From: Acidimicrobiales bacterium
GTDB taxonomy: Bacteria; Actinomycetota; Acidimicrobiia; Acidimicrobiales; Bog-793
Assembly: GCA_052143575.1 (NCBI GenBank)
Contig: JBKQSP010000125.1
Coordinates: 3,281 to 67,280, forward strand
DNA length: 64,000 bases
Reading direction: 5' to 3'
Below are positions 1-64,000 of this stretch, piece by piece. Numbering within the stretch: position 1 is the first letter of the stretch; every line of letters begins with the position of its first letter. The notes under the pieces were generated by a model, which ran no database searches, had not been told where the DNA came from, and was given only the letters and a program-made list of their open reading frames with translations. The position numbers were made by a program, and so were the translations under genes.

Positions 1-1824
1 CCCCTCTACCGGGCGGCCGTCTACGGGGACCTCGCACCGAGCCGCCGCCAGGAGCTACACCGCGAGGCGGCGGAGATGACGGTCGGCGAGCCGGCGCTCG
101 CCCACCGAGTGGCGGCGGCCGACGTTGCCGACGACGAGCTGGCCGAGCTCCTCGACATCGAGGGTCGCAGAGCTCGCCGACAGCACCGCTGGACACTGGC
201 GGCGAAGTACCTCCTGTGGGCCTCGGAGCTGAGCTCGCGGTCGAGCGACGCCGAGCAGCGGCTCCTTCGTGCCGCCCGCGTGCTGGTCGAAGGGGACCGC
301 CGCGGCGAGGTCGAGGAGATGCGGCCGCGTCTCGAGGCGTGCACGCCAGGCCCCTTGCGAAGCCTCGTGCTCGGAGGGCTCGCCGCGAGGCTCGGCGAAC
401 ACGGCCTCGCCGAGGCTCTCCTCACCGAGGCAGCGGAGCCGGTCGCCGGGGGCGAGGTCGACCGCGGGCCGCACGTCGAGATCCGCGCTGCTGCCCTCGC
501 CGACCTGAGCACCCTCTACCTCGCCGGGGCGCGGCCCGCCGACGCCTTCCAGGCGGCCGAAGCAGCCCTCAGCCTTTCTCCCGAGGATGCCGACGTCGAA
601 AGGAAGGCCACGAGCATGGCCGCCTTCAGCCTGTCGCTCATGGTCGGAGCCCGGGCCGGTATCGAGCGAATCGACCGGCGGCTCCCCGCACGCAGCGAGG
701 ACGTCGCGCCCGAGGACGTCGAGCTGCTCGCCACCCGGTGCTCGCTCGCGTGGTGGTCCGGTCGCTTGCACGAAGCCCTCGCCGACCACCGGACGCTCGT
801 GCGCCTCGCCCGTGTGCAGCCGACCGCCCAGCTGCTGATCGCGCATGTCCGGATCGCCGAACTGCTCTACGAACTCGGCGAGTGGGACGAGGCGCTTGTG
901 CACGCGCACGTCGCCATCTCGCTCGCGACCGACGCCGGGGCCGACGCCACGGTCGCCGAGGCGCATCTCGCCATTGCGTGCGTGCTCGCCTCCCGAGGCG
1001 AGTTCGCCGCCGCCGACGAGCACGCCGCAGTCACGCCGCTCGGCGTAGTCGGGTCGGCTGGTGAGCACGAGGCCATGTTCCGCCTCTGGCAGGGCGTGCG
1101 GGCGCTGGCGCGTGGCGACACGACGGCGGCCGCCACGGCCCTCGGGCCGATGGGCAGTGTCGGTGAGGCGACCACAGCCTCCTTTGCTGTGCTACGGGAG
1201 GCGCGCCTTCTCGGACTCGGCGTCGTGTGGTGGCCGCGGGTTATCGCCGCCCTGATCGACGACGGCGACCTCGAGCACGGGAGCGAGCAGCTGGAGGAGT
1301 TCCGGGGCGTCGTCATCGATCGCCAACTTGGCTTCGCTGCCGCACTGGCGGGACTGCAGGCCCGCCTCGACGCCGCCCGCGGGGATGCAGCGGCTGCAGG
1401 CGAAGGGTTTCGGCAGGCGATCGCTGCCTTCGGCCGCGACGACCTCCTGCTGGACCGGGCGCTCCTCCACCGGGCCTTCGGCCGCCTCTTGCTCGCCCGG
1501 GGCGAGCGCCGTGAGGCGATCGACGAGTTCCGGAAGGCCCACGAGCTCTTTTCGAGTGTGGGTGCGAACGCCTTCGTCGACCAGATCGAGGCCGATCTGG
1601 CGGGAGCTGGAATGGCTGGCCCGACGGCGGGCGCCCGCGTATCCCGGTTCAGCCTTACCGAGCGCGAGAGCGACGTCGTCGCCCTCGTGGCCAAGGGGCT
1701 CAGCAACGCCGAAGTGTCCGCCCAGCTCTACGTGAGTATCAACACGGTCGAGTATCACCTCCGCAACGTCTTTGCCAAGCTTGGCGTGAAGTCGCGCCGG
1801 GAGCTACGCGCCGTCGCCCTCTGA
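1..1824 (+). CDS. LuxR-family transcriptional regulator, C-terminal 607 codons of a large helical-repeat (MalT/AfsR-like) regulator; 5-prime end lies outside the window
   Basis: Frame 1 is open from base 1 (PLYRAAVYGDL...). Ala/Leu-rich helical repeats. C-terminal GerE/LuxR HTH LTERESDVVALVAKGLSNAEVSAQLYVSINTVEYHLRNVFAKLGV. Stop TGA at 1822-1824. Confidence 0.85.
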   Translation, partial: PLYRAAVYGDLAPSRRQELHREAAEMTVGEPALAHRVAAADVADDELAELLDIEGRRARRQHRWTLAAKYLLWASELSSRSSDAEQRLLRAARVLVEGDRRGEVEEMRPRLEACTPGPLRSLVLGGLAARLGEHGLAEALLTEAAEPVAGGEVDRGPHVEIRAAALADLSTLYLAGARPADAFQAAEAALSLSPEDADVERKATSMAAFSLSLMVGARAGIERIDRRLPARSEDVAPEDVELLATRCSLAWWSGRLHEALADHRTLVRLARVQPTAQLLIAHVRIAELLYELGEWDEALVHAHVAISLATDAGADATVAEAHLAIACVLASRGEFAAADEHAAVTPLGVVGSAGEHEAMFRLWQGVRALARGDTTAAATALGPMGSVGEATTASFAVLREARLLGLGVVWWPRVIAALIDDGDLEHGSEQLEEFRGVVIDRQLGFAAALAGLQARLDAARGDAAAAGEGFRQAIAAFGRDDLLLDRALLHRAFGRLLLARGERREAIDEFRKAHELFSSVGANAFVDQIEADLAGAGMAGPTAGARVSRFSLTERESDVVALVAKGLSNAEVSAQLYVSINTVEYHLRNVFAKLGVKSRRELRAVAL

Positions 1825-1896
1825 GCTGGCCCGGGTGCCGGTGGGCGGCGATGACGGCGCTCCGCCCCTTTCTCCCTTCCTACCGCCTCCCACAGA

Positions 1897-1929
1897 TCCG
1901 TGGGACCCCTGACCTGGGGATCCCACGGA
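1897..1929 (+). terminator. GC-rich stem-loop downstream of the LuxR gene (terminator or regulatory hairpin)
   Basis: TCCGTGGGACCCC-tgacct-GGGGATCCCACGGA forms a 13-bp stem with one bulged T. It lies 73 nt after the stop codon. No U-tract follows. Confidence 0.4.
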
Positions 1930-1996
1930 GGCGAGCAGGAAAAGACTACGGAGCATCCGTGGGGTGCCCGGGCCGCCTGAGGCGCACCCTGAGGCC

Positions 1997-2164
1997 ATGG
2001 AGATCATCGTCGGCGTCACCGTGAGCCCGAGCGGCCAGCTGAGCGGCACCGCACGCCTCGCGACCGGCGAGGCCGAGGAGGTCTTCACCGGGGCCATGGA
2101 ACTCGTGGCCCGCATCGAAGCCCTGTGCGAACGCGCGGCGAACGGAAAGGAAGCCCAGCCATGA
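1997..2164 (+). CDS. small hypothetical protein (55 aa) translationally coupled to the following large gene
   Basis: ATG at 1997 (alternative GTG at 1964). MEIIVGVTVSPSGQLSGTARLATGEAEEVFTGAMELVARIEAL. Its stop overlaps the next start as ATGA at 2161-2164. No recognised family. Confidence 0.45.
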   Translation: MEIIVGVTVSPSGQLSGTARLATGEAEEVFTGAMELVARIEALCERAANGKEAQP

Positions 2165-5100
2165 CCAGTATCCCAACGTCCCCCGAGACAACCCAGCCTC
2201 CCGGCGAGGAGGGGGTCTCGAAGTCCCGGCCGTCGCGGCGGTCCGGCCTTGTGAAACTCCTACTGGCGGTGGTCGCCGCCACCCTCGCAGTCCTCCTCGT
2301 CATTCCGAGGACGCCGGTGTCAAGCAATGTCTCCGTCCAGTTTTCGAAGGCGGCTCTCGGGGCGGCTGCCGTGCCACGGCTCGGCATGAGCGCCTCCGAG
2401 TGCGACCAGCCGAGCATCGTCCCGCCGTCCACCTGGACGAGCGGCTCGCAGGCGGCCTCGGCGCGGCTCACCTCGGCCTCAGCGCCCCGCGTTGGCGGTG
2501 ACGAGCCGTTCGGCTTCAACGACATCTACGACAGCGTCATGTCGAACCTTTGGAGCGGTGCTGTCAATTATGGCGAGGACGCCTACTTCGGCTGGATCAT
2601 GGGCGCCATTTTCGGCGGCAAATCGGACTCCATCGACCCCGCCCAGGTGCAGCAAGACTTCCAGCAGGTGTCGAGCCAGCTCAACAACCTCTCGCAGGCG
2701 CAGTACGACGACTGCACGGCCATCATCGACACGCTCCAGGCCATGCAGTCCGACACGGACTCCGGCCTCTACTCCAACCTGGCCGGGCAGATGGCCGACC
2801 AGCTCGGCGCCTTGCAGACCTACCAGGACGACTTCAACTCCATCCTGTCGACGCTGCAGGCCAACGGTGGCAACGGCAGCGCCCTCTCGTCGGACGAGAA
2901 GGCCGACCTCGAGGACATGATCAACGGAAGCCAGGACGGCCTCCTCGGCATCATCAACACCATCAACGACAAGGAGGTCGGTGGCCAGCCCGGTGCTGAC
3001 GGCATGGTCTCCTTCTACGACAAGGTGCTCGTCGACAAGTACAACTACGACCCGTTCCGGACCCACCTGTTCCCGGCGGCCTTCGTGGACGAGGCGGCGG
3101 CGCAGCAGCAGTACTACTCCAACCTCATGGCGGAGGCCGCCTACCTCTACGCCAACGTCGAGCACCTGAGCTGGACCGACGGCACCTACAGCCACAGCCC
3201 CAACTCGGAGGCGGTCACGTCCTTCCTCGGCATCGTCCAGCAGGACGTGCAGTCGTGGACGTCGGCCTTCGCCGACGGCCCCGTCGGCGACGGGACGCCC
3301 AACTGGGTGAGCCAGCTACACGGCTTCGGCATCGGGGCCATCCCGGCCAATACCGTCCTCGACTACCGCAACCAGAACGACCCCATGCTGTGGACGACCA
3401 CGCCGGCCAACCTCACCGGTGAGCCGACCGGCCAGACGCCCTACTACTGCGGCACCACGGTGCAGTACTGCTTCGACCACACCTTTGCCAAGGTCATGTT
3501 CCGGCCCGGCGACGTCCAGATCTGGGCGCCGGTTGACACCAAGCTCGTCCCGGCCTCGCCCGAACCGATTGCGACGATGGTGAGCGACGCCGGCTACGAC
3601 GGTCTCTCCGGCTGGCGGGTGCCGACGACAGCGGACATCAACACGCTGCAGGCAGGCGCCACCGGCGGCCTCGGCACGTGGGGCCCGGCGAATTCCCTGG
3701 ACATGTTCGCCCCGGCGACGTTCACCTCCCACTACGGCGGAGTGGACAAGCAGATGACGGAGATCCTGCCGATCCTTGTGAACAGTGGGAGCGCGGCGAG
3801 CCCCACCTACACCGTCGGCATCGCCCAGCCGACCGACGACACCCTCACCTACCCCGACCTGCAGCTCGCTGACGGGACGGAGAACGACCTGGCAGGACAG
3901 GTCTTCCTCGTGCAGGACTTCCAACCGACGACGCCGCCCCCGAGCAACGGGCCCGCTGCCGGCCTTGCGAGCGGTGCTCGGCCTGCCCACGGAGTCCCGG
4001 CGCCGACGGCCCCCAAGGTTGGCGCCTCGACGGTGGGCGTGGCTCGCGTCAACTATTCGACTCCGTCGGCGTGCACCGCCAACGTCTACACCGTGCCCGC
4101 CGGCGTCGGTTTCGTGCAGATCACTGCGGTGGGGGGCCACGGGACCGCGGGGTACCTGGACGGGAACGCCGTCTCAGCAGGCGGCGCCGGTGGCCTCGTC
4201 GGCGAGATCCTCCCCGTCACCGCTGGCGACAAGCTCTACGTGCAGGTGGGCGGCTCCGCAGGCGCTTCGGGCAAGAACTACCTCGGCGGCCTCGGGGGCG
4301 GTGGCGATGGCGGGTTCACCCAGTCTCTCGAGCACGGCGACACGAGTGGCGGCGGCGGCGGCATGTCGTTCGTGAGCTCCTCGCCCCAGTGCCAGACAAG
4401 CCAGTCCTGGTTGGTCGTGGCCGGCGGCGGCGGTGGCGGCGGGAGCGGCCTCGGCTGGAAGGGCTACCCGATGCTCGACGGTGGCCAGGGCGGCGACGGC
4501 TGCGCCGACACGACCGTCACCTGCACCGGAGCCACCTCCGGGAGCCAGCTGAGCGACTCGTCCGGCACGGGCGGTGCCGCCGGTCAGCCCGCTCCGAGCA
4601 ACCTCGGTGGCAAGGGTGGAACCAACGGTTACACCTTCGCTGAGCCGGGATCGAGCGGTTGGATCGGCGTGGGCGGCCCGGGTGGGTCGTACGACTCGAA
4701 CTTCTACAGTGGCGGTGGCGGTGGTGGCGGTGCTGGCTACTTCGGTGGCGGCGGTGGCGGTGGTGCCGGTTTCAACGCTGCCGGTGGCGGCGGTGCCGGC
4801 GGTGCCAGCTTCGCCATTCCCGGCGGTGAGGGCATCTCCTACGGGGTCGCCCCGAGCGGAGTGTGGGACGGGTACGTCACCATCACGCCGGTCACCCAGC
4901 CCTACCCGACGCTGACGATCTCGGCCGGCACGGCGAACCCCACCTGGGGAAACCCGCCGGTCCTCACTGCGACGGCTCCCGCCTACGCAGAGGGTCAACT
5001 CAGCTTCTACGACGACGTCAACGGCGGCTGTGAGGACACGAGCAGCTCTCAGGCGAGCTGCGTGGAGCTCGGCGCTGCGCCGATCGAGAACGGCGTCGCC

Positions 5101-5850
5101 GCCTTCACGCCCGCGGCCAACCAGCTCTCGATCGGCGACCACGAGATCGAGGCGTACTACGCGGGCAACAACAACTACACGAGCGGCTGGTCGGGCCCGG
5201 TCACCGTCAGCGTCGCCAAAGCAGCGCCCGACATGACGCTCTCGATCCTCGGCACTCAGCTTCCAGCTGGGACGCAGCCGACTTCGCTCGTCGTCCAGAT
5301 GCCGGCTGACGCAACCGGGTCGGTCGGCTTCTACGACGACGTCAACGGTGGTTGCGACGGGAGCACCGGGCCCGGGACGGCGTGCCAGGGTCTCGGCCTT
5401 GCTCCCATCGTGGACGGATACGCCACGATCACCACGCTCAGCCCGACCCTCGGGAACGGCACCCACGAGATCCACGCCGCCTACGGAGGCGACGCCAACT
5501 ACATCCCAGACGAGTCCAACCCCGTCCAGGTGACGATCGGGCTCTCCGCGGGTGCGCCCTCGCCGGCGCTGACGGTGGCGGCGAACTCCCGGGTCGCCGG
5601 CGGGATCGTGACGGTCCACGGTACGGCCAACGCGTTCACCACCGTCTGGCTCCACGAGCGGAGCCTCGGGTCGGACGCCTTCCGCACGGTGACAGCGCAG
5701 GTTGCGAACCACGAAGGAACCTACATGTTCCACGTGTCCATCGCGAGAACCACCGAGTTCTATGTGAGCGCCGTCGACGGCAGCCGCTCCTCGGTCGCAA
5801 CGGCCCGAGTGCTGAAGAGCCACCGGCTGCCGCCGGTGGCCGGAAGGTAG
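2161..5850 (+). CDS. large secreted or membrane-anchored mosaic protein (1,229 aa): helical region, DUF1566-like segment, glycine-rich domain, tandem Ig-like domains
   Basis: ATG 2161 is preceded by GGAAAGGAAG. N-terminal hydrophobic anchor LLLAVVAATLAVLLVIP. Gln/Asp-rich helical segment. WRVPTTADINTLQ motif. Gly-rich block VYTVPAGVGFVQITAVGGHG...GGGGGGGAGYFGGGGGGGAGF. Two 108-aa repeats each start with FYDDVNGGC. Confidence 0.8.
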   Translation: MTSIPTSPETTQPPGEEGVSKSRPSRRSGLVKLLLAVVAATLAVLLVIPRTPVSSNVSVQFSKAALGAAAVPRLGMSASECDQPSIVPPSTWTSGSQAASARLTSASAPRVGGDEPFGFNDIYDSVMSNLWSGAVNYGEDAYFGWIMGAIFGGKSDSIDPAQVQQDFQQVSSQLNNLSQAQYDDCTAIIDTLQAMQSDTDSGLYSNLAGQMADQLGALQTYQDDFNSILSTLQANGGNGSALSSDEKADLEDMINGSQDGLLGIINTINDKEVGGQPGADGMVSFYDKVLVDKYNYDPFRTHLFPAAFVDEAAAQQQYYSNLMAEAAYLYANVEHLSWTDGTYSHSPNSEAVTSFLGIVQQDVQSWTSAFADGPVGDGTPNWVSQLHGFGIGAIPANTVLDYRNQNDPMLWTTTPANLTGEPTGQTPYYCGTTVQYCFDHTFAKVMFRPGDVQIWAPVDTKLVPASPEPIATMVSDAGYDGLSGWRVPTTADINTLQAGATGGLGTWGPANSLDMFAPATFTSHYGGVDKQMTEILPILVNSGSAASPTYTVGIAQPTDDTLTYPDLQLADGTENDLAGQVFLVQDFQPTTPPPSNGPAAGLASGARPAHGVPAPTAPKVGASTVGVARVNYSTPSACTANVYTVPAGVGFVQITAVGGHGTAGYLDGNAVSAGGAGGLVGEILPVTAGDKLYVQVGGSAGASGKNYLGGLGGGGDGGFTQSLEHGDTSGGGGGMSFVSSSPQCQTSQSWLVVAGGGGGGGSGLGWKGYPMLDGGQGGDGCADTTVTCTGATSGSQLSDSSGTGGAAGQPAPSNLGGKGGTNGYTFAEPGSSGWIGVGGPGGSYDSNFYSGGGGGGGAGYFGGGGGGGAGFNAAGGGGAGGASFAIPGGEGISYGVAPSGVWDGYVTITPVTQPYPTLTISAGTANPTWGNPPVLTATAPAYAEGQLSFYDDVNGGCEDTSSSQASCVELGAAPIENGVAAFTPAANQLSIGDHEIEAYYAGNNNYTSGWSGPVTVSVAKAAPDMTLSILGTQLPAGTQPTSLVVQMPADATGSVGFYDDVNGGCDGSTGPGTACQGLGLAPIVDGYATITTLSPTLGNGTHEIHAAYGGDANYIPDESNPVQVTIGLSAGAPSPALTVAANSRVAGGIVTVHGTANAFTTVWLHERSLGSDAFRTVTAQVANHEGTYMFHVSIARTTEFYVSAVDGSRSSVATARVLKSHRLPPVAGR

Positions 5851-6302
5851 TGCCGGTGGTGGCGTAGACCACCGTGGACACGACCGCCCCCGGGCGTCGC
5901 GCCGGCAGTCGCGAGGTCCGGGGGCGGCGGCGCGCTCGGGCATCACTCCGCCGGTCGACCGAGGCGCGGTCTGGCACGCGTCCGCGGCTACCGGGCATCC
6001 GTGAGGTGTCGGCCCGCCGGCAGGGCGCAGACTCTCGACACAAGGCCAGAACGTCGACGCCCAGTTCAAGTCGGCTCGGGCCGGCGGGGCCGGCGGAGGG
6101 GTCAGCGTACGTAAAGTGACTCCGAGGAGAGGCTCCGTCGCATGGATCGCCGATCTCGAACGCGAGGAGGGCGTCGCCGCCACCAGGGTCTATCCACGGC
6201 TGGCCAAAGATTGGCCGGCTAACCGGCCGGGAGAGGCGGCCTGCGGACCCTGACGAGAAGTCTCTGGCGCCAAGCTCTGTGCGCCGACCGACGTTTGAGC
6301 AG

Positions 6303-6566
6303 CTAAGCCTCTACGAGGATCACCATTGTCTCGGGCAAGACGCCGTCATGCTCCATCGCCTCGGCCGCCCCCTCAGCCTGCATGGCGGCCGTGAAAGTAT
6401 CCATGTCGGGAACGTCCATGAGCACTGCAACGTGGGTCGGGTTCTGCGGGTCGACGAACGTCCGGATGTTGCTGACGCCGAGCGGCCCGAAGAACTCTTC
6501 TCGCTTCGGTGATGCCAGCCAATGATCCTTGTCCTTCACATCGTGGTGACCGATCAAAGTAGGCAT
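6303..6566 (-). CDS. small conserved-looking hypothetical protein (87 aa)
   Basis: ATG is preceded by GGAGGAAGC. MPTLIGHHDVKDKDHWLASPKREEFFGPLGVSNIRTFVDPQNPTHVAVLMDVPDMDTFTAAMQ. A GGCCGG-ctaa-CCGGCC hairpin at 6213-6228 lies downstream. Confidence 0.6.
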   Translation of the reverse strand: MPTLIGHHDVKDKDHWLASPKREEFFGPLGVSNIRTFVDPQNPTHVAVLMDVPDMDTFTAAMQAEGAAEAMEHDGVLPETMVILVEA

Positions 6567-6716
6567 GCTTCCTCCGTGTGACGTGGTCCCGACGACGGTG
6601 CCGAGCCCGGCGCGCTGACGCTACACCGGCGTGCCTGGTGCGTGCGCCGAGAAGGCGCTGGCGCACTGCGCCTTCACACCGGCACTGCTAGTGATGCTGT
6701 GAGATCGACAACATCA

Positions 6717-6791
6717 GTGGAGGTGCGGACTCGAACCGCCAGACGTCGCCCTGGCCTCTGGTCCGGAGCTCGTCAGCGCCAGCACCTCCAC
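6717..6791 (-). pseudogene. degenerate tRNA-like element: intact acceptor stem and T-arm, non-canonical D and anticodon arms
   Basis: The minus strand reads GTGGAGG...GGCGG-TTCGAGT-CCGCA-CCTCCAC. That is a 7-bp acceptor stem plus a consensus GGTTCGAGTCC T-arm in a 75-nt unit. The best anticodon stem has only 3 of 5 pairs, position 33 is C, and no proper D stem forms. Confidence 0.3.
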
Positions 6792-6968
6792 TCGACGAAT
6801 GCCCTGATCAGTCGAGCAGGGTTTGAAAGCCGGGTCAGCACTCTTCGCGCAGGACCGAGGGTTGCGATCGTCTTACTCCTCGCCACCAATCGAGCGTTCT
6901 GGTAACCTCCAAGCCGGCGCGCCGGGAAGCCTGGTCGGCATCACAACTCACAGTTCACAGGAGTTACG

Positions 6969-7613
6969 ATGCGAGTCAGGCCGCGTGTTCGTGGCATGTC
7001 AGAGCGCGTACCAGGCCTTTGGTCGCGCGACTGGACACTCCGTCGCGAGGCGACGGGACAGGACCCAGCTCACGGCGTCTCGGGCATGCCGATGCTGCCA
7101 GCCGACGGTGCCCGCCTCGCCGCCGAGGCGGCTGCGTTTTTGGCTGAGGTACCGGATGAGGGACGTGAGGCTTCGCGGCGTGGAAGCAACTACCGTCTCC
7201 TCCTCCCGTACACGCATTCCGAGCCGGCAGAGCGAGCCCTCAAGGCAGCCGTCGATCTGTCATGTCTGTTCAGCGCAGAAGTCTGGGTGCTCCATGTCCG
7301 AGAGTGGGACGAGTTCGGGCGTGGCGGACGCAGCTATCTCGAGACTCGGGAAGAGGCCGTTGCGCTCGTCGGAGGTGCCGTCGAGCAGCTGAGACAGCAA
7401 GGGTTGACGGCCAGGGCTGTGTTGAAGGATTCCGCCCGCGGCCGGCTCCCACAAGAGATCGCCGTAAAGGCGGACGAGTTGCGCGCTGACGCCATCGTGG
7501 TAGGAGCGCGACAGCGTCCGCTCCTCTCCGCCGCCCTCCTCGGAAGTGTCTCCCTCGGCCTGATGCGGCGCGCGAACTGTCCGGTCATCGTCGTTCACAC
7601 TCCAGCGCGATGA
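6969..7613 (+). CDS. universal stress protein (UspA family) with an N-terminal extension
   Basis: AGGAG at 6959-6963 lies 5 nt before ATG 6969 (alternative ATG at 7086). Usp core YRLLLPYTHSEPAERALKAAVDL...VWVLHV...ADAIVVGARQRPLLSAALLGSVSLGLMRRANCPVIVV. Confidence 0.8.
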   Translation: MRVRPRVRGMSERVPGLWSRDWTLRREATGQDPAHGVSGMPMLPADGARLAAEAAAFLAEVPDEGREASRRGSNYRLLLPYTHSEPAERALKAAVDLSCLFSAEVWVLHVREWDEFGRGGRSYLETREEAVALVGGAVEQLRQQGLTARAVLKDSARGRLPQEIAVKADELRADAIVVGARQRPLLSAALLGSVSLGLMRRANCPVIVVHTPAR

Positions 7614-8041
7614 CGTGGCTTGCCGCGCAGCGCGAGCTGAGTCAGGGATCGTCAGGGCTCACCCAGTGCCTGGGAGCAGACGCGATGCGGACTGCGATAG
7701 ACGGCTCACCGAGGAGTCGACGCCAGGGAGGGACTCGGTCGGTCGAACCGGGTATTGTTGGCGCCTCGCCGCGCTCGTTTCGGAGCGAGTCACCGCTGCA
7801 TCCGACCGGGCCGAGTCCACGTAGCGTCTCAGAGCTGTCTGCTGGCGTCTCGGATCGCGATAGTCGTAGATCTGGACTTGTCATGTTGTATCGAGTCGTT
7901 CCGGGAGCAATGCTCCGTGGGCGGGCTCTGCGAGCCGTCGTCGCCCTCGAGACCTCCCCGTTCTGGGCGCGTCGGCTGTCGGACGACTCGCCTCTTTGCG
8001 GAAGCTCCCAGCGGGCCCGCGCCTTGATGGAGATGAGCTGA
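7610..8041 (+). CDS. hypothetical Ser/Arg/Pro-rich ORF (143 aa) filling the usp-kdpE gap
   Basis: Its ATG overlaps the usp stop (ATGA at 7610-7613). Its stop TGA at 8039-8041 lies 2 nt before the kdpE ATG. No recognisable motif. Codon usage is similar to the flanking lower-GC genes. Confidence 0.3.
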   Translation: MTWLAAQRELSQGSSGLTQCLGADAMRTAIDGSPRSRRQGGTRSVEPGIVGASPRSFRSESPLHPTGPSPRSVSELSAGVSDRDSRRSGLVMLYRVVPGAMLRGRALRAVVALETSPFWARRLSDDSPLCGSSQRARALMEMS

Positions 8042-8043
8042 CC

Positions 8044-8718
8044 ATGGCCAAAGTGCTGTTGGTGGACGATGACCGGGCGCTGTTGAAGGCGCTTCGAATA
8101 GGGCTGACAAGTCGTGGCCACGAAGTGAGCACGGCCGCCACTGGCGAGGAGGGGCTGTCCAAGGTTGCTCTTGACGAGCCCGAGACCGTGCTCCTCGACC
8201 TCGGCCTGCCTGACCTCGATGGTCTTGAGGTCTGTCGTCGCATCCGTCAATGGAGTGGGGTGCCGATCATCGTGCTGTCGGCAACCGACCTGGAGAGCCG
8301 CAAAGTGGCGGCCCTTGATGGCGGTGCGAATGACTACATGACCAAGCCATTCGGCATGTCGGAGTTGGAGGCGCGGATTCGGACAGCTATCCGCGACTGT
8401 CGCGGCGACGTCCCTCACCAGAACGATCGGCTCGCCGTCGGCGAGATCGAGCTTGATCTCGTTCACCACCAAGCCACGTGCAGTGGCGAGCGGATCGAGC
8501 TCACCGCCAGGGAGTTCGATCTCCTCGCCTATCTGGCCCGAAACGCCGGCAACTTGTGCACGCACCAGATGATCCTGGGAAGCGTGTGGGGCTGGGAGTT
8601 CGAGGGTGAGGCGCAGTACTTGCGCGTGTATGTCTACCGGCTGCGGCGCAAGCTTGGTCGTGCGGGCCGACTGCTGCACACCTCGCCCGGGATCGGGTAC
8701 TTCCTCTCCGCGGCCTGA
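8044..8718 (+). CDS. kdpE: OmpR-family response regulator KdpE
   Basis: MAKVLLVDDDRALLKAL...LLDLGLPDLDG...MTKPF receiver domain plus a winged-helix C-terminus (YLRVYVYRLRRKL). Sits directly upstream of kdpFABC. Confidence 0.9.
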   Translation: MAKVLLVDDDRALLKALRIGLTSRGHEVSTAATGEEGLSKVALDEPETVLLDLGLPDLDGLEVCRRIRQWSGVPIIVLSATDLESRKVAALDGGANDYMTKPFGMSELEARIRTAIRDCRGDVPHQNDRLAVGEIELDLVHHQATCSGERIELTAREFDLLAYLARNAGNLCTHQMILGSVWGWEFEGEAQYLRVYVYRLRRKLGRAGRLLHTSPGIGYFLSAA

Positions 8719-8955
8719 TCCTCTCGGCTGCGTATCCGCGAAGCCCGAAAGGTCGACGACGCGCCGCGTGGCGCGACCACGAAGCGTCCTCGCGCGAAGG
8801 TCTCGAATCTCTGGGCCGCCTGGTCGGTCGGGGATTAATCTGCCGTCCGTCCGGACGAATGGCCGCGCCGAGCCAAGCACTGGAGAGCCTTCGAGCCTGG
8901 GCGCTGGCGGCGACGGCGCGCTTGACGGTGCGCGTCGAGGCCAGGAACCTCCGAG

Positions 8956-8999
8956 ATGAAATTCACGAATTATTTATAGGAATCCCTCGGCCGTTTACA
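8956..8999 (+). promoter_or_regulatory. AT-rich patch plus TTTACA hexamer upstream of the kdp structural genes (candidate KdpE site and promoter)
   Basis: atgaaattcacgaattatttataggaat is a sharp AT-rich island in GC-rich DNA. TTTACA sits at 8994-8999, 33 nt before the first kdp-associated ATG. Confidence 0.35.
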
Positions 9000-9031
9000 T
9001 CTCGTTCACGCCTGCACCGCATGATGACGCC

Positions 9032-9115
9032 ATGGCTGATTTCCTTGCAGTTTTGGGCATGGTCGCCTTCGCGCTCGTCATGCTCGGGTTGATCTGGGGG
9101 CTGGATCGCGTATGA
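9032..9115 (+). CDS. 27-aa hydrophobic micro-protein preceding kdpF
   Basis: MADFLAVLGMVAFALVMLGLIWGLDRV is a single predicted TM helix. Its stop overlaps the kdpF start as ATGA at 9112-9115. Confidence 0.5.
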   Translation: MADFLAVLGMVAFALVMLGLIWGLDRV

Positions 9116-9201
9116 CCGGCACCCAGGGCGTCCTCCTTGCTCTCTCCATCATCGTGTTCATCTACCTCGGCGTCGCCATGTTCAGGCCGGAGTGGTTCTA
9201 G
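9112..9201 (+). CDS. kdpF: K+-transporting ATPase subunit F
   Basis: MTGTQGVLLALSIIVFIYLGVAMFRPEWF is 29 aa with the typical KdpF C-terminal (L/M)xRPExF. The kdpA ATG follows immediately after its TAG. Confidence 0.8.
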   Translation: MTGTQGVLLALSIIVFIYLGVAMFRPEWF

Positions 9202-10889
9202 ATGGGCTTTACCTGGACCATCGTCATCCTCGTCGTCGCCTTGGGCCTCACCTGGCGATTCCTCGGCTCCTATATGGCCGCCGTCTTCGACGGCCGCGTG
9301 CACTTCCTCGCGTGGGCCGAGCGGCCGTTCTACCGGCTACTCGGAACGGGGCCCGAGCAGGAGCAGAGCTGGAAGCGCTACGCCGGACGCTCGTGATTTT
9401 CTCGGCCGCGTTCGTCGTCGTGGGCTATCTGTTGCTGAGGATCCAAGGGTCGCTGCCGCTTAACCCGCAGCACATCGGTGCCCTACCACCGGCGCTCAGC
9501 TTCAACACGGTCGTGTCGTTCATGACCAACACGAACTGGCAGAACTACGGCGGCGAGGAGGCGATGTCGTACTTCTCCCAGATCGGCGTGCTCACGGTGC
9601 AGCAGTTCGTGAGCGCCGCCGTCGGGATCGCCGTGGCGATCGCCATGGTGCGGGGCTTCTCCCGGCGCAATTCCCCCACGATCGGCAACTTCTGGGTCGA
9701 CATCACCCGTTGCATGCTCTACATCCTCCTTCCGATCGTGTTCATCACCGGCATCGTGATCGTCGGCCAGGGCGCTGTGCAGACCCTGGCTGGGCCGGTC
9801 AGCATCCATGACTCGCTGAACGGCGTCACTCAGGTCATCCCCCGTGGCCCCGCTGGGTTCATGGGCACGATCATGCAGATCGGGACGAACGGCGGTGGGT
9901 TCTTCGATGTCGACCTCGCCCATCCCTTTGAGAACCCGACGGGCCTCACGAACCTGATCTACATCTGGCTCACCCTCTCCATCCCGTTCTCGCTCACCTA
10001 CACCTTCGGCAAGATGGTGAAGAGCATCCGCCACGGCGTCGCCCTCCTCGCCGTAATGGTGATCATCTTCGGCTCCTGGGCCGCCTTCACGAGCTACGCC
10101 GAACACCAGAACAACCCTGCGATCCTCGCTGCCGGTGTCCACTCCACGGTCGGCAACACCGAGGGCAAGGAGGTGCGCTTCGGCGACACGACCAGTGCCC
10201 TCTTCAACGTCTCGATGACTCAGACCTCCGATGGCGCCGTCGACGCCGCCACCGACTCGTTCAACCCGATGGGTGGCTTCGGGCCGCTCAGCGGCATGAT
10301 GCTCGGCGAGGTGACCCCTGGAGGGGTGGGAAGCGGGATGTACACGCTCCTCATCTACGCCCTCATCGCCGTGTTCCTCGGCGGCCTCATGGTCGGCCGA
10401 ACGCCGGAGTTCCTCGGTAAGAGGATCCAGGCGAAGGAGGTGAAGCTCGCAGGCTTGGCGGCACTCGTCATGCCCATCATCGTGCTGGTGCTCACGGATA
10501 TCGCTGTCTCGATCCATGCCGGGCGAGTTGGGCCACTCAACTCCGGGCCGCACGGGTTCACGGAGATCCTTTACGGCCTCACTTCGCAGGCCAACAACAA
10601 CGGATCGGCCATGGCCGGCCTCACGGGCAACACCACCTTCTACAACGTCGTCGGGGCCATCGACATGCTGATCGGCCGGTTCGGCATCATCATCCCGGCC
10701 CTCGCGCTTGGCGGGACGCTGGCGGCGAAGAACGCCGTCCCGACATCGCTCGGCACCTTCCGTACCGACAACGCCATGTTCATCGGGCTCGTCATCGGCG
10801 TGATCCTGATCATCGGCGGCCTCACCTTCTTTCCTGCAGTGTCGCTCGGCCCGATCGTCGAGCAACTGAGCCACGGGAAGTTCTTCTGA
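9202..10889 (+). pseudogene. kdpA: kdpA (K+-transporting ATPase subunit A) interrupted by a frameshift near 9385
   Basis: The N-terminus MGFTWTIVILVVALGLTWRFLGSYMAAVFDG...EQSWKRYA is in frame 1 and stops at 9394-9396. The remainder, (R)TLVIFSAAF...LPLNPQ...NTNWQNYGGE...GTNGGGFF to the stop at 10889, is in frame 0. Spacing against the E. coli KdpA pattern WKQY-30 aa-PLNPQ implies one missing nucleotide in gcc-gg-acg. Confidence 0.85.
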
Positions 10890-12985
10890 TGACCTCTCCA
10901 GAGACAGGACAGATGCAAGCAAACGGGACAACGAACGGGCCGGCGGGGACTACCCCGACGATGGCCCGTGGTGTAGCGCAGGCGCGGGGCCTCTTCGACC
11001 GCCAGATCCTCCGCCAGGCCGGCATCGACGCGCTGAAGAAGTTCGATCCGAGGACCCAGGTCAAGAACCCGGTGATGTTCGTCGTGCTGATCGGGGCGGT
11101 CGTCGTGCTCATCGAGGCGATCGGCCGGCCGAACACCTTCACTGTGAGCATCACGGTCTGGCTCTTCCTCACGGTGGCGTTCGCCAACTTCGCCGAGGCC
11201 ATGGCAGAAGGACGTGGCAAGGCCCAGGCGGACACCCTCAGGAAGATGCGATCCGAGACCCAGGCCCGCCTCCTTCTTCCCGATGGCAGCGAAGAGCGGG
11301 TGACTGCGTCGTCGTTGTCTCTGGGCAACCTTGTCGTCTGCGAGGCCAACGACCTCATCCCCTCCGACGGCGAGATCGTCGAGGGGATCGCCTCAGTCGA
11401 CGAATCGGCCATCACGGGGGAGTCGGCACCGGTCATCAGGGAGTCGGGGGGCGACCGTTCGGCCGTCACCGGGGGAACGAAAGTCCTCTCCGACCGGATC
11501 GTCGTTCGCATCACCGCCGAGCCCGGCCACACCTTCCTCGACCGCATGATCACCCTCGTCGAGGGTGCGAACCGCCAGAGGACGCCCAACGAGATCGCCC
11601 TCACGATCCTCCTTGCCGTGCTGACCATCGTGTTCCTCCCTGTGGTCGTCACGCTTCAGGGCTTCGGCCACTATGCGGGAGCGACAGTGTCGGTCGTGAT
11701 CTTGGTGTCGCTCCTCGTGTGCCTCATCCCGACCACGATCGGCGCCCTCCTCTCGGCCATCGGCATCGCCGGCATGGACCGCCTCGTGCAGCGCAACGTG
11801 CTCGCCATGAGCGGCCGGGCGGTGGAGGCGGCCGGCGACGTGCAGACCCTGCTGCTCGACAAGACGGGGACGATCACGCTGGGCAACAGGATGGCGTCAG
11901 GTTTCTTTCCCGTGGCCGGCCACACCGAGGAGGAGGTTGCCGAGGCTGCCCAGCTCGCCTCACTGGCCGATGAGACACCTGAGGGCCGGTCGATCGTGGT
12001 CCTGGCGAAGGAGCGTTTCTCCATACGAGAGCGCGCCCTGGGTGACACCCACGCTTTTATCCCGTTCTCTGCGACGACGCGGATGTCAGGGATCGATGTG
12101 GATCATCGGCAGGTTCGCAAAGGCGCCGCCGACGCCGTCAAGACCTGGGCGACCGAGCAGGGAGGGACAGTCCCTTCCGACCTCGATCCCATCGTGGAGC
12201 GCATCTCACGAAGCGGGTCGACGCCCCTTGTGGTGGCCGATGGCGCGCATCTCCTCGGGGTCATCGAGTTGAAAGACGTCGTGAAGGAAGGCATCCGGGA
12301 CAAGTTCGCCGAGATGAGGCAGATGGGCATTCGCACCGTGATGATCACGGGTGACAACCCGCTCACGGCCGCCGCCATCGCACAGGAGGCGGGTGTGGAC
12401 GACTTTCTCGCCGAGGCGACGCCCGAGGCCAAGCTGGCCCTCATCAGGGCTGAGCAGGAGGGCGGGAAGCTCGTCGCCATGACCGGTGATGGGACGAACG
12501 ACGCCCCCGCTCTCGCCCAGGCGGACGTGGGCGTAGCCATGAACAGCGGCACGACGGCTGCCAAGGAGGCCGGCAACATGGTCGACCTCGACTCGAACCC
12601 CACCAAGCTCATCGACATCGTCGAGATCGGGAAGCAGTTGCTCATCACCCGGGGTTCGCTCACCACGTTCTCCATCGCCAACGACGTCGCCAAGTACTTC
12701 GCAATCATCCCCGCCCTCTTCGTCGCCACCTACCCGCAGCTCGGCGCGCTCAACATCATGAAGCTGCACAGCCCCCAGAGCGCCGTTCTCTCGGCGGTGA
12801 TCTTCAATGCCCTCGTGATCGTGGCCCTCATCCCTCTCGCCCTGAGAGGCGTGAAGTTCCGGGCGACTACCTCGGCGGTCATCCTGCGCCGCAACGTCTG
12901 GATCTACGGGGTGGGAGGGATCATCGTCCCTTTCATTTTCATCAAGCTCATCGACCTCATCCTCGTCGCCCTCCACGCCTACTGA
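10889..12985 (+). CDS. kdpB: K+-transporting P-type ATPase subunit B
   Basis: [10 protein letters not shown] phosphorylation motif, [28 protein letters not shown]. Its start overlaps the kdpA stop by 1 nt. Confidence 0.95.
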
Positions 12986-12999
12986 TCGCGAGCTCTCAC

Positions 13000-13647
13000 A
13001 TGATCGTCCATCTCCGCCGCACAATCGTCTCCATCGTGGTCATCACGATCTTCTTCGGGTTCGTCTACGCCTTCGCCGGCACAGGAGTTGCCCAGCTGTT
13101 GTTCCGCCACCAGGCGGACGGGTCGATCACAGCCAATGGGTCGACGCTCATCGGACAGAACTGGGCCGACACCAAATGCCCTGGGCACCCACTGGGCAGC
13201 TGCGTGTTCCAGGGTCGTCCAGACGACCTCGGCCCCTACGCCGCCCAGCCCACAGCGAAGGTGCCGGTGTCGGGCGGGGACAACCCCCTCGAGGCCTGCA
13301 GCTATTCGGCCAATTCCTGCGTTGGCGGCGAGTCCGCCGCCACCAACCTTGGTCCCCGTTCCAAGACGCTCCTCGCCAACACAGAGGCTCTGGTTGCGTA
13401 CTGGCATGCCCGCGGCGTGAACCCCACGCCTGATCTCGTGACCACTTCGGGCAGCGGCATAGACCCCGACATCAGCCCTCAGGACGCCCTCGCCCAGATC
13501 CCGATGGTCTCAAAGGCCACCGGCATCTCCCCGTCGGCTCTGCAGGCGCTCATCGCCCGAGAGACCAACGGAGCCGAGCTGGGATTCGCGGGCAGTCCCT
13601 ACATCGACGTCCTGCAGCTCAACGAGGCGCTGGCTGCGCTCCGGTGA
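13000..13647 (+). CDS. kdpC: K+-transporting ATPase subunit C
   Basis: N-terminal TM segment IVSIVVITIFFGFVYAFAGTG, LIGQNW, TNLGPRSK, VTTSGSGIDPDISPQDA. Position after kdpB. Confidence 0.9.
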   Translation: MIVHLRRTIVSIVVITIFFGFVYAFAGTGVAQLLFRHQADGSITANGSTLIGQNWADTKCPGHPLGSCVFQGRPDDLGPYAAQPTAKVPVSGGDNPLEACSYSANSCVGGESAATNLGPRSKTLLANTEALVAYWHARGVNPTPDLVTTSGSGIDPDISPQDALAQIPMVSKATGISPSALQALIARETNGAELGFAGSPYIDVLQLNEALAALR

Positions 13648-13826
13648 GCTCGTTCGAGTTCACGGCTGCCGTCTCATCGAGGAGGCAAGCTCGTCGCGGC
13701 CAGATCACGGGCGCCGATGCGCGTGGGCGGGTCGTTGCCACTGGCACGATCTGAACCACCGGGACCGTCACGCTCGGCGCTCCTGAGAAGGAAGAGTTCT
13801 TCAACGGAAAGGGAAAGTGTCAGCCA

Positions 13827-14177
13827 GTGAACGTACGAGACGAGCCGATGGCGCGGCAGCAGTCCGGCGCCGAGAGCCTCGAAGTCTGCGGGATCGTCGC
13901 CCTCACGCTGGGTCTCGGGATGTTCGTGCTGGGAGCGTCGGCCGTCGCCGTGGTTGTATTCGGCCTCATGTCGGCCGGCCTCGTCTCGCTCGGGCGCGCC
14001 CGGGCGCGCGGCTGGAGTCCTGAGCGGCTCGGCGTTACCACGGCCTTTCTCGTCGGAACCGTCCTGTTCGCACTCGCGGTCTGGGCGGCGGCAGGCATCG
14101 TGGGTGCTCTCATCGTGGGGCTTGCTTCGTGGCTCACGTGGCACGTCGGCGTGGGGCGGCGCGTCCGGCGGCTCTAG
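13827..14177 (+). CDS. hypothetical small membrane protein (about 116 aa, 3-4 TM segments)
   Basis: GTG 13827 is preceded by GGAAAGGGAAAG (alternative ATG at 13848). Hydrophobic runs IVALTLGLGMFVLGASAVAVVVFGLMSAGLV and TTAFLVGTVLFALAVWAAAGIVGALIVGLASWL. Confidence 0.55.
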   Translation: MNVRDEPMARQQSGAESLEVCGIVALTLGLGMFVLGASAVAVVVFGLMSAGLVSLGRARARGWSPERLGVTTAFLVGTVLFALAVWAAAGIVGALIVGLASWLTWHVGVGRRVRRL

Positions 14178-14436
14178 CACCAGAATCCGATGAAGCGGGG
14201 CACGCGGCCCCCAAACCGGAACCGCAATGGCAGTCGTCACCGACGTCGAGGGCACCTCGCACAACGTGGATGCCGTCGGTCGCTTCCGGATCTACCCTGT
14301 GCGGCCGGCGGGGTCGGAAGACCGTCGCGATGCTCGACGAGGTTCGCCGGCTCCGACGGCATGGCACGGACGACCCGTTCGGGCAACCCTGCCTGCAACT
14401 GACTCGGGACAACGGCAAGTGGACGCTCGCCGGAAG

Positions 14437-15678
14437 CTAAGCCGGGGTGAGCAGCTTCTCCCTGATCTCATCCGCAAAGCAGGACTCCGGTGCCAGCTCC
14501 GGCCCACATGTCATGGCGGCCACAAGCATGAAGAGGTCTGGGTCTAGCGTCATCATGTCCGAGCGACGGCGCCGTTCGGACACTCCGTCAGGCCCGAGCG
14601 GGATGTGGGCGTCGGTGAAGACCTGCACGGCGAAGCGCAGCCGCCGCATCCGCTCTGCCCGCTCCTCCACATACGGAGTGAAGGCCTCCCTCGACCAGTC
14701 CTCACCACCGAGGAGGGCGTCGCGAATCATGCGGGCGTCGCGCAGGGCGACCGACAAGCCTTCTCCAATGGTGGGGTCGCTGAAGCCGGCGGCGTCACCG
14801 CCGAACACGACGCCGTCGGCGACGACGGCATCGGACCAGGAATCGAACATGGGATAGGCAGCGCACGGCCCAGCTGGGTTGGCATCGACGAAACGCCCGC
14901 AGTCGGGGATCGCGTCTCCTCGGAAGGCCTCGAGCAGAGTCTTCGCCTTGTCGGCGCCTGCCAAGCGGGCCTTCTCCTCGATGGAGTACCCGATGTAGAG
15001 CCGCGCCTTGTCCTCGCCTTGGGGGAATACGTACAGGATCGCGTTGCCTGAGGTGCCGATGACCGAGTCGGTGCTCGGCCAGTCGCGGACGCCGTCCACG
15101 AGCATGCCCGCGAGGAAGATGCGCGGGTCCGTCTTCTTGATCTCGATGCCGAGCCGGCGGCGTGTGGGGGATTCGCGTCCATCGGCGGCGACGACGAGGC
15201 GAGGGCGAACCTCGTGCTCGCTGCCGCCGTGCAGGTAGCGGACCTCCGGACTCTCTCCAGGTGTCACCGTGACCTGCTCGACGCCGCGAAGAGCATGGGC
15301 GCCCGCCCGCACGGCGGCGTCGAAGAGGGCCTGGCAGGCCACGGGGTGTCCGATATCGAGGGCACCCGGGACACCGGGCACCAGGTCTGCGAGAGGCAAG
15401 GCGCCTGTCTCCGCCTCCGCCCGGGAGTAGGCCTCGTCGTAGCCGACGAAACGCGAGATGACGTTCCCCCCGGCCTCGATGAGGTCGTCGTGCAGGCCGA
15501 GCTGCATGGCCTCAGCGACCCCCCAGGGGTGCATGTACTCGCCCCGCACGTGGTCGACGAACTGCTCCGTCCGCTCGAGGACGAGGACCGGGACCCCGGC
15601 GGTCGCCAGCGCGGCAGCGAGCGCGCTACCGGCGATGCCGGATCCGATGATCGTGACTGCCGGCTGATCCGTCGTCAT
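14437..15678 (-). CDS. FAD-dependent monooxygenase/oxidoreductase
   Basis: N-terminal dinucleotide fold VTIIGSGIAGSALAAALATAGVPVLVLE, AADGRESPTRR, GGDAAGFSDPTIGEGL. Confidence 0.85.
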   Translation of the reverse strand: MTTDQPAVTIIGSGIAGSALAAALATAGVPVLVLERTEQFVDHVRGEYMHPWGVAEAMQLGLHDDLIEAGGNVISRFVGYDEAYSRAEAETGALPLADLVPGVPGALDIGHPVACQALFDAAVRAGAHALRGVEQVTVTPGESPEVRYLHGGSEHEVRPRLVVAADGRESPTRRRLGIEIKKTDPRIFLAGMLVDGVRDWPSTDSVIGTSGNAILYVFPQGEDKARLYIGYSIEEKARLAGADKAKTLLEAFRGDAIPDCGRFVDANPAGPCAAYPMFDSWSDAVVADGVVFGGDAAGFSDPTIGEGLSVALRDARMIRDALLGGEDWSREAFTPYVEERAERMRRLRFAVQVFTDAHIPLGPDGVSERRRRSDMMTLDPDLFMLVAAMTCGPELAPESCFADEIREKLLTPA

Positions 15679-16046
15679 GATGGGTCCAGGGTTGGGAAAG
15701 GCCCGAAGAAGCCGACGATCTGCTCAATCCGCCCGTCCTCTGCCAGGCGCCCGTAGTCCATGCCTTCGAGTACCACAGATCCGTCAGGACCGTGCATGAC
15801 CCATGCGAAGCGCAGGTGGCCGTCGTGCTCGTCGGCAGCCGTCACCAGGTCGATCGTGTGGCCGGGCATGGCGACCTGAAAGGCGCCGATGTGGGCGACA
15901 AGGGCCTCTCTGCCTTCGACGATGGCCGTCGGGTCGCAGTACCTGCCATGGTCGACCCAGGCCGACTCCAGCAATTGGCGCCGGGCGGCCTCGTCAGGCT
16001 CGTTCCAGGCCGAGCCGTAGGCGGTTACAACAGCTCCGACATCCAT
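15675..16046 (-). CDS. SnoaL/NTF2-like small protein
   Basis: MDVGAVVTAYGSAWNEPDEAARRQLLESAWVDHGRYCDP...REALVAHI. Its stop overlaps the monooxygenase start (ATGA at 15675-15678). Confidence 0.7.
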   Translation of the reverse strand: MDVGAVVTAYGSAWNEPDEAARRQLLESAWVDHGRYCDPTAIVEGREALVAHIGAFQVAMPGHTIDLVTAADEHDGHLRFAWVMHGPDGSVVLEGMDYGRLAEDGRIEQIVGFFGPFPTLDPS

Positions 16047-16208
16047 GTTTCCTCCCCCCCCTGGCGGACGTCGCCAGAGTAGTGGCGGCATGGGCGGCGC
16101 ACTCAGGTCGCGGTTTCGCCTGGGCGGTCACGGACGGGGTGCGAGAAGTTGAGGAGCGCGGCGACGGAGTTGTGCCGGCGCCGCCGGGAGCGACCGGCGC
16201 CGGCGGGG

Positions 16209-18596
<2,388 letters not shown>

Positions 18597-18795
18597 CGTG
18601 TCTCCATCTGTTAGGCGGGGCCGCCCTCGCGGTCTCCGTCGGCGTCACTCGGCTCGACGTGGCGCGCGACGAGGGGTAGAGCCAAGACATCCACGGTGAT
18701 TCGGCCCGTGGAGCCTCCCGGCCCCGGCCGGGCGGAGCGCCCAGCCGGGCGGTCACACCAACCGGTCAAGCCCGTCGCCGTGGCGGCAGGTCGGC

Positions 18796-19158
18796 TCACG
18801 GGTCCTGAAGCAACCCGAGGACGTTGCCATCGGGATCCGTGACGGTTGCCACGCGGCGGCCGCCACCCACGTCGCGCACGGGCTCCTTCACGGTGGCACC
18901 GGCAGCGGTCACCTCGGCCAGCTTCGCCTCGATGTCGGGCACGTGCCAGTAGGTCACCGGCGAGGTCATGCCCTGCGGTCCACCGCCCGGCAGCAGCCCG
19001 ATGTGCTGGCCGGCGGTGTCGAAGCCGACGTAGTAGGACCCGTCGGCCTGTGGCGCCAGGCCGAGCAGGGCGGAGTAGACGGCCTTGGCCGTCGCCAGGT
19101 CGGACACGGGGATCAGCACAGTCTTGATTCCCTCGGTGGAAGAGTCGCTCATGGTCAC
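18796..19158 (-). CDS. VOC-family protein (glyoxalase/bleomycin-resistance fold)
   Basis: 120 aa. IKTVLIPVSDLATAKAVYSALLGL...VATVTDPDGNVLGLLQ is typical of the paired beta-alpha-beta-beta-beta fold. Confidence 0.85.
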   Translation of the reverse strand: MTMSDSSTEGIKTVLIPVSDLATAKAVYSALLGLAPQADGSYYVGFDTAGQHIGLLPGGGPQGMTSPVTYWHVPDIEAKLAEVTAAGATVKEPVRDVGGGRRVATVTDPDGNVLGLLQDP

Positions 19159-19305
19159 TCCTGAAGTCGGGGGTCACATCGACCCGGTGTGTCTCGTCGG
19201 GCTTAAAGACGAGCGGGCCGCCCGAAAATCGACAGCCCGATCGCACTGGATTTCCAATCGCCGTTCGCCGTCGGGCTCCTCCGCCACCCACCCCAGTAGG
19301 GAACT

Positions 19306-19331
19306 GACGTCCGACACTAACTGCGGACGTC
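19306..19331 (-). terminator. stem-loop downstream of the methyltransferase gene
   Basis: GACGTCCG-acactaactg-CGGACGTC forms an 8-bp perfect stem, 47 nt past the stop at 19378. Confidence 0.35.
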
Positions 19332-19377
19332 GGCCGTGGTCCTCGCGGAGCCGCCATGGAGCGACCGTTGCACCGCC

Positions 19378-20202
19378 TCAGGCGGTAGCGGTCCTCACTG
19401 CCGTGACCACCACGGCGGCGTAGTGCATCGTGAAGCTGCCCCCCGCCGCGTCGAGAGCGGCCCCGACGCCCGCCAGCAGCGCCTCGAGCTGTGCCGCCGG
19501 GAGCCCGGTGTGCCCGCCAAAGGTAGGAAGCTGGTCCAGCCACTCGTCTCGGCTGTAAGGGCGTTCCCAGTCGAATCGCCACTGCTCCGGGTCGCTGAAC
19601 ACGCCCGTCTCCCGGATACCGTTGGCCGCCCTCGTGCACAGCAAGGCGTACGGTTCCGAGGCCGGCGTTGCCCAGGGATTGAACGGCAAGTCCGGCATCA
19701 CGAGGCGATAGACGGCGGCGAAGGCTTCCGCCGTCTCGGGCGGCGCCTGCCCGGCGTTCCAGAACACGGCGAGCCGGCCAGCGGGTCGCAGCGCCTCGGC
19801 CGCCTTCGCCGCTCCCGCTACGGGGTCCACCCAGTGCCAGGTCTGCCCAGCGACGACCGCGTCGAAGGTTCGGCCGGCGGGATCCCAGGCTTCGAATGCC
19901 GCCACCTCGACGTCGAAACCGTTGCGTCGCGCCACCGCGGCCATCCGAGCGTCGACGTCGACCCCGAGCACCCGGCAGCCAATCGCTTGGAACTGACGGG
20001 CGGCGATACCAGTGCCGATGCCGACGTCGAGGACATCCGGCCCGGGGCTGGAGGCCACGATCCGCTCCACCATCGCCTCGGGATAGCTGGGCCGGGCGCG
20101 GTCGTAGCGTTCGGCCTCGGCGCCGAAGGATTCCGCCACCTGGCGGTGCTCATGAGGCGCCGGCTCGGGAACTTGCCCTCGCTCCGGCGGTATAGTGGGC
20201 AC
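19378..20202 (-). CDS. class I SAM-dependent methyltransferase
   Basis: Motif I VLDVGIGTGIAA, AFDAVVAGQTWHWV, RPAGRLAVFWN. The start is assigned to the in-frame GTG (VPTIPPERGQ...) at 20202; a downstream GTG is possible. Confidence 0.8.
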   Translation of the reverse strand: MPTIPPERGQVPEPAPHEHRQVAESFGAEAERYDRARPSYPEAMVERIVASSPGPDVLDVGIGTGIAARQFQAIGCRVLGVDVDARMAAVARRNGFDVEVAAFEAWDPAGRTFDAVVAGQTWHWVDPVAGAAKAAEALRPAGRLAVFWNAGQAPPETAEAFAAVYRLVMPDLPFNPWATPASEPYALLCTRAANGIRETGVFSDPEQWRFDWERPYSRDEWLDQLPTFGGHTGLPAAQLEALLAGVGAALDAAGGSFTMHYAAVVVTAVRTATA

Positions 20203-20230
20203 ATGCCCACTATAAATGGGCGTGCGCCCA
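20191..20230. promoter_or_regulatory. two related palindromic operators in the methyltransferase/TetR divergent region
   Basis: TATAGTGGGCA-ca-TGCCCACTATA at 20191-20214 has 11-bp perfect arms. TGGGCG-tg-CGCCCA lies at 20217-20230. The centres are 21 bp apart. Confidence 0.55.
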
Positions 20231-20273
20231 CTCGTCAATCGAGAAGGGCCGAGCGAGAGAAAGGGGGTGGAGG

Positions 20274-20873
20274 GTGCCGACGGGGGTGGCCATCCGCGAC
20301 GCCCGCGAGCAGCTCTTCGACGCCGCCGAGCGCGTCCTTGTCCGTGACGGGCCGAGCGCGCTGACAACCCGGGCCATCACCACGGAGGCAGGCTGTGCCA
20401 AGGGCGTCCTGCACCGGCATTTCACCGACCTCGACGCCTTCCTTGCCGAGCTCGTGAGGGACCGCATCGCCCGGATCGACAAGCAGGCCGCAGCCCTCAG
20501 CGACTCGGCAGGCACGGGCAGCGTCGCCGGCAACCTCACCGCAGCACTGATGACGGTCTTCGGGTCAGTCGCCCTCGTGATCATCGGCCTCGTCATCTCC
20601 CGGGACGACCTGCGCGCCCGGCTGCGCCAGGCCACGCCGACCGGTGTCCCAGTCCTGACAGAAGCGGCGGCGATGATCGCCGCCTACCTCAGCGCCGAGC
20701 GGGAGCAGGGCCGCATCTCGGCCGACGCCGACCTCGACGCGCTCGCCCCGCTGCTGATCGGCGCCGCCCACTTGCTGTTCGCCGACCGCAAGGGCATCCC
20801 GCCAGAGGCTGCCGCCGTGCGCAAGGTCGTCACCACGGCCATCGCCGGAGTCGTGCGAGACCCGCCGGTGTGA
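20274..20873 (+). CDS. TetR/AcrR-family transcriptional regulator
   Basis: GTG start after GGGGGTGGAGG. HTH LTTRAITTEAGCAKGVLHRHFTDLDAF. Confidence 0.9.
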   Translation: MPTGVAIRDAREQLFDAAERVLVRDGPSALTTRAITTEAGCAKGVLHRHFTDLDAFLAELVRDRIARIDKQAAALSDSAGTGSVAGNLTAALMTVFGSVALVIIGLVISRDDLRARLRQATPTGVPVLTEAAAMIAAYLSAEREQGRISADADLDALAPLLIGAAHLLFADRKGIPPEAAAVRKVVTTAIAGVVRDPPV

Positions 20874-20939
20874 ACGACATCACGTACGGAGGCGGCCCTG
20901 GCGACGGCGACGGCGGGAACCCGCCAGGTGAGCGACACA

Positions 20940-21596
20940 CTAGGTGTTGCGCGGCAACTGGCTGCGTCCCCGTTGCCGCTTGCGGCTCACCGCCCGATGG
21001 CGGCGGCGGACCTCGTCGATGATGTCGCCGTAGTCACCGGACACGTCGCTCGGCACCCGCCAGACGTCGACGGTGCCGAGGAGGCCGAGGGCGCGGATGT
21101 GGACGGTCGGCGCATCCCGCCCGGCGACGTCACGCCCCCAGTCACGGCGATGACCGAAGATCGTGAGACCGCCGACGTCGACGTCGATCCCCTCTGGGAC
21201 GTAGACGTCGACGTTGCCGAGAACGGCAAGCACGGAGAGCGACGTTCGGGGCTTTTCGATCGAGGCTTCGCGCAGATCCAGGTCGATGTCGGCGAAGACG
21301 CTGATCGCTGTCGTCCGTCGGCGCAACCGAATGCGACCCCGGCGGACGACGTGACCGAAGATCGCCATCGTGACCCGGGTTGGCTTGCGGTGCGAGGTCG
21401 GCGGCCCGAGCGTGGAAAGGGCAGGCAGATCCCGTTGCACGGTGGTGAGATCACTGATCACCTGGGCTCGAAGGGCCAGTCCGGCGCGCTCTGAGAACTC
21501 CTCGAGCGTGAGGCGTCCGTCGAGGAGATGGTCCCGCAAGGAGACCACCGCCTGTTCCCGTTCGGCCTCCGAGACGCGATAGGAGCTCTCGTCCAT
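20940..21596 (-). CDS. DUF1707 domain protein
   Basis: MDESSYRVSEAEREQAVVSLRDHLLDGRLTLEEFSERAGLALRA is the DUF1707 signature. The C-terminal half is beta-rich and repetitive (VDVYVPEGIDVDVGG). Confidence 0.75.
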   Translation of the reverse strand: MDESSYRVSEAEREQAVVSLRDHLLDGRLTLEEFSERAGLALRAQVISDLTTVQRDLPALSTLGPPTSHRKPTRVTMAIFGHVVRRGRIRLRRRTTAISVFADIDLDLREASIEKPRTSLSVLAVLGNVDVYVPEGIDVDVGGLTIFGHRRDWGRDVAGRDAPTVHIRALGLLGTVDVWRVPSDVSGDYGDIIDEVRRRHRAVSRKRQRGRSQLPRNT

Positions 21597-21681
21597 TGCT
21601 GCCAGATTAGGGACTACGCGCCGGTCCGGCGAGGTCGGAGGTGCCGAGCCGAGAAGCGCTTTCGGGTGCTCAGATGAGGGG

Positions 21682-22227
21682 ATGGACAGCACTGAGGCCG
21701 CCGAGCCAAGCGGCGACACGAGGAGCGACCGCTGGTTCATCCGTCTCGCACGACTCGTCGTGCCCGAGGAGAACCCCGCCGGCGTCGTCTACGGGACGAT
21801 CGTCGCAGGTGCCCTCTTGGCCGCCGAGGCACCTCGGCACGAGACGCTGCCGTCGACGGCCGGCGCCGTCGTCGTGTCGCTCGCCCTCTACTGGATCGCC
21901 CACACGTACGCGCACAACGCCGGAGATCGCGCCCAGACCGGGTCCCCGTGGACCGTGTCGAGGCTCCTCAAGTCGGCGGGCCACGAGTTCAACATCATCA
22001 AGGGAGCACTCGTGCCCCTCCTCGTGCTCTTGATGGCCTGGGCGATTGGTGCCGGCACGTCGACCGCCGTGCGGTGCGCCCTCGTGAGCTCGGTCGTGAT
22101 GCTCTTTCTCGTCGAGCTGACGGCCGCCCTGCGATCGAGTCGCCGGCCGGCGTCGGTGGTTCTCGGTGTCCTCGTCAGTGTCCTGCTCGGCCTCGGTGTG
22201 CTGACCGTGAACGTCCTGTTGCACTGA
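21682..22227 (+). CDS. hypothetical integral membrane protein (181 aa)
   Basis: Four hydrophobic segments, for example VVYGTIVAGALLAA, AVVVSLALYWIAH, ALVPLLVLLMAWAIGA, VVLGVLVSVLLGLGVLTV. Confidence 0.6.
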   Translation: MDSTEAAEPSGDTRSDRWFIRLARLVVPEENPAGVVYGTIVAGALLAAEAPRHETLPSTAGAVVVSLALYWIAHTYAHNAGDRAQTGSPWTVSRLLKSAGHEFNIIKGALVPLLVLLMAWAIGAGTSTAVRCALVSSVVMLFLVELTAALRSSRRPASVVLGVLVSVLLGLGVLTVNVLLH

Positions 22228-22269
22228 GGCGAGGGCAAGCTCGCTCGACCCGTGAATCGGCACTCGGCG

Positions 22270-22314
22270 CCAGAATCAGTGCGGCCAGAATCAGTGCGGC
22301 CAGAATCAGTGCGG
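22270..22314. repeat. perfect 15-bp x 3 tandem repeat (CCAGAATCAGTGCGG)
   Basis: Three identical head-to-tail copies at 22270-22284, 22285-22299 and 22300-22314, 20 nt upstream of the next gene start. Confidence 0.95.
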
Positions 22315-22333
22315 TTCGTGCAAGGCTGGTCGC

Positions 22334-23110
22334 GTGGCCGAATTCACGAGCGAGAATCTGATCGGCTCGCTGTTCGAGGACGTTTACCTGACAAGCGCTC
22401 GGTTCCGCAACGTCGATCTCAGCAACGCCCGCTTCGACTCGGTCGATCTGACGGGGGTCGTGATCCGTGGCGCAGCCCTCGTGAACGTGGACCTGAGTGG
22501 CGAGATCGAGAACCTGCGCGTCAACGGCGTCGACGTCGTACCGCTCGTGGAGGCGGAGCTCAACCGTCGCTACCCGGACCGCGCCAAGATGCGGCCGGCC
22601 GATGCCGATGGGTTCCGCGAAGCGTGGGACGTCCTCGAGCGGCTGTGGCGGGGGAGCGTCGAGCGAGCACAACGGATGTCCCCGGCGTCGCTCCACGAGC
22701 GGGTGGAGGGAGAGTGGTCCTTTATCGAGACGCTGCGCCATCTCGTCTTCGCCACCGATGCCTGGGTGAAGCGTGCAATCCTGGGGGAGCCGTCACCCTG
22801 GGATGCGCTCGACCTTTCCCACGACGAGATGCCCGACGAGCCCGGCGTACCGCGCGACCGCGGTGCGCGGCCGTCGCTGGACGACGTGCTCGCCCTGCGC
22901 GCCGACCGCATGGCCACCGTAGGCGCCGTGATCACTGACCTCACCGACGAGAAGCTGGCCGGCGTCACCGAACCCGTTACGGAGCCGGGCTACCCCGAGC
23001 CGGAGAGCTTCGCCGTGCGCAGATGCCTCGAGGTGATCCTCAACGAGGAGTGGGAGCACCGTTTGTACGCCGAACGGGACTTGGACGTGCTGGAGTCCCG
23101 CTCGTCCTGA
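22334..23110 (+). CDS. pentapeptide-repeat / DinB-family fusion protein
   Basis: N-terminus FEDVYLTSARFRNVDLSNARFDSVDLTGVVIRGAALVNVDLSG is made of pentapeptide repeats. The C-terminus WSFIETLRHLVFATDAWV...EEWEHRLYAERDL resembles the DinB four-helix bundle. Confidence 0.75.
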   Translation: MAEFTSENLIGSLFEDVYLTSARFRNVDLSNARFDSVDLTGVVIRGAALVNVDLSGEIENLRVNGVDVVPLVEAELNRRYPDRAKMRPADADGFREAWDVLERLWRGSVERAQRMSPASLHERVEGEWSFIETLRHLVFATDAWVKRAILGEPSPWDALDLSHDEMPDEPGVPRDRGARPSLDDVLALRADRMATVGAVITDLTDEKLAGVTEPVTEPGYPEPESFAVRRCLEVILNEEWEHRLYAERDLDVLESRSS

Positions 23111-23157
23111 CCGGCGGGGGACCGCGAGGCGTCGTTCGCCCGGTGTCACGGTCGCCG

Positions 23158-24183
23158 CTACGACCGTCCCGCAACGAGCGGGCGACCTGTCGGCTCGTTC
23201 CAGTCGATGAGCGGACCGGCTGGGACGATGCGGGAGGGATTGAGATGACCGTGGGTGACGTAGTAATGGCGCTTGATCTGATCGAACCTCGTTGTCGAGG
23301 AGAAGGCCGGGTTCCGGTAGAGGTCTCGGGCGTAGTCCCAGAGCGCCGGGTAGTCGACGACTCGGCGCAGGTTGACCTTGAAGTGCGAGTAGTAGACGGC
23401 GTCGAAGCGGGCAAGCGTGACCCACAGGCGGACGTCGCTCTCGGTGATCTCGTCACCGAACAGGTATCGCTGACCGGCGAGACGCTCCTCGATCTGATCG
23501 AGCGTCGCGAAGACACGCTCCACGTTGCGCTCGTATTGCTGCTGTGAGCCTGCGAAGCCGGTGCGGTACACGCCGTCGTTGACGGTTTCGTAGATGGTCT
23601 CGTTGACGGCGTCGATCTCGGGGCGAAGCGCAGGCGGGTAGAGCTCGAGCGGCGACGCCGCCCACGCCGTGAACTGCGAGCCGAGGTCCAGGCTGATGTC
23701 GGGGAAGTTGTTGCTCACGATCCGAGAGGTCGACTTGTCCCACAGCACCGGGACCGAGACGTGGCCGTCGTAGTCCGGATCGGTCGCCAGGTATGCCTCT
23801 TTCAAGAAGCGGAAGCCGTTCACCGGATCCGGCCCGCACCCGGCGACCTCACGAAACGCCCAGCCGCGCCCGTCACGGATCGGGTCGACGGCAGAGAGCG
23901 AAACGACCTCCTCGATCCCGACGAGCGCCCGCACGATGGCGCTGCGGTGGGCCCACGGGCAGGCCCAGGAGATGTAGAGGTGGTAGCGCCCCGGCTCGGC
24001 CGGGTAGCCGCTCGACCCGTCAGCGGTGATCCGACCCTGAAAGCGGTACTTCGGCCGCTGGAAGGCGGCAGGGTCAGCCGGCGAGGGCGACCACGCCGCG
24101 GAGGGCGACAGCTTCGGCGTGGGTGGCGCATAGTCGCCGAACGTCTCGAAGTCGACAGGGTCGGCCAGGTTGGTGACGGTCAC
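23158..24183 (-). CDS. glutathionyl-hydroquinone reductase (Xi-class GST, YqjG/ECM4-like)
   Basis: GRYHLYISWACPWAHRSAIVRAL contains the CPWA active-site motif. VPVLWDKSTSRIVSNNFPDI. GTG start is preceded by GGAGG. Confidence 0.85.
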   Translation of the reverse strand: MTVTNLADPVDFETFGDYAPPTPKLSPSAAWSPSPADPAAFQRPKYRFQGRITADGSSGYPAEPGRYHLYISWACPWAHRSAIVRALVGIEEVVSLSAVDPIRDGRGWAFREVAGCGPDPVNGFRFLKEAYLATDPDYDGHVSVPVLWDKSTSRIVSNNFPDISLDLGSQFTAWAASPLELYPPALRPEIDAVNETIYETVNDGVYRTGFAGSQQQYERNVERVFATLDQIEERLAGQRYLFGDEITESDVRLWVTLARFDAVYYSHFKVNLRRVVDYPALWDYARDLYRNPAFSSTTRFDQIKRHYYVTHGHLNPSRIVPAGPLIDWNEPTGRPLVAGRS

Positions 24184-24295
24184 GTTGGTGCCTCCATGGG
24201 ATGTGCTCTGCACAGAATGCCAGAGCACGGCGAGCCTCAGTGCGGGTCCGGCGGCCCGCCGGCTGGAGCGTGACCCGACTGCCTGACAGCTCGAA

Positions 24296-24682
24296 GTGGC
24301 GGCACGCCTGCGACCGCCTCCTTGTAGCCTGCAGCCAGTGTCAGACGCAGTGAAGATCGGGCTCGCCGGCGCCATCGTCGTCGCCGTAGGTCGCATGGCG
24401 GCCATGGGGCGGTTGCCCCGCAACGTCCTTGTCGGTATCCGCATCCCCTCGACGATGCGCAGCGACGAGGCGTGGCGGGCCGGCCACCTCGCAGCGGCTT
24501 CGGCGTTGACGGCTGCTGGCGCCGGTCCCGTTGTCGCCGCCGTCGCCGTGGCGGTGAAGCGCCCGGGCCAGCAAACTCAGACGCTTTTCTCCCGAGTCGC
24601 CACAGCGTGGCTCCTTGCCTGGGTCGGGGTGGCGATAGTGCAGGCGAGGCGAGCAGCGAGGGCGACAGAGACTCGTCCCTAG
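24296..24682 (+). CDS. SdpI/YhfL-like small membrane protein
   Basis: VGIRIPSTMRSDEAWRAGH motif between hydrophobic helices. Start is uncertain (GTG 24296 or GTG 24350). Confidence 0.55.
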   Translation: MAARLRPPPCSLQPVSDAVKIGLAGAIVVAVGRMAAMGRLPRNVLVGIRIPSTMRSDEAWRAGHLAAASALTAAGAGPVVAAVAVAVKRPGQQTQTLFSRVATAWLLAWVGVAIVQARRAARATETRP

Positions 24683-24699
24683 GCTGGTGTGCCTTGGAG

Positions 24700-25425
24700 A
24701 TGGACAGCTTCGTGCCGTGGTCGATCATCGCCCGGAACCTGCCCGAGCATGCACGTAACCCGATCCACACCGATGCGGGCGCCCAGGCGGCGGGTTTCGG
24801 GCGGGCGCTCGTCGCCGGCGTGACCTCCTATGCCTACTGCTGCCATCCCGTCATCGAACGATTCGGGCTCGACTGGGTGGCTTCCGGCGAGGCGGAGGTC
24901 CGCTTCGTCTCCCCGGTCGCCGACGGGGACGAGCTGTTCTTCCGCGTCGCGGGACGGAGCGACGGCGGTCTCGACGTCACGGCCACAAGTGCTCCCGGGG
25001 GTGCGCCCGCAGTGACGCTGTCGGCCTGGCGGGGCCATCGCACCAGCTTCCGACCGCAGACAGGAGAAGCGCTCACGCCTGTCGCCGCCCGCCTTGAGGG
25101 TGAGTACGGCTCGGACTACGCCGCTCGCGCCGGGGACGCCCAACCGGACTGTGCGGTTGCGGGCGTCGTCCACCCGGCGGTCTGGCCGGCGCTGGCGAAT
25201 TCCGTCTTTCACAGCCAGCTCGCCCGCGGTTCGTGGATTCATGTGCGCAGCGGCATCCGGCACTTCGGCCTGGCCCCCGCCGGTGCCGAGGCCGAGGTGT
25301 CGACCGTCGTGGTGCGCCGCTTTCAACGCCGCGGTGAGCGAGCCGTTGCCGAGGTGATCATCCGGGTCGACGGTGCGATCGTCGCCGTCCTCGAGCACGA
25401 AGCCATCGTCGACGTTGGCCACTAG
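24700..25425 (+). CDS. MaoC-like (hot-dog fold) dehydratase family protein
   Basis: ATG at 24700. ARNPIHTDAGAQAAGFGRALVAGVTSYAY is the MaoC signature. Length suggests a double hot-dog. Confidence 0.8.
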   Translation: MDSFVPWSIIARNLPEHARNPIHTDAGAQAAGFGRALVAGVTSYAYCCHPVIERFGLDWVASGEAEVRFVSPVADGDELFFRVAGRSDGGLDVTATSAPGGAPAVTLSAWRGHRTSFRPQTGEALTPVAARLEGEYGSDYAARAGDAQPDCAVAGVVHPAVWPALANSVFHSQLARGSWIHVRSGIRHFGLAPAGAEAEVSTVVVRRFQRRGERAVAEVIIRVDGAIVAVLEHEAIVDVGH

Positions 25426-25485
25426 GAATTGATCGAATCCTCCGCGCCGGCGTGAGCTGGGTCGGAGAACCGCCCGGCCGGTTCG

Positions 25486-26661
25486 CTACGAATGAGTTGC
25501 TTCGCCGCCGGGGTGCTCGGCGCCGGGAGAGCCGCCCATCATCTTCAGCATCGGCATGCCGCCGCTTCGCACGAATCGCACGAGGAGGCCGGTCGCAAGA
25601 AGCAGGAAGACGATGTTGAGAACGGTCGTGTAGTTCCACCGGATCGCCGCCTCGACGACCTTGGCATGACGCCCCCTCGGGGCGAGACCGAGTCCTCCGA
25701 ACAGCAGCTCCACGAGGTAGCCCGCTGCCGCCATTGTCAGGTAGAAGGTGCCCAGGATGAACAGCATCATGCGGGTGCCGTAGTACTTCCGGTAGATGAC
25801 GAGGATCGGGAGAATGATCAGGTCGGCGAAGATGAAGGCCACGACGCCGCCGAAGCTGATGCCGCCGTTCCACAACACGCCTGCGAGGGGGACGTTGCCG
25901 ATCGAGCAGACGAAGCTCAGCATGCTGACGAGCGGGCCGATCAGCGGTCCCCACAGCTTGGCAAGGGCCGGATGCCCGACGAGGAAGAGGTGCTGCCAGA
26001 AGCGGTTCGGCACCCATGCTGCGATGGCGCCCGCCATGAGCAGGCCGGCGACGACGTCGCGGATGACGGCCGCCCACTCCATGACGAAGATGTGCGACAC
26101 CGCCGTGACGCCTCGAGGGGAGCGGAGTCGCTGCCACGTGCTGCCGCCGCCCGGGATGCTCATGTCCATGGCAGCGTGGCCCTCCATCGACCCCGCCAGG
26201 CCCTTGTCGGATTGAGCCTTGGCGGAGCTGAGAAGGCGCCCGCGCAACAAGAGCCGGAAGGCAATGGCGAGCAGGACGATCATGAGCGGTCCGCCGACGA
26301 ATTCAGCGAGCGTGAACTGCCATCCGATGAGGAGGGCCAAGATGATGCCGAGCTCCACGACGAGGTTGGTGGAGGCAATCTCAAAGGCCATGGCGGCGGT
26401 GAAGCTGGCTCCCGTGCGAAAGAGCGCCCGCGCAAGGGCGACGGCGGCGTACGAGCACGACGACGACGCCGTCCCGAGACCCGTGGCGATGGCCAACGTC
26501 CTCGGGCGATCGTCGCCGAGCAGTCGAACGACGGTGCTGCGACGGACGACGGCCTGCACGAGGGCCGACAGTCCGAAGCCGAGTATGAGCGCCCACAGGA
26601 TCTCCCAGGTCATCGAGCCGCTGATGGCGAGGGCGTGACCCATGGCGTGCAGCCACCTCAT
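25486..26661 (-). CDS. predicted permease (PF03773/ArsP-like family), likely metal or metalloid related
   Basis: About 10 TM segments. Conserved Cys motifs GTASSSCSYAAV and SFVCSIGNVPLAGVLW. Immediately downstream of csoR. Confidence 0.75.
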   Translation of the reverse strand: MRWLHAMGHALAISGSMTWEILWALILGFGLSALVQAVVRRSTVVRLLGDDRPRTLAIATGLGTASSSCSYAAVALARALFRTGASFTAAMAFEIASTNLVVELGIILALLIGWQFTLAEFVGGPLMIVLLAIAFRLLLRGRLLSSAKAQSDKGLAGSMEGHAAMDMSIPGGGSTWQRLRSPRGVTAVSHIFVMEWAAVIRDVVAGLLMAGAIAAWVPNRFWQHLFLVGHPALAKLWGPLIGPLVSMLSFVCSIGNVPLAGVLWNGGISFGGVVAFIFADLIILPILVIYRKYYGTRMMLFILGTFYLTMAAAGYLVELLFGGLGLAPRGRHAKVVEAAIRWNYTTVLNIVFLLLATGLLVRFVRSGGMPMLKMMGGSPGAEHPGGEATHS

Positions 26662-26695
26662 GGAGCCCTGCCGGGGCGGGGTGGCCTCGAGGGGT

Positions 26696-26977
26696 TCATG
26701 AGCGCACCAACCTCTCGATGGCGTCGCGTGCCTCCCGCACCTTCGCGTCGGCCGTCGGGCCTCCCGTTCCGACGGCGTCCTGCACGCAGTGAGACACGTG
26801 CTCGCCGAGCAGTTCGAGGGCGACCGATTGCAGCGCCTTGCTGGCCGCCGAGATCTGCGTGAGGACGTCGATGCAGTAGGCGTCCTCGCCGACCATGCGT
26901 TGCAGTCCTCGGATCTGGCCTTCCACGCGCCGCAGCCGTTTCAACACGTCGTCCTTGTGGTCCGAGTAGCCGGCCAT
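26696..26977 (-). CDS. csoR: CsoR/RcnR-family metal-sensing repressor
   Basis: MAGYSDHKDDVLKRLRRVEGQIRGLQRMVGEDAYCIDVLTQISAASKALQSVALELLGEHVSHC. This shows a C...H-x3-C ligand pattern. RBS is GAGGAGG. Confidence 0.9.
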   Translation of the reverse strand: MAGYSDHKDDVLKRLRRVEGQIRGLQRMVGEDAYCIDVLTQISAASKALQSVALELLGEHVSHCVQDAVGTGGPTADAKVREARDAIERLVRS

Positions 26978-27015
26978 GTCCTGTGCCTCCTCGCTCCTCC
27001 TCTTCGTCCCGCAGT

Positions 27016-27032
27016 ATACCCCCCTAGGGTAT
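27016..27032. promoter_or_regulatory. CsoR-box-like palindrome
   Basis: ATACCC-ccCTA-GGGTAT lies 39 nt upstream of the csoR start. Its G/C-tract core is typical of CsoR operators. Confidence 0.55.
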
Positions 27033-27143
27033 TGAGAGGAGCCGTCGACGGTGTGATTGCAGACCCCGCTGCCCGGCGCGAAGCTTCTCGATCTCGGCAA
27101 GCGTCTTGGCGAGCGGGCTGCAGCCCACGATCGGAGGCCTCAC

Positions 27144-28343
27144 ATGCGCATCTCCCGGCTGGCGGGCGCTTGCGCCCTTGTCGCCGCAGCAGCCATGGCC
27201 GTGCCGGCCCTGACCGCCACGACGTCGGCAGCCGCCGCCGGCCCTCGCACGACGCCGATCGGCAAGCAGCTGGCGGAGCTGAGGGGGAAGGACACCGTCG
27301 CCCGCGACGACTTCGGCTTCGCGGTGGCTCTTTCCGGTAGCACGGCCGTCGTCGGTGCGGTCAACCACGCCGGAGGCGAAGGCGGGGCGTACGTGTTCAG
27401 CGAGACGAAGGGCAAATGGCACCAGGTTGCCGAGCTGGAGGGTTCCGACACCGTTGCCGGTGACAGCTTCGGTTCCTCGGTCGCCGTCTCGGGAACGATC
27501 GCCGTCGTGGGGGCGCCGAACCACGACACCTACACCGGTTCGGCCTACGTGTTCAGCGAGACGAAGGGCGCCTGGAAGCAGGTTGCCGAGTTGGAAGGCG
27601 CCGACTCGGCTCGCTTCGACGTATTCGGCTCCTCGGTGGCCGTCTCGGGCACGACCGTCGTCGTCGGTGCGGTCGGCCACAAAGGAGCGGCCGGCGGCGT
27701 GTACGTGTTCGGCGAGACGAAGGGCAAATGGCACCAGGTTGCCGAGCTGGAGGGCTCCGACACCGCCGTTCTGGACCACTTCGGCTTCTCGGTGGCCGTC
27801 TCGGGCACCACGGCCGTCGTCGGCGCCCCCGAGCATGCCAAGAACACGGGCCGGGCCTACGTGTTCAGCGAGACGAAGGGCGCCTGGAAGCAGGTTGCAG
27901 AGGTGAAAGGCTCAGACACCGGCCCGAGCGACTACTTCGGCTACTCGGTGGCGGTGTCGGGCACGATCGCCGTCGTGAGCTCCGACGACCACCGGCAGGG
28001 TGCCGGTCGCGCCTACGTGTTCAGCCAGCGCAAGGCCAGCTGGAAGCAGACGGCGGAGCTGAAGGGAGGCGACACCGTCTCTCCCGACCATTTCGGTTAC
28101 TCGGTCGCCGTCTCGGGCACGACCGCTGTCGTGGGTGCGGAAAACCATGCCAAGGAGGCCGGGCGGGCGTACGTGTTCAGCGAGACGAAGGGCGCCTGGA
28201 AGCAGGTTGCCGAGCTGAAGGGTTCCGACACCGCCGCCGGCGACGTCTTCGGCGCATCGGTCGCTGTCTCGGGAGTCACGGCCCTCGTCGGAGCCTATGG
28301 CCACGGCGATCTGGCCGGTCGGGCCTATGTGTTCGAGGCCTGA
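27144..28343 (+). CDS. secreted seven-bladed FG-GAP-type beta-propeller protein
   Basis: GGAGG RBS. Signal peptide MRISRLAGACALVAAAAMAVPALTA. Seven 52-aa units follow the pattern AYVFSETKGAWKQVAEL.GSD...D.FG.SVAVSG.T.VVGAP.H. Confidence 0.85.
   Translation: MRISRLAGACALVAAAAMAVPALTATTSAAAAGPRTTPIGKQLAELRGKDTVARDDFGFAVALSGSTAVVGAVNHAGGEGGAYVFSETKGKWHQVAELEGSDTVAGDSFGSSVAVSGTIAVVGAPNHDTYTGSAYVFSETKGAWKQVAELEGADSARFDVFGSSVAVSGTTVVVGAVGHKGAAGGVYVFGETKGKWHQVAELEGSDTAVLDHFGFSVAVSGTTAVVGAPEHAKNTGRAYVFSETKGAWKQVAEVKGSDTGPSDYFGYSVAVSGTIAVVSSDDHRQGAGRAYVFSQRKASWKQTAELKGGDTVSPDHFGYSVAVSGTTAVVGAENHAKEAGRAYVFSETKGAWKQVAELKGSDTAAGDVFGASVAVSGVTALVGAYGHGDLAGRAYVFEA
27234..28343 (+). repeat. in-frame 156-bp tandem repeat, about 7 units, inside the propeller gene
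   Basis: The TAC of the AYVF motif recurs at 27390, 27546, 27702, 27858, 28014, 28170 and 28326, an exact 156-nt spacing. A 45-nt stretch is identical between the units at 27546 and 28170. Confidence 0.9.
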
Positions 28344-28366
28344 GGCCCCGACCCCGGCGTCATCGG

Positions 28367-30286
28367 TCAAGGGCTCGGTCCCACGGAGCCGGGAAGGCAA
28401 TAGTAGACGGCGATGTCCAGGGCCGACGACGGCGGCCCCGCTCCCTTCCGGTCCCCAACGTCGAAGCAGTGATGGGCGATCCACACGAGCCGCGGGTCGG
28501 TTGTCGTCGGGGACTGCAGGACGAGGTGGAAGTCGTTGTCCTCGATCATCGACTGCAGCCTGGACAGCGACGGCTCCGGCACCGTCCCGGTGAAGCCTCC
28601 GATGGGAAGGACCTCGAGGCCGCTGTGGTAGATGAACGTCGCCGCCAGGACCGATGTCTGAACGGCCATCAGGTAGGTGGCACCGTTGCGCGCCTCCTCC
28701 AGGGTCGGCAGCGTGGCGGCCGCCGCTGCAGGCGTCGCGATGAAGAACTGCCGGATGTAGTTCGTCACGACCGGTTGTTGGAACGGGGTGTCGAAGGGAC
28801 CGAGCCGCTCTGCGACGACTGACGCCGTCGCAACGGTGGGAGCCATCCCGATGGCGACAAGGGCGGTCACGAACGCACCGAGGTGCAACGGTGTGCTCGC
28901 AGCCCTCCGGCCGGACAGCACGACCGAGCATGCGGCGAGCAACCCGAGGGAGATCACGGCCGGCTTCAACCACGCCGGCAGCCCGGTGGCGGAATCGGGC
29001 AGCACCCAGAGGGCATAGCCCACGGTGGCGAGCACGGCACCGGCCACCGTCAGGCGGGCTGGCAGCCCCCGTCTCTGCCGCCACGCCAGCACGACTCCCG
29101 TGGCGAGGAGGCCGCCGACGGCGGGCGTGAGGGCGGCCGTGTAGTACGGGTTGATCGTCGAGGTGAGGCTGAACACGACGAAGAAGGCCACGAGCCAACC
29201 TCCCCACAGCAGGAGGCTGGCGCGCAGCAGGTCGGTCCGAGGCTCCTTTCGGCGCGCCAGGAGGCCCGCCACGAGAACGACGAGCGACGCCGGGAGCAGC
29301 CATCCCGTGTCGAGGCCGAGGCTGCCCGTGAGCAAGCGGTTCCAGGCGGCGGGTGGCGACGTACCGTTGCCGATCTCGAGGCCGATCGACTTCGTGAGGA
29401 TCTGGTCGGGCGACTGCTCATCGACCCGACCGAATCCGTTGTAGACGAATACCTGCCCGAAGATGGAGTTGTCGTGGCTTCCGTCGACATACGGCCGGTG
29501 CGTCGCCGGCGTCGCGCTCACTGCCGTCATCCAGCTCAGCGACACGACGATCGTCACGACACCCAAAGCCCCCACACCGAGGCATCGACGCCTCCAGCTG
29601 CTCGGAGCGGCGACGACGTAGACGAGGGCAAGGGCGGGCAGCACGAGCCAGGCCTCGAGCATCTTTGCCTGAAAAGCGAGGCCGACCCACACACCTGCCA
29701 GCAGCACGCTGCGAAAGCGGTCCTCGATGACGGCCGTCACCATCGAATCGGCAGCCAGCGCCACCAGCAGGATCATGAGGGTGTCGGAGATGTTGCCGCG
29801 GTTGAGGGTCGCCACCGCCGGCGACGCCACGAAGATGGCCGCCGCCACGATGCCGGCGACGGGTCCTGCCAGGCGCCTGAGGGCGTGGAAGCTCACGAGC
29901 ACGGTGAGCACGCCCTCCACCGCCTGTGGGAGCACGAGGGCCCAGGCACGCACGCCGAACAACCGGACGGAGAGAGCCTGCACCCAAAACGCCCCAGGGA
30001 GCTTGTCCAGCGTCACCGTCCCAGCCGGATCGAAGGAGGCGAAGAAGAAGTTGTGCCAGCTCATCGACATGCTGCGTACGGCGGCGGCGTAATAGATCTC
30101 GAGGTAGTTGCCGGCGCCTCGGGCGTAGACGAGGGCGGCAACGGCGGCGAGCGCCAACACTGCCGCCCGCGCCCAGGCCGGCTCGTCCCTCGGCAGCAGC
30201 CGGCGTCCCCAGCGGTGCTGCCCGCGCGCCACCGAGTCGTCAGCGAGGTCGGCCTCGGCGGCGACGGTGGATCGCTCCTCGGTCAC
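28367..30286 (-). CDS. GT39/ArnT-like membrane glycosyltransferase (PMT_2 type)
   Basis: 639 aa and polytopic. N-terminal YYAAAVRSMSMSWHNFFFASFDPAGTVTLDKLPGAFWVQALSVRLFG is typical of family 39 glycosyltransferases. Confidence 0.8.
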   Translation of the reverse strand: MTEERSTVAAEADLADDSVARGQHRWGRRLLPRDEPAWARAAVLALAAVAALVYARGAGNYLEIYYAAAVRSMSMSWHNFFFASFDPAGTVTLDKLPGAFWVQALSVRLFGVRAWALVLPQAVEGVLTVLVSFHALRRLAGPVAGIVAAAIFVASPAVATLNRGNISDTLMILLVALAADSMVTAVIEDRFRSVLLAGVWVGLAFQAKMLEAWLVLPALALVYVVAAPSSWRRRCLGVGALGVVTIVVSLSWMTAVSATPATHRPYVDGSHDNSIFGQVFVYNGFGRVDEQSPDQILTKSIGLEIGNGTSPPAAWNRLLTGSLGLDTGWLLPASLVVLVAGLLARRKEPRTDLLRASLLLWGGWLVAFFVVFSLTSTINPYYTAALTPAVGGLLATGVVLAWRQRRGLPARLTVAGAVLATVGYALWVLPDSATGLPAWLKPAVISLGLLAACSVVLSGRRAASTPLHLGAFVTALVAIGMAPTVATASVVAERLGPFDTPFQQPVVTNYIRQFFIATPAAAAATLPTLEEARNGATYLMAVQTSVLAATFIYHSGLEVLPIGGFTGTVPEPSLSRLQSMIEDNDFHLVLQSPTTTDPRLVWIAHHCFDVGDRKGAGPPSSALDIAVYYCLPGSVGPSP

Positions 30287-30735
30287 GAGGCGTCGCCTCC
30301 TCGGCCGCCCCCAAGGCCTGGGCGAAGGCCTCTCCCGATGGACACGAGCGCCCGAAGCGTGGCCCGAGTCGTTGCCAGCTCGTGGCTCTCGACGCGCCCT
30401 GCAACGAGTTGGTCAACGGTGGCGATGGCTTGGCGGGCCTCTTCGGTGGCGGCGCCCCCCCGCTCCGTCAACAGGAGGATCACCCGCCGGCGGTCCGCCG
30501 CATCCGATGTCCGGGTCACGTAGCCGCGTTGCACGAGGACGTCGGCGAGCCGGCCGACGGCCTGTTTCGACATCGCCAACCTCGCGGCGAGCTCCTGCAC
30601 GCTCGAGCCGCCCCTCGTCAGGGCTCCGACGATCCGGTAGCCCGTCGGAGGGACATCTCCGAAGCCGGCGCCGGCGAGAGCTTCCTGAATGGCAACGAGG
30701 TACGTGCGCTGCGCCGCACTCATGAGGGTCGGCAT
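30283..30735 (-). CDS. MarR-family transcriptional regulator
   Basis: wHTH VQELAARLAMSKQAVGRLADVLVQRGYVTRTSDAADRRRVILLLTERG. Its stop overlaps the GT39 start by 4 nt. Start is ATG 30735 (upstream GTG or TTG alternatives exist). Confidence 0.85.
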   Translation of the reverse strand: MPTLMSAAQRTYLVAIQEALAGAGFGDVPPTGYRIVGALTRGGSSVQELAARLAMSKQAVGRLADVLVQRGYVTRTSDAADRRRVILLLTERGGAATEEARQAIATVDQLVAGRVESHELATTRATLRALVSIGRGLRPGLGGGRGGDAS

Positions 30736-30799
30736 CGAGACGTCGTCGCCGGGCACGGTTGCGCTCACGCCGGCAGAATAAAGAACAACAGTATGTACA

Positions 30800-30814
30800 G
30801 TCAAGCTGCTTGAC
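30800..30814. promoter_or_regulatory. palindrome GTCAAGC-t-GCTTGAC, candidate MarR operator
   Basis: Perfect 7-bp arms, 65 nt upstream of the marR ATG, next to an AT-rich stretch (gaataaagaacaacagtatgtaca). Confidence 0.45.
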
Positions 30815-30911
30815 TACGGGCCAAGCCGAACCCTCCACCTCGGCCGCCCGAGACAATGTGCCGTTTGCCTCTACTGCCTGCAGCCCCGTCATCCCAGGAT
30901 GGGATTGGACG

Positions 30912-30980
30912 GCTCGGAGACTTGGGCAGCTCGGAGATTCGGGCCGCTCGGAGACTCGGGGCAGCCCGGAGACTCGGGAC
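30912..30980. repeat. four tandem 17-18 bp direct repeats (GCTCGGAGAYTCGGG-NN)
   Basis: gctcggagacttgggca / gctcggagattcgggcc / gctcggagactcggggca / gcccggagactcgggac, between marR and the DUF2505 gene. Confidence 0.9.
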
Positions 30981-31017
30981 GGCAACCGCTCGCCCCGCAG
31001 GCAGCGGAGGTGGCGTG

Positions 31018-31548
31018 ATGGAACTCAATGGTTCGCACACCTACGACGCTTCGGTCGACGCAGTGCTGACCATGCTTGGCGACGCCGATGTCACCGTTGC
31101 CAAGTACGAGAGCATGCAGCACCGGGACGTGAAGGTTCTCGAATGTGAGAGGAAGGGCGGTTCTCTTCGAGTCGTCTCCTCGCGGGTTGTCGACGTCGAC
31201 CTGCCCGGCTTTGCGAAGCGGGTTCTCAAGCCGACGAACACGATGCGCCAGAGCGACGAGTGGACGCGGGTCCACGACGACCTCTGGGAGGGCACCTTCG
31301 ACGTCGAAGTGCAAGGTGCCCCCATTCACATCTCCGGCACGATGAAGCTGACTCCCCGCGGCGGCGAGACGATCCACGACGTCAAGCTCCGCGTCGACGT
31401 CAAGGTGCCGATCATCGGTGGTCGCATCGCGGACTGGGCAGGCAAGGGAGATGTCCGGCGCAGCCTGGACGGCGAGTTCAGTTTCAACGACGGCTGGCTT
31501 CGGGCGCACCCACGGCCGGCTCCCCGCAAGGCGTCCCGGCGCGCCTGA
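31018..31548 (+). CDS. DUF2505/SRPBCC-like protein
   Basis: MELNGSHTYDASVDAVLTMLGDADV...VDVKVPIIGGRIADW matches the pattern of DUF2505 lipid-binding-fold proteins. Confidence 0.7.
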   Translation: MELNGSHTYDASVDAVLTMLGDADVTVAKYESMQHRDVKVLECERKGGSLRVVSSRVVDVDLPGFAKRVLKPTNTMRQSDEWTRVHDDLWEGTFDVEVQGAPIHISGTMKLTPRGGETIHDVKLRVDVKVPIIGGRIADWAGKGDVRRSLDGEFSFNDGWLRAHPRPAPRKASRRA

Positions 31549-31726
31549 CGGGGGCTGCGCGGGCACCCCTGAGCGGGGGCATGACGCCGGCTCCAGACCC
31601 GGACGCCGCCTGTCGGCGCCGGCGGCGGTGAATTGTGACGTTCGCCTCTTCCCCAACCATCTGACCGAGCAGAGGCTGGCCTTACGCGCGCGGCGTCAGG
31701 CGGCGCGTTGGGCAACGGAGGCAGAC

Positions 31727-33142
31727 ATGGACGTCTTCATGCGGGACAGCGATGCCTTCTCCTGGTACATGGAGAGGGACCCAATTCTCCGGTCGACCGT
31801 CGTCGCCGTCGCTTGGCTGGACCGCAGCCCCGACTGGCCTGTCTTCAGCGAGAAGCTCGATCAGGCGACTCGGTTGATCCCGATGTTCCGCCAACGGGTG
31901 TTACAGCCCCCCGGGCGGCTCTCGACCCCTCGGTGGACCTTCGACGACGGCTTCGACATGAGCTGGCACCTTCGCAGAATCGAGGCTCCGGCCCCCCATA
32001 CGCCGGACACGGTCATCGAGTTCGCTCGCCAGGCGGCGATGACCGCCTTCGACCGCGCCCGACCCCTCTGGGAGTTCACGCTGATCGAGCACCTCGAAGG
32101 CGGGCGCGCCGCCCTCGTCATGAAACTTCACCACTCGCTCACCGACGGCCTCGGCGGCATGCAGCTCGCCCTGTTGCTCTTCGACACCGAGCGCGAGCCC
32201 GTTCGGACGTCCTCGATGCCGGTGGCACCGGTTGGAGAGCGGCTGGACACACCGAGCCTCGTGCGTGAGAGCCTCACCGCCAGCGTGGCGCGGGCGACCG
32301 GGGTCGCCAGCGAGTGGGCATGGTCGGCGCTCCCCTCAGCGGTGCGGGCCGTCACTCAACCGCTTCGCAGCGCCGGCTCGTTGCTCGACGCCGCCCGTTC
32401 CATCGGCCGAACCGTGGCGCCGGTCCGCGAGACGCTCTCGCCGATCATGAAAGACCGCGGGCTCGGGCGCCACCTCGCCGTCGTCGAGGTCGGCCTTGCC
32501 GACCTGAAGCGATCGGCCGCCACGGCGGGCGGGACGATCAACGACGGCTTCATGGCGGCCATCGCCGGCGGCATGCGCCGCTACCACGAGCGCCACGGCA
32601 CCACGGTCGACACCCTGCGCGTGACGCTGCCGATCAGCATCCGGACTGCGAACGACCCGATGGGCGGCAACCGGATCACCCTCATCCGCTTCCCCGTGCC
32701 GGTGGGCGACGCCGACCCGGCCTCCCGCATCCCGGACATGGGACGCTTGTGCCGTGCGGCTCGCGACGAGCGGTCGCTCGCTTACACCAACGCCATCGCC
32801 GGCGCTCTCAACTTGCTGCCGCAGGCCGTCGTCGGCGGCATGCTGAAGCACGTCGACTTCCTGGCGAGCGACGTGCCCGGCTTCGCCTTCCCCGTGTACC
32901 TGGCGGGCGCCCAGATGGAGCGCTACACGCCCTTCGGCCCGACCATCGGGGCCTCCGTCAACCTGACCCTTTTGTCCTATGACGGCACCTGCTACATCGG
33001 GGTCACGATCGACACCGCCGCCGTGCCCGACCACGAAGTCCTCTTGGAGTGCCTGCGGGAGGGCTTCGACGAGGTGCTCGTCCTCGGCGGGAAGCACGAA
33101 CCGGTGCGGCTGCCGTTGCACGACACGCCCAAGGCCGCCTGA
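31727..33142 (+). CDS. WS/DGAT-family acyltransferase (wax ester synthase/diacylglycerol acyltransferase), copy 1
   Basis: GGAGG RBS. MDVFMRDSDAFSWYMERD. Catalytic HHSLTDGLGG. C-terminal NDGFMAAIAGG and DVPGF motifs. Confidence 0.85.
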   Translation: MDVFMRDSDAFSWYMERDPILRSTVVAVAWLDRSPDWPVFSEKLDQATRLIPMFRQRVLQPPGRLSTPRWTFDDGFDMSWHLRRIEAPAPHTPDTVIEFARQAAMTAFDRARPLWEFTLIEHLEGGRAALVMKLHHSLTDGLGGMQLALLLFDTEREPVRTSSMPVAPVGERLDTPSLVRESLTASVARATGVASEWAWSALPSAVRAVTQPLRSAGSLLDAARSIGRTVAPVRETLSPIMKDRGLGRHLAVVEVGLADLKRSAATAGGTINDGFMAAIAGGMRRYHERHGTTVDTLRVTLPISIRTANDPMGGNRITLIRFPVPVGDADPASRIPDMGRLCRAARDERSLAYTNAIAGALNLLPQAVVGGMLKHVDFLASDVPGFAFPVYLAGAQMERYTPFGPTIGASVNLTLLSYDGTCYIGVTIDTAAVPDHEVLLECLREGFDEVLVLGGKHEPVRLPLHDTPKAA

Positions 33143-33152
33143 GCGGGGAGCC

Positions 33153-34541
33153 ATGGAACGCCTCGGCCCTCTCGATGCCTCCTTCCTCTACCTCGAGGAC
33201 GGCATCACGCACATGCACATCGCCTCCTGTGCCATCTTCGAGGGCCCGGCGCCCGCCTATGAGGAGGTGGCGACGGCGATCGCCGGCAAGCTCGGCCAAG
33301 TGCCCCGCTACCGCCAGGTCGTGCACTTCGTACCGTTCGAGCTGGGCCGGCCCGTCTGGGCGGATGACCCCCATTTCAAGCTGGAGTATCACCTCCGCCA
33401 CACCGCCCTGCCGGCGCCGGGTGGCCCGGCTGAGCTACGGCTCTTGATGGGTCGGCTCATGTCGCAGGAGCTGGATCGGCGTCGCCCTCTCTGGGAGACC
33501 TGGATCCTGGAGGGGCTGGAGGATGGCCGCTGGGCGCTCGTCACCAAGATCCACCACTGCATGGCCGACGGGGTGTCGGGCACGGACCTGCTGGCGGTGG
33601 TCCTCGACGTCGAGCGCCACCCTTCGCCCGCAACCATCGAGGAGTGGCTCCCCGAAGCCGAGCCGTCCGGGCTCCGGCTCGCCGCCGAGGCTCTCGTCGG
33701 CTTGGCGAGGAGCCCCTACGAGCAGCTCCGGGCTGCCCGGCGGCTCCTGCAGGCGCCCGGCCGTGCCGTACGCCAGCTGCGGGATCTCGCCGAGGGGGTC
33801 GGCTCCTATGCTCGCCGCTTCGTTCCGACGGAGCCCACTTCGATCGTCGGCAGCATCGGGCCGAACCGCCGCTGGACCTGGGCGAGTGCCGACCTCGCCG
33901 ATCTGAAAGCAATCCGCCGCGCCCAGGGTGGCACCGTCAACGACGTCATCCTCGCCGTCATTGCCGGGGGGTTTCGCGAGCTCCTGCTCGGCCGGGGCGA
34001 ACCGGTCGAACGACTCGTCGTGCGGACGCTCGTTCCCGTCTCGATCCGTCGCGAGGACGAGCACGGCCTGTACAACAACCGCGTCTCGGCCGTCTTCGCC
34101 GACCTACCGGTCGCCATCGAGGATCCTGTCGACCGGCTGACGGCCGTCCACGAGCAGATGGAGGCGCTCAAGGCTTCCCATCAGACGCTCGCCGGCGAGA
34201 GCCTGACGGCGCTCGGCGAGCTGACGCCCTTCGTCGGCATCGCCCTCGGCGAGCGCGCCGCCATGGCGATGTTGCGCCACCTCCCGCAACACAGCGTCAA
34301 CACGGTGACCACGAACGTGCCCGGCCCGCAGTTCCCCCTCTACCTCGCCGGCAGGGAGATGGTCGAGTACCTCCCCTTCGTCCCCATCGCCCATGGCGTC
34401 CGCCTCGGCGTGGCGATCACGTCCTACAACGGCGGCGTCGCCTTCGGCATCACGGGGGACTACGACACGGCCGCCGACATCGACGTGCTCGCCCACGGCA
34501 TCGAGGACGGCATCACCCGGCTCGTCAAGCTCTGCCACTGA
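33153..34541 (+). CDS. WS/DGAT-family acyltransferase, copy 2
   Basis: MERLGPLDASFLYLEDGITHMHI. Catalytic HHCMADGVSG. VNDVILAVIAGG. TNVPGPQFPLYLAG. Confidence 0.9.
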   Translation: MERLGPLDASFLYLEDGITHMHIASCAIFEGPAPAYEEVATAIAGKLGQVPRYRQVVHFVPFELGRPVWADDPHFKLEYHLRHTALPAPGGPAELRLLMGRLMSQELDRRRPLWETWILEGLEDGRWALVTKIHHCMADGVSGTDLLAVVLDVERHPSPATIEEWLPEAEPSGLRLAAEALVGLARSPYEQLRAARRLLQAPGRAVRQLRDLAEGVGSYARRFVPTEPTSIVGSIGPNRRWTWASADLADLKAIRRAQGGTVNDVILAVIAGGFRELLLGRGEPVERLVVRTLVPVSIRREDEHGLYNNRVSAVFADLPVAIEDPVDRLTAVHEQMEALKASHQTLAGESLTALGELTPFVGIALGERAAMAMLRHLPQHSVNTVTTNVPGPQFPLYLAGREMVEYLPFVPIAHGVRLGVAITSYNGGVAFGITGDYDTAADIDVLAHGIEDGITRLVKLCH

Positions 34542-34590
34542 GGTCCCGCCCACTCGACCCGATCGACACCTTGCGATCTTTGGCGCCCTC

Positions 34591-35550
34591 TCAGACGGCC
34601 GGTGGGACGAGGGGAGCAGGCGGCTGGCGGCGGCTGAGACGGCGCCGCAAACGCCACGCCAGCGCGACGAGGGCCGCGATGACGAGGAGGGGAAAGGCCC
34701 AGCCGATCGCAAGCGCCACGGCACGGACGCCGACGGCCGTGTTGTGCCCAGCCAGCTTGAGGGCGCGCACGAGGGCGTTCGCGACCTTCGGCTTCGCCTT
34801 TGGCGCTGCCGCGGCGGCGAGAGGCTTCAAAGAAACGGTGAGCGTGGCATAGGTCGCCTGGTCGACGAGCGAGTTCTCCTGGGCGGTCAGTTGCTCGATC
34901 TCGCCTTCGACACCGAAGAGCTGATCCTGCACCTGCAAGATGGCGGGGATGGATCCGGCTCTCGAGAGCAGGTTCCGCAGCGAGCCCTCCTCGCTCTGCA
35001 GGTTGGCGAGGCTCGCCTGGATGTCGATGCTCTCGCCCGTGACGTCTTGACCGTTCTCGGACTGCGCTTCCACTTTCCCGAGGGCATCGACGCGCGTCAC
35101 GAGTGCCCCGAAGTCGCTGCTCGGCACCCGGACGACGAGCTGAGCACCCGTGCGGTCGTCAGTTGCGTTGCTCGAGGAGGAGGCGACGAAACCCCCCATC
35201 GTGGTGGCGGCGCTCGACACGAGGTCGAACGTCTGGACGATGTGGGCTTTCCCGACGCCGAGGGTCACGGCGCCGGTGCGCACGACGAGGGGTGCGCTCG
35301 GCGAGAGGGATTCGCCCACCGAGCTGGACAAGGCGGCCCCCCCGGCGGTCGTCCCCGAAGCGCTCTTGCCGCCGGGGGCGTGCACGGGTTCGCCCGGCGA
35401 CACCCCGCCGCCGGCGGCCATCGTCGTGGTCGTCATGTCGCCGGTGCCGCCGGCGCTCGGGCTGCTCGGGTTGGAGCATGCCGCCAGCGCACCACCTCCG
35501 AGGCAGGCCAGGACGAGGGCGGCGAGGGCGCTGCGACGGGCAAGTCTCAT
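34591..35550 (-). CDS. DUF4349 lipoprotein
   Basis: Lipobox LGGGALAAC. Ser/Gly/Thr-rich linker. RVPSSDFGALVTRVDALGKV...DVTGESIDIQASLANLQSEEGSLRNLL. C-terminal TM anchor. Confidence 0.8.
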   Translation of the reverse strand: MRLARRSALAALVLACLGGGALAACSNPSSPSAGGTGDMTTTTMAAGGGVSPGEPVHAPGGKSASGTTAGGAALSSSVGESLSPSAPLVVRTGAVTLGVGKAHIVQTFDLVSSAATTMGGFVASSSSNATDDRTGAQLVVRVPSSDFGALVTRVDALGKVEAQSENGQDVTGESIDIQASLANLQSEEGSLRNLLSRAGSIPAILQVQDQLFGVEGEIEQLTAQENSLVDQATYATLTVSLKPLAAAAAPKAKPKVANALVRALKLAGHNTAVGVRAVALAIGWAFPLLVIAALVALAWRLRRRLSRRQPPAPLVPPAV

Positions 35551-35571
35551 GGTGGTCGCTCCTTCGGGTGG

Positions 35572-36300
35572 GTGCTTCGCGGTGACTGCTGCAGATGCTC
35601 TGACGAAGCCAGTCGGCGCCGAGTTCCCGTCGATCGCCTCGAATTAGGCTTCGTCATCTGCGCTGACGAGCGGTCCGACGATGCGGCACGGCTGGCGGGC
35701 GCTCTCGCCGGCGACCGGGACGCCCTTTCACGGCTGCTCGCCGCTCACTACGACCGCTGCTATGCGGTGTCTCGCCGCATCCTCTCGAACGAGGAGGACG
35801 CCCTCGACGCCACCCAGGATGCGATGATCGCCATCGCTCGCGGACTGGCCCGTTTCGACGGGCGCAGCTCATTCTCGACCTGGTGCTATCGCGTGGCCAC
35901 GAACGCCGCGCTCGACGAGCTGCGCCGGCGCAAGCGCCGGCCGCTGGCGGCTTCCGACCGGCTCATGGCGGAGGCCGGCTCGGATTCGGTCCTCGCCGCG
36001 GCGACGGATCGCGTGGCCGGGCCCGTGACGGATCGCCTCCTCATGGAGCGGGCGCTCGCCCAGCTCCCCGAGGACCAGCGCGTGGCGGTCGTGCTGCGGG
36101 ACATCGCCGACCTTGACTACTCCGAGATCGTCTCCGTCCTCGGCATCCCGATCGGGACGGTTCGATCGCGCATCTTCCGGGGACGGGCGGCCCTCGCCGA
36201 GATGCTCCGCCCGCGGCGGGAGCCCGGCGACGCCGTCACGAGATCGCAACGAAACGCCACGCCTCCTGCGCCCGTCGAAACAGACGAGACAACCCCATGA
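35572..36300 (+). CDS. ECF-type sigma-70 family factor (start codon unresolved)
   Basis: Region 2 DALSRLLAAHYDRCYAVSRRILSNEEDALDATQDAMIAIARGLARFDG. Region 4 YSEIVSVLGIPIGTVRSRIFRGRAAL. The only canonical in-frame start upstream of region 2 is GTG 35572. Confidence 0.75.
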   Translation: MLRGDCCRCSDEASRRRVPVDRLELGFVICADERSDDAARLAGALAGDRDALSRLLAAHYDRCYAVSRRILSNEEDALDATQDAMIAIARGLARFDGRSSFSTWCYRVATNAALDELRRRKRRPLAASDRLMAEAGSDSVLAAATDRVAGPVTDRLLMERALAQLPEDQRVAVVLRDIADLDYSEIVSVLGIPIGTVRSRIFRGRAALAEMLRPRREPGDAVTRSQRNATPPAPVETDETTP

Positions 36301-37079
36301 CTGATCGACCGACCCCACCACCCGATGACTCTGCGTGGCACCCGGCTCCTTCCGAGCTCTGCGAGCTCGTCGACGGCGAGCTCGATCCTGCTCGCGGGCG
36401 CCAGCTGGCCGACCACGTGGCCGCCTGCGAGAGCTGCCGGGAGGAGCACGAGCGACTGTCCTTGGTGCGAAGCGTCTTGGGTCGCTTGAGCAACGCTCCG
36501 CCTGTGGGGGCGGCCGCCGGCGCCATCTCGGCAGCGCTCGGCGCTCTCGACGACACGGCTCGCCCGGCCGCCGCCACCGTCGTCGTGCTGGCGACTCGCC
36601 GGCGCTTCAGCCGCCTGGCCGGCATCGCCGCCGCCGTCGTGCTGCTGGCCGCCTTGGGTAGCGGCATCGGCTGGGAGGTGTCACGAGCGCCGACGTCGAG
36701 CTCATCGGCTCTCGGCACGACGACGACCGAGATTCTGGGCTCGGGTGGCGGCCATACGCCTGGGAAGACGGCGCAGCAGGTGATCGAGCTCAGACGGCTC
36801 GAGAATCACCTCGTTGGGCAGCTCGTGACGGACGTGACCTCGAGCGAGGTTGCACGCCTGCAGTCGTCGCCGAGCAGCGGCGGGAGCTTCAGGGCCACTC
36901 TCACCCTCGAGCCGGGCACTCCGGTCCTCGCCGCCCTGCGGGCCGAAGGGGGGCGCACGGTGGTCGCCGTCCGCGACGGCAAGGTGCTCGGCGTCGTGCA
37001 GGCCGCCGCAAACGGGATCATCGAGATCACCGGTCTCAACCGATCCGGGGCGCTCGAGCTGACGCAAACCCTCGGCTGA
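36297..37079 (+). CDS. zinc-finger (HxxxCxxC) anti-sigma factor, single TM
   Basis: ATGA overlap with the sigma gene. LCELVDGELDPARGRQLADHVAACESC. TM segment LAGIAAAVVLLAALGSGIGW. Confidence 0.75.
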   Translation: MTDRPTPPPDDSAWHPAPSELCELVDGELDPARGRQLADHVAACESCREEHERLSLVRSVLGRLSNAPPVGAAAGAISAALGALDDTARPAAATVVVLATRRRFSRLAGIAAAVVLLAALGSGIGWEVSRAPTSSSSALGTTTTEILGSGGGHTPGKTAQQVIELRRLENHLVGQLVTDVTSSEVARLQSSPSSGGSFRATLTLEPGTPVLAALRAEGGRTVVAVRDGKVLGVVQAAANGIIEITGLNRSGALELTQTLG

Positions 37080-37101
37080 GCCGGTCCGCCGGCAGCGGCG
37101 G

Positions 37102-37515
37102 TCAGGCAGAGCAGGTGCTGCAGCGCCCGAGGACGGCGAAGTGACGGGGATCGATCTGGAAGCCGTAGCGGCTCCGGGCGGCGCGGGACAGGTTGGCGAA
37201 GAGCTCCGCCGGCGCCTCGACCGTGACGCCACAGCGCTCGCAGACGAGGTGGCCGTGCGCCGAGGAGGACAGATGGTAGGTGGCAGGTCCGTGACCGAGA
37301 TGGGTGTGCACGATGACGCCGAGCCGCTCCAGCTCGTCGAGGTTGCGGTAGATGGTCGAGAGGTGGATGTCGGGTGCCCGATGCTGCACCTCGGCCGCCA
37401 GCTCCTCGGCCGTGCGGTGGCCGGGCGAGGCGAAGAGCGCGTCCAAGAGCTGCCGCCGCGCCGTCGTGACGCGCCCCCCACGGGCGCGCAGCAGCCCGAG
37501 CACGTCTTCGACCAT
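37102..37515 (-). CDS. Fur-family metalloregulator (Nur/Zur-like)
   Basis: MVEDVLGLLRARGGRVTTARRQLLDAL...STIYRNLDELERLGVI...HGHLVCERCG...GRCSTCS. Divergent from a NiCoT gene. Confidence 0.85.
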   Translation of the reverse strand: MVEDVLGLLRARGGRVTTARRQLLDALFASPGHRTAEELAAEVQHRAPDIHLSTIYRNLDELERLGVIVHTHLGHGPATYHLSSSAHGHLVCERCGVTVEAPAELFANLSRAARSRYGFQIDPRHFAVLGRCSTCSA

Positions 37516-37621
37516 CTCCGCAGGGGTTCTCGGGGCGGTGGGAGCAGGGGCGGTCACCGCTGACGAGCTTACGGCCGCTGGCGTCTCTGGCGGTGTTCTC
37601 CGTGTAGCGAGCTGTGCTCTT

Positions 37622-37638
37622 TCGCAACCAGCTCGCAA
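37622..37638. promoter_or_regulatory. TCGCAA-N5-TCGCAA, a Nur-box-like element
   Basis: ttTCGCAAccagcTCGCAAttg sits in the Fur/NiCoT divergent region and is embedded in the inverted repeat GCGAGCTG-N14-CAGCTCGC. Confidence 0.4.
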
Positions 37639-37703
37639 TTGACTAGGGTGCGAGGAGTCGGACCGGCTCACTCGCGGCGGTGCCGGGGAGGAGGGGAGGC
37701 AAG

Positions 37704-38852
37704 GTGGCCACGACCGCAGAGGCTGTTGCGCTCTCACGGCTCCGCCGCGTGCGCAACGCCCTCTCACCGAGCGAATGGCTCCGCATGGGCGCCATGGGCG
37801 GCGTGATCATCCTGCTCCACGTCGTCGGGTTCTTGTTGCTGCTGGCGGCGACGCGCCACCACTACCACCTCAGCAAGACGCAGCTGTTCGGCATCGGCAC
37901 GGGGCTGCTGGCCTACACGCTCGGCATGCGCCATGCCTTCGACGCCGATCACATCGCCGCCATCGACAACACGACCCGCAAGCTCATGAGCGAGGGGAAG
38001 CGGCCGACGAGCGTGGGGTTCTTCTTCTCGCTCGGCCACTCGAGCGTCGTGTTCGGGTTGGCTGTGATGCTGAACTTCGGGATACGGGCGCTCGACTCGC
38101 AAGTGCGCAACGGCAGCTCCAGCCTGCACCGCATCACGACGATCGTGGGCACGTCGGTGTCGGGTTTCTTCCTCTATCTCATCGCCGCCCTCAATGTCGT
38201 CATCCTCGTGTCGATCGTGCGCGTCTTCCGAGAGATGCGGCAGGGCCGCTACAACGACGAGGAGCTCGAGGAGCAGCTGAACAAGCGCGGGCTCATGAAC
38301 CGCTTCTTCGGCAAGCTCGCTCGCCGCATCGACGCCTCCTGGAAGATGTACCCCATCGGCGTCCTCTTCGGGCTCGGATTCGACACGGCCACCGAGGTCG
38401 CCCTCCTCGTCCTCTCCGGCACGGCCGTGGCGAGCGGTCTCCCGTTTTACGGGATCCTCGCCCTCCCCATCCTCTTCGCCGCCGGCATGAGCCTGCTGGA
38501 CACGGCAGACGGCTGCTTCATGAACTTCGCCTACGGCTGGGCCTTCTCCCGCCCGATCCGCAAGGTGTACTACAACATCACGATCACCGGGCTCTCGGTG
38601 GCCGTCGCCTTCCTCGTCGGCACCGTGGAGCTGGTGGGACTGCTCACCGAGGAGCTCAACGTGCGGGGGCGCCTGGCTGAGCTCGTGCAGAGCTTCAACA
38701 TCAACACGGCCGGCTTCATCATCGTCGGGCTCTTCGTCGTGACGTGGGTCGTGGCGCTGGCGATCTGGCGTTTCGGCCGCATCGAGGAGCGCTGGGACAC
38801 CGCTGCTGCCATCGCCCAGGCCGAGCGTGCCGTGACGGCCGACTGCGACTGA
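37704..38852 (+). CDS. NiCoT (HoxN/NixA) family nickel/cobalt transporter
   Basis: GTG after GGAGGAGGGGAGG. Signature RHAFDADHIAAIDNTTRKL and FFFSLGHSSVVF. Confidence 0.9.
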   Translation: MATTAEAVALSRLRRVRNALSPSEWLRMGAMGGVIILLHVVGFLLLLAATRHHYHLSKTQLFGIGTGLLAYTLGMRHAFDADHIAAIDNTTRKLMSEGKRPTSVGFFFSLGHSSVVFGLAVMLNFGIRALDSQVRNGSSSLHRITTIVGTSVSGFFLYLIAALNVVILVSIVRVFREMRQGRYNDEELEEQLNKRGLMNRFFGKLARRIDASWKMYPIGVLFGLGFDTATEVALLVLSGTAVASGLPFYGILALPILFAAGMSLLDTADGCFMNFAYGWAFSRPIRKVYYNITITGLSVAVAFLVGTVELVGLLTEELNVRGRLAELVQSFNINTAGFIIVGLFVVTWVVALAIWRFGRIEERWDTAAAIAQAERAVTADCD

Positions 38853-38859
38853 GGGCGGT

Positions 38860-40320
38860 TCAGCCGCCGGCGGGTCGGGCGGTGGCGCCGGCGAGCACGA
38901 TGACGGCGGGGCGTTCTGCCGTCGCCGCCTCCCTGAGCGAGACCGTCAGGCCGCCGCGGCCGCTCGAGGCGGTCAGCTGCTCGCCCGACATGTCGGTGAC
39001 GGCCGCCGTCTCGATGTCGGCGAGTGTCACGTCACGCACGGGCGCCCCACCCGCCGGCGGGCGCACGAAGGCAAAGACGTCGCGATCACGGGCGGTGTAG
39101 CGGATCTCGCTGGCGGCGTCGGAACCCTCTGCCCGCACCCACGGTCTCGTGCCGTAGAGGGCCGTGCCGTTTGCAGCCGTGAACTCGGCCAGCCAGTCGA
39201 GCCGGCGCAGCTGCGCCGGAGCGATCGTGGCGTCCTTGCCCCGTGGCCCGACGTTGAGGAGCAGGTTGCCCCCTTTGGCGGAGATGTCGACGAGGGACCA
39301 GATGAGCTCGTCGTGTGCCAGGAAGTCTTCCTCGCGCGAAGCGTCGTTGTGCCCGAAGCTGTGATCGATGCCGCGGACGCACTCCCAGGCCTCTTGCTGC
39401 GGGGAATGGAAGACCGTGTACTCCGGCGTGCGCACGTCGAAGAAAGGCGGTTTCGGGGGGACGATGCCGGTGGCGGCCCGGGCGCCGCGGGCGACGAGGC
39501 GGTCGATGAGGGCTGCTGCCGGCGCCGTTTGCGCCAGTCGCCAGAGGGGGGACCAGGGCATGAACCGGTCGTTGACGACGCCGTCGGGCACGTCGTGGTA
39601 ATAGGAGGCGAGGAGGGCGGCGAGGCGACCGGCGGGAGCCGGCCACGAGATGTCGTTCCAGAGCACGCTCGGCCGGTAGCGGGCAATGAGCTCGCGCACC
39701 TGTGCCTCGGCGTAGGCGACGTAGTCACCGCGGGGTTGGGCGCGCAGCAAATCGCTGAACGTGCCGATCGGCTGGTCGTTGTAGGTCCAGTCGAGGCCGC
39801 CCGAGTAGTAGATGCCGAAGCGCATGCCACGGCTGCGAACCGCCTCCCGCAGCTCCCCGACGACGTCGCGCTGACAATGCCAGCCAGGCCGGCGCGAGTT
39901 GGGCACCGTGGTCGGCCAGAGGCAGTAGCCGTCGTGGTGTTTTGCGACGAGGACGACATAGCGCGCACCGCAGGCGGCGAAGCGCTCCGCCCACTCCTGC
40001 GGGTCCCAGTTGTCGAGGGCCGCCTCCCACTCGGCGGCAAACTCGGTGTAGCTGCGGTCCCCGTGCACCTCGCGGTGGTGACGGGCGGCCGGGCTGTCGG
40101 GGAAGCGGAGCGAATTCTCGTACCACTCGACATAGGGCGACGAGGCCATCGCCTGCGGGTGGCGCCGTGCCATGAGCTCACCCATGTCGGCATCGACGGG
40201 GGCGAAGGCAGCCACCGAAGCAGGCGTCCAGTGGACGAAGATGCCGAGCTTCGCATCCCTCCACCACGCAGGCACGGCGTGGCGCCGAACGGCGCGTTGC
40301 ACCTGGCGAGAGGACGGCAT
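38860..40320 (-). CDS. alpha-L-fucosidase (GH29)
   Basis: WWRDAKLGIFVHWTPASV...YVVLVAKHHDGYCLWPT...GGNLLLNVGP. Confidence 0.85.
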   Translation of the reverse strand: MPSSRQVQRAVRRHAVPAWWRDAKLGIFVHWTPASVAAFAPVDADMGELMARRHPQAMASSPYVEWYENSLRFPDSPAARHHREVHGDRSYTEFAAEWEAALDNWDPQEWAERFAACGARYVVLVAKHHDGYCLWPTTVPNSRRPGWHCQRDVVGELREAVRSRGMRFGIYYSGGLDWTYNDQPIGTFSDLLRAQPRGDYVAYAEAQVRELIARYRPSVLWNDISWPAPAGRLAALLASYYHDVPDGVVNDRFMPWSPLWRLAQTAPAAALIDRLVARGARAATGIVPPKPPFFDVRTPEYTVFHSPQQEAWECVRGIDHSFGHNDASREEDFLAHDELIWSLVDISAKGGNLLLNVGPRGKDATIAPAQLRRLDWLAEFTAANGTALYGTRPWVRAEGSDAASEIRYTARDRDVFAFVRPPAGGAPVRDVTLADIETAAVTDMSGEQLTASSGRGGLTVSLREAATAERPAVIVLAGATARPAGG

Positions 40321-40329
40321 CGGCGGAGA

Positions 40330-41283
40330 CTAATGCACCGCCACTCCGCCGGCGGGAGGTCTCGCTCCCGCCCGTGACACGACGCCGCCGGCAGCGGCAA
40401 CGGCGCCGGCCGTGCACTCCTCGAGGCCCGCGCCCTGAACGAATCGGGCGAGGAAGCCGGCACAGAAAGCGTCGCCGGCGCCCGTCGAATCGACGACGCT
40501 GGCCGGATCGGCCGCCACCCGCAGGCGGTGCCCGTCGGCGCTTCCGGCGAGGGCACCGGCCGCCCCGAGCTTGAGGGCGACGAGCGGGTAGTGCTCGAGG
40601 AGTGAGTCGACGATCGCTTCGGGCTCGGTCTCGCCGGAGAGCTGCCGCCCTTCGTCGAGGTTCGGGAAGAGGAGGCATGCGCCCGCCGTCCAGGCGAAGA
40701 AGGCCTCGCCGCCGGCGTCGCGAACGCCGGCGAAGGTCGCCGGATCCACCGAGATGGGTGTGCCGGCTTCGACGGCGGCGGCGCAGAGGGCTCGAACGCC
40801 CGGGCGCGAAGCCGCTTCGAACAGTTGGTAGGCGGAGATGTGAAGGTGGCTGGCGCCCTCGAGCAGGCCGTCGAGATCCCTGGCGCCGAGGCGGCGGTTG
40901 GCGCCTCGATCGGTGAACATCGACCGCTCGCCGTCAGCTGACACGAGCACGACGACGGTGCCCGTGGCGACGTCCCGGTCCTCGACGAGACGGGCGTCGA
41001 CCCCGAGGTCCTCGAGGGCCCGGCGCTGGGCGGCCGCGTCGCCGGCGCCGACTCGGCCGGCGAAGCGGACCGCTACCCCGAGCGACGCCAGCCAGGCGGC
41101 CTGATTGGCGCCCGAGCCCCCGCGGGCGAACTCGATCTCGGAGGCGGTGTCGGTGGCGAGGTCGACGGTCGCCGTCGGTCGCACGACGATGTCGTTCATG
41201 ACGTCGCCGACGACGACCACGAGGGGGGGCGGGGCAGCCTCCGCCCTGGCCGGTCCCGACGCCGGCGGCCGTGCTGCCGTCAT
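40330..41283 (-). CDS. PfkB-family carbohydrate kinase, probably pseudouridine kinase given its psuG partner
   Basis: VVVVGDVMNDIVV, GGSGANQA, DSTGAGDAFCAGFL. Its start overlaps the psuG stop (ATGA). Confidence 0.8.
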   Translation of the reverse strand: MTAARPPASGPARAEAAPPPLVVVVGDVMNDIVVRPTATVDLATDTASEIEFARGGSGANQAAWLASLGVAVRFAGRVGAGDAAAQRRALEDLGVDARLVEDRDVATGTVVVLVSADGERSMFTDRGANRRLGARDLDGLLEGASHLHISAYQLFEAASRPGVRALCAAAVEAGTPISVDPATFAGVRDAGGEAFFAWTAGACLLFPNLDEGRQLSGETEPEAIVDSLLEHYPLVALKLGAAGALAGSADGHRLRVAADPASVVDSTGAGDAFCAGFLARFVQGAGLEECTAGAVAAAGGVVSRAGARPPAGGVAVH

Positions 41284-42191
41284 GGGTCGGTCGAGACCCA
41301 GGCGAGGGCGATCTCGGCCGCCACGGCGACGTTGTTGCGCACCGCCCAGACGTTGGCTTCGAGGCTGGCGCCCTGCGACGCCCGGTAGATGTGGTCGAGG
41401 AGGAAGGGGGTGACGCCCTTGCCGCGAACGCCGGCAGCCTCGGCTGCCGCCACGGCGCCCGCCAGGAGGGTGTCGTGCAGGGCGGGGTCAAGCTCGTGTT
41501 CGGCCGGCACCGGGTTTGCCACGACGATGGCGCTCGTCAACCCGAGGGCGTCGGCCGCCTGCATGACGGCGGCGACCTCTGCGGGCGTCGTCACGCTCCA
41601 GTCGAGGTCGTAGCCGGAGTCGGCGACGTAGAAGCCGGGGAAGCGGCGTGTCCGGTACCCGGCGACGGTGACGCCGAGCGTTTCGAGTCTCTCCAGCGTG
41701 GCGGGCACGTCGAGGATCGACTTCACTCCGGCGCACACCACCGTGATGGGAGTGCGCGCCAGCGTCCCGAGGTCGGCCGACTCGTCGAAGGACTCGACGG
41801 CACCGCGGTGGACGCCGCCGAGGCCGCCGGTGGCGAAGAGGCGGATACCGGCGCGCCGCGCCAGCGCGGCTGTGGACGCAACGGTCGTGGCGGCATGGCG
41901 CCCGGCCGCCATCGCCAAGGGAAGCTCGCGTACGCCGACCTTGGCGACCTCCTCGGAGTAGGCCAGCAGCTCGAGCTGACCGGCATCGAGTCCGACGATG
42001 ACCTCCCCTGCCACGACCCCGACGGTGGCGGGCGTGACGCCGGCCTCTCGCAGGATCTCCTCCAGCTGGCGGGCGACCTCGAGGTTGCGAGGCCGCGGCA
42101 GGCCGTGGCTGATGATCGTCGACTCGAGGGCGACGACGGGACGCCTCGACTCGACGGCCCGGCGGACCTCCTCGGCGACGGTCGGGGTCAC
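41280..42191 (-). CDS. psuG: pseudouridine-5-phosphate glycosidase
   Basis: VALESTIISHGLPRPRNLE...FATGGLGGVHRGAVESFDESADL...VVCAGVKSILD. GTG start overlaps the mutase stop (GTGA). Confidence 0.9.
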   Translation of the reverse strand: MTPTVAEEVRRAVESRRPVVALESTIISHGLPRPRNLEVARQLEEILREAGVTPATVGVVAGEVIVGLDAGQLELLAYSEEVAKVGVRELPLAMAAGRHAATTVASTAALARRAGIRLFATGGLGGVHRGAVESFDESADLGTLARTPITVVCAGVKSILDVPATLERLETLGVTVAGYRTRRFPGFYVADSGYDLDWSVTTPAEVAAVMQAADALGLTSAIVVANPVPAEHELDPALHDTLLAGAVAAAEAAGVRGKGVTPFLLDHIYRASQGASLEANVWAVRNNVAVAAEIALAWVSTDP

Positions 42192-43885
42192 GTCGAGAGG
42201 GCGCCGACGACGGCGTCGCTGAGTCGGTCGAGTGTCTCGGCCGCGAGGCGGCGGGTGTTCTCCAGGCCGGCCGAGGCGAGCGGGGCGACGACCTCGAGGT
42301 AGGCCTTGAGCTTCGGTTCGGTGCCGCTCGGGCGAACGACGAGCCGGGCGCCTCCGAGACGGTAGATGAGCACGTCGGATGGCGGCAGGTGCCCGAGACC
42401 GCCGGCGAGGTCGAGCGCTTCGGTCACCGGGATGCCTGCCAGTTCCTGCAGCGGCGCCTGGCGCAGCCTCGACATGAGGGCGGTAGGGGAGTCGTGCCGG
42501 ATCGAGAGCTGGGCCGTCAGGTGAACACCGTGGCGGATCTCGAGTGCGTCCCAGCGGTCGAGAAGTGATCGCCCGCTGCTCGCCGCCTCGGCTGCCATGG
42601 CGAGCACGGCCAAGGCGGCACCGATGCCGTCCTTGTCGCGGACGACCTCGCCGACGCAGTAGCCGAGGGCTTCTTCGTACCCGAGCACGAAGCGGGTCGT
42701 CGCGGTTGGCTCCGCCGGCCCGGATGTCCTGGCAGCACGGACGATCCACTTGAAGCCCGTGAGGGTCTCGGCATAGGAGGCTCCGGCGGCTGCAGCGATC
42801 TTCGAGAGCATCGAGGAGGAGACGATCGTCGTGGCGACAAGCCGGGATGTTCCGGCGCTGCTGCTGCGCTCCAGCAGATAGTCGCCGAGCAGGCTCCCGA
42901 GCTGGTCACCGGTGAGCGCCCGCCAGCCACCCGGGCGGGCGGGAGCCGGCAGGGCCACGGCCAAGCGGTCGCCATCCGGGTCGTTCGCGATGACGAGGTC
43001 GGCACCGATGGCTCGGGCCTCGTCGAGGGCGAGATCGAGGGCGCCCGGCTCCTCGGGGTTCGGGAACACGACCGTTGGGAAGTCGGCATCGGGTGCTGCC
43101 TGGGCCGGCACGACGTGGGGTGGCGGCCAGCCGGCACGCTCGAGGGCGGCGAGGAACGCGCCGAGGGCGACTCCGTGCAGGGGCGTGTAGACGACCTTGA
43201 GTGGCGGAGCATCTGACGGAGCGGGCGACGCGGCGGTGATGGCGTCGAGGTAGGCATTGACGACATCAGGGCCGTGGTGGACGACGAGCGGGCCGTCAGC
43301 GTCCCCGAGGGCGATGCGGGAAAGGGGACCGACCGCCTCGATGGCCGCCTCGATCTCGGCATCGGCTGGCGGGACGATCTGAGCACCGTCGCCGAGGTAG
43401 AGCTTGTAGCCGTTGTCGGCCGGAGGATTGTGACTGGCGGTGATCATGACGCCGGCCGCAGCCCCGAGATGCAGCACGGCAAAGGCCACGATGGGAGTCG
43501 GGCGCTGCCGCTCCAGCAGGTGGACGTGAAACCCCGCCCCCGTCAGCACGAGGGCCACCTCCTCGACGAATTCGGCCGAGCCGTGGCGGGCGTCGCAACC
43601 GACGACCACGCCGTGCTGGCGGGAGCCCGGCACGTGCTCGTCGAGCCAGGCGGCGAGGGCGGCCGTCGCCGATCGCACGACGGCCCGGTTCATGCGGTTC
43701 GGGCCGGCGGCGACGGCGCCCCGCAGACCCGCCGTGCCGAAGCGCAACCGGCCGGCGAAGCGGTCCTCGAGCTCCGCCTCGGCTTCGGCGCTCCGGTCGG
43801 CGAGGAGCCGCTCCAGCTCCGCCCGCGTGGAGGGATCAGGGTCGTCGGCGATCCAGGCGCGAGCTCGCCTTTCGAGGTTGCTCAC
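42188..43885 (-). CDS. phospho-sugar mutase (PGM2/PmmB type; likely phosphopentomutase role)
   Basis: FGTAGLRG. Active-site loop [16 protein letters not shown]. 565 aa. GTG start overlaps the PNP stop. Confidence 0.85.
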
Positions 43886-44700
43886 GGGAGGCGGCGGATC
43901 ACCGAGGCGAGGAGCGAGCCGACGGTGTTGGCGGCGGCCGCCCCGGCGGCGATGACTTCCTCGTGGTCGATGGCGACGTCGTGGCCGGCGGCGGCGTTGG
44001 TCACGAGCGAGATGCCGAGCACCTCGGCACCGAGGTGGCGGGCGGCGATTGCTTCGAGGGCGGTCGACATCCCGACGAGGTCGGCGCCGAGGCGGCGGAG
44101 CATCGCCACCTCCGCCGGTGTCTCGTAGTTCGGCCCACTGAGAGCGGCGTATACACCCTCCTCCAGCGTCGCGTCCTCCGCCCGGGCGACTTGGCGGAGC
44201 CGGGCGCTGTAGAGGTCCGTCAGGTCGACAAAGCGCGGCGGATAGCCGGATGGAGGGGGCGGCCCGACGAGGGGGGACGTGGCCGTCAGGTTCAGGTGGT
44301 CCCGGATGAGCACCGGCTGACCGACGCCGTAGGCGGGGTTCACGGCTCCCGCCGCGTTGGTGAGTATCAGGTAGCGGCATCCCGCCGCGACGGCCGTGCG
44401 CACCCCGTGGACGACCGTGGCAGGGGAGTGGCCCTCGTAGAGGTGCACGCGTCCGACGAAGATCAGCACTGCCCGCTCGCCCACTTCGACCGACCGCAGC
44501 ACGCCGGAGTGGCCCGCCACGGTCGGTGCCGGGAAGCCTCCGATCTCGCTCACGGGGACTTCGACCACCTCGCCGGCGCCGATGGCGGCGGCCGCCGGCG
44601 ACCACCCGGAGCCGAGCACGACGGCAACGTCGTGATGGTGGCGCCCAGTCAACCTCGCCAGCGTGGCGGCGGCATCGACGGCCGCCGCGAACGGGTCCAC
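43882..44700 (-). CDS. punA: purine nucleoside phosphorylase (trimeric PunA type)
   Basis: VLGSGW...GHSGVL...GRVHLYEG...LTNAAGA...GPNYETPAE...GADLVGMST. Confidence 0.9.
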
Positions 44701-44703
44701 GGA

Positions 44704-45993
44704 CTACTCCCGCGAGTACGGTTTGCCGTCGGCTGCCGGAGGTCGTACGCGGCCGACGAGGCCCGAGACGACGGCGATCGTGATCACGTACGGCGCCATC
44801 GACAGGAAGGGAGCCGGTATCCCGACGTTGAGCACCCCCAACACGCTCTGCAGGGACTCTGCGAATCCGAAGAGGAGTGCCGCCCCGAGGGCGCCGTAGG
44901 GGCGCCAGCGCCCGAAGATCATTGCCGCCAGCGCCACGAAGCCGAGCCCTGCGCTCATGTCGGTGGTGAACTCGCCGATCGAGCCGATCGTGAAATAGGC
45001 GCCGCCGATGCCGGCGAGGGCGCCGCCGATGACCACGTTGGAATACCGGGTCCCGATGACGTGCAGTCCGACCGTCTCGGCCGCCTGCGGGTGCTCGCCG
45101 ATCGCACGCACCCGCAGGCCCCAGCGGGTCCTGAACAGGCCGACGTTGACCGTGACGAGGAGGATGGCGGCCAGGTAGACGAAGAGGTTCTGGTCGAAGA
45201 GAACCGGGCCGACGATCGGGATCTTCGAGAGCAACGGGATCTTCCAGGCCGAGAACGTGATGCCGGTGTTCAGACTGCTCTGGTAGGGCGTGAGCACTTC
45301 GTAGAGGAGGTAATTCGTGAGACCGAGCGCAAAGGCGTCGATCACGACTCCGATGATGATCTGATCGGCGCCGTAGCGCAGTGCGAGGAAGGCGAGCAGC
45401 CAGCCGAAGATCGCACCGGCACCGGCGCCGCAGAGCACACCGAGCCAGAGGTCACCGGTCCAGGACGCGATCATCGCCCCGAGGAAGGCGCCGGCGAGGA
45501 ACTGTCCCTCGATGGCGATGTTGATGACCCCGGACCGCTCGCACAGGATTCCCGAGAGCGAGCCGTAGACGAGCGGTGTCGCTCCGATCAGCGTCCCGGC
45601 GAGCACGCTGACGAAGTTGAGCGTGGCCCCCCGCGCCGCCCAGGTGAGGAACGACCACACGAAGACGATGACACCGAGAGTGAAGATGGCGTACATGCCG
45701 CGACTGCGGCGCCACGTGAAGAGCAGTGCGCCGAGGCCGGCGCAGACAATGGCGAGGATGATCGATATCCACCGCACGTCCATCGTGATGGGCGCGACGT
45801 TGACGGCAGGTGACGCCGTCAGGATGAATCTTGAGTGCAGCTTGCCGTTGACGCCCACGCCGAACGCCAAGAACATGACGGCGGCCAGCAGCCCGAGGAA
45901 GATCCCCATGCCGTGCCGGCGGCCGGCCGGGACGAATCGGGCCTGGACAGGGGCCATCTCGCCAGGCGTGACCGTGATCGCGCTCACGCCCAC
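44704..45993 (-). CDS. ABC transporter permease (nucleoside/BMP-type system)
   Basis: Polytopic. Follows the other permease with a 10-nt overlap. Typical IAIEGQFLAGAF motif. Confidence 0.85.
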   Translation of the reverse strand: MGVSAITVTPGEMAPVQARFVPAGRRHGMGIFLGLLAAVMFLAFGVGVNGKLHSRFILTASPAVNVAPITMDVRWISIILAIVCAGLGALLFTWRRSRGMYAIFTLGVIVFVWSFLTWAARGATLNFVSVLAGTLIGATPLVYGSLSGILCERSGVINIAIEGQFLAGAFLGAMIASWTGDLWLGVLCGAGAGAIFGWLLAFLALRYGADQIIIGVVIDAFALGLTNYLLYEVLTPYQSSLNTGITFSAWKIPLLSKIPIVGPVLFDQNLFVYLAAILLVTVNVGLFRTRWGLRVRAIGEHPQAAETVGLHVIGTRYSNVVIGGALAGIGGAYFTIGSIGEFTTDMSAGLGFVALAAMIFGRWRPYGALGAALLFGFAESLQSVLGVLNVGIPAPFLSMAPYVITIAVVSGLVGRVRPPAADGKPYSRE

Positions 45994-47264
45994 CCCTTTG
46001 TGGCAATGCGAGCTTGACCTCCCCGCGCCTCACGCAGCCGGAACACCTCGCGCACAAGCGCCGGCGTGGCCACCATGAAGACGATCACCGCTTGGATCAC
46101 CGTCGTGAGGTCGATCGGGATGCCCGTCACGGCCTGCATGTTGCGGCCGCCAGAGATGAGCGCCGCGAACAGCAGCGAGCCGAGGACGATGCCACCGGGG
46201 CTGTTTCGACCGAGGAGCGCCACCGTGATGGCGTTGAACCCCGTGTTGCCGCCGTAGCCGGCGGAGAGGAAGAAGTCGGTGCCTGAAAGCGTCGCCATGC
46301 CGGCCATGCCGAGCAGCGCCCCCGAGATCGTGAGAACGAGGATGGTGACGCGCCGGGCGTCTATACCGGCCGTCTTGCCGGCGTCCGGGTTGAGGCCGAT
46401 CACCTTGAAGGAGAAGCCGAGCCGGCTCCTTCGCATCAGCCACCAGGTGACGAGCGCCATCACGAGCGCCACGACCAACGAAAGGTTCACCCGCAGCGTG
46501 CTACCGAAGAGATGCGGCATCTGAGCCGTGGGAGGCATGTTTTTCGAGATCGCGTTCGACTGCCCCGGCTGCTGGAAGGGAGAGATGGTGAGCAGCCATT
46601 CGAGCAGGTCGAGGAAGATGTAGTTGAGCATGATGGTCGTGATGACCTCATGGGCACCGGTCATGGCTTTGAGGATGCCGGGGATGAAACCCGCCACGGC
46701 CCCGCCGACTGCGCCGGCCAGGATGACGAGCGGGATGTGGATGCCGATCGGTGCCTTGAGCTCCGTCCCGACCCAGAGGGCGGCCACGGCGCCCGCGATC
46801 AGCTGCCCCTGACCACCGATGTTGAACACGCCGGTGGAGAACCCGAGCCCCACGCCGAGCCCGGCGAGCATGAGCGGGGTGGCGGCGACGAGCGTCTCCG
46901 AGATCGGGTTGAAGGCCTGAGTGAGACCCTGCGCGTGGGGATTGAAGATCGAGCCCTCGACCAGCGACGAGTAGGCGGCAGCGACGGTCGACCAGCTCTC
47001 GCCGAAGGCGTGGCCCGGATTGCTTCCAATGTGCCCCCAGGCCTGCAGCACCGTCGGGGACGTGCAAAGGATCAGTAGCGCCCCGACGACGAGCGCAAAA
47101 AAGATCGCACAGACGGTGACCACGAGCGCGTTGGCCTCGCTGAGCCGGCGCAGCAGGTCGACCGCCTGCGCCCGCCGGTTCGGCCCGGCCGGTCCGCCCG
47201 CCTGCCCCGGCTCCGCAGCGACGTCCGACTGGTCGAGGTCGGGGACGTCCGTGTCCTCGCTCAT
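45984..47264 (-). CDS. ABC transporter permease (nucleoside/BMP-type system)
   Basis: Polytopic. FNIGGQGQLIAGA motif. Its start overlaps the ATPase stop by 4 nt. Confidence 0.85.
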   Translation of the reverse strand: MSEDTDVPDLDQSDVAAEPGQAGGPAGPNRRAQAVDLLRRLSEANALVVTVCAIFFALVVGALLILCTSPTVLQAWGHIGSNPGHAFGESWSTVAAAYSSLVEGSIFNPHAQGLTQAFNPISETLVAATPLMLAGLGVGLGFSTGVFNIGGQGQLIAGAVAALWVGTELKAPIGIHIPLVILAGAVGGAVAGFIPGILKAMTGAHEVITTIMLNYIFLDLLEWLLTISPFQQPGQSNAISKNMPPTAQMPHLFGSTLRVNLSLVVALVMALVTWWLMRRSRLGFSFKVIGLNPDAGKTAGIDARRVTILVLTISGALLGMAGMATLSGTDFFLSAGYGGNTGFNAITVALLGRNSPGGIVLGSLLFAALISGGRNMQAVTGIPIDLTTVIQAVIVFMVATPALVREVFRLREARGGQARIATKGWA

Positions 47265-48832
47265 GACTCAAAGCCTCCCGCCCCCGCCGCGGCGGCAAGC
47301 CGTCCGGCGGCGTCAGCGGCCGGCGCGTCGTCCCCGGAGATGCCGGCCATCATCAGACCGATACGCTCCCGACCGGCGCTCGCATCGACGACGCCGATGA
47401 TCCGACCCCGGTACATGACGGCGATGCGGTCGCCGAGGGCGAGCACCTCGTCGAGCTCGGACGAGACGATGAGGACCGCCGTGCCCTGGTCACGCTCGGC
47501 GACGATCCGTTTGTGGACGTACTCGATCGAACCGACGTCGAGGCCACGGGTCGGCTGCGACGCCACGACCAGCTTGACCGGCCTGCCGAGCTCACGCGCC
47601 AGGACGACCTTCTGCTGGTTGCCGCCCGAGAGCGAGGAGACCGGATCCTCGACCGAACCGGCGCGGATGTCGAACTCCTGCACGCGCCGTTCCGCGTTCT
47701 CCTTCACGACGCCGAGATTCCGGGAAGCCCGACCGGCGTACGGGGGATCTCCGTACATGTCGAGCACGAGGTTGTCCGCCAGGTCCATCGCGAGCACGAG
47801 GGCGTCCTTCTGGCGGTCCTCCGGCACGTGCGCCACGCCGGCGTGGAGGCGCTGACGAGGCGTGGCGTGGGTCAGATCCTCACCGTCGACGACGACGCTG
47901 CCGCGCAGTGTGGGCCGCAGCCCCGTGATCGCCTCCACGAGCTCTGTCTGGCCGTTCCCCTGCACGCCGGCCAGGGCCACGATCTCGCCGGCGCGCACCT
48001 CCAGGTCGACGCCGTCGACGGCGACCAGATCGCGGTCGTCAGTGACGGTGAGATCTCTCAGCTGGAGCACGACGTCCCCGGGAGCGGCCGGGCCCTTCGT
48101 CACCGTGAGCAGGACGGACCGACCGACCATCATCGATGCCAGCTCCTGCTCGCTCGACTCGGCGGGCGTCGTCGTGCCGACGACCTTTCCCAGCCGCATC
48201 ACCGTCACCCGGTCGGCGATCTCCCGCACCTCCTTGAGCTTGTGACTGATGAACAGGATCGAGCGCCCACTGGCTGCGAGCGAGCGCATGATGCGGAAGA
48301 GAGCCTCCGTCTCCTGCGGCGTCAGCACGGACGTCGGCTCGTCGAGGATGAGCACGTTGGCGTTGCGCTCGAGGGCCTTCAGGATCTCGACGCGTTGCTG
48401 GACACCAACCGGGATGTCCTCGACGACGGCGTCCGGGTCCACCTCGAGGCCGTACTCCATCGACAGGCGGCGGATGTCGGCGGCGGCATTCTTGCGGTCG
48501 TAGAAGATCTTGCCCTTCGTTGGCTCGAACCCGAGCACGACGTTCTCGGCCACGGTGAACACGGGAACCAGCATGAAGTGCTGGTGGACCATGCCGATCC
48601 CGGCGCGCACGGCGTCACCCGGGTCGGCGATCCTGACCGGCTCGCCGCCGATGCGGATCTCCCCGCTGTCCGGCCGCAACATGCCGAAGAGGACGTTCAT
48701 GAGCGTCGACTTGCCGGCGCCGTTCTCGCCGAGGAGGCCGTGGATCTCGCCTTCTTCGACGGTCAGGCTCACCCGGTCGTTCGCGACGAGCTGGCCGAAG
48801 CGCTTGGTGATGTCGATGAGTTCGAGCTTCAT
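47261..48832 (-). CDS. ABC transporter ATP-binding protein, duplicated ATPase
   Basis: Walker A GENGAGKSTL and GVQGNGQTEL. Signature LSGGNQQKVVLAREL. Confidence 0.9.
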   Translation of the reverse strand: MKLELIDITKRFGQLVANDRVSLTVEEGEIHGLLGENGAGKSTLMNVLFGMLRPDSGEIRIGGEPVRIADPGDAVRAGIGMVHQHFMLVPVFTVAENVVLGFEPTKGKIFYDRKNAAADIRRLSMEYGLEVDPDAVVEDIPVGVQQRVEILKALERNANVLILDEPTSVLTPQETEALFRIMRSLAASGRSILFISHKLKEVREIADRVTVMRLGKVVGTTTPAESSEQELASMMVGRSVLLTVTKGPAAPGDVVLQLRDLTVTDDRDLVAVDGVDLEVRAGEIVALAGVQGNGQTELVEAITGLRPTLRGSVVVDGEDLTHATPRQRLHAGVAHVPEDRQKDALVLAMDLADNLVLDMYGDPPYAGRASRNLGVVKENAERRVQEFDIRAGSVEDPVSSLSGGNQQKVVLARELGRPVKLVVASQPTRGLDVGSIEYVHKRIVAERDQGTAVLIVSSELDEVLALGDRIAVMYRGRIIGVVDASAGRERIGLMMAGISGDDAPAADAAGRLAAAAGAGGFES

Positions 48833-48856
48833 CGGGCGCCTCCTGGCCTTACATGA

Positions 48857-48946
48857 GGAACCGGGCCGGTCGCCGACCGGCCCGGTTCCGTTACGTCACC
48901 AGAGCCATACCGGACCCGCCTGGGCCTTGGGCGGGCGGGTCCGGTA
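48857..48946 (-). terminator. two strong stem-loops between the binding-protein gene and the ATPase gene (partial terminator or mRNA stabiliser)
   Basis: GGAACCGGGCCGGT-cgccg-ACCGGCCCGGTTCC at 48857-48889 is a 14-bp perfect stem. TACCGGACCCGCC-N13-GGCGGGTCCGGTA at 48908-48946 is a 13-bp perfect stem. Confidence 0.45.
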
Positions 48947-48974
48947 CCGGATGTGCATCAGCCGAGGTGGTTCG

Positions 48975-50234
48975 TCACCCCGAGCAGACGGAGGAGGCAG
49001 ACGAGGCGGGCGTGGCCGCCGCGGCCGGGTAGCTGCACGGATTCACCGAGATGGTGCCGCTCTCGATGCCCGACTTGATGGTGCTGAGCTCGGACACCAC
49101 GCTCGCCGGGATCTTGCTGGAGAAGTCGTGGTACGGGGCCAGGGTGACGCCGCCGTTGGCGAGGGTGCCCGTGTAGAAACCGCCCTTGAAGGTGCCGTGG
49201 ACGGCGGCCAGAACGGCGGTCTCGACCGACGGCGCGATGCCCTTCTCGACGCTCGTGATGAAGTACGAGCAGGCGCTCGGGTCCGAGACGCAGCCGTCGG
49301 TGTCGACCCACTCCATCTCGACCGAGCCGGCGCTGCTGGCGTCAGCCGACTGGATGGCAGCCACGGCGCCGAGGCCGACACCGCCAGCCACCGAGAAGAT
49401 CACGCTGGCGCCCTCGCCGATGAGGGTCTGGGTGTCGGTCTTGCCGAGGCCGTCGTCGGTGAAGTTGTTGGTGAACAGCCCACTGCCGCTGTAGTTGTTG
49501 GCGGTCCGGCCCTTGGAGGTCGGATACCAGCCGTACACCTTCACCGACTTGTTGTTCAGCTGGTCGTAGTAGCGCACACCCGCCACCCAGCCGTCCATGT
49601 AGATGGTGACGGTCGGGATGTTCATGCCACCGAACTCGCCCACGGCGCCGCCTGGCGCAATCGAGTTCGACTTTGCCTCGGCGGCGGCGAGGTAGCCGCC
49701 GAGGAAGGCGTCCTCGTTCGTCTCGTAGGCGAGGTTGTCGATGTTCGACAGCGTCGTCTCGGAGGTGCTGGTGCCGGGGCAGCCCTGTGCGGTTCCGCCC
49801 GGGCAGTCGACGATGGCGAAGTCCAGGCTCGGGTGCGCCTTGGCGGCGGTCTGGGTGGCGGTGGCCATGTCGAAGCCGACGGTGATGATGATTCCGCAGT
49901 GCTCACTGATGAAGTCGTCGATGTTGGGCGTGTAGTCGCTCGTCGAGGACGACGAGAGGAACTTGGGCATGATGTTCGCGTCGACCTTGACCGCGTCCAG
50001 CAGCCCCTGGTAGGCGGAGGCGTTGAACGAGCGGTCGTTGATGCCACCGGTGTCGGTCACCTCACAGGCGAGGAACTTCGCCCCGCTGGCAGCCGTCGTC
50101 GTCGTGGATCCTCCGGCGGCGGAGGTCGTGGTCGTGGTCGAGGAGCTCGATCCACAGGCCGCCAGCGCGCCGGCCGCCAGGAGGGTGACGGCCACCTTGG
50201 TCACGGTGTTCCGGAGATTCCGGCTTCGTCTCAT
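48975..50234 (-). CDS. BMP-family (PnrA/Med-like) ABC substrate-binding lipoprotein
   Basis: Lipobox LLAAGALAAC. Ser/Thr linker. GGINDRSFN, VGFDMA. Sits with the nucleoside-type ABC genes. Confidence 0.9.
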   Translation of the reverse strand: MRRSRNLRNTVTKVAVTLLAAGALAACGSSSSTTTTTSAAGGSTTTTAASGAKFLACEVTDTGGINDRSFNASAYQGLLDAVKVDANIMPKFLSSSSTSDYTPNIDDFISEHCGIIITVGFDMATATQTAAKAHPSLDFAIVDCPGGTAQGCPGTSTSETTLSNIDNLAYETNEDAFLGGYLAAAEAKSNSIAPGGAVGEFGGMNIPTVTIYMDGWVAGVRYYDQLNNKSVKVYGWYPTSKGRTANNYSGSGLFTNNFTDDGLGKTDTQTLIGEGASVIFSVAGGVGLGAVAAIQSADASSAGSVEMEWVDTDGCVSDPSACSYFITSVEKGIAPSVETAVLAAVHGTFKGGFYTGTLANGGVTLAPYHDFSSKIPASVVSELSTIKSGIESGTISVNPCSYPAAAATPASSASSVCSG

Positions 50235-50420
50235 TGCAGCTTTGCCCCTTTGCGTCGCGACGTGAGTCGATCGGATGAACCGGAGAATCGGCTCACGTGC
50301 CCCCTCGGCCGCCGGGACGATCCCCTCTCGCCACCGTAGCCGGTTCGCAATATGCCGCGCAGGTCCTTCGCACGCTGGTGCGGCGATTCGGCTGATCGGC
50401 CTCCGCCGGCCGGCAGAGAC

Positions 50421-51290
50421 TCAGGTCCCTGCCGGATGCCAAACGGTCTTCACCTCGACGAAGGCGCTCATGCGCTTCGTGGAGGCCGGCTTCTCCCAGT
50501 CCTCCTCGAGGCTCAGCAGCCGCTTCAGGTTGCCGGCGGCGAGCGTCTCGAGCTCGGCCCTGGCGGCCGCCTCGGCGCCTGTGACGTCGATGGCGTTGAC
50601 GTCCATGTGGCCGGCGAGGACGGGCGCCAGCTCCGCCGTCGCACCGGTCAGCACGTTGAGCACGCCGGCGGGAACGTCCGAGGTGGCGACCACCTCGGCG
50701 AGGGTGACGGCCGGCAACGGCCGCTCGTGGCTCGCCACGACGACGGCGGTATTCCCCGTCACGATGACGGGGGCGACGACGCTGACAAAGCCGAGAAGGC
50801 TCGAGAGCTGCGGAGCGAGCACGGCCACCACACCGGTTGGCTCCGGCAGGCTGAAGTTGAAGTAGGGGCCGGCGACCGGGTTGGCCGCTCCGGCGACCTG
50901 GGCGTACTTGTCCGACCAACCGGCGTACCAGACCCATCGGTCGACAGCGGCCGCGACGGCCCGCCGTGCCCGAGCCACCGAGAGGCCCTCTGCGGCAGCG
51001 ACCTCGGCAACGAACTGCGCCGCCCGACCCTCCATCATCTCGGCGACGCGGTACATGACCTGACCCCGGTTGAAGGCGTCGACGCCCGACCAGGCCGCCA
51101 CGGCGCCGCGGGCGGCGACGACGGCGTCCCGGACATCCTTGCGGGAGGCCTGGGCGGCGTTGGCGAGGAAGCTCCCGTCGGATGCAGTGACCTCGTAGGA
51201 GCGTCCGGACTCCGAGCGTGGGAAGACGCCGCCGATGAACAGCTTGTAGGTCTTGTGAATCTCGAGGCGGTCGAGGGCGCCCTCAGGCAT
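50421..51290 (-). CDS. short aldehyde-dehydrogenase-like protein (289 aa) lacking the catalytic domain motifs
   Basis: N-terminus YKLFIGGVFPRSESGRSYEV...ASRKDVRDAVVAARGA aligns to the ALDH N-terminal and cofactor domain. No ELGGK motif and no catalytic Cys motif. Its start overlaps the upstream ALDH stop by 8 nt. Confidence 0.75.
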   Translation of the reverse strand: MPEGALDRLEIHKTYKLFIGGVFPRSESGRSYEVTASDGSFLANAAQASRKDVRDAVVAARGAVAAWSGVDAFNRGQVMYRVAEMMEGRAAQFVAEVAAAEGLSVARARRAVAAAVDRWVWYAGWSDKYAQVAGAANPVAGPYFNFSLPEPTGVVAVLAPQLSSLLGFVSVVAPVIVTGNTAVVVASHERPLPAVTLAEVVATSDVPAGVLNVLTGATAELAPVLAGHMDVNAIDVTGAEAAARAELETLAAGNLKRLLSLEEDWEKPASTKRMSAFVEVKTVWHPAGT

Positions 51291-52719
51291 CGACGTACGC
51301 CTCGAGGCCGTGGCGACCACCCTCGCGGCCGAAGCCCGACTCCTTGTAGCCGCCGAATGGGCTCGCCGGGTCGAAACGGTTGAACGTGTTGGCCCACACG
51401 ACGCCGGCCCGCAACCGTTGCGCCATCCAGAGGATGCGGCTCCCCTTCTCCGTCCAGATTCCGGCCGAGAGCCCGTACGGGGTGTTGTTCGCCTTCGCCA
51501 CCGCCTCGTCCGGCGTCCGGAACGACAGCACGGACAGGACCGGACCGAAGATCTCCTCACGGGCGATGCGGTGCGACTGGCTGACACCGGTGAAGATCGT
51601 GGGAGGGAACCAGTAGCCCTGCGCGGGCAGATCGCAGGCGGGGGACCAGCGTTCGGCCCCCTCGGCGTCGCCCGAGGCGGCGAGCGCCTCGATGCGCTCC
51701 AGCTGGACGGAGGAGTTGATCGCCCCGATATCGGTGTTCTTGTCGAGCGGATCGCCCAGCCGCAGCGTCTCGAGCCGCTTCTTCAGACGGTCCACCACGA
51801 GCTCGAGAACCGATTCCTGCACGAGCAGGCGCGAGCCGGCGCAACACACCTCGCCCTGGTTGAAGAAGATGCCGTTGACGACTCCCTCCACCGCCTGCTC
51901 GACGGGTGCGTCGTCGAAGATGATGTTGGCGGCCTTGCCGCCGAGCTCGAGGGTGAGACGGCGCCCGCTGCCGGCGAGCAGGCGCACGATCTCCTTGCCC
52001 ACCTCGGTCGACCCCGTGAAGGCCACCTTGTCGAGACCGGCATGCGCCACGAGGGCGGCGCCGGTGTCGCCGGCGCCCGTCACGACGTTGACGACGCCGG
52101 GCGGCAGCTCGGCCTGCTGGCACACCTCGGCCAGCAGCAGGGCGGTGAGCGGCGTCGTCTCTGCCGGCTTCAGCACGCAGGTGTTGCCCGTGGCGAGGGC
52201 GGGTGCGAGCTTCCATGCGGCCATGAGAAGGGGGAAGTTCCACGGGATGATCTGGCCGGCGACGCCGAGAGGCCTCGGCGAATGGCCGAGACCGGCATAC
52301 TCGAGCTTGTCGGCCCAGCCGGCGTGGTGGAAGAAGTGCGCCGCCGCCAAGGGGATGTCGACGTCGCGGGACTCCCGGATGGGCTTGCCGTTGTCGAGCG
52401 TCTCGAGCACGGCGAACTCCCGCGAGCGCTCCTGCAGGAGGCGGGCGATCCGGTAGAGGTACTTCGCCCGCTCGCGGCCGGGCATCTTGCCCCACGGCCC
52501 GTCGAAGGCGGCGCGGGCAGCGCCGACGGCACGGTCGACATCAGCGGCGCCCGCTTCGCTCACCTGGCTGAGCGGCTCCTCGGTGGCGGGGTTGAGCGTC
52601 GGGAAGAAAGCCCCCTTGGCGCTGTCCACGAACTCGCCGCCGATGAACAAGCCGTAGGACGGGGCGATCCGCACGACCTCACGCGACTCGGGCGCTGCGG
52701 CGTACTCGAAGGTCGTCAC
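51283..52719 (-). CDS. NAD(P)-dependent aldehyde dehydrogenase
   Basis: GLFIGGEFV, IIPWNFPLLMAAWKLAPALATGN, LELGGKAANIIF, NQGEVCCAGSRL. GTG start shares 1 nt with the deoC stop. Confidence 0.9.
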   Translation of the reverse strand: MTTFEYAAAPESREVVRIAPSYGLFIGGEFVDSAKGAFFPTLNPATEEPLSQVSEAGAADVDRAVGAARAAFDGPWGKMPGRERAKYLYRIARLLQERSREFAVLETLDNGKPIRESRDVDIPLAAAHFFHHAGWADKLEYAGLGHSPRPLGVAGQIIPWNFPLLMAAWKLAPALATGNTCVLKPAETTPLTALLLAEVCQQAELPPGVVNVVTGAGDTGAALVAHAGLDKVAFTGSTEVGKEIVRLLAGSGRRLTLELGGKAANIIFDDAPVEQAVEGVVNGIFFNQGEVCCAGSRLLVQESVLELVVDRLKKRLETLRLGDPLDKNTDIGAINSSVQLERIEALAASGDAEGAERWSPACDLPAQGYWFPPTIFTGVSQSHRIAREEIFGPVLSVLSFRTPDEAVAKANNTPYGLSAGIWTEKGSRILWMAQRLRAGVVWANTFNRFDPASPFGGYKESGFGREGGRHGLEAYVDA

Positions 52720-53693
52720 TAGTCCACCGTGAAGTAGTCGGGACCGGCATAGAGGCCGGTGAGCTGCTTTTGGCGCTGCATCAAGAGATCGTTCAACAGC
52801 GAGGAGGCACCGATGCGGAACAACGCCGGTCGCAACCAGTCCTCGCCGGTCGTCTCCCGCACGAGCACGAGGTAGCGGATGGCGTCCTTCGAGGTACGGA
52901 TGCCCCCGGCGACCTTGACACCGACGCGGCGACCGGTCGCCGCCGCGAAGTCGCGCACGGCCGCCAGCATGACGAGGGCGACGGCGGGCGTAGACGCAGG
53001 GTTCACCTTGCCCGTCGAGGTCTTCACGAAGTCTGCGCCCGCCAGCATCGCCAACCAGGCGGCTCGCGAGACGTTGTCGAGCGTGACGAGCTCGCCCGTC
53101 TCGAGGATGACCTTGAGATGGGCCGCCCCGCACGCCTCCCGTACGGCGCGGATCTCCTCGTAGACCTGGCCGAAACGGCCGGCCAGGAAGGCGCCGCGAT
53201 CGATGACCATGTCGATCTCGTCCGCACCGGCGGCGACGGCCTCGGCCACGTCGGCCAGCTTGACGGCAAGGGAGGCACGGCCGGATGGGAACGCCGTCGC
53301 CACGGCGGCGACGGCGACGTCGCTGCCGGTCAGCTCGGCGCGAGCGACGGCCACGAGGTCTGGGTAGAGGCAGACGGCGGCCACGCTCGGCACGGACGGG
53401 TCGCTCGGATCGGGCCGGCGCGCCTTGGCGCAGAGGGTGCGCACCTTTCCCGGGGTGTCGGCCCCCTCCAGGGTCGTGAGATCGATCATCCCTATGGCGG
53501 TGTCGAGAGCCCAGAGCTTTGCCTGCCGTTTGATGGACCGCGTGGCCAGCATGGCAGCGCGTGCCTGCACGCCCACCTGGTCGACGCCGGGAAGCCCCTG
53601 CAGGACCTGGCGCAGGGCGACGTCCGATGTCGCCAGCTCGCCGCCCCACGGGCGCCCGAGCGACTTGGCCGGCACGGCTGACTCCAGATCCAC
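52719..53693 (-). CDS. deoC: deoxyribose-phosphate aldolase (long actinobacterial form)
   Basis: IDLTTLEG...VAAVCLYP...DEIDMVI...LKVILETGEL...FVKTSTGK (Schiff-base Lys). Start is assigned to GTG 53693 (VDLESAV). Confidence 0.88.
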   Translation of the reverse strand: MDLESAVPAKSLGRPWGGELATSDVALRQVLQGLPGVDQVGVQARAAMLATRSIKRQAKLWALDTAIGMIDLTTLEGADTPGKVRTLCAKARRPDPSDPSVPSVAAVCLYPDLVAVARAELTGSDVAVAAVATAFPSGRASLAVKLADVAEAVAAGADEIDMVIDRGAFLAGRFGQVYEEIRAVREACGAAHLKVILETGELVTLDNVSRAAWLAMLAGADFVKTSTGKVNPASTPAVALVMLAAVRDFAAATGRRVGVKVAGGIRTSKDAIRYLVLVRETTGEDWLRPALFRIGASSLLNDLLMQRQKQLTGLYAGPDYFTVD

Positions 53694-53757
53694 GAGAGGG
53701 ACGGTAGTACCCGGCCGTCTCGAAGGCGCCCTCGCCACGACCGGTGCCACGCCGGCC

Positions 53758-54840
53758 TCAGAGGGATGGCTGCGGGCGCGCCCGGGCGGCAAAGGCGGGC
53801 TTGATGACGCCGTTGATGAGATGGAGGCGTTCGTCGAAATGAGCAAAGGCGCTCTTCATGGCATTGAGGGTCAGCCACTCGATGTCGCGCCAGCCGTATC
53901 CGAAGGCCTCCGCCACCGTCAGCAGCTCGGAGGACAGGCTCACCCCGCTCATGAGGCGGTTGTCGGTGTTGACGGTGACACGGAACTGCAGCTGGCGGAG
54001 GAGGCCGATGGGATGGTCGGCGATGGAGGTCGCAGCACCCGTCTGCACGTTCGAAGACGGGCACATCTCGAGCGGGATGCGCCGGTCGCGCACGTAGGCG
54101 GAGAGGCGGCCGAGCCTGGCGGCTCCATCGGCCTCAACCTCGATGTCGTCCACGATCCGGACGCCGTGGCCGAGCCGGTCGGCGCCGCAGCGCTGCAGGG
54201 CCTCCCAGATCGACGGCAACCCGAAGGCCTCGCCGGCGTGAATCGTGATGTGAAAGTTCTGCCGCTGCACGTACTGAAACGCCTCGAGGTGATCGGTCGG
54301 CGGGCTGCCGGCCTCAGCCCCCGCGATGTCGAAGCCCACGACGCCGTCGTCGCGGTGGCGCACGGCGAGCTCGGCGATCTCGAGGGAGCGGGCGGCCGTC
54401 CGCATGGCGGTGAGCAAGGCGCGCACGTCGGTGCCGGCGGCGGCGCCGCCCTGGCGGAAGCCCTCCAGCACGGCGCCGACGACCTCGTCGAGTGAGAGCC
54501 CCTGGGCGACATGGAGCTCGGGCGCAAAGCGAACCTCGGCATAGACGATGCCGTCGGCGGCGAGGTCGTGGGCGCATTCGGCCGCCACTCGGGTGAGCGC
54601 CTCCGGTGTCTGCATGACCGCCACGGTGTGCTCGAAGGTCTCGAGGTACCGCACGAGGTCGCGCTGGTCTGCGCCGCTCCTGAACCACCGCGTGAGGTCG
54701 TCGACGTCGGTCGTCGGGAGGCCCCCGTATCCGACTTCGGCGGCGAGCTCCACGATGGTCGCCGGGCGAAGGCCGCCGTCGAGGTGGTCGTGCAGGAGCA
54801 CCTTGGGGATCGCTCGGATCTCCTCGAGCGTCATGGTCAT
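53758..54840 (-). CDS. add: adenosine deaminase
   Basis: [53 protein letters not shown] overlap with deoA. Confidence 0.9.
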
Positions 54841-56135
54841 GAGGCGACCGCCCGCTGCCGGATGATCTCGATGACCGGCGCCGCCCGCTCGGGGAGCTCC
54901 GGCCCGACGTCGATGGCCCCGGCGAGCGCCTGGCGGGCGCGGGCGAAGCGCCCGGGCTCGTCGGAGTGCAGCTCGAGGACGGGGGCGCCCTCCTCGACGG
55001 CGTCTCCCGGCTTGGCGAGGCACACGACGCCGGCGGTGGCGCTGACGGCGTCCTCTTTGTTGGCGCGCCCGGCGCCCAGGCGCCAGGCGGCCACTCCGAC
55101 GGAGCGGGCGTCGAGGCGAACGAGCCGGCCCGTCGACGGCGCCGCCACGACCTCGACGTGCGCTGCTCGCGGGAGCGGCGCCGTCGGGTCGCCGTGCTGT
55201 GCTCTCACCATGGCCTCGAAACGCTCGAGGGCGCGTCCGTCCGAGAGCGCCGCCGCAGGATCGGCTTCGACGCCGGCGAGCTCGAGCATCTCTCTCGCCA
55301 GCGCCAGGGTCACCTCGACGAGGTCGGCCGGACCGCCACCCGACAGCATCTCGAGGCACTCTGCCACCTCGAGGGCGTTGCCGACGGCACGCCCGAGCGG
55401 CTCGTCCATGCGAGTGAGCACGGCCGACGTGCGCACCCCGTAGTCGCCGCCGAGGGTGACCATCGTCTCGGCGAGGGTGCGAGCGGCGTCCAGCTCCCTC
55501 ATGAAGGCGCCGCTGCCGACCTTGACGTCGAGCACGAGGGCCGAGGTGCCCTCGGCGATCTTCTTCGACATGATGGAGCTGGCGATGAGCGGGATCGACT
55601 CCACGGTCCCGGTGACGTCGCGCAGGGCGTAGAGCCGGCGGTCGGCCGGCGCCAGGCCCGGACCGGCGGCGGCGATGACGCAGCCCACCTCTGTGAGGAC
55701 CGAGATCATCTCGGACGGGCTCAGATCGGAGCGGAAGCCGGCGATCGACTCGAGCTTGTCGAGCGTTCCTCCCGTGTGGCCGAGGCCGCGACCGGACAGC
55801 TGGGGGACGGCCGCCCCGCAGCTCGCCACGAGGGGAGCGAGCACGAGCGAGACCTTGTCGCCCACGCCGCCGGTCGAGTGCTTATCGACCGTCGGCCAGG
55901 GAACGGCGCCGAGGTCGAGCCGGGTGCCCGACTCGATCATGGCACCCATGAGGGCGCGCAGCTCTCCGCCGTCGAGGCCGCGAAAGAAGATGGCCATCAA
56001 GAGGGCCGACATCTGCTCGTCCGGCACCTCCCCGGCCGTGTAGGCAGCGATGAGCCAGGCGATGGCGTCCTCGCCCAAGCGGCCGCCGTCCCGTTTCGCC
56101 CGGATGAGGTCGACGACGTCAGGTGGCGGCGTCAC
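54837..56135 (-). CDS. deoA: thymidine/pyrimidine-nucleoside phosphorylase
   Basis: [48 protein letters not shown]. Confidence 0.9.
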
Positions 56136-56526
56136 GGCGCCCCTCGAGGTCGTCGTTCGTGAAGGCCGCCGGCAGCAGCTCCGCCATGGTCGTGACGCCG
56201 CTGCCGGTGTCGACGAGGAGGCGAGGACCGCCCGCTTCCAGCAGCAGCTGGCGGCAGCGTCCGCACGGGAGGAGCGGCTCGCCGTCAGCGGCGACGATGC
56301 TGACGGCCTCGAAGGAGCCGCCGCCGCTCGCGTGCAGGGCCGACACGAGGCCGCACTCGGCGCACAAGGTGAGCCCGTAGGAGGCGTTCTCGACGTTGCA
56401 GGCGCTGAGGAGACGGCCGTCGCTCGTCACGCCGGCCGCCCCGACCGAGAGCCGTGAGTAGGGGGCATAAGCGTGGGCAGCCGCTGCCGTGGCGGCCACT
56501 CGCAAACCGGACCAATCGATCGCCAC
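56119..56526 (-). CDS. cdd: cytidine deaminase
   Basis: APYSRLSVGAA, CAECGLV, PCGRCRQLL zinc motifs. GTG start after AAGGAGG. 17-nt overlap with deoA. Confidence 0.9.
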   Translation of the reverse strand: MAIDWSGLRVAATAAAAHAYAPYSRLSVGAAGVTSDGRLLSACNVENASYGLTLCAECGLVSALHASGGGSFEAVSIVAADGEPLLPCGRCRQLLLEAGGPRLLVDTGSGVTTMAELLPAAFTNDDLEGRRDAAT

Positions 56527-56554
56527 GCCCCGCCACCTCCTTGTGCCGGATCGA

Positions 56555-56567
56555 GGGCACGGTGCCC
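56555..56567. promoter_or_regulatory. palindrome GGGCAC-g-GTGCCC upstream of cdd (candidate operator of the nucleoside operon)
   Basis: Perfect 6-bp arms, 29-41 nt upstream of the cdd start codon. Confidence 0.3.
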
Positions 56568-56601
56568 ATGTGCGGAAGCGGACGCAGATTAGTCGCTCGC
56601 C

Positions 56602-57352
56602 TCAATCGACGACGCCGACGATGGCGGCCACGGAGGCCACAGCGGCCGCCAGCTCCGCCGCCCGGCAGCCGGGGTTGGCGAGCACTCCGTGGCAGGCGCC
56701 GAGGCCCGCCCGGTCGACGATGCCCTTCTCGTTGAGCGCCCATTCGCTTCGCTCTGCGAGTCGAGCCTGCGCCTCGCTGACGGCCGCCACCGTGAGGTTG
56801 GCGACGGTCAGCGTGACGTCGTCACGGGAGGCATGTGCCCGCGCCGTTCGCACGGCCATCTTGGAGAGCTGGCGCCAACGCGACGGGGCGCTGGCGGCGA
56901 GGGCGGCAGGAAAGGCGGGAGGCGGCAGCGAGCCCACGAGCTGCCGCCCGATCGTCAGCTCACCCACGACCACGTAGGAGGGGATGCCGCCGACGAAGCC
57001 GGCGAGAGCGTGGATGTCGAAACGGCCCTGCTCGGTCTCCGCCACGCAGGTGAGGACCTCGTCCAGATCGCGGTAGCAGAGGTCGACGCGCTGGCCTTCC
57101 ACACTGAGCCAGGCACCGCCGTTCACGACCGGTCCCCAGCCGCCCGGGGCCGTCACCTCACCGGGCCAGCCGAGGGCCTTGACGTCGTCAGGATCGATGC
57201 GGCCTCGGTAGTAGAGCCCGAACCCAGTCGGAGTCGGCGCTGGCGTCTCCTCTGGCCCGGGATCCGCCGAGTGTGACCGCCTCGACACCGGGTATCTGTG
57301 CGAGCCGCTCGGCCAGGTGCTCCACGCCGAGCCAACGTAGCCGGAGGCCCAC
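56602..57352 (-). pseudogene. nucleotidyltransferase-domain protein (DUF4037-like family) split by a frameshift near 57223
   Basis: The N-terminal part VEHLAERLAQIPGVEAVTLGGSRARGDASADSDW is in one frame and stops at 57188-57190. The continuation GFGLYYRGRIDPDDV...WGPVVNGGAWLSVEGQRVDLCYRDL... is in another frame running to 56602. The junction reads tgg-g-ttc. Confidence 0.6.
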
Positions 57353-57403
57353 GCGCCGGACGGCGCCGCAGAGGACCGCCCGCCGCCGTGCGGTCGGCGC
57401 CCC

Positions 57404-57649
57404 TTACTGCTGGTAACCCTCCACCGTCTCGGGCGGTCGCAGGTGAGCCTCGTCCGGGTTCTCACCCATCTCGCGGCGTGCCCGCCGCTGGCGCAGAAGA
57501 TCCCAGAGCTGGTCGAGCCGGACTTCGAGCTCCTGCAGGCGCTCGCGATCGGTGTCGTTCAGGCCGCGACCGCCCCCCGTCTGGTCCCGCAGCTTGTGTT
57601 CCTCCGCGACCAGGTCGTCGATCCGTTTGACGATGTCGTGGTCGTCCAA
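57404..57649 (-). CDS. DUF2630 family protein
   Basis: MDDHDIVKRIDDLVAEEHKLRDQ...RLQELEVRLDQLWDLLRQRRARREMGENPDEA. Confidence 0.8.
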   Translation of the reverse strand: MDDHDIVKRIDDLVAEEHKLRDQTGGGRGLNDTDRERLQELEVRLDQLWDLLRQRRARREMGENPDEAHLRPPETVEGYQQ

Positions 57650-57780
57650 CTCATCACCTCCAGCTCGGGCGGATGCCCCGCGGCACCTCAGCGTAGGGCT
57701 TCCGCGCCCTGCGGCGTCCGGTCCGACCGCATCGTCATGCGGCCGGGCAGCGGGACCGACCGCCGACTACCGTCCCGCAC

Positions 57781-59349
57781 GTGGGGGACGAGATGCCGGA
57801 TGCGGTGCCCAGGCAGGCTCGGGAGGCAGCCACGTTGCGGTTGCCGTCGTCGTGCCTCGTCGTGCTGATCGGGCCGTCTGCCTCGGGGAAATCGACATGG
57901 GCAGCCGCCAACTTCCGGCCCAGCCAGGTCGTCGCCTCGGACGCCCTGCGAGGACTCGTGGGCGAGAGTGCCCAGGACCAACGCGCCGGAACGGACGCCT
58001 TCGACGTCCTCGATCTCGTTGTCGAGCGCCGACTGCGACGAGGCTTGCTCACCGTCATCGACACCCTCGGGATCGACGGCGCCAGGCGGGCCCGCTACCT
58101 CGAGGCCGCAGCACGCCACGGCGTCGCCTGCCACGCCGTCGTGTTCGACACGCCGGCCGAGCTGTGCAGACGTCGCAATCGCGAGCGGGGCCGAGACGGT
58201 GCCGTCCCGCCCGGCGTGCTGGCGGCACAGCTGAGCGGCTTCGCCGCCGCCAGGCCGGCCCTTGCCCAGGAACCCTTCGACGGGGTGCACGAGCCCGCCG
58301 AGGTGGAGATCGTGCCGCCCGCACTCGTGCAGGCACCCGAGCTACGCACTCGACAGGAGGAGACGCCGATGGGGTTGCGCTTCGGCTTGCAGCTGTCCAG
58401 CTTCCACTGGCCCGGCGGTCCGGGCTCTCTGGCCGGACACCTTGCCGAGATCGCCACGGCGGCCGAGGATGCCGGCTTCGCCAACCTCTGGGTGATGGAC
58501 CACTTCCTCCAGATCCCCCAGGTCGGCCGGGAGTGGGACGAGATGCTCGAGAGTTACACGGCTCTCGGGTTCCTGGCGGCGGCGACCCGCCGTATCCGGC
58601 TCGGGACGCTCGTGACGGGGGTCACCTACCGCAACCTTGCCCACCTCGCCAAGGCCGTGGCGACCCTCGACGTCCTCTCGGGCGGGCGGGCGATCTGCGG
58701 GATCGGAGCCGCCTGGTACAAGCGGGAGCACGTCGCCTACGGATGGCCTTTCCCGCCGCCCGGCGACCGCTACCGGCTCCTCGAGGACGCCCTTCAGCTC
58801 CTACCCCTCATGTGGGGACCGGGCTCACCGCCCTTCGAGGGGAGCACGACGAGCGTGCCGGAGACGATCTGCTATCCGCGTCCGCTCCAGGAACACCTGC
58901 CGATCCTCGTCGGGGGTGGCGGCGAGCGCCGCACACTTCGCCTTGCCGCCCGCTACGCCGATGCCTGCAACCTCTTCGGCGACGCCGTCACCGTCCGCCA
59001 CAAGGTGGAGGTGCTGCGGGCACACTGCGAGGAGGTCGGGCGGCCGGTCGAGGACGTCGAGGTGACGCACCTCGGCCCCGCCCTCGCCGCCTCCGACCGC
59101 CGGGAGCTCGAGGCCAAGGTGGAGCACCTCCGCCCGCCGTCGCTGTCTCCGGAGGCCTTCTCCGCCCGCACGACGGCCGCCACCGTGGACGACCTCATCG
59201 GGCACTTCCGCGCCCTGGCGGAGGCGGGCGTCGGGACGGCCATCGTCAGCCTGCCGGACGTGGCGGATCCAGAAGCGCTCCCTCGCTTTGCCGAGGTGAT
59301 CGCCGCCTTCTCGGGTGTGACGCCGTCGCCGGGCCGCCTCGGGTCCTGA
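57781..59349 (+). CDS. fusion protein: N-terminal P-loop polynucleotide-kinase-like (AAA_33) domain plus C-terminal LLM-class (luciferase-like, probably F420-dependent) oxidoreductase
   Basis: LVVLIGPSASGKSTWAAANF...VVASDALRGLV...DAFDVLDLVVERRL..GLLTVIDT resembles the Pnkp kinase domain. From residue ~200, MGLRFGLQLSSF...FANLWVMDHF...LGTLVTGVTYRN...GIGAAWYKREH...PILVGGGGERRTLRLAA is LLM-like. Confidence 0.8.
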   Translation: MGDEMPDAVPRQAREAATLRLPSSCLVVLIGPSASGKSTWAAANFRPSQVVASDALRGLVGESAQDQRAGTDAFDVLDLVVERRLRRGLLTVIDTLGIDGARRARYLEAAARHGVACHAVVFDTPAELCRRRNRERGRDGAVPPGVLAAQLSGFAAARPALAQEPFDGVHEPAEVEIVPPALVQAPELRTRQEETPMGLRFGLQLSSFHWPGGPGSLAGHLAEIATAAEDAGFANLWVMDHFLQIPQVGREWDEMLESYTALGFLAAATRRIRLGTLVTGVTYRNLAHLAKAVATLDVLSGGRAICGIGAAWYKREHVAYGWPFPPPGDRYRLLEDALQLLPLMWGPGSPPFEGSTTSVPETICYPRPLQEHLPILVGGGGERRTLRLAARYADACNLFGDAVTVRHKVEVLRAHCEEVGRPVEDVEVTHLGPALAASDRRELEAKVEHLRPPSLSPEAFSARTTAATVDDLIGHFRALAEAGVGTAIVSLPDVADPEALPRFAEVIAAFSGVTPSPGRLGS

Positions 59350-59420
59350 GGCGCTATCCGCGGCGCGACGGGCGCGGAGTTCGTAGGCTCGAGGTACGCC
59401 CGACAAGGAGCACATGCGCC

Positions 59421-59564
59421 ATGGCCGACAAATCCCCAAAGAAGACGACCACGAAGAAGGTTGGAAAGACGCTCAAGGAGAAGCGGGCAGCCAAGAAGCA
59501 GAAGCACGACCCGTCCCTCGGCGCCAGCCAGATGGACGCGCTGCGGACGAACAAAAGCCGCTGA
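59421..59564 (+). CDS. small lysine-rich protein (47 aa)
   Basis: AAGGAG at 59405-59410 lies 10 nt before ATG 59421. MADKSPKKTTTKKVGKTLKEKRAAKKQKHDPSLGASQMDALRTNKSR. Confidence 0.5.
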   Translation: MADKSPKKTTTKKVGKTLKEKRAAKKQKHDPSLGASQMDALRTNKSR

Positions 59565-59663
59565 GGTCCCGACCGCTCGTGCCACCCCGCCACGGCGACC
59601 AGCCGTGACTGCGCAGGATGACGCGTCATGAAGAACGAACCACGTCACGGAGGGCAGCGCTGA

Positions 59664-61022
59664 GTGGAGGTGACGAGCCGGCAGCTGTCCGACGCCGCCG
59701 CCATCGCCGAGGGCTTCATCTGCTACCGCGCCTTCATGCTTGCGGCGCCTGCGGTCTCCTACGGCATCGCCCGCCACGGGCGCACGGTGCTGAGCGGTGC
59801 CCGCGGCTCGAGCGACCTCGCCACCGGCACGCCGGCGACGGCTCACACGGGTTACCGCGTCGCTTCCATCACAAAGACGTTCACGGCCACGCTCCTGATG
59901 CAACTCGTCGAGGCCCGCAAGGTTCGCCTCGACGAGCCCGTGACGTCCTATCTGAGCTGGCTGAATCCGGCCGTCGGCAACTCCGGGCTCACCGTCCGTC
60001 ACCTGCTCACCCATAGCGGGGGAGTCATCCGAGACGGATCCTGCGGCTGGCGCCCCGGCGAGTTCCCGACGCGTCAGGAGGTGCGCGAGCAGCTCCTCGA
60101 CCACGGGACGTTCGCCGAGCCGGCGGCCGGGTTTCGCTACTCGAACATGGCCTACTCGCTCCTCGGCGAGATCGTCGAGACGGTGGGTGGCCGCCAGTTC
60201 GCCACCGCCGTCGACCGCTCCATCGCGAAGCCGCTCGGCCTCGAGGCGTCCGGGACACGCCTGACGCCCCGCCTGCGGGCGACGCTTGCCACCGGGTACT
60301 GGAGGCAGCTGCCCGGGGAAGTCCCTCGCCCCCTCGCCCAGAGCGAGGCAGCGGCCTTCGAGGCGGCCGGCGGGCTCGTCTCGACGGTCGGCGACCTCCT
60401 GCGGTACCAGGAAGCGCATCTGCCCGGCGACGGTCGCCTTCTCAGCGAGCTCAGCAAGCGTGAGATGCAGCGGGTGCAATGGCAGCGCGCCGAGGAGCCG
60501 CACCACGGCCTCGGCTGGATGATCTACACGGTCGACGGCATCACCGTGCGCGGGCACAGCGGCGGTTACCCCGGCTTCACGACGCGCATCGGGTTCTCGC
60601 CCGAGCAGGGCGTCTGCGCCGCCGTGCTGACGAGCACGATCTCACCGCTGTCCGGTGTCGGTCTCGAGGTGATCTTCCACTCCATCGCTCGGGTGCAGGC
60701 CATCTGGGAGGAGGCCGCCGGCGCCGCGCAGGGCCTCACCCGGCGCTCGCTCCGGCGCTTCGTCGGGCACTACCGGGGCGATTGGGGAGACGTGCTCGTG
60801 GCCGGCGTGAACAAGTCCTTGTACCTCCTCGACCCTGAGGAGGACCGTCCGATGCGGCTTCCTTCCCGCCTGGCGCCGGTCGACGACGGCGGTCGTTTCC
60901 TCATCGTGGACAACGACGACTACGGCAACCGCGGCGAGGAAGTTGCCTTCGACGTCGCGGAGCCCGGTCCGGCGCGCCGTCTTTCGATGGGTGGGCAGGT
61001 GCTCGAGCGGGTGGTCATCTGA
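59664..61022 (+). CDS. serine hydrolase, beta-lactamase/PBP4-like family
   Basis: SxxK motif in YRVASITKTFTATLLMQLV. YSNMAYSLLGEIVE. HSGGYPGF. The GTG start is uncertain. Confidence 0.8.
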   Translation: MEVTSRQLSDAAAIAEGFICYRAFMLAAPAVSYGIARHGRTVLSGARGSSDLATGTPATAHTGYRVASITKTFTATLLMQLVEARKVRLDEPVTSYLSWLNPAVGNSGLTVRHLLTHSGGVIRDGSCGWRPGEFPTRQEVREQLLDHGTFAEPAAGFRYSNMAYSLLGEIVETVGGRQFATAVDRSIAKPLGLEASGTRLTPRLRATLATGYWRQLPGEVPRPLAQSEAAAFEAAGGLVSTVGDLLRYQEAHLPGDGRLLSELSKREMQRVQWQRAEEPHHGLGWMIYTVDGITVRGHSGGYPGFTTRIGFSPEQGVCAAVLTSTISPLSGVGLEVIFHSIARVQAIWEEAAGAAQGLTRRSLRRFVGHYRGDWGDVLVAGVNKSLYLLDPEEDRPMRLPSRLAPVDDGGRFLIVDNDDYGNRGEEVAFDVAEPGPARRLSMGGQVLERVVI

Positions 61023-61026
61023 GGCC

Positions 61027-61590
61027 ATGCCGGCCTACGCAGCGCTCCTGCGCGGGATCAACCTCGCCGGCCACAACAAGGTGCCGATGGGCGAGCTGCG
61101 CACGCTGTGCGGTGAGCTCGGTCTCGGCGACGTCACCACGTACATCCAAAGCGGCAATGTCGTGTTCTCGAGCGTCCGCACCGACTCGAGCGCCCTCGCC
61201 GGCGAGCTGGAGGGCGCCATCGCCGGCGCCTTCGGCTTCGACGTGCCCGTCGTGCTGCGGTCCGCCGTCGAGCTGGAAGGCATCGCCGCCTCCAACCCGT
61301 ACGTGCAGGGGGGGAGGGATCCCTCCGAGCTCTCGGTCGGGTTTCTTGCGGAACTGCCCGCACCCGAGCGTGTGAGCGCATTGCGTGCCGACCCGCTGGC
61401 GAGCCGGCCTCCCGGACGTGACGAGTTCGCGCTCCTCGGCCGGGAGGTCTTCCTTCACCATCCCAACGGCTACGGGCGCTCGAAGCTGACCAACAGCTAC
61501 TTCGACCGGCGCCTCGGCACCATGATGACGGTGCGCAACTGGCGGACCGTCGTGACGCTGGGTGAGATGACGCAGCGCCTGGGTAGGTAG
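61027..61590 (+). CDS. DUF1697 family protein
   Basis: MPAYAALLRGINLAGHNKVPMGELRTLCGELGLGDVTTYIQSGNVVF. Confidence 0.85.
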   Translation: MPAYAALLRGINLAGHNKVPMGELRTLCGELGLGDVTTYIQSGNVVFSSVRTDSSALAGELEGAIAGAFGFDVPVVLRSAVELEGIAASNPYVQGGRDPSELSVGFLAELPAPERVSALRADPLASRPPGRDEFALLGREVFLHHPNGYGRSKLTNSYFDRRLGTMMTVRNWRTVVTLGEMTQRLGR

Positions 61591-61672
61591 GCCGTGAGCC
61601 GTCTCGGAACCGGAACTACCCTGACGCGTTGGCAAGCTGGCCATGCGGACCTGACACAGGGGAGCAAAGGCG

Positions 61673-62395
61673 ATGAGTCTGACGCCAGAGGTGTACGGGC
61701 AGGACATCTACACCGAGGCCGCCGGTGATCCCGACACGCTCGGCAATCTCGGGCCACTGCGGCCGATGGCGGGAGTCTGGGAGGGCACCTTCGGCCACGA
61801 CGACCATCCCGTCGCCGGCGGCAGCGGCCTCGATGCCTACGTCGAGCACTACGAGCTGCAACCGATCGACCGCCAGACGAACGGCCCGCAGCTGTTCTTC
61901 GGCCTCCGTTACCACACACACATCGTGCGACCCGGCGAGACGGAGACGTTCCACGACCAGGTCGGCTACTGGCTCTGGGAGCCGGCAGCACACGCCGTCG
62001 TCTTCACGCTCGCCATCCCCCGCGGCCAGGTGCTGCTGGCGGGCGGGACGGCCGAGCCGGATGCCACCGAGTTCGAAGTGAGGGCTGCACTCGGCTCGGA
62101 CACCTACGGGATCGCGTCGAACCCCTTCCTCGACCGAGCCTTCCGCACACTCAGCTTCCGCATGACCGTGACAGTTCACCGCGACGGCTCCTGGTCCTAC
62201 GACGAGGAGGCCGTCTTGCAGACACCGGATCGGGACGAGCCCTACCTGCATACGGACCGCAACGTTCTGCGGAGGGTGTCGCCGCCGTCTCCGAACCCGC
62301 TGGCTGCCGAAGCCGCCGAAGCCGCCGATGCAGCCGTCCCCGATGCCGGCCTCGGCATCGGGGATCTCCGACAGGAAGAGAGGAACCTTCCATGA
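61673..62395 (+). CDS. putative encapsulin cargo: nitrobindin/DUF1794-like beta-barrel protein with a C-terminal targeting-peptide-like tail
   Basis: GGGGAG RBS. Core LGPLRPMAGVWEGTFG...YVEHYELQP...FHDQVGYWLWEP...PYLHTDRNVLRRV. Then the Pro/Ala/Glu linker SPPSPNPLAAEAAEAADAAVPDA and GLGIGDLRQEERNLP. Its stop overlaps the encapsulin ATG (ATGA at 62392-62395). Confidence 0.8.
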   Translation: MSLTPEVYGQDIYTEAAGDPDTLGNLGPLRPMAGVWEGTFGHDDHPVAGGSGLDAYVEHYELQPIDRQTNGPQLFFGLRYHTHIVRPGETETFHDQVGYWLWEPAAHAVVFTLAIPRGQVLLAGGTAEPDATEFEVRAALGSDTYGIASNPFLDRAFRTLSFRMTVTVHRDGSWSYDEEAVLQTPDRDEPYLHTDRNVLRRVSPPSPNPLAAEAAEAADAAVPDAGLGIGDLRQEERNLP

Positions 62396-63198
62396 ACCAC
62401 CTGATGCGAGATCTCGCCCCCGTCACCGAGGCAGCCTGGGCGCAGATCGATGCCGAGGCAGAACGCTCTCTGAAGCACTTCCTGGCCGCCCGCCGCCTCG
62501 TGGACTTCGTCGGGCCGCGAGGCTACGAGCACTCCGCCGTCGACCTCGGCCGCACGGAGCAGCTGGAGAGCACGTCGCTCGGCACCGTGCAGGTTGCCCG
62601 CCGCCTTGTCGTGCCGCTGCTCGAGCTGCGCGCCGGGTTCTCACTCCCGCGCGCCGAGCTGGCGGCAGCCGACCGGGGGGCGACCGATCTCGAGCTGAGC
62701 GCCGTCATCGAGGCGAGCCGCGCAGCCGCCCTCGCCGAGGACGGGATCATCTTCCATGGCTACGAATCGGGCGCCATCGCCGGTATCGGGCCGTCGTCGC
62801 CCTACGACCCGGTCGGCATCACCGACGACTACAGCGCCTATCCCGAGCACGTCGCCAAGGCCGTGGCGATCCTGCGGGCGGCCGACGTGGCCGGCCCGTA
62901 TGCCGTCGCCCTCGGCTCCCGCTGCTTCACGGGCGTCACCGAAACCACCGAGCACGGTGGCTATCCGGTCTTCGAACACTTGCGTCAGATCCTCGGCGGT
63001 CCTGTCGTCTGGGCGCCCGCCGTCGACGGCGCCATCGTGCTCAGCCAGCGCGGAGGCGACTACGAGATGACCGTCGGGGAGGACTACTCCGTCGGGTATT
63101 CGGCGTTGGACGTCGACACGGTCGAGCTCTACATCGAGGAGAGCCTCGCATTTCGGATCAACGCACCCGAGGCGGCTGTTTGCCTGACCCACGGCTGA
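62392..63198 (+). CDS. family 1 encapsulin nanocompartment shell protein (linocin M18/Cfp29 type, 268 aa)
   Basis: MNHLMRDLAPVTEAAWAQIDAEAERSLKHFLAARRLVDFVGPRG...GIIFHGY...GPYAVALGSRCFTGVTETTEHGGYPVFEHLRQILGGPVVWAPAVDGAIVLSQRGGDYEMTVGEDYSVGY...VELYIEESLAFR. It is colinear with the remembered M. tuberculosis Cfp29 sequence (MNNLYRDLAPVTEAAWAEIE...). Confidence 0.92.
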   Translation: MNHLMRDLAPVTEAAWAQIDAEAERSLKHFLAARRLVDFVGPRGYEHSAVDLGRTEQLESTSLGTVQVARRLVVPLLELRAGFSLPRAELAAADRGATDLELSAVIEASRAAALAEDGIIFHGYESGAIAGIGPSSPYDPVGITDDYSAYPEHVAKAVAILRAADVAGPYAVALGSRCFTGVTETTEHGGYPVFEHLRQILGGPVVWAPAVDGAIVLSQRGGDYEMTVGEDYSVGYSALDVDTVELYIEESLAFRINAPEAAVCLTHG

Positions 63199-63219
63199 GC
63201 CGCTCCGGCGGGCGAGGGT

Positions 63220-64000
63220 TCAGGGTCGCATCGTCAGCGGCCCGACGGCACTGGCGATGCCGGCCGTGCGCCGTGCCTGCCGCAGCATGTTGGCGTCGAG
63301 TCCGTTCGTGAGGTAGCAGAACGAGACGTCGGTGTCGGGATCGGCGAACGCGATCTGTCCGCCGGCGCCGCCATGGCCGAACGTGCGAGGCGACACGGTG
63401 TGCCCGAAGCCCCGCATGGCGGCGCCCTGGCCCTCTCCGGCGATCACCGTCCCGAGCGCCCGGTTGGACGACACGCGGTACACCGGGTCGGGCAGAACGC
63501 CGTGGACCTCGCGGGTGCCGGCGGCCAGCACCGCCGGGTCCCACATGCCTGCCGGGTTGTGCAGGAGGGCCTGGTAGTAGAGGGCGAGGTCGGCGGCCGT
63601 CGAGATGCCACCACCGCCGGGTACCCCCATCGCCCGCAGCTCGGGACGGTTGAAGGCGACGAGGGCAGCCTCGGTCACCTCTCCCTGGAGCGCCTCGAGG
63701 GTGATGCCGGGAATGCCGAGCACCGCCTCCAGCTCGGCGTTGCTGGGGGGCTCTCCCCGCACCTCGAGGTCGTTGATGTCATCCTGCTCCCCGGGAGGGA
63801 CGCCGAGGCGGAGCCGCCGCAGGCCGAGCGGATCGAGAACCCGCTCATACACGAAGCGGCGGAAGTCCATGCCGCCGAGGCGCTCGATGAGCTCGGCCAT
63901 CACCCAGTGGGCGGACGTGGGGTGGTATTCGAAACGCGTCCCCGGCTCCCAGTTGAGCCGCCAGCTGGCAAAGCGTGCCAGCCGCTGCTGGCGCGTGACG
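63220..64000 (-). CDS. serine hydrolase (beta-lactamase family), C-terminal part; 5-prime end beyond the window
   Basis: The frame stays open to base 64000 (…WEPGTRFEYHPTSAHWVMAELIERL...). C-terminus FGHGGAGGQIAFADPDTDVSFCYLTNG is typical of the family. Confidence 0.8.
   Translation of the reverse strand, partial: VTRQQRLARFASWRLNWEPGTRFEYHPTSAHWVMAELIERLGGMDFRRFVYERVLDPLGLRRLRLGVPPGEQDDINDLEVRGEPPSNAELEAVLGIPGITLEALQGEVTEAALVAFNRPELRAMGVPGGGGISTAADLALYYQALLHNPAGMWDPAVLAAGTREVHGVLPDPVYRVSSNRALGTVIAGEGQGAAMRGFGHTVSPRTFGHGGAGGQIAFADPDTDVSFCYLTNGLDANMLRQARRTAGIASAVGPLTMRP

Follow-up and report, generated by a model that had tools for sequence, protein, structure and literature searches.

A nitrobindin-fold β-barrel protein as the probable dedicated cargo of a Family 1 encapsulin in Acidimicrobiales

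The function of an encapsulin is defined by its cargo. An encapsulin shell gene lies in the window (the entire 64-kb stretch of DNA that was analysed, from a soil actinobacterium of the Acidimicrobiales), and the question raised by this locus is what the shell encloses. An earlier note, made from the letters of the DNA, had proposed as cargo the product of the gene directly upstream, a putative nitrobindin-like barrel ending in GLGIGDLR. The two open reading frames, their ATGA overlap, and this C-terminal end are all found where the note had placed them, the upstream protein ending in AAVPDAGLGIGDLRQEERNLP, and the motifs it quoted from the upstream protein (L.PL..M.GVWEG.G, HDQVGYW, and H193) are present as well. 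We consider it probable, at roughly 78%, that these two genes constitute a translationally coupled Family 1 (classical) encapsulin operon in an Acidimicrobiales genome, with the nitrobindin-fold barrel as its dedicated cargo. For brevity, the upstream protein is called the cargo or the barrel below, and barrel and shell genes that adjoin each other are called linked.

Features of the cargo and shell genes, in window coordinates
Feature	Position	Strand	Basis
Cargo gene, 240-aa nitrobindin-fold (PF08768) β-barrel protein with C-terminal targeting peptide	61673..62395	+	ORF
Family 1 encapsulin shell gene, 268 aa	62392..63198	+	ORF, PF04454, NF041155
Shine-Dalgarno-like AGGGGAG, 8 nt upstream of cargo ATG	61658..61664	+	Read from sequence
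Barrel domain, cargo residues 25–201	61745..62275	+	Pfam envelope; DSSP on model
H94 codon, equivalent to Arabidopsis nitrobindin heme-pocket His76	61952..61954	+	Profile-to-PDB alignment, hhalign
H193 codon, candidate proximal heme ligand on last barrel strand	62249..62251	+	Conservation; assignment inferred
Flexible Ala/Gly/Pro-rich linker, about residues 205–225	62285..62347	+	Length variation; low model confidence
Targeting peptide core G226-L-G-I-G-D-L-R233	62348..62371	+	Ortholog conservation; known-peptide match
Shell-gene ribosome-binding site GAGAGGA within cargo codons E236-R237-N238	62378..62384	+	Read from sequence; recurs in linked loci

The shell and its coupling to the upstream gene

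The shell protein matches PF04454, as had been predicted for it, over the full profile (E=3e-80, positions 1–253 of 253), and also NCBIfam NF041155 (encap_f1, ‘family 1 encapsulin nanocompartment shell protein’) with 281 bits, where the cutoff is 100. It aligns over the full length with solved shells that carry the annotation Cfp29, linocin M18, or type 1 encapsulin (E=1e-62 to 1e-79), and NCBI annotates a 100% identical protein from an Acidimicrobiales MAG as a family 1 encapsulin shell. Its sequence marks the protein as an orthodox HK97-fold shell of Family 1, and a 60-subunit T=1 particle is the probable assembly in view of its length and of the solved shells nearest to it. The luminal peptide-binding pocket of Family 1 shells comprises R34, D38, D229, and I230 in K. 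pneumoniae numbering (PMC10960027). R34 and D38 are kept here at identical numbering and occur in 100% and 93%, respectively, of 29 linked shells, while D231 (86% of linked shells) is the likely equivalent of D229, as deduced from a two-residue offset. Linked shells form a group of their own, with 60–82% identity among themselves and no more than 54% to the nearest solved shell. Among solved shells, 9ry4 (six entries) comes closest; it was considered as a representative of the same system and rejected, since its identity to linked shells never exceeds 54%. No paper describing it was found.

The shell ATG (62392–62394) and the cargo TGA (62393–62395) share the ATGA at 62392–62395. The identical 4-nt overlap between cargo and shell genes is found in 28 other species-level genomes, and the pairing is therefore not a matter of chance; the joining of the two genes that the earlier note had read from this junction is supported. 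Ahead of the overlapping ATGA or GTGA, GAAAGCAGGA-like sequences occur at a distance of 6–10 nt in 28 linked loci. The last seven cargo codons are under constraint from this ribosome-binding site, whose embedding there accounts for a conserved ‘ESRxxP’ cargo tail in linked copies; the tail is absent from unlinked barrel homologs. Translational coupling through the overlap would co-produce cargo and shell. No sigma-70-like promoter or Rfam element was detected in the 82-nt gap between the preceding DUF1697 gene and the cargo gene, and scanning the surroundings of the operon for promoters, terminators, and Rfam families yielded nothing useful.

The neighbours of the operon within the window (DUF1697, β-lactamase-fold proteins, and an F420-dependent oxidoreductase) offer no functional clue. 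Loci of the main synteny group have it amid genes for MsrB, rubrerythrin, DUF3501, and a Fur-family regulator, so placing the barrel gene in a different setting, and no biosynthetic gene cluster was seen around it. The DUF1697 protein was evaluated as a second cargo on account of its C-terminal ‘VTLGEM’ and rejected, as this end does not have the L-x-I-G-x-L-R register. The DUF1697 gene of an unrelated, shell-less locus (L064) has the same ‘VTLGEM’ end, and a DUF1697 gene precedes the cargo gene in only three of 32 linked loci.

Fold and conserved histidines of the barrel

The cargo matches PF08768 (THAP4_heme-bd) with E=6e-20 and 72.3 bits, compared with a gathering cutoff of 25, and the match covers the whole profile (1–151 of 151; cargo residues 25–201). 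Both Pfam families anticipated in the earlier note, PF04454 and PF08768, were thus recovered, and the possibility it had raised that the cargo belongs to a different, non-barrel family was checked and found not to be the case. An AlphaFold2 model (pLDDT 79, pTM 0.74) has one short helix followed by ~12 strands, which span residues 34 to 203 according to DSSP. The top Foldseek matches of this model are 3ia8, 3wje, and 2fr2. Human THAP4 nitrobindin (3ia8) ranks first (E=2e-7, TMt 0.81), and Arabidopsis nitrobindin mutants and Rv2717c (2fr2, TMt 0.79) are also among the best. The top seven PDB matches consist entirely of nitrobindins and mycobacterial relatives of theirs, TMt reaching 0.81; these scores (0.79–0.81) are target-normalised and were obtained with a predicted structure as the query. 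Foldseek also returned Rv0813 (2fwv, E=1.5e-5) and, with weaker scores, two enzymes: OssO (7sfp), a spirocyclase, and AbmU, a Diels-Alderase.

Direct sequence similarity of the cargo to characterised nitrobindins is very weak. Neither a single-sequence phmmer search with the cargo nor a close-family profile found a nitrobindin among PDB sequences, and a broader cargo-family profile reached a characterised nitrobindin at E=0.003 only. Profile-profile alignment of the cargo family with plant nitrobindin gave an hhalign probability of 95.6% (E=1.3e-8). The assignment of the cargo body as a nitrobindin/THAP4-type barrel, as the earlier note had suspected, is supported by Pfam, by profile-profile comparison, and by the predicted fold. 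The cargo has more than 7,900 relatives in databases, some of them named ‘FABP family protein’ by NCBI. The cargo family also has a strongly conserved insertion, DRQTNGPQ (~8 residues, within residues 61–83), that is absent from canonical nitrobindins and that may denote a different ligand or chemistry.

The proximal heme-iron ligand of Arabidopsis nitrobindin is H158, located on the last strand. In the cargo, H193 sits 8 residues ahead of the domain end, as does H158 in the Arabidopsis protein; in the global hhalign alignment, H193 falls one column off the nitrobindin proximal histidine (LQPHLKA), within a stretch of low or zero confidence. H193, which the earlier note had singled out, does not vary among 49 close homologs and is nearly invariant, at 90% or more, in a diverse set reaching down to 34% identity. 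The same near-invariance of at least 90% applies to H94 in relatives as distant as 34% identity. The ‘tfHdqvGYw’ of the cargo profile aligns to ‘PMHAESGYF’ of 3emm, placing H94 on nitrobindin H76, and hhalign agrees. Nitrobindins bind heme b and react with NO, peroxynitrite, and nitrite (PMC10094804). From the conservation of H94 and H193, we give about even odds to the proposal that the barrel carries heme and has reactive nitrogen or oxygen species as its substrates. It would most likely bind heme b in the manner of nitrobindins, with H193 as the proximal ligand and H94 lining the pocket, and, by analogy, its most likely action would be on reactive nitrogen or oxygen species, through NO scavenging, peroxynitrite isomerisation, or nitrite reduction. 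The particle would then be a nanocompartment that protects against stress, much like the encapsulins that hold DyP or hemerythrin.

The targeting peptide and its co-occurrence with the shell

Experimentally defined Family 1 targeting peptides include the DyP consensus GSLxIGSLK and the GSLGIGSLR of H. ochraceum Flp, and a register of three hydrophobic residues plus a basic one, L-x-I-G-x-L-R/K, has been found experimentally to dock in the luminal pocket of Family 1 shells (PMC10960027). The cargo end (A)GLGIGDLR fits this register, in agreement with the loading peptide that had been postulated. Among 32 shell-linked orthologs, the peptide core is conserved in order as L (32/32), G (29/32), I, V, or L (32/32), G (32/32), any residue, L (32/32), and R (32/32); at the variable position, linked copies have D or N as compared with the canonical S. 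The peptide is seen in nearly all of the nearest 120 protein clusters. It follows a linker whose length varies between orthologs from 7 to 28 residues and whose composition is 29% Ala and 12% Gly, and AlphaFold2 confidence drops from pLDDT 74 to 51 past residue 210. The LGIGxLR core lies upstream of the ribosome-binding-site codons and its conservation is no weaker in 22 homologs whose genes no shell gene overlaps. During self-assembly of the shell, the peptide would tether the barrel protein to the inner surface. We regard the barrel as very probably the cargo of the adjoining shell.

The barrel is the sole protein with such a peptide among 933 genes at 81 loci. No other peptide-bearing gene was found within the 64-kb window or the 9 kb past its end, nor within 6 kb of any of 31 linked shells, and the classic cargo that might have lain just outside the window does not occur in those 9 kb.

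We compared 80 species-level loci. A barrel with the peptide and an adjacent shell occurs at 31, the peptide only (no shell within about 6 kb of the barrel gene) at 22, and neither at 27; no locus has a shell without the peptide. The association between peptide and shell is significant (Fisher p=6e-8, uncorrected for phylogeny). The earlier note had asked whether a tailed barrel always sits beside an encapsulin; a shell adjoins the barrel at 31 of the loci with the peptide, and the genomes of the other 22 may encode one elsewhere. The C-terminal motif itself is conserved in orthologs. At one syntenic locus, tail and shell are either present together or missing together; the distance to the next gene is 177–248 nt in one of the two states of this locus and 853–925 nt in the other. 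A relaxed tblastn search of the shell-less syntenic loci for degraded shell remnants returned only noise. On a tree of 81 barrel sequences built from a column-trimmed alignment, the three classes (peptide and shell, peptide only, neither) are interspersed, and thus repeated joint gain or loss of peptide and shell is indicated. Divergence of cargo and shell is correlated (r=0.61, p=0.001), which points to co-inheritance. One clade with an unlinked barrel gene keeps a tail of the canonical type, GSLGIGSLR. This class of barrel is abundant, with over 100 protein clusters and no fewer than 31 species-level genomes, chiefly of soil and peat Acidimicrobiia.

Alternative readings and comparison with known systems

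Hydrophobic-ligand binding has been proposed for the FABP-like Rv0813c. A genuine cargo that binds a hydrophobic ligand or is some other enzyme (barrel-cyclase-like, for instance), so that the compartment would sequester lipids or small molecules rather than handle heme and reactive nitrogen, is rather unlikely, while having several observations on its side: the Foldseek matches to Rv0813, and more weakly to OssO and AbmU; the conserved insertion that has no nitrobindin counterpart; the marginal similarity to biochemically characterised nitrobindins; and the FABP name that some members bear. However, both heme-site histidines of the Arabidopsis protein appear to be matched (H94 to H76, with H193 near H158), and they are kept down to 34% identity, where little else survives. 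The best structural matches of the predicted fold are heme-binding nitrobindins, oxidative-stress genes abound in the main synteny group, and a biosynthetic cluster around the barrel gene is missing.

Two further explanations concern whether the barrel is the cargo at all, or the main one. The barrel could be a secondary cargo of a shell that mainly packages a classic protein (DyP, ferritin-like, or hemerythrin) bearing a targeting peptide of its own and encoded at some other place in the genome. Family 1 cargos encoded outside the operon have been reported, for example BfrB and FolB of M. tuberculosis (PMC8072242; PMC8346489), shells associated with DyP are among its closest solved relatives in the case of the window shell, and about 73 kb of the source genome were inspected. 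Moreover, in 22 of the 80 homologs the peptide is present with no shell nearby, and thus trans loading seems to occur in the barrel family. We nevertheless consider a secondary role improbable, given that a start/stop overlap and an embedded ribosome-binding site join barrel to shell in 28 species, that the two proteins co-diverge, that linked copies bear a D/N peptide variant of their own unlike the canonical S, and that no second peptide gene turned up in the regions covered around the linked shells, in the window, or beyond its end. Coincidence, in which LGIGDLR is a disordered tail shaped by the overlapping start of the shell gene and the barrel is not packaged, is highly implausible. The constraint that the ribosome-binding site places on the last cargo codons could lend it credence, but the peptide core is upstream of those codons and just as conserved in the homologs that have no overlapping shell. 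The core also matches the experimentally mapped register residue for residue, is gone in every instance where the shell is missing at the shared syntenic position, and is confined to the barrel family among the 933 neighbouring genes.

With the barrel taken as dedicated cargo, our verdict is that the system is a known one and the nitrobindin fold a cargo class new to it. The Family 1 catalogue of cargos comprises DyP peroxidases, ferritin-like superfamily members (Flp, IMEF, hemerythrin, bacterioferritin), and the anammox NIR-HAO system (PMC8346489). The only additions in a 2025 review that covers characterised cargos are cysteine desulfurases, ferric reductases, and terpene synthases (PMC12746231). 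In the portion of the 2021 encapsulin catalogue supplements available to us, PF08768 appears once, ten positions from a DyP operon. As the earlier note had suggested, the pairing appears uncharacterised: no paper in the searchable literature links an encapsulin with a nitrobindin-type fold, and none reports a nitrobindin inside a protein shell. A nitrobindin-fold barrel would add a structurally unrelated class to Family 1 cargos. The loading mechanism is orthodox, and the encapsulin paradigm is therefore extended rather than changed.

The physiological role of bacterial nitrobindins is still debated, and encapsulation would give these proteins a concrete and testable cellular context. More tentatively, soil Acidimicrobiia may possess a dedicated heme nanocompartment in which a T=1 encapsulin holds up to 60 nitrobindin-like heme barrels that isomerise peroxynitrite or scavenge NO or nitrite. 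This system would be modular, with tail and shell gained or lost together at a fixed locus, and barrels of the unlinked GSLGIGSLR clade would enter, in trans, a shell whose gene lies at another locus and which they might share with another cargo. Such a heme nanocompartment, if real, would have the first all-β encapsulin cargo and the first from the nitrobindin family. The pairs of loci with and without the system at one syntenic position, along with the unlinked tailed clade, provide material on the evolution of cargo recruitment, and a small, possibly monomeric natural cargo with a canonical tag could be of use in engineering.

Three known systems invite comparison. In DyP encapsulins (Cfp29-DyP of M. 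tuberculosis and M. smegmatis, and those of B. linens and K. pneumoniae), the cargo gene is likewise located directly upstream of a shell gene for ~265 amino acids. Their shells belong to the same family as the window shell (full-length matches, E=1e-62 to 1e-65), and the peptide register (GSLxIGSLK versus GLGIGDLR) and the pocket residues R34 and D38 are shared. DyP is also a heme protein tied to oxidative or nitrosative stress, as the barrel would be if the heme assignment holds. DyP forms hexamers and has a fold of two ferredoxin-like domains, whereas the window cargo is an unrelated all-β barrel of ~200 residues; the peptide has S in DyP and D or N in the linked barrels. The hemerythrin Family 1 encapsulins of Actinobacteria similarly enclose a small, non-peroxidase metal-centre protein that binds gaseous or reactive molecules, and are reported to confer protection from oxidative and nitrosative stress when the cargo is encapsulated (PMC8346489). 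By analogy, they are the closest functional counterpart of the proposed barrel compartment, although hemerythrin has its di-iron site in a bundle of four helices, and the window cargo is a β-barrel for which a single heme is proposed. Nitrobindins (Arabidopsis At1g79260, M. tuberculosis Rv2717c, and the C-terminal domain of human THAP4) have PF08768 in common with the cargo, together with the N-terminal L..L.G.W.G.G motif and a conserved H76-equivalent histidine, and the cargo family has an invariant histidine on the last strand. Sequence identity between the two is only about 15–20%, and the cargo family additionally has the ~8-residue insertion, set in a strongly conserved stretch (residues 61–83), a conserved N-terminal extension, and a ~35-residue linker plus targeting peptide. 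Known nitrobindins are free cytosolic or nuclear proteins, in contrast to the encapsulated state proposed here.

Operon architecture and the shell protein

Both open reading frames lie where the earlier note had placed them and share an ATGA start-stop overlap, which confirms its observation of an operon; its interpretation, a Family 1 encapsulin with a nitrobindin-like cargo, is supported. The G+C content of the operon region is 67–72%, similar to the remainder of the window.

Features of the operon and its surroundings (positions in the window)
Feature	Position	Strand	Details
AAA_33 kinase domain and F420-dependent luciferase-like oxidoreductase fusion	57781-59349	+	TIGR03560 above cutoff
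Lysine-rich small ORF (MADKSPKKTTTKKVGKTLKEKRAAKKQKHDPSLGASQMDALRTNKSR)	about 59421-59564	+	47 aa; gene call in other samples, on independent contigs (L081, L082)
Second beta-lactamase-fold gene, upstream	59664-61022		452 aa
DUF1697 gene	60943-61590	+	directly upstream of barrel gene, 82-nt gap
Shine-Dalgarno-like AGGGGAG	8 nt before barrel ATG	+	
Barrel (predicted cargo) ORF	61673-62395	+	240 aa
Conserved block ELQPIDRQTNGPQLFYGLRYHTH	61853-61921		barrel residues 61-83
ATGA overlap	shell ATG 62392-62394, barrel TGA 62393-62395	+	
Shell ORF	62392-63198	+	268 aa
Convergent beta-lactamase-fold gene downstream of shell	63220-64000, onward past window	-	L081 10829-12010

The shell protein matches PF04454 (E=3e-80), as had been expected of a Family 1 shell, and the NCBIfam equivalog "family 1 encapsulin nanocompartment shell protein" (281 bits vs cutoff 100). 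It aligns over its full length with solved Family 1 shells (E=1e-62 to 1e-79), among them M. tuberculosis Cfp29, the K. pneumoniae shell, the linocin M18 entries, and the unpublished set 9ry4. NCBI labels a 100% identical protein from an Acidimicrobiales MAG as a family 1 encapsulin shell. Shells encoded directly downstream of a barrel gene (linked shells) share no more than 54% identity with the nearest solved shell.

The barrel protein as predicted cargo

The barrel protein ends in ...AAVPDAGLGIGDLRQEERNLP, and its L227-G-I229-G-D-L232-R233 fits exactly the register of the DyP/Flp targeting peptides, in agreement with the loading peptide proposed earlier. The DyP cargo consensus from a K. 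pneumoniae DyP-encapsulin study is GSLxIGSLK and the H. ochraceum ferritin-like peptide is GSLGIGSLR; three hydrophobic amino acids (L-x-I-G-x-L) and the terminal basic residue dock in a luminal shell pocket, where shell residues R34, D38, D229, and I230 are important for binding (PMC10960027). R34 and D38 are present in the shell at numbering identical to that of the K. pneumoniae pocket, and among 29 linked shells R34 occurs in 100% and D38 in 93%. Across 32 shell-linked orthologs the peptide core is conserved (L 32/32, G 29/32, I/V/L 32/32, G 32/32, a variable position, L 32/32, R 32/32) and preceded by an Ala/Gly/Pro-rich linker of 7 to 28 residues. Of the 120 nearest protein clusters, almost all contain the peptide.

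The seven residues past the peptide (consensus xESRxxP) are also conserved, because their codons hold the ribosome-binding site of the shell gene (GAAAGCAGGA or GAGAGGA, which in 28 loci precedes the ATGA or GTGA overlap by 6–10 nt). Homologs without a nearby shell gene keep the peptide and lack this tail; the peptide is therefore conserved in its own right and not through the overlap.

A classic cargo just outside the window would have competed with the barrel. No second peptide-like C-terminus occurs in the 64-kb window. Contigs identical to it over both operon genes cover a further 9 kb beyond its end, where genes for the convergent beta-lactamase-fold protein, FGE-sulfatase, AtuA, PBP, AhpC, Usp, ADH, and PNPOx all lack the peptide. 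The 81 loci yielded 933 gene calls, and among these the motif is confined to the barrel family. The C-terminus of the DUF1697 protein (...VVTLGEMTQRLGR) bears a loose likeness to a targeting peptide, but is probably just the C-terminal helix of its family. We predict that the barrel is the cargo of this shell, with a probability of about 0.9.

Several other features of the surroundings were observed. On the contigs L081-L084, gene callers place the DUF1697 start later, at the equivalent of window position 61027 (187 aa). L001 and L005, the closest loci, are the only ones in which this gene keeps its position. The N-terminal AAA_33 domain of the oxidoreductase fusion resembles the one in bacterial polynucleotide kinase-phosphatase. 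The convergent beta-lactamase-fold gene looks truncated because the window ends within it; on longer contigs it is complete (393 aa). In the source genome, AhpC/TSA peroxiredoxin and universal stress protein genes lie about 6–8 kb beyond the window end (L081 17076-18503).

Peptide and shell across genomes

The barrel family comprises at least 7,981 database proteins at E≤1e-5, forming 1,033 clusters at 50% identity, with relatives in at least 566 species-level genomes, nearly all of them MAGs of Acidimicrobiia recovered from soil, peat, and permafrost. We classified the best 80 species-level loci by the presence of the peptide and of a Family 1 shell immediately downstream. Both occur at 31 loci (28 with the same 4-nt overlap) and neither at 27, where the protein stops just past ...PNPLA; 22 have the peptide with no shell within about 6 kb, and none has the shell alone. 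For this association Fisher p=6e-8, a statistic that ignores shared ancestry. The earlier note had asked whether tailed orthologs always sit beside an encapsulin; at 31 loci they do, and at 22 any shell would lie farther off than about 6 kb. Distant relatives (34–45% identity, about 190 aa) retain the HxDxNxL of the last strand and have no peptide.

The strongest evidence in the comparative genomics of barrel and shell is synteny. The main neighbourhood runs acyl-CoA synthetase-like, SDR, acyl-CoA dehydrogenase-like, MsrB, SSB, barrel, [shell], CoA-transferase, DUF3501, rubrerythrin, and Fur-family regulator. Some loci of this order have both peptide and shell (L003, L004, L006, L008, L009, L014, L036) and others neither (L016, L023, L027, L045, L055, L065, L072). 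The distance from the end of the barrel gene to the CoA-transferase gene is 177–248 nt in the shell-less loci versus 853–925 nt in the linked ones, and no shell remnant is detectable in the former. Loci of the three classes are interspersed in the neighbour-joining tree built from barrel domains; L023 and L027, for example, nest within a clade of linked systems. This points to peptide and shell having been lost or gained together several times. Divergence of barrel and shell from the window's proteins is correlated (r=0.61, p=0.001).

The neighbourhood is otherwise unchanged by the presence or absence of the shell. Some neighbours are stress-related (MsrB (SelR), rubrerythrin, DUF3501, the Fur-family regulator, and a CCG/4Fe-4S protein); SSB and CoA-transferase III genes also belong to the group. 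One MAG (PLZW01, palsa_738) has a shell-linked, peptide-bearing barrel (L048) and a peptide-less paralog at a separate locus (L055), so encapsulated and free versions could coexist in one genome.

The 22 unlinked peptide-bearing homologs (L010, L012, L015, L017, L018, L021, L024-L026, L028-L030, L032, L033, L035, L038, L043, L044, L046, L057, L064, L073; at about 6001-6700 in most of these loci) fall largely in one clade. Their peptide is a perfect canonical GSLGIGSLR: 20 of the 22 have S at the variable position, compared with D or N in 25 of the 32 linked copies. A canonical peptide with no nearby shell suggests orphan cargo that may load in trans, into a shell whose gene lies elsewhere.

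Fold, candidate heme site, and relation to known cargos

Barrel residues 25–201 match the whole PF08768 profile (THAP4-like heme-binding beta-barrel; E=6e-20, 72 bits vs cutoff 25). An AlphaFold2 model from an alignment of 49 homologs (mean pLDDT 79, pTM 0.74) has one short helix, about a dozen strands to residue 203, and a low-confidence tail. The top-ranked Foldseek matches in the PDB were the human THAP4 nitrobindin domain (3ia8; E=2e-7, target TM 0.81), engineered Arabidopsis nitrobindins (3wje, 3wjf, 3wjb; E=1e-6 to 1e-5), M. tuberculosis Rv2717c (2fr2; target TM 0.79), and Rv0813 (2fwv; E=1.5e-5), bearing out the nitrobindin/THAP4-type barrel proposed in the earlier note. Sequence similarity to these is faint: single-sequence and close-family profile searches found no nitrobindin among PDB sequences, a broader profile picked up Arabidopsis nitrobindin at E=0.003, and plant nitrobindins were matched by profile-profile comparison at 95.6% probability (E=1.3e-8) across the N-terminal two-thirds.

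In the broader-profile and profile-profile alignments, F93-H94 ("tfHdqvGYw") pairs with nitrobindin M75-H76 ("PMHAESGYF"). Cavity-engineered variants among the fold matches have both H76 and H158 substituted. In nitrobindin, H158 is the proximal heme ligand. H94 and H193 are among just 18 positions nearly invariant in relatives down to 34% identity. H193 is a probable heme ligand: in a forced global alignment it lies on the same last strand as the nitrobindin proximal His (LQPHLKA) but one column away, in a stretch of zero confidence. The family's most conserved block, residues 61–83, contains an approximately eight-residue insertion (DRQTNGPQ) without counterpart in canonical nitrobindins, and its chemistry may therefore differ from that of the textbook proteins; Q73, G77, and Y80 are nearly invariant down to 34% identity. 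Nitrobindins hold heme by a single proximal His with no distal His, and scavenge NO, isomerize peroxynitrite, and reduce nitrite (PMC10094804). We put the chances roughly even that the barrel would bind heme and act on reactive nitrogen or oxygen species.

The pairing appears uncharacterized, as had been supposed: literature searches returned no paper joining encapsulin with nitrobindin, DUF1794, THAP4, or peroxynitrite isomerase, and widening the search to UPF0678, lipocalin, and calycin gave no match mentioning encapsulins. In the 2021 catalogue, which covers more than 6,000 encapsulin systems, the Family 1 cargos are DyP, ferritin-like superfamily members, and NIR-HAO, and 90 systems are left unassigned; in a portion of its supplements, the one occurrence of PF08768 is a remote neighbour of a DyP operon (PMC8346489). 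A 2025 review of characterized cargos does not include the nitrobindin fold (PMC12746231). The nitrobindin-fold barrel would be a new cargo class, abundant in nature, with an orthodox shell and loading; it would widen the encapsulin concept without overturning it.

What the first reader, a model, noticed from the sequence alone, without database searches (positions are those of the whole stretch)
62279..62395. Pro/Ala/Glu linker plus GLGIGDLR tail: a targeting-peptide signature, with translational coupling to the shell gene
Residues 203-225 (SPPSPNPLAAEAAEAADAAVPDA) are low-complexity and linker-like. Residues 226-233 (GLGIGDLR) fit the hydrophobic-Gly-hydrophobic-Gly-x-Leu-basic pattern of known family-1 loading peptides such as LGIGSLK/R-type tails of DyP and ferritin-like cargos. 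One difference stands out: Asp replaces the usual Ser before Leu. The peptide is followed by a charged QEERNLP extension rather than ending the protein. The ATGA overlap at 62392-62395 suggests fixed cargo-to-shell co-translation.
Basis: partly seen in the sequence, partly recalled or inferred. Interest (0 to 1): 0.6.

Follow-up and report, generated by a model that had tools for sequence, protein, structure and literature searches.

The report
Loading tag on nitrobindin-like encapsulin cargo
The tail of this small beta-barrel protein is a genuine-looking loading tag for the protein shell (encapsulin) encoded next door; the seven residues after the tag look mainly like a by-product of the shell gene's ribosome-landing site, and the passenger protein is a type I did not find in encapsulin catalogues.

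Summary
ORF 61673-62395 (240 aa) ends in a linker, GLGIGDLR (residues 226-233) and QEERNLP. Its stop overlaps the start of a family-1 encapsulin shell gene (62392-63198) in ATGA.

The tag matches the experimentally defined motif: the Leu, Ile, Gly, Leu and basic positions essential in the Klebsiella DyP tag are all present. The shell keeps the tag-contacting residues R34, D38 and D231.

Among 80 related loci plus the window, the tag tracks the shell:
- 32 loci have the shell immediately downstream.
- 22 loci have the tag without an adjacent shell, and 20 of those genomes carry an intact shell elsewhere, next to an encapsulated ferritin.
- Of 26 genomes with tag-less homologues, 9 have a shell.

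The QEERNLP extension appears to be shaped mainly at the nucleotide level. All 32 operon-type loci keep an NTGA overlap and 29 keep exactly 7 codons. Rare A/T-ending codons and weak RNA structure occur only when the shell gene follows.

Coupling is plausible. A fixed cargo-to-shell ratio is not shown.

The cargo has a nitrobindin fold, and I found this cargo class in no encapsulin paper or catalogue I could search. Encapsulation and haem binding are untested.

The parts
61658..61664 (+). Shine-Dalgarno-like AGGGGAG of the cargo gene, 8 nt before ATG 61673
   Evidence: Sequence. Duplex with the anti-SD is -7.4 kcal/mol.
61673..62395 (+). Cargo gene: 240-aa (26.3 kDa, pI 4.6) nitrobindin-like beta-barrel protein with a C-terminal targeting peptide
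   Evidence: ORF. PF08768 match at E 6e-20, 72 bits against a cut-off of 25. Molecular weight and pI.
61745..62275 (+). THAP4/nitrobindin-type beta-barrel domain (residues 25-201); invariant His at 45, 81, 83, 94 and 193
   Evidence: Pfam match covers model positions 1-151 of 151. AlphaFold2 model has pLDDT 81 with strands across 34-203. Foldseek top hits are nitrobindins 7bbm, 3ia8 and 2a13, with TM 0.77-0.81 on target length. Invariant columns.
62279..62305 (+). SPPSPNPLA (residues 203-211): conserved C-terminal cap of the domain, not linker
   Evidence: N208 and P209 are invariant; P205, L210 and A211 are at least 90% conserved. Tag-less homologues end just after PNPLA.
62306..62347 (+). 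Variable Ala/Glu/Pro linker (residues 212-225, AEAAEAADAAVPDA)
   Evidence: These alignment columns vary in sequence and length. From the end of the NPx motif to the first Leu of the tag is 4-27 residues, median 11. pLDDT falls from 74 to 51.
62348..62371 (+). Targeting-peptide core GLGIGDLR (residues 226-233); L227, I229, G230, L232 and R233 match the essential positions of the Klebsiella DyP tag
   Evidence: Sequence. Motif and alanine scan from PMC10960027. General motif [LF]x[VI]xx[LI]. Conservation.
62372..62392 (+). Seven-residue extension QEERNLP, which also codes the shell gene's ribosome-binding region
   Evidence: 29 of 32 operon-type loci have exactly 7 codons here. The amino acid at extension position 4 varies (R/G/E) but the codon stays AGG/GGG/GAG. 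Rare codons GAA, AGG and CCA are enriched.
62373..62385 (+). Purine run AGGAAGAGAGGAA: Shine-Dalgarno sequence of the shell gene (AGGA at 62381-62384, 7-nt spacer to ATG 62392)
   Evidence: Sequence. Duplex with the anti-SD is -8.5 kcal/mol.
62392..62395 (+). ATGA stop/start overlap between cargo and shell
   Evidence: An NTGA overlap is present in 32 of 32 related operons: ATGA 20, GTGA 10, TTGA 2.
62392..63198 (+). Family-1 encapsulin shell gene (268 aa, 28.5 kDa); R34, D38 and D231 are the tag-contact residues
   Evidence: NF041155 equivalog at 281 bits against a cut-off of 100. PF04454 at E 3e-80. Closest solved shell is 9ry4 at E 4e-79; Cfp29 and Klebsiella shells score about 1e-64. Residue conservation.

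Best explanation
Residues 226-233 (GLGIGDLR) are a functional family-1 encapsulin targeting peptide. It hangs on a 14-residue flexible linker at the C-terminus of a nitrobindin-fold beta-barrel protein. During shell assembly the tag should dock into the luminal pocket of the shell protein encoded immediately downstream. L227, I229 and L232 would fill the hydrophobic pockets, R233 would pair with D38, and R34 and D231 would hold the tag backbone. The 26-kDa barrel, probably a haem protein, would end up inside a shell that is probably a 60-subunit T=1 particle.

The seven residues after the tag (QEERNLP) are most likely not a recognition element. They exist because the shell gene's Shine-Dalgarno sequence, its A-rich unstructured landing region and its start codon lie inside the end of the cargo reading frame. 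That forces rare purine-rich or A-ending codons and a last codon ending in A, G or T before TGA. The two genes are therefore translated from one mRNA with a conserved stop/start overlap. This allows re-initiation (coupling) on top of direct initiation at the shell's own ribosome-binding site.

Shown here: sequence features, conservation, co-occurrence with the shell, nucleotide-level signatures and the fold prediction. Inferred: physical encapsulation, haem binding, T number, and the degree of coupling.
For: 1. Shell identity. NF041155 equivalog scores 281 bits (cut-off 100) and PF04454 gives E 3e-80.

2. Tag residues. The tag aligns residue for residue with KpDyP GSLNIGSLK. In that tag L340, I342, G343, L345 and K346 are each essential for loading (PMC10960027). 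The window has L227, I229, G230, L232 and R233 at those positions. It also fits the general motif [LF]x[VI]xx[LI].

3. Shell pocket. R34 and D231 are invariant in 46 of 46 related shells and D38 is kept in 44 of 46. These are the equivalents of KpEnc R34, D229 and D38.

4. Family-wide conservation. 114 of the 120 nearest homologues keep the tag while the linker varies in sequence and length.

5. Co-occurrence with the shell.
- 32 loci have the tag and an adjacent shell.
- 22 loci have the tag but no adjacent shell, and 20 of those 22 genomes hold an intact shell elsewhere.
- Only 9 of 26 genomes with tag-less homologues hold a shell (Fisher p = 8e-5).
- On the cargo tree the three states are interleaved, so tag and shell change together repeatedly. 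The window's nearest tag-less relatives, L031 and L022, come from genomes without a shell.

6. Own genome. It has one shell, one copy of this cargo and no other clear tag-bearing protein.

7. The extension reflects the shell's initiation region.
- 32 of 32 loci have an NTGA overlap and 29 of 32 have exactly 7 codons.
- The Leu of the tag is CTA or CTT in 24 of 29 loci (background 3%).
- The Arg of the tag is CGA in 22 of 29 (background 8%).
- Glu is GAA in 19 of 26 (background 21%).
- Every Arg at extension position 4 is AGG (background 4%).
- The final Pro is CCA in 12 of 13 (background 6%).
- The last 27 nt are 55% GC against 67% for the gene body, and 31% A against 18%.
- None of this is seen in tagged homologues without a downstream shell (66.5% GC, 18% A).
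- The 50-nt junction folds at -6.8 kcal/mol against -15.2 for gene-body windows and -15.6 for the gene ends of tagged homologues without a downstream shell.

8. Cargo fold. The model has pLDDT 81 and the top Foldseek hits are nitrobindins. The tail has pLDDT of about 51, as expected for a disordered tether.
Against: - No experiment exists. Encapsulation, haem binding and coupling are all inferred.
- The window's tag lacks both Ser residues of the DyP consensus: G226 stands for S339 and D231 for S344. In KpDyP the S339A/S344A double mutant lost loading. Asp can still form hydrogen bonds, and the shell here belongs to a different subclade, but affinity could be lower.
- The anti-SD duplex energy of the tail does not separate loci with a downstream shell (-5.6 kcal/mol) from tagged homologues without one (-5.3). 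The nucleotide-level argument therefore rests on codon choice, A-richness, weak structure, the fixed length and the overlap, not on SD strength alone.
- Glu at extension position 2 and Leu at position 6 are fairly conserved as amino acids, so some peptide-level role for the extension is not excluded.
- The cargo is only about 15% identical to solved nitrobindins, and no sequence-level PDB hit was found. Haem binding rests on Pfam family membership and on invariant His193.
- Related loci are not fully independent samples.
Confidence: 0.8

Rival explanations
1. The whole 15-residue tail GLGIGDLRQEERNLP is the recognition peptide. On this view the charged extension contacts the shell and is conserved for that reason.
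For: Extension position 2 is Glu in 26 of 29 loci and position 6 is Leu in 21 of 29, using ordinary Leu codons. The shells paired with this tail form a subclade with its own residues near the pocket: K28, H29, Q219 and F232.
Against: Extension position 4 changes amino acid (R, G or E) while keeping a purine-rich codon. Synonymous choices are strongly skewed towards rare A-ending codons. The extension is replaced by unrelated sequences of other lengths in tagged homologues whose shell gene lies elsewhere. In KpDyP the residue after the basic position is dispensable, and modelled tag density ends at the Lys.
Confidence: 0.12
2. Strict translational coupling. Shell translation depends on ribosomes that finish the cargo gene, which fixes the cargo-to-shell ratio near 1:1.
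For: The NTGA overlap is conserved in 32 of 32 operons. Sixty copies of a 26-kDa cargo would fill about 46-62% of an assumed T=1 lumen of 9-10 nm inner radius, so near-full occupancy is physically possible.
Against: The shell start has its own strong SD (-8.5 kcal/mol) in an unusually open, A-rich region, which is the signature of direct initiation. Four-base overlaps are common in high-GC actinobacterial operons, and they also occur at the ferritin-shell junctions of related genomes.
Confidence: 0.25
3. The LGIGDLR motif is not a loading tag. It would be a chance match or serve another purpose, such as a degradation or oligomerisation signal, and the barrel protein would act freely in the cytoplasm.
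For: There is no direct evidence of encapsulation. Tag-less homologues exist, so the barrel can function without a shell. The two Ser positions of the DyP consensus are absent in the window.
Against: All positions shown to be essential in KpDyP are present. The motif is found on homologues in step with shell presence across several independent transitions. It is the only LGIGxLR tail in the genome. The gene always abuts the shell gene, as in known family-1 operons.
Confidence: 0.04

Closest known systems
DyP-peroxidase family-1 encapsulin systems (Klebsiella pneumoniae KpDyP/KpEnc, PDB 8U50/8U51; M. tuberculosis and M. smegmatis Cfp29/DyP, 7BOJ, 7P1T)
   Same: - Two-gene cargo-then-shell operon.
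- C-terminal tag on a flexible linker.
- Tag core L-x-I-G-x-L-[K/R].
- Shell residues R34, D38 and D229 (here D231) are kept.
- Shell of about 265-268 aa that aligns end to end, E about 1e-64.
   Different: - The cargo is a 26-kDa nitrobindin-fold barrel, not a roughly 38-kDa DyP.
- The two Ser residues of GSLxIGSLK are Gly and Asp here.
- A fixed 7-residue extension follows the tag and carries the shell's ribosome site.
- The shell belongs to a subclade with K28, H29, Q219 and an aromatic residue at 232.
Encapsulated ferritin (EncFtn/Flp) family-1 systems, e.g. Haliangium ochraceum (tag GSLGIGSLR) and Rhodospirillum rubrum
   Same: The tag is almost identical (GSLGIGSLR against AGLGIGDLR). 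Related Acidimicrobiales genomes carry EncFtn-shell operons with GSLGIGSLKGxxx tails and the same ATGA or GTGA overlap.
   Different: The cargo fold and chemistry differ. In those related genomes the nitrobindin-like protein carries the tag but is encoded away from the shell, like a secondary cargo.
Nitrobindins (A. thaliana At1g79260, PDB 2A13/7BBM; human THAP4 C-terminal domain, 3IA8; M. tuberculosis nitrobindin)
   Same: The predicted fold is a beta-barrel with TM 0.77-0.81 on target length. PF08768 is matched over its full length. An invariant His (H193) lies 8 residues before the end of the domain match, which is about where I recall the proximal His158 near the C-terminus of the Arabidopsis protein.
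   Different: - Only about 15% identity, with no sequence-level PDB hit.
- The domain is longer (177 against about 151 residues) and has an extra N-terminal segment.
- Four further invariant His residues are present.
- Known nitrobindins are free proteins with no encapsulin tag.
Hemerythrin cargo of actinobacterial family-1 encapsulins (Giessen and Silver 2017; Andreas and Giessen 2021)
   Same: Both are small non-ferritin, non-peroxidase cargos of Actinobacteria for which a role in binding or detoxifying NO and reactive oxygen species is proposed.
   Different: Hemerythrin is a di-iron four-helix bundle. This cargo is a beta-barrel, presumably with haem.

Membership tests
Family-1 encapsulin C-terminal targeting peptide | Located at the C-terminus behind a flexible, poorly conserved linker | tested here: met
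   The linker (residues 212-225) varies in sequence and length among homologues. pLDDT is about 51 for residues 221-240.
Family-1 encapsulin C-terminal targeting peptide | Motif [LF]-x-[VI]-x-x-[LI] followed by a basic residue; Leu, Ile, Gly, Leu and Lys/Arg at the positions essential in KpDyP | tested here: met
   L227-G-I229-G230-D-L232-R233 compared with L340-N-I342-G343-S-L345-K346.
Family-1 encapsulin C-terminal targeting peptide | (Auxiliary, not defining) Ser at the two hydrogen-bonding positions of the DyP consensus GSLxIGSLK | tested here: not met
   The window has G226 and D231. Within this cargo family the residue before the first Leu is S 63, G 26, D 10, and the residue before the second Leu is N 49, S 31, D 21. 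The S339A/S344A double mutant of KpDyP lost loading.
Family-1 encapsulin C-terminal targeting peptide | Present only on homologues that have a shell available; cargo gene usually directly upstream of the shell gene | tested here: met
   32 loci have an adjacent shell. 20 of 22 genomes with a tagged but non-adjacent homologue have an intact shell, against 9 of 26 genomes with tag-less homologues (Fisher p = 8e-5).
Family-1 encapsulin C-terminal targeting peptide | The tag is necessary and sufficient for loading into the shell | not testable with these tools
   This needs co-expression and purification, tag deletion, and a reporter fusion.
Family-1 encapsulin shell (NF041155 / PF04454) | Profile score above the curated cut-off over the full length | tested here: met
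   281 bits against a cut-off of 100, covering model positions 1-261 of 261. PF04454 gives 269 bits.
Family-1 encapsulin shell (NF041155 / PF04454) | Tag-binding residues equivalent to KpEnc R34, D38 and D229 | tested here: met
   R34, D38 and D231 were mapped through the alignment to the 268-aa enterobacterial shell 9e5e, used as a numbering proxy for 8u50. They are conserved in related shells. KpEnc I230 corresponds to Y232 here.
Nitrobindin / THAP4 haem-binding beta-barrel (PF08768) | Pfam score above the gathering threshold, and a nitrobindin-type barrel fold | tested here: met
   72.3 bits against a threshold of 25, covering the full model. Foldseek probability is 1.0 with TM 0.77-0.81 to 7bbm, 3ia8 and 2a13.
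Nitrobindin / THAP4 haem-binding beta-barrel (PF08768) | Proximal His that ligates haem b | tested here: inconclusive
   H193 is invariant in the last strand, 8 residues before the end of the domain match. This is about where I recall His158 near the C-terminus of the Arabidopsis protein; H158 is named in the PDB titles. No residue-level structural superposition was available.
Translationally coupled gene pair | Stop/start overlap conserved among orthologous operons | tested here: met
   NTGA overlap in 32 of 32 loci.
Translationally coupled gene pair | Downstream translation depends on upstream translation | not testable with these tools
   This needs reporter fusions with premature stops and SD mutants. 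Read mapping was unavailable.

The most novel reading that the evidence does not exclude
Nitrobindin-fold (probably haem) beta-barrel proteins are an undescribed cargo class of family-1 encapsulins, common in soil Acidimicrobiia. The same protein family switches repeatedly between three states: free protein without a tag, sole operon-encoded cargo, and distally encoded secondary cargo that would be co-loaded with encapsulated ferritin. The tag is gained or lost in step with the shell. If the barrel binds haem, this would be a compartment that sequesters a haem protein for NO or peroxynitrite chemistry, or for haem storage, next to or instead of iron mineralisation.
Probability: 0.55. Interest if true: 0.65.

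Novelty: new variant of a known kind. Interest (0 to 1): 0.5.

Why it matters
The loading tag itself is canonical, so the finding mainly confirms that this operon is a working cargo-shell pair. Three things give it value.

1. The cargo is a nitrobindin-like barrel, absent from the encapsulin cargo lists I could read. Those lists name DyP, ferritin-like proteins, IMEF, hemerythrin, bacterioferritin and fusions. This cargo family is abundant in soil metagenomes. It widens the known chemistry of these compartments and gives nitrobindins, whose bacterial role is unclear, a testable cellular context.

2. The natural series of tagged and tag-less homologues, with and without a shell, is a ready-made evolutionary control for tag function.

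3. The tail shows how a short peptide signal and a ribosome-binding site can share the same bases. This matters to anyone who aligns encapsulin tags, because trailing residues may be nucleotide-driven. It also matters to anyone who engineers such operons, because recoding the tag can change shell expression.

Tried and rejected
- Sequence searches of the cargo against PDB chains, with the single sequence and with a 34-sequence profile, found nothing. The 29-residue tail alone also found nothing. Only the fold search identified nitrobindins.
- Pairwise identity of synonymous codons did not separate tail from body (0.57 in the body against 0.39-0.86 per tail position). Strong GC3 bias already makes body codons alike. 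The informative signal is the direction of codon choice.
- Anti-SD duplex energy does not distinguish tails with and without a downstream shell.
- A programmed -1 frameshift that would fuse cargo to shell was considered, because the shell lies in the -1 frame. There is no X XXY YYZ heptamer in the last 120 nt, so I rejected it.
- Conserved accessory genes were sought. The flanking DUF1697 and beta-lactamase-family genes recur only in the closest relatives L001 and L005, so the unit is the two-gene cassette.
- The promoter and terminator scan gave nothing useful.
- A search for papers citing the PDB codes of the closest solved shell (9RY4 and others) returned only unrelated hits.

Full report
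**Observation**

The window holds an ORF at 61673-62395 (+) of 240 aa. The next ORF, 62392-63198 (+) of 268 aa, begins at the ATG inside ATGA at 62392-62395. The quoted residues and coordinates are exact:
- residues 203-225, SPPSPNPLAAEAAEAADAAVPDA, at 62279-62347
- residues 226-233, GLGIGDLR, at 62348-62371
- residues 234-240, QEERNLP, at 62372-62392

The downstream gene is a family-1 encapsulin shell. It scores 281 bits on the NCBIfam equivalog NF041155 (cut-off 100) and E 3e-80 on PF04454. The upstream gene matches PF08768, the THAP4-like haem-binding beta-barrel (nitrobindin) family, over the whole model at E 6e-20.

**Is the tail a targeting peptide?**

Published work defines the tag well. 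The DyP consensus is GSLxIGSLK and the H. ochraceum ferritin tag is GSLGIGSLR. In the Klebsiella system L340, I342, G343, L345 and K346 are each essential, the next residue K347 is dispensable, and shell residues R34 and D229 are crucial while D38 contributes (PMC10960027). A general motif [LF]-x-[VI]-x-x-[LI] has been proposed (bioRxiv 10.1101/2025.09.13.676036).

The window's tail places L227, I229, G230, L232 and R233 on exactly those positions. The window's shell has R34, D38 and D231 at the equivalent sites. I mapped them through the alignment to the 268-aa enterobacterial shell 9e5e. R34 and D231 are invariant in 46 related shells.

One caveat: the two Ser residues of the DyP consensus are Gly226 and Asp231 here, and the double Ser-to-Ala mutant of KpDyP lost loading.

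**Comparative evidence**

The cargo has thousands of relatives, nearly all from Acidimicrobiales metagenome bins: 7,981 database clusters scored E <= 0.001. Of the 120 closest, 114 keep the tag. The core is LGIGxLR in 77 of them.

Eighty genomic loci plus the window fall into three classes.

| Class | Loci | Tag | Shell gene | Shell in genome |
|---|---|---|---|---|
| A (includes the window) | 32 | present | immediately downstream | yes, adjacent |
| B | 22 | present | none within 4 kb | intact shell elsewhere in 20 of 22 genomes |
| C | 27 | absent; protein ends just after the conserved PNPLA | none within 4 kb | 9 of the 26 genomes tested |

- In class B genomes the distant shell sits next to an encapsulated ferritin with a GSLGIGSLK tail.
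- The difference in shell presence between class B and class C genomes gives Fisher p = 8e-5.
- On a maximum-likelihood tree of the barrel domain the three classes are interleaved. Well-supported branches force at least 5 changes for class A.
- The window's closest tag-less relatives, L031 and L022, come from genomes without a shell. Tag and shell therefore come and go together.
- The window's own genome is 4.19 Mb and 93% complete. It has one shell, one copy of this cargo and no other convincing tag-bearing protein.

**The extension and the overlap**

All 32 class A loci keep a 4-nt NTGA overlap (ATGA 20, GTGA 10, TTGA 2), and 29 keep exactly seven codons after the basic residue of the tag. 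The constraint acts on nucleotides.

| Site in class A tails | Observed | Background in the same genes |
|---|---|---|
| Extension position 4 | codon stays AGG/GGG/GAG while the residue changes (R, G or E); every Arg is AGG | AGG is 4% of Arg codons |
| Final Pro | CCA in 12 of 13 | 6% |
| Glu | GAA in 19 of 26 | 21% |
| Leu of the tag | CTA or CTT in 24 of 29 | 3% |
| Arg of the tag | CGA in 22 of 29 | 8% |
| Last 27 nt | 55% GC, 31% A | gene body 67% GC, 18% A |

Class B tails show no such shift (66.5% GC, 18% A). The 50 nt around the junction fold at -6.8 kcal/mol in class A. Gene-body windows fold at -15.2 and class B gene ends at -15.6.

In the window the purine run AGGAAGAGAGGAA (62373-62385) pairs with the anti-SD at -8.5 kcal/mol and lies 7 nt before the ATG. 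I therefore read QEERNLP as the protein-level shadow of the shell's ribosome-landing site.

Two honest limits apply. SD duplex energy alone does not separate class A from class B. Glu at extension position 2 and Leu at position 6 are conserved enough that a minor peptide role cannot be excluded.

The overlap allows termination-reinitiation coupling, but the strong SD in an open region equally supports direct initiation. A fixed cargo-to-shell ratio is therefore not established. A rough packing estimate shows that 60 copies of the 26-kDa cargo would occupy about 46-62% of an assumed T=1 lumen of 9-10 nm inner radius, so high occupancy is possible.

**The cargo**

An AlphaFold2 model built from a 34-sequence alignment has pLDDT 81, a beta-barrel across residues 34-203 and a low-confidence tail. 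Foldseek against the PDB puts Arabidopsis nitrobindin and the human THAP4 nitrobindin domain on top, with probability 1.0, TM 0.77-0.81 on target length and about 15% identity.

His45, 81, 83, 94 and 193 are invariant. H193 lies about where I recall the proximal His158 near the C-terminus of Arabidopsis nitrobindin, but I could not superpose residues. Nitrobindins bind NO and isomerise peroxynitrite (PMC7763097, seen), so a stress-chemistry role is a reasonable inference, not a result.

Residues 203-211 (SPPSPNPLA) are conserved in all classes and belong to the domain. The true linker is residues 212-225.

**Comparison with the known, and novelty**

The tag and shell are standard family-1. The cargo is not among the classes listed by Andreas and Giessen 2021: DyP, Flp, IMEF, hemerythrin, bacterioferritin, fusions, and 90 unassigned systems. 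In the stored part of their supplement PF08768 appears only once, as a distant neighbour of a DyP operon.

Full-text searches pairing encapsulin with the following terms found nothing relevant:
- nitrobindin, nitrobindin-like, THAP4, DUF1794, PF08768, UPF0678
- peroxynitrite isomerase, FABP family, fatty acid-binding protein-like
- calycin, lipocalin-like, Acidimicrobi*

The library lacks most subscription journals, so absence is not proof.

Two earlier notes of this scan reached the same reading of the cargo: one on this operon and one on another genome. I treat them as agreement, not as evidence.

**Verdict**

The remarks on the extension and on coupling are refined: the extension appears to be mainly a dual-coding ribosome site, and coupling is possible but a fixed ratio is unproven. 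This is a new variant of a known kind of system, of moderate interest.

Noticed in passing
L010, L012, L015, L017, L018, L024-L026, L028-L030, L032, L033, L035, L038, L044, L046 and others (cargo at about 4001-4700); shells in L081-L100: Twenty-two homologues carry the tag (mostly SLGIGSLR plus a short unrelated tail) with no shell within 4 kb. Twenty of those genomes have a shell elsewhere, directly downstream of an encapsulated ferritin with a GSLGIGSLKGxxx tail and an ATGA or GTGA overlap. The nitrobindin-like protein there looks like a distally encoded secondary cargo.
   Followed up: partly
L101-L103 (genome G006, contig C4, about 1474307-1474985) and L021: The only shell match in this genome is split into three weak fragments, suggesting a decayed or misassembled shell gene. 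Its nitrobindin-like homologue L021 still ends in LGIGSLRGARSML.
   Followed up: no
L082 (genome G003), shell start at about 1492: This shell is 71.5% identical to the window's and is preceded by the class A type junction (GAAAGCAGGAC...ATGA). No intact cargo frame lies upstream, so this may be a disrupted or frameshifted cargo gene. The same genome has a distal tagged homologue (L015).
   Followed up: no
window 62392-63198 (shell residues 28, 29, 219, 232) and related shells: Shells paired with the 'LGIG[D/N/S]LR plus 7 residues' tail share K28, H29, Q219 and F/Y232. Ferritin-paired shells mostly have E/T, T, L/M and I/L there, and their cargo tags have Ser or Gly, never Asp or Asn, at the variable position. 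The exception is L086, which has the class A residues and an Asn tag. This may be tag-pocket co-variation, but it holds only at clade level and is confounded by phylogeny.
   Followed up: partly
window 61673-62395 (cargo residues 45, 81, 83, 94, 193): Five His residues are invariant in 34 aligned homologues. That is more than the single proximal His I recall for nitrobindins, and it may indicate bis-His haem ligation or a separate metal site.
   Followed up: no
genomes G049-G088 (relatives of the window's genome): Distribution is patchy. The cargo is found in 7 of 10 genomes of the window's genus (counting the window's own genome). It is found in only 1 of 15 other genera of the family and 1 of 16 other families of the order.
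   Followed up: partly
window 59664-61022 (+) and 63220-63999 (-): Two beta-lactamase-family (PF00144) serine hydrolase genes flank the cassette, and a DUF1697 gene (60943-61590) lies between the first one and the cargo. These neighbours recur only in the closest relatives L001 and L005, so they are probably not part of the system.
   Followed up: yes
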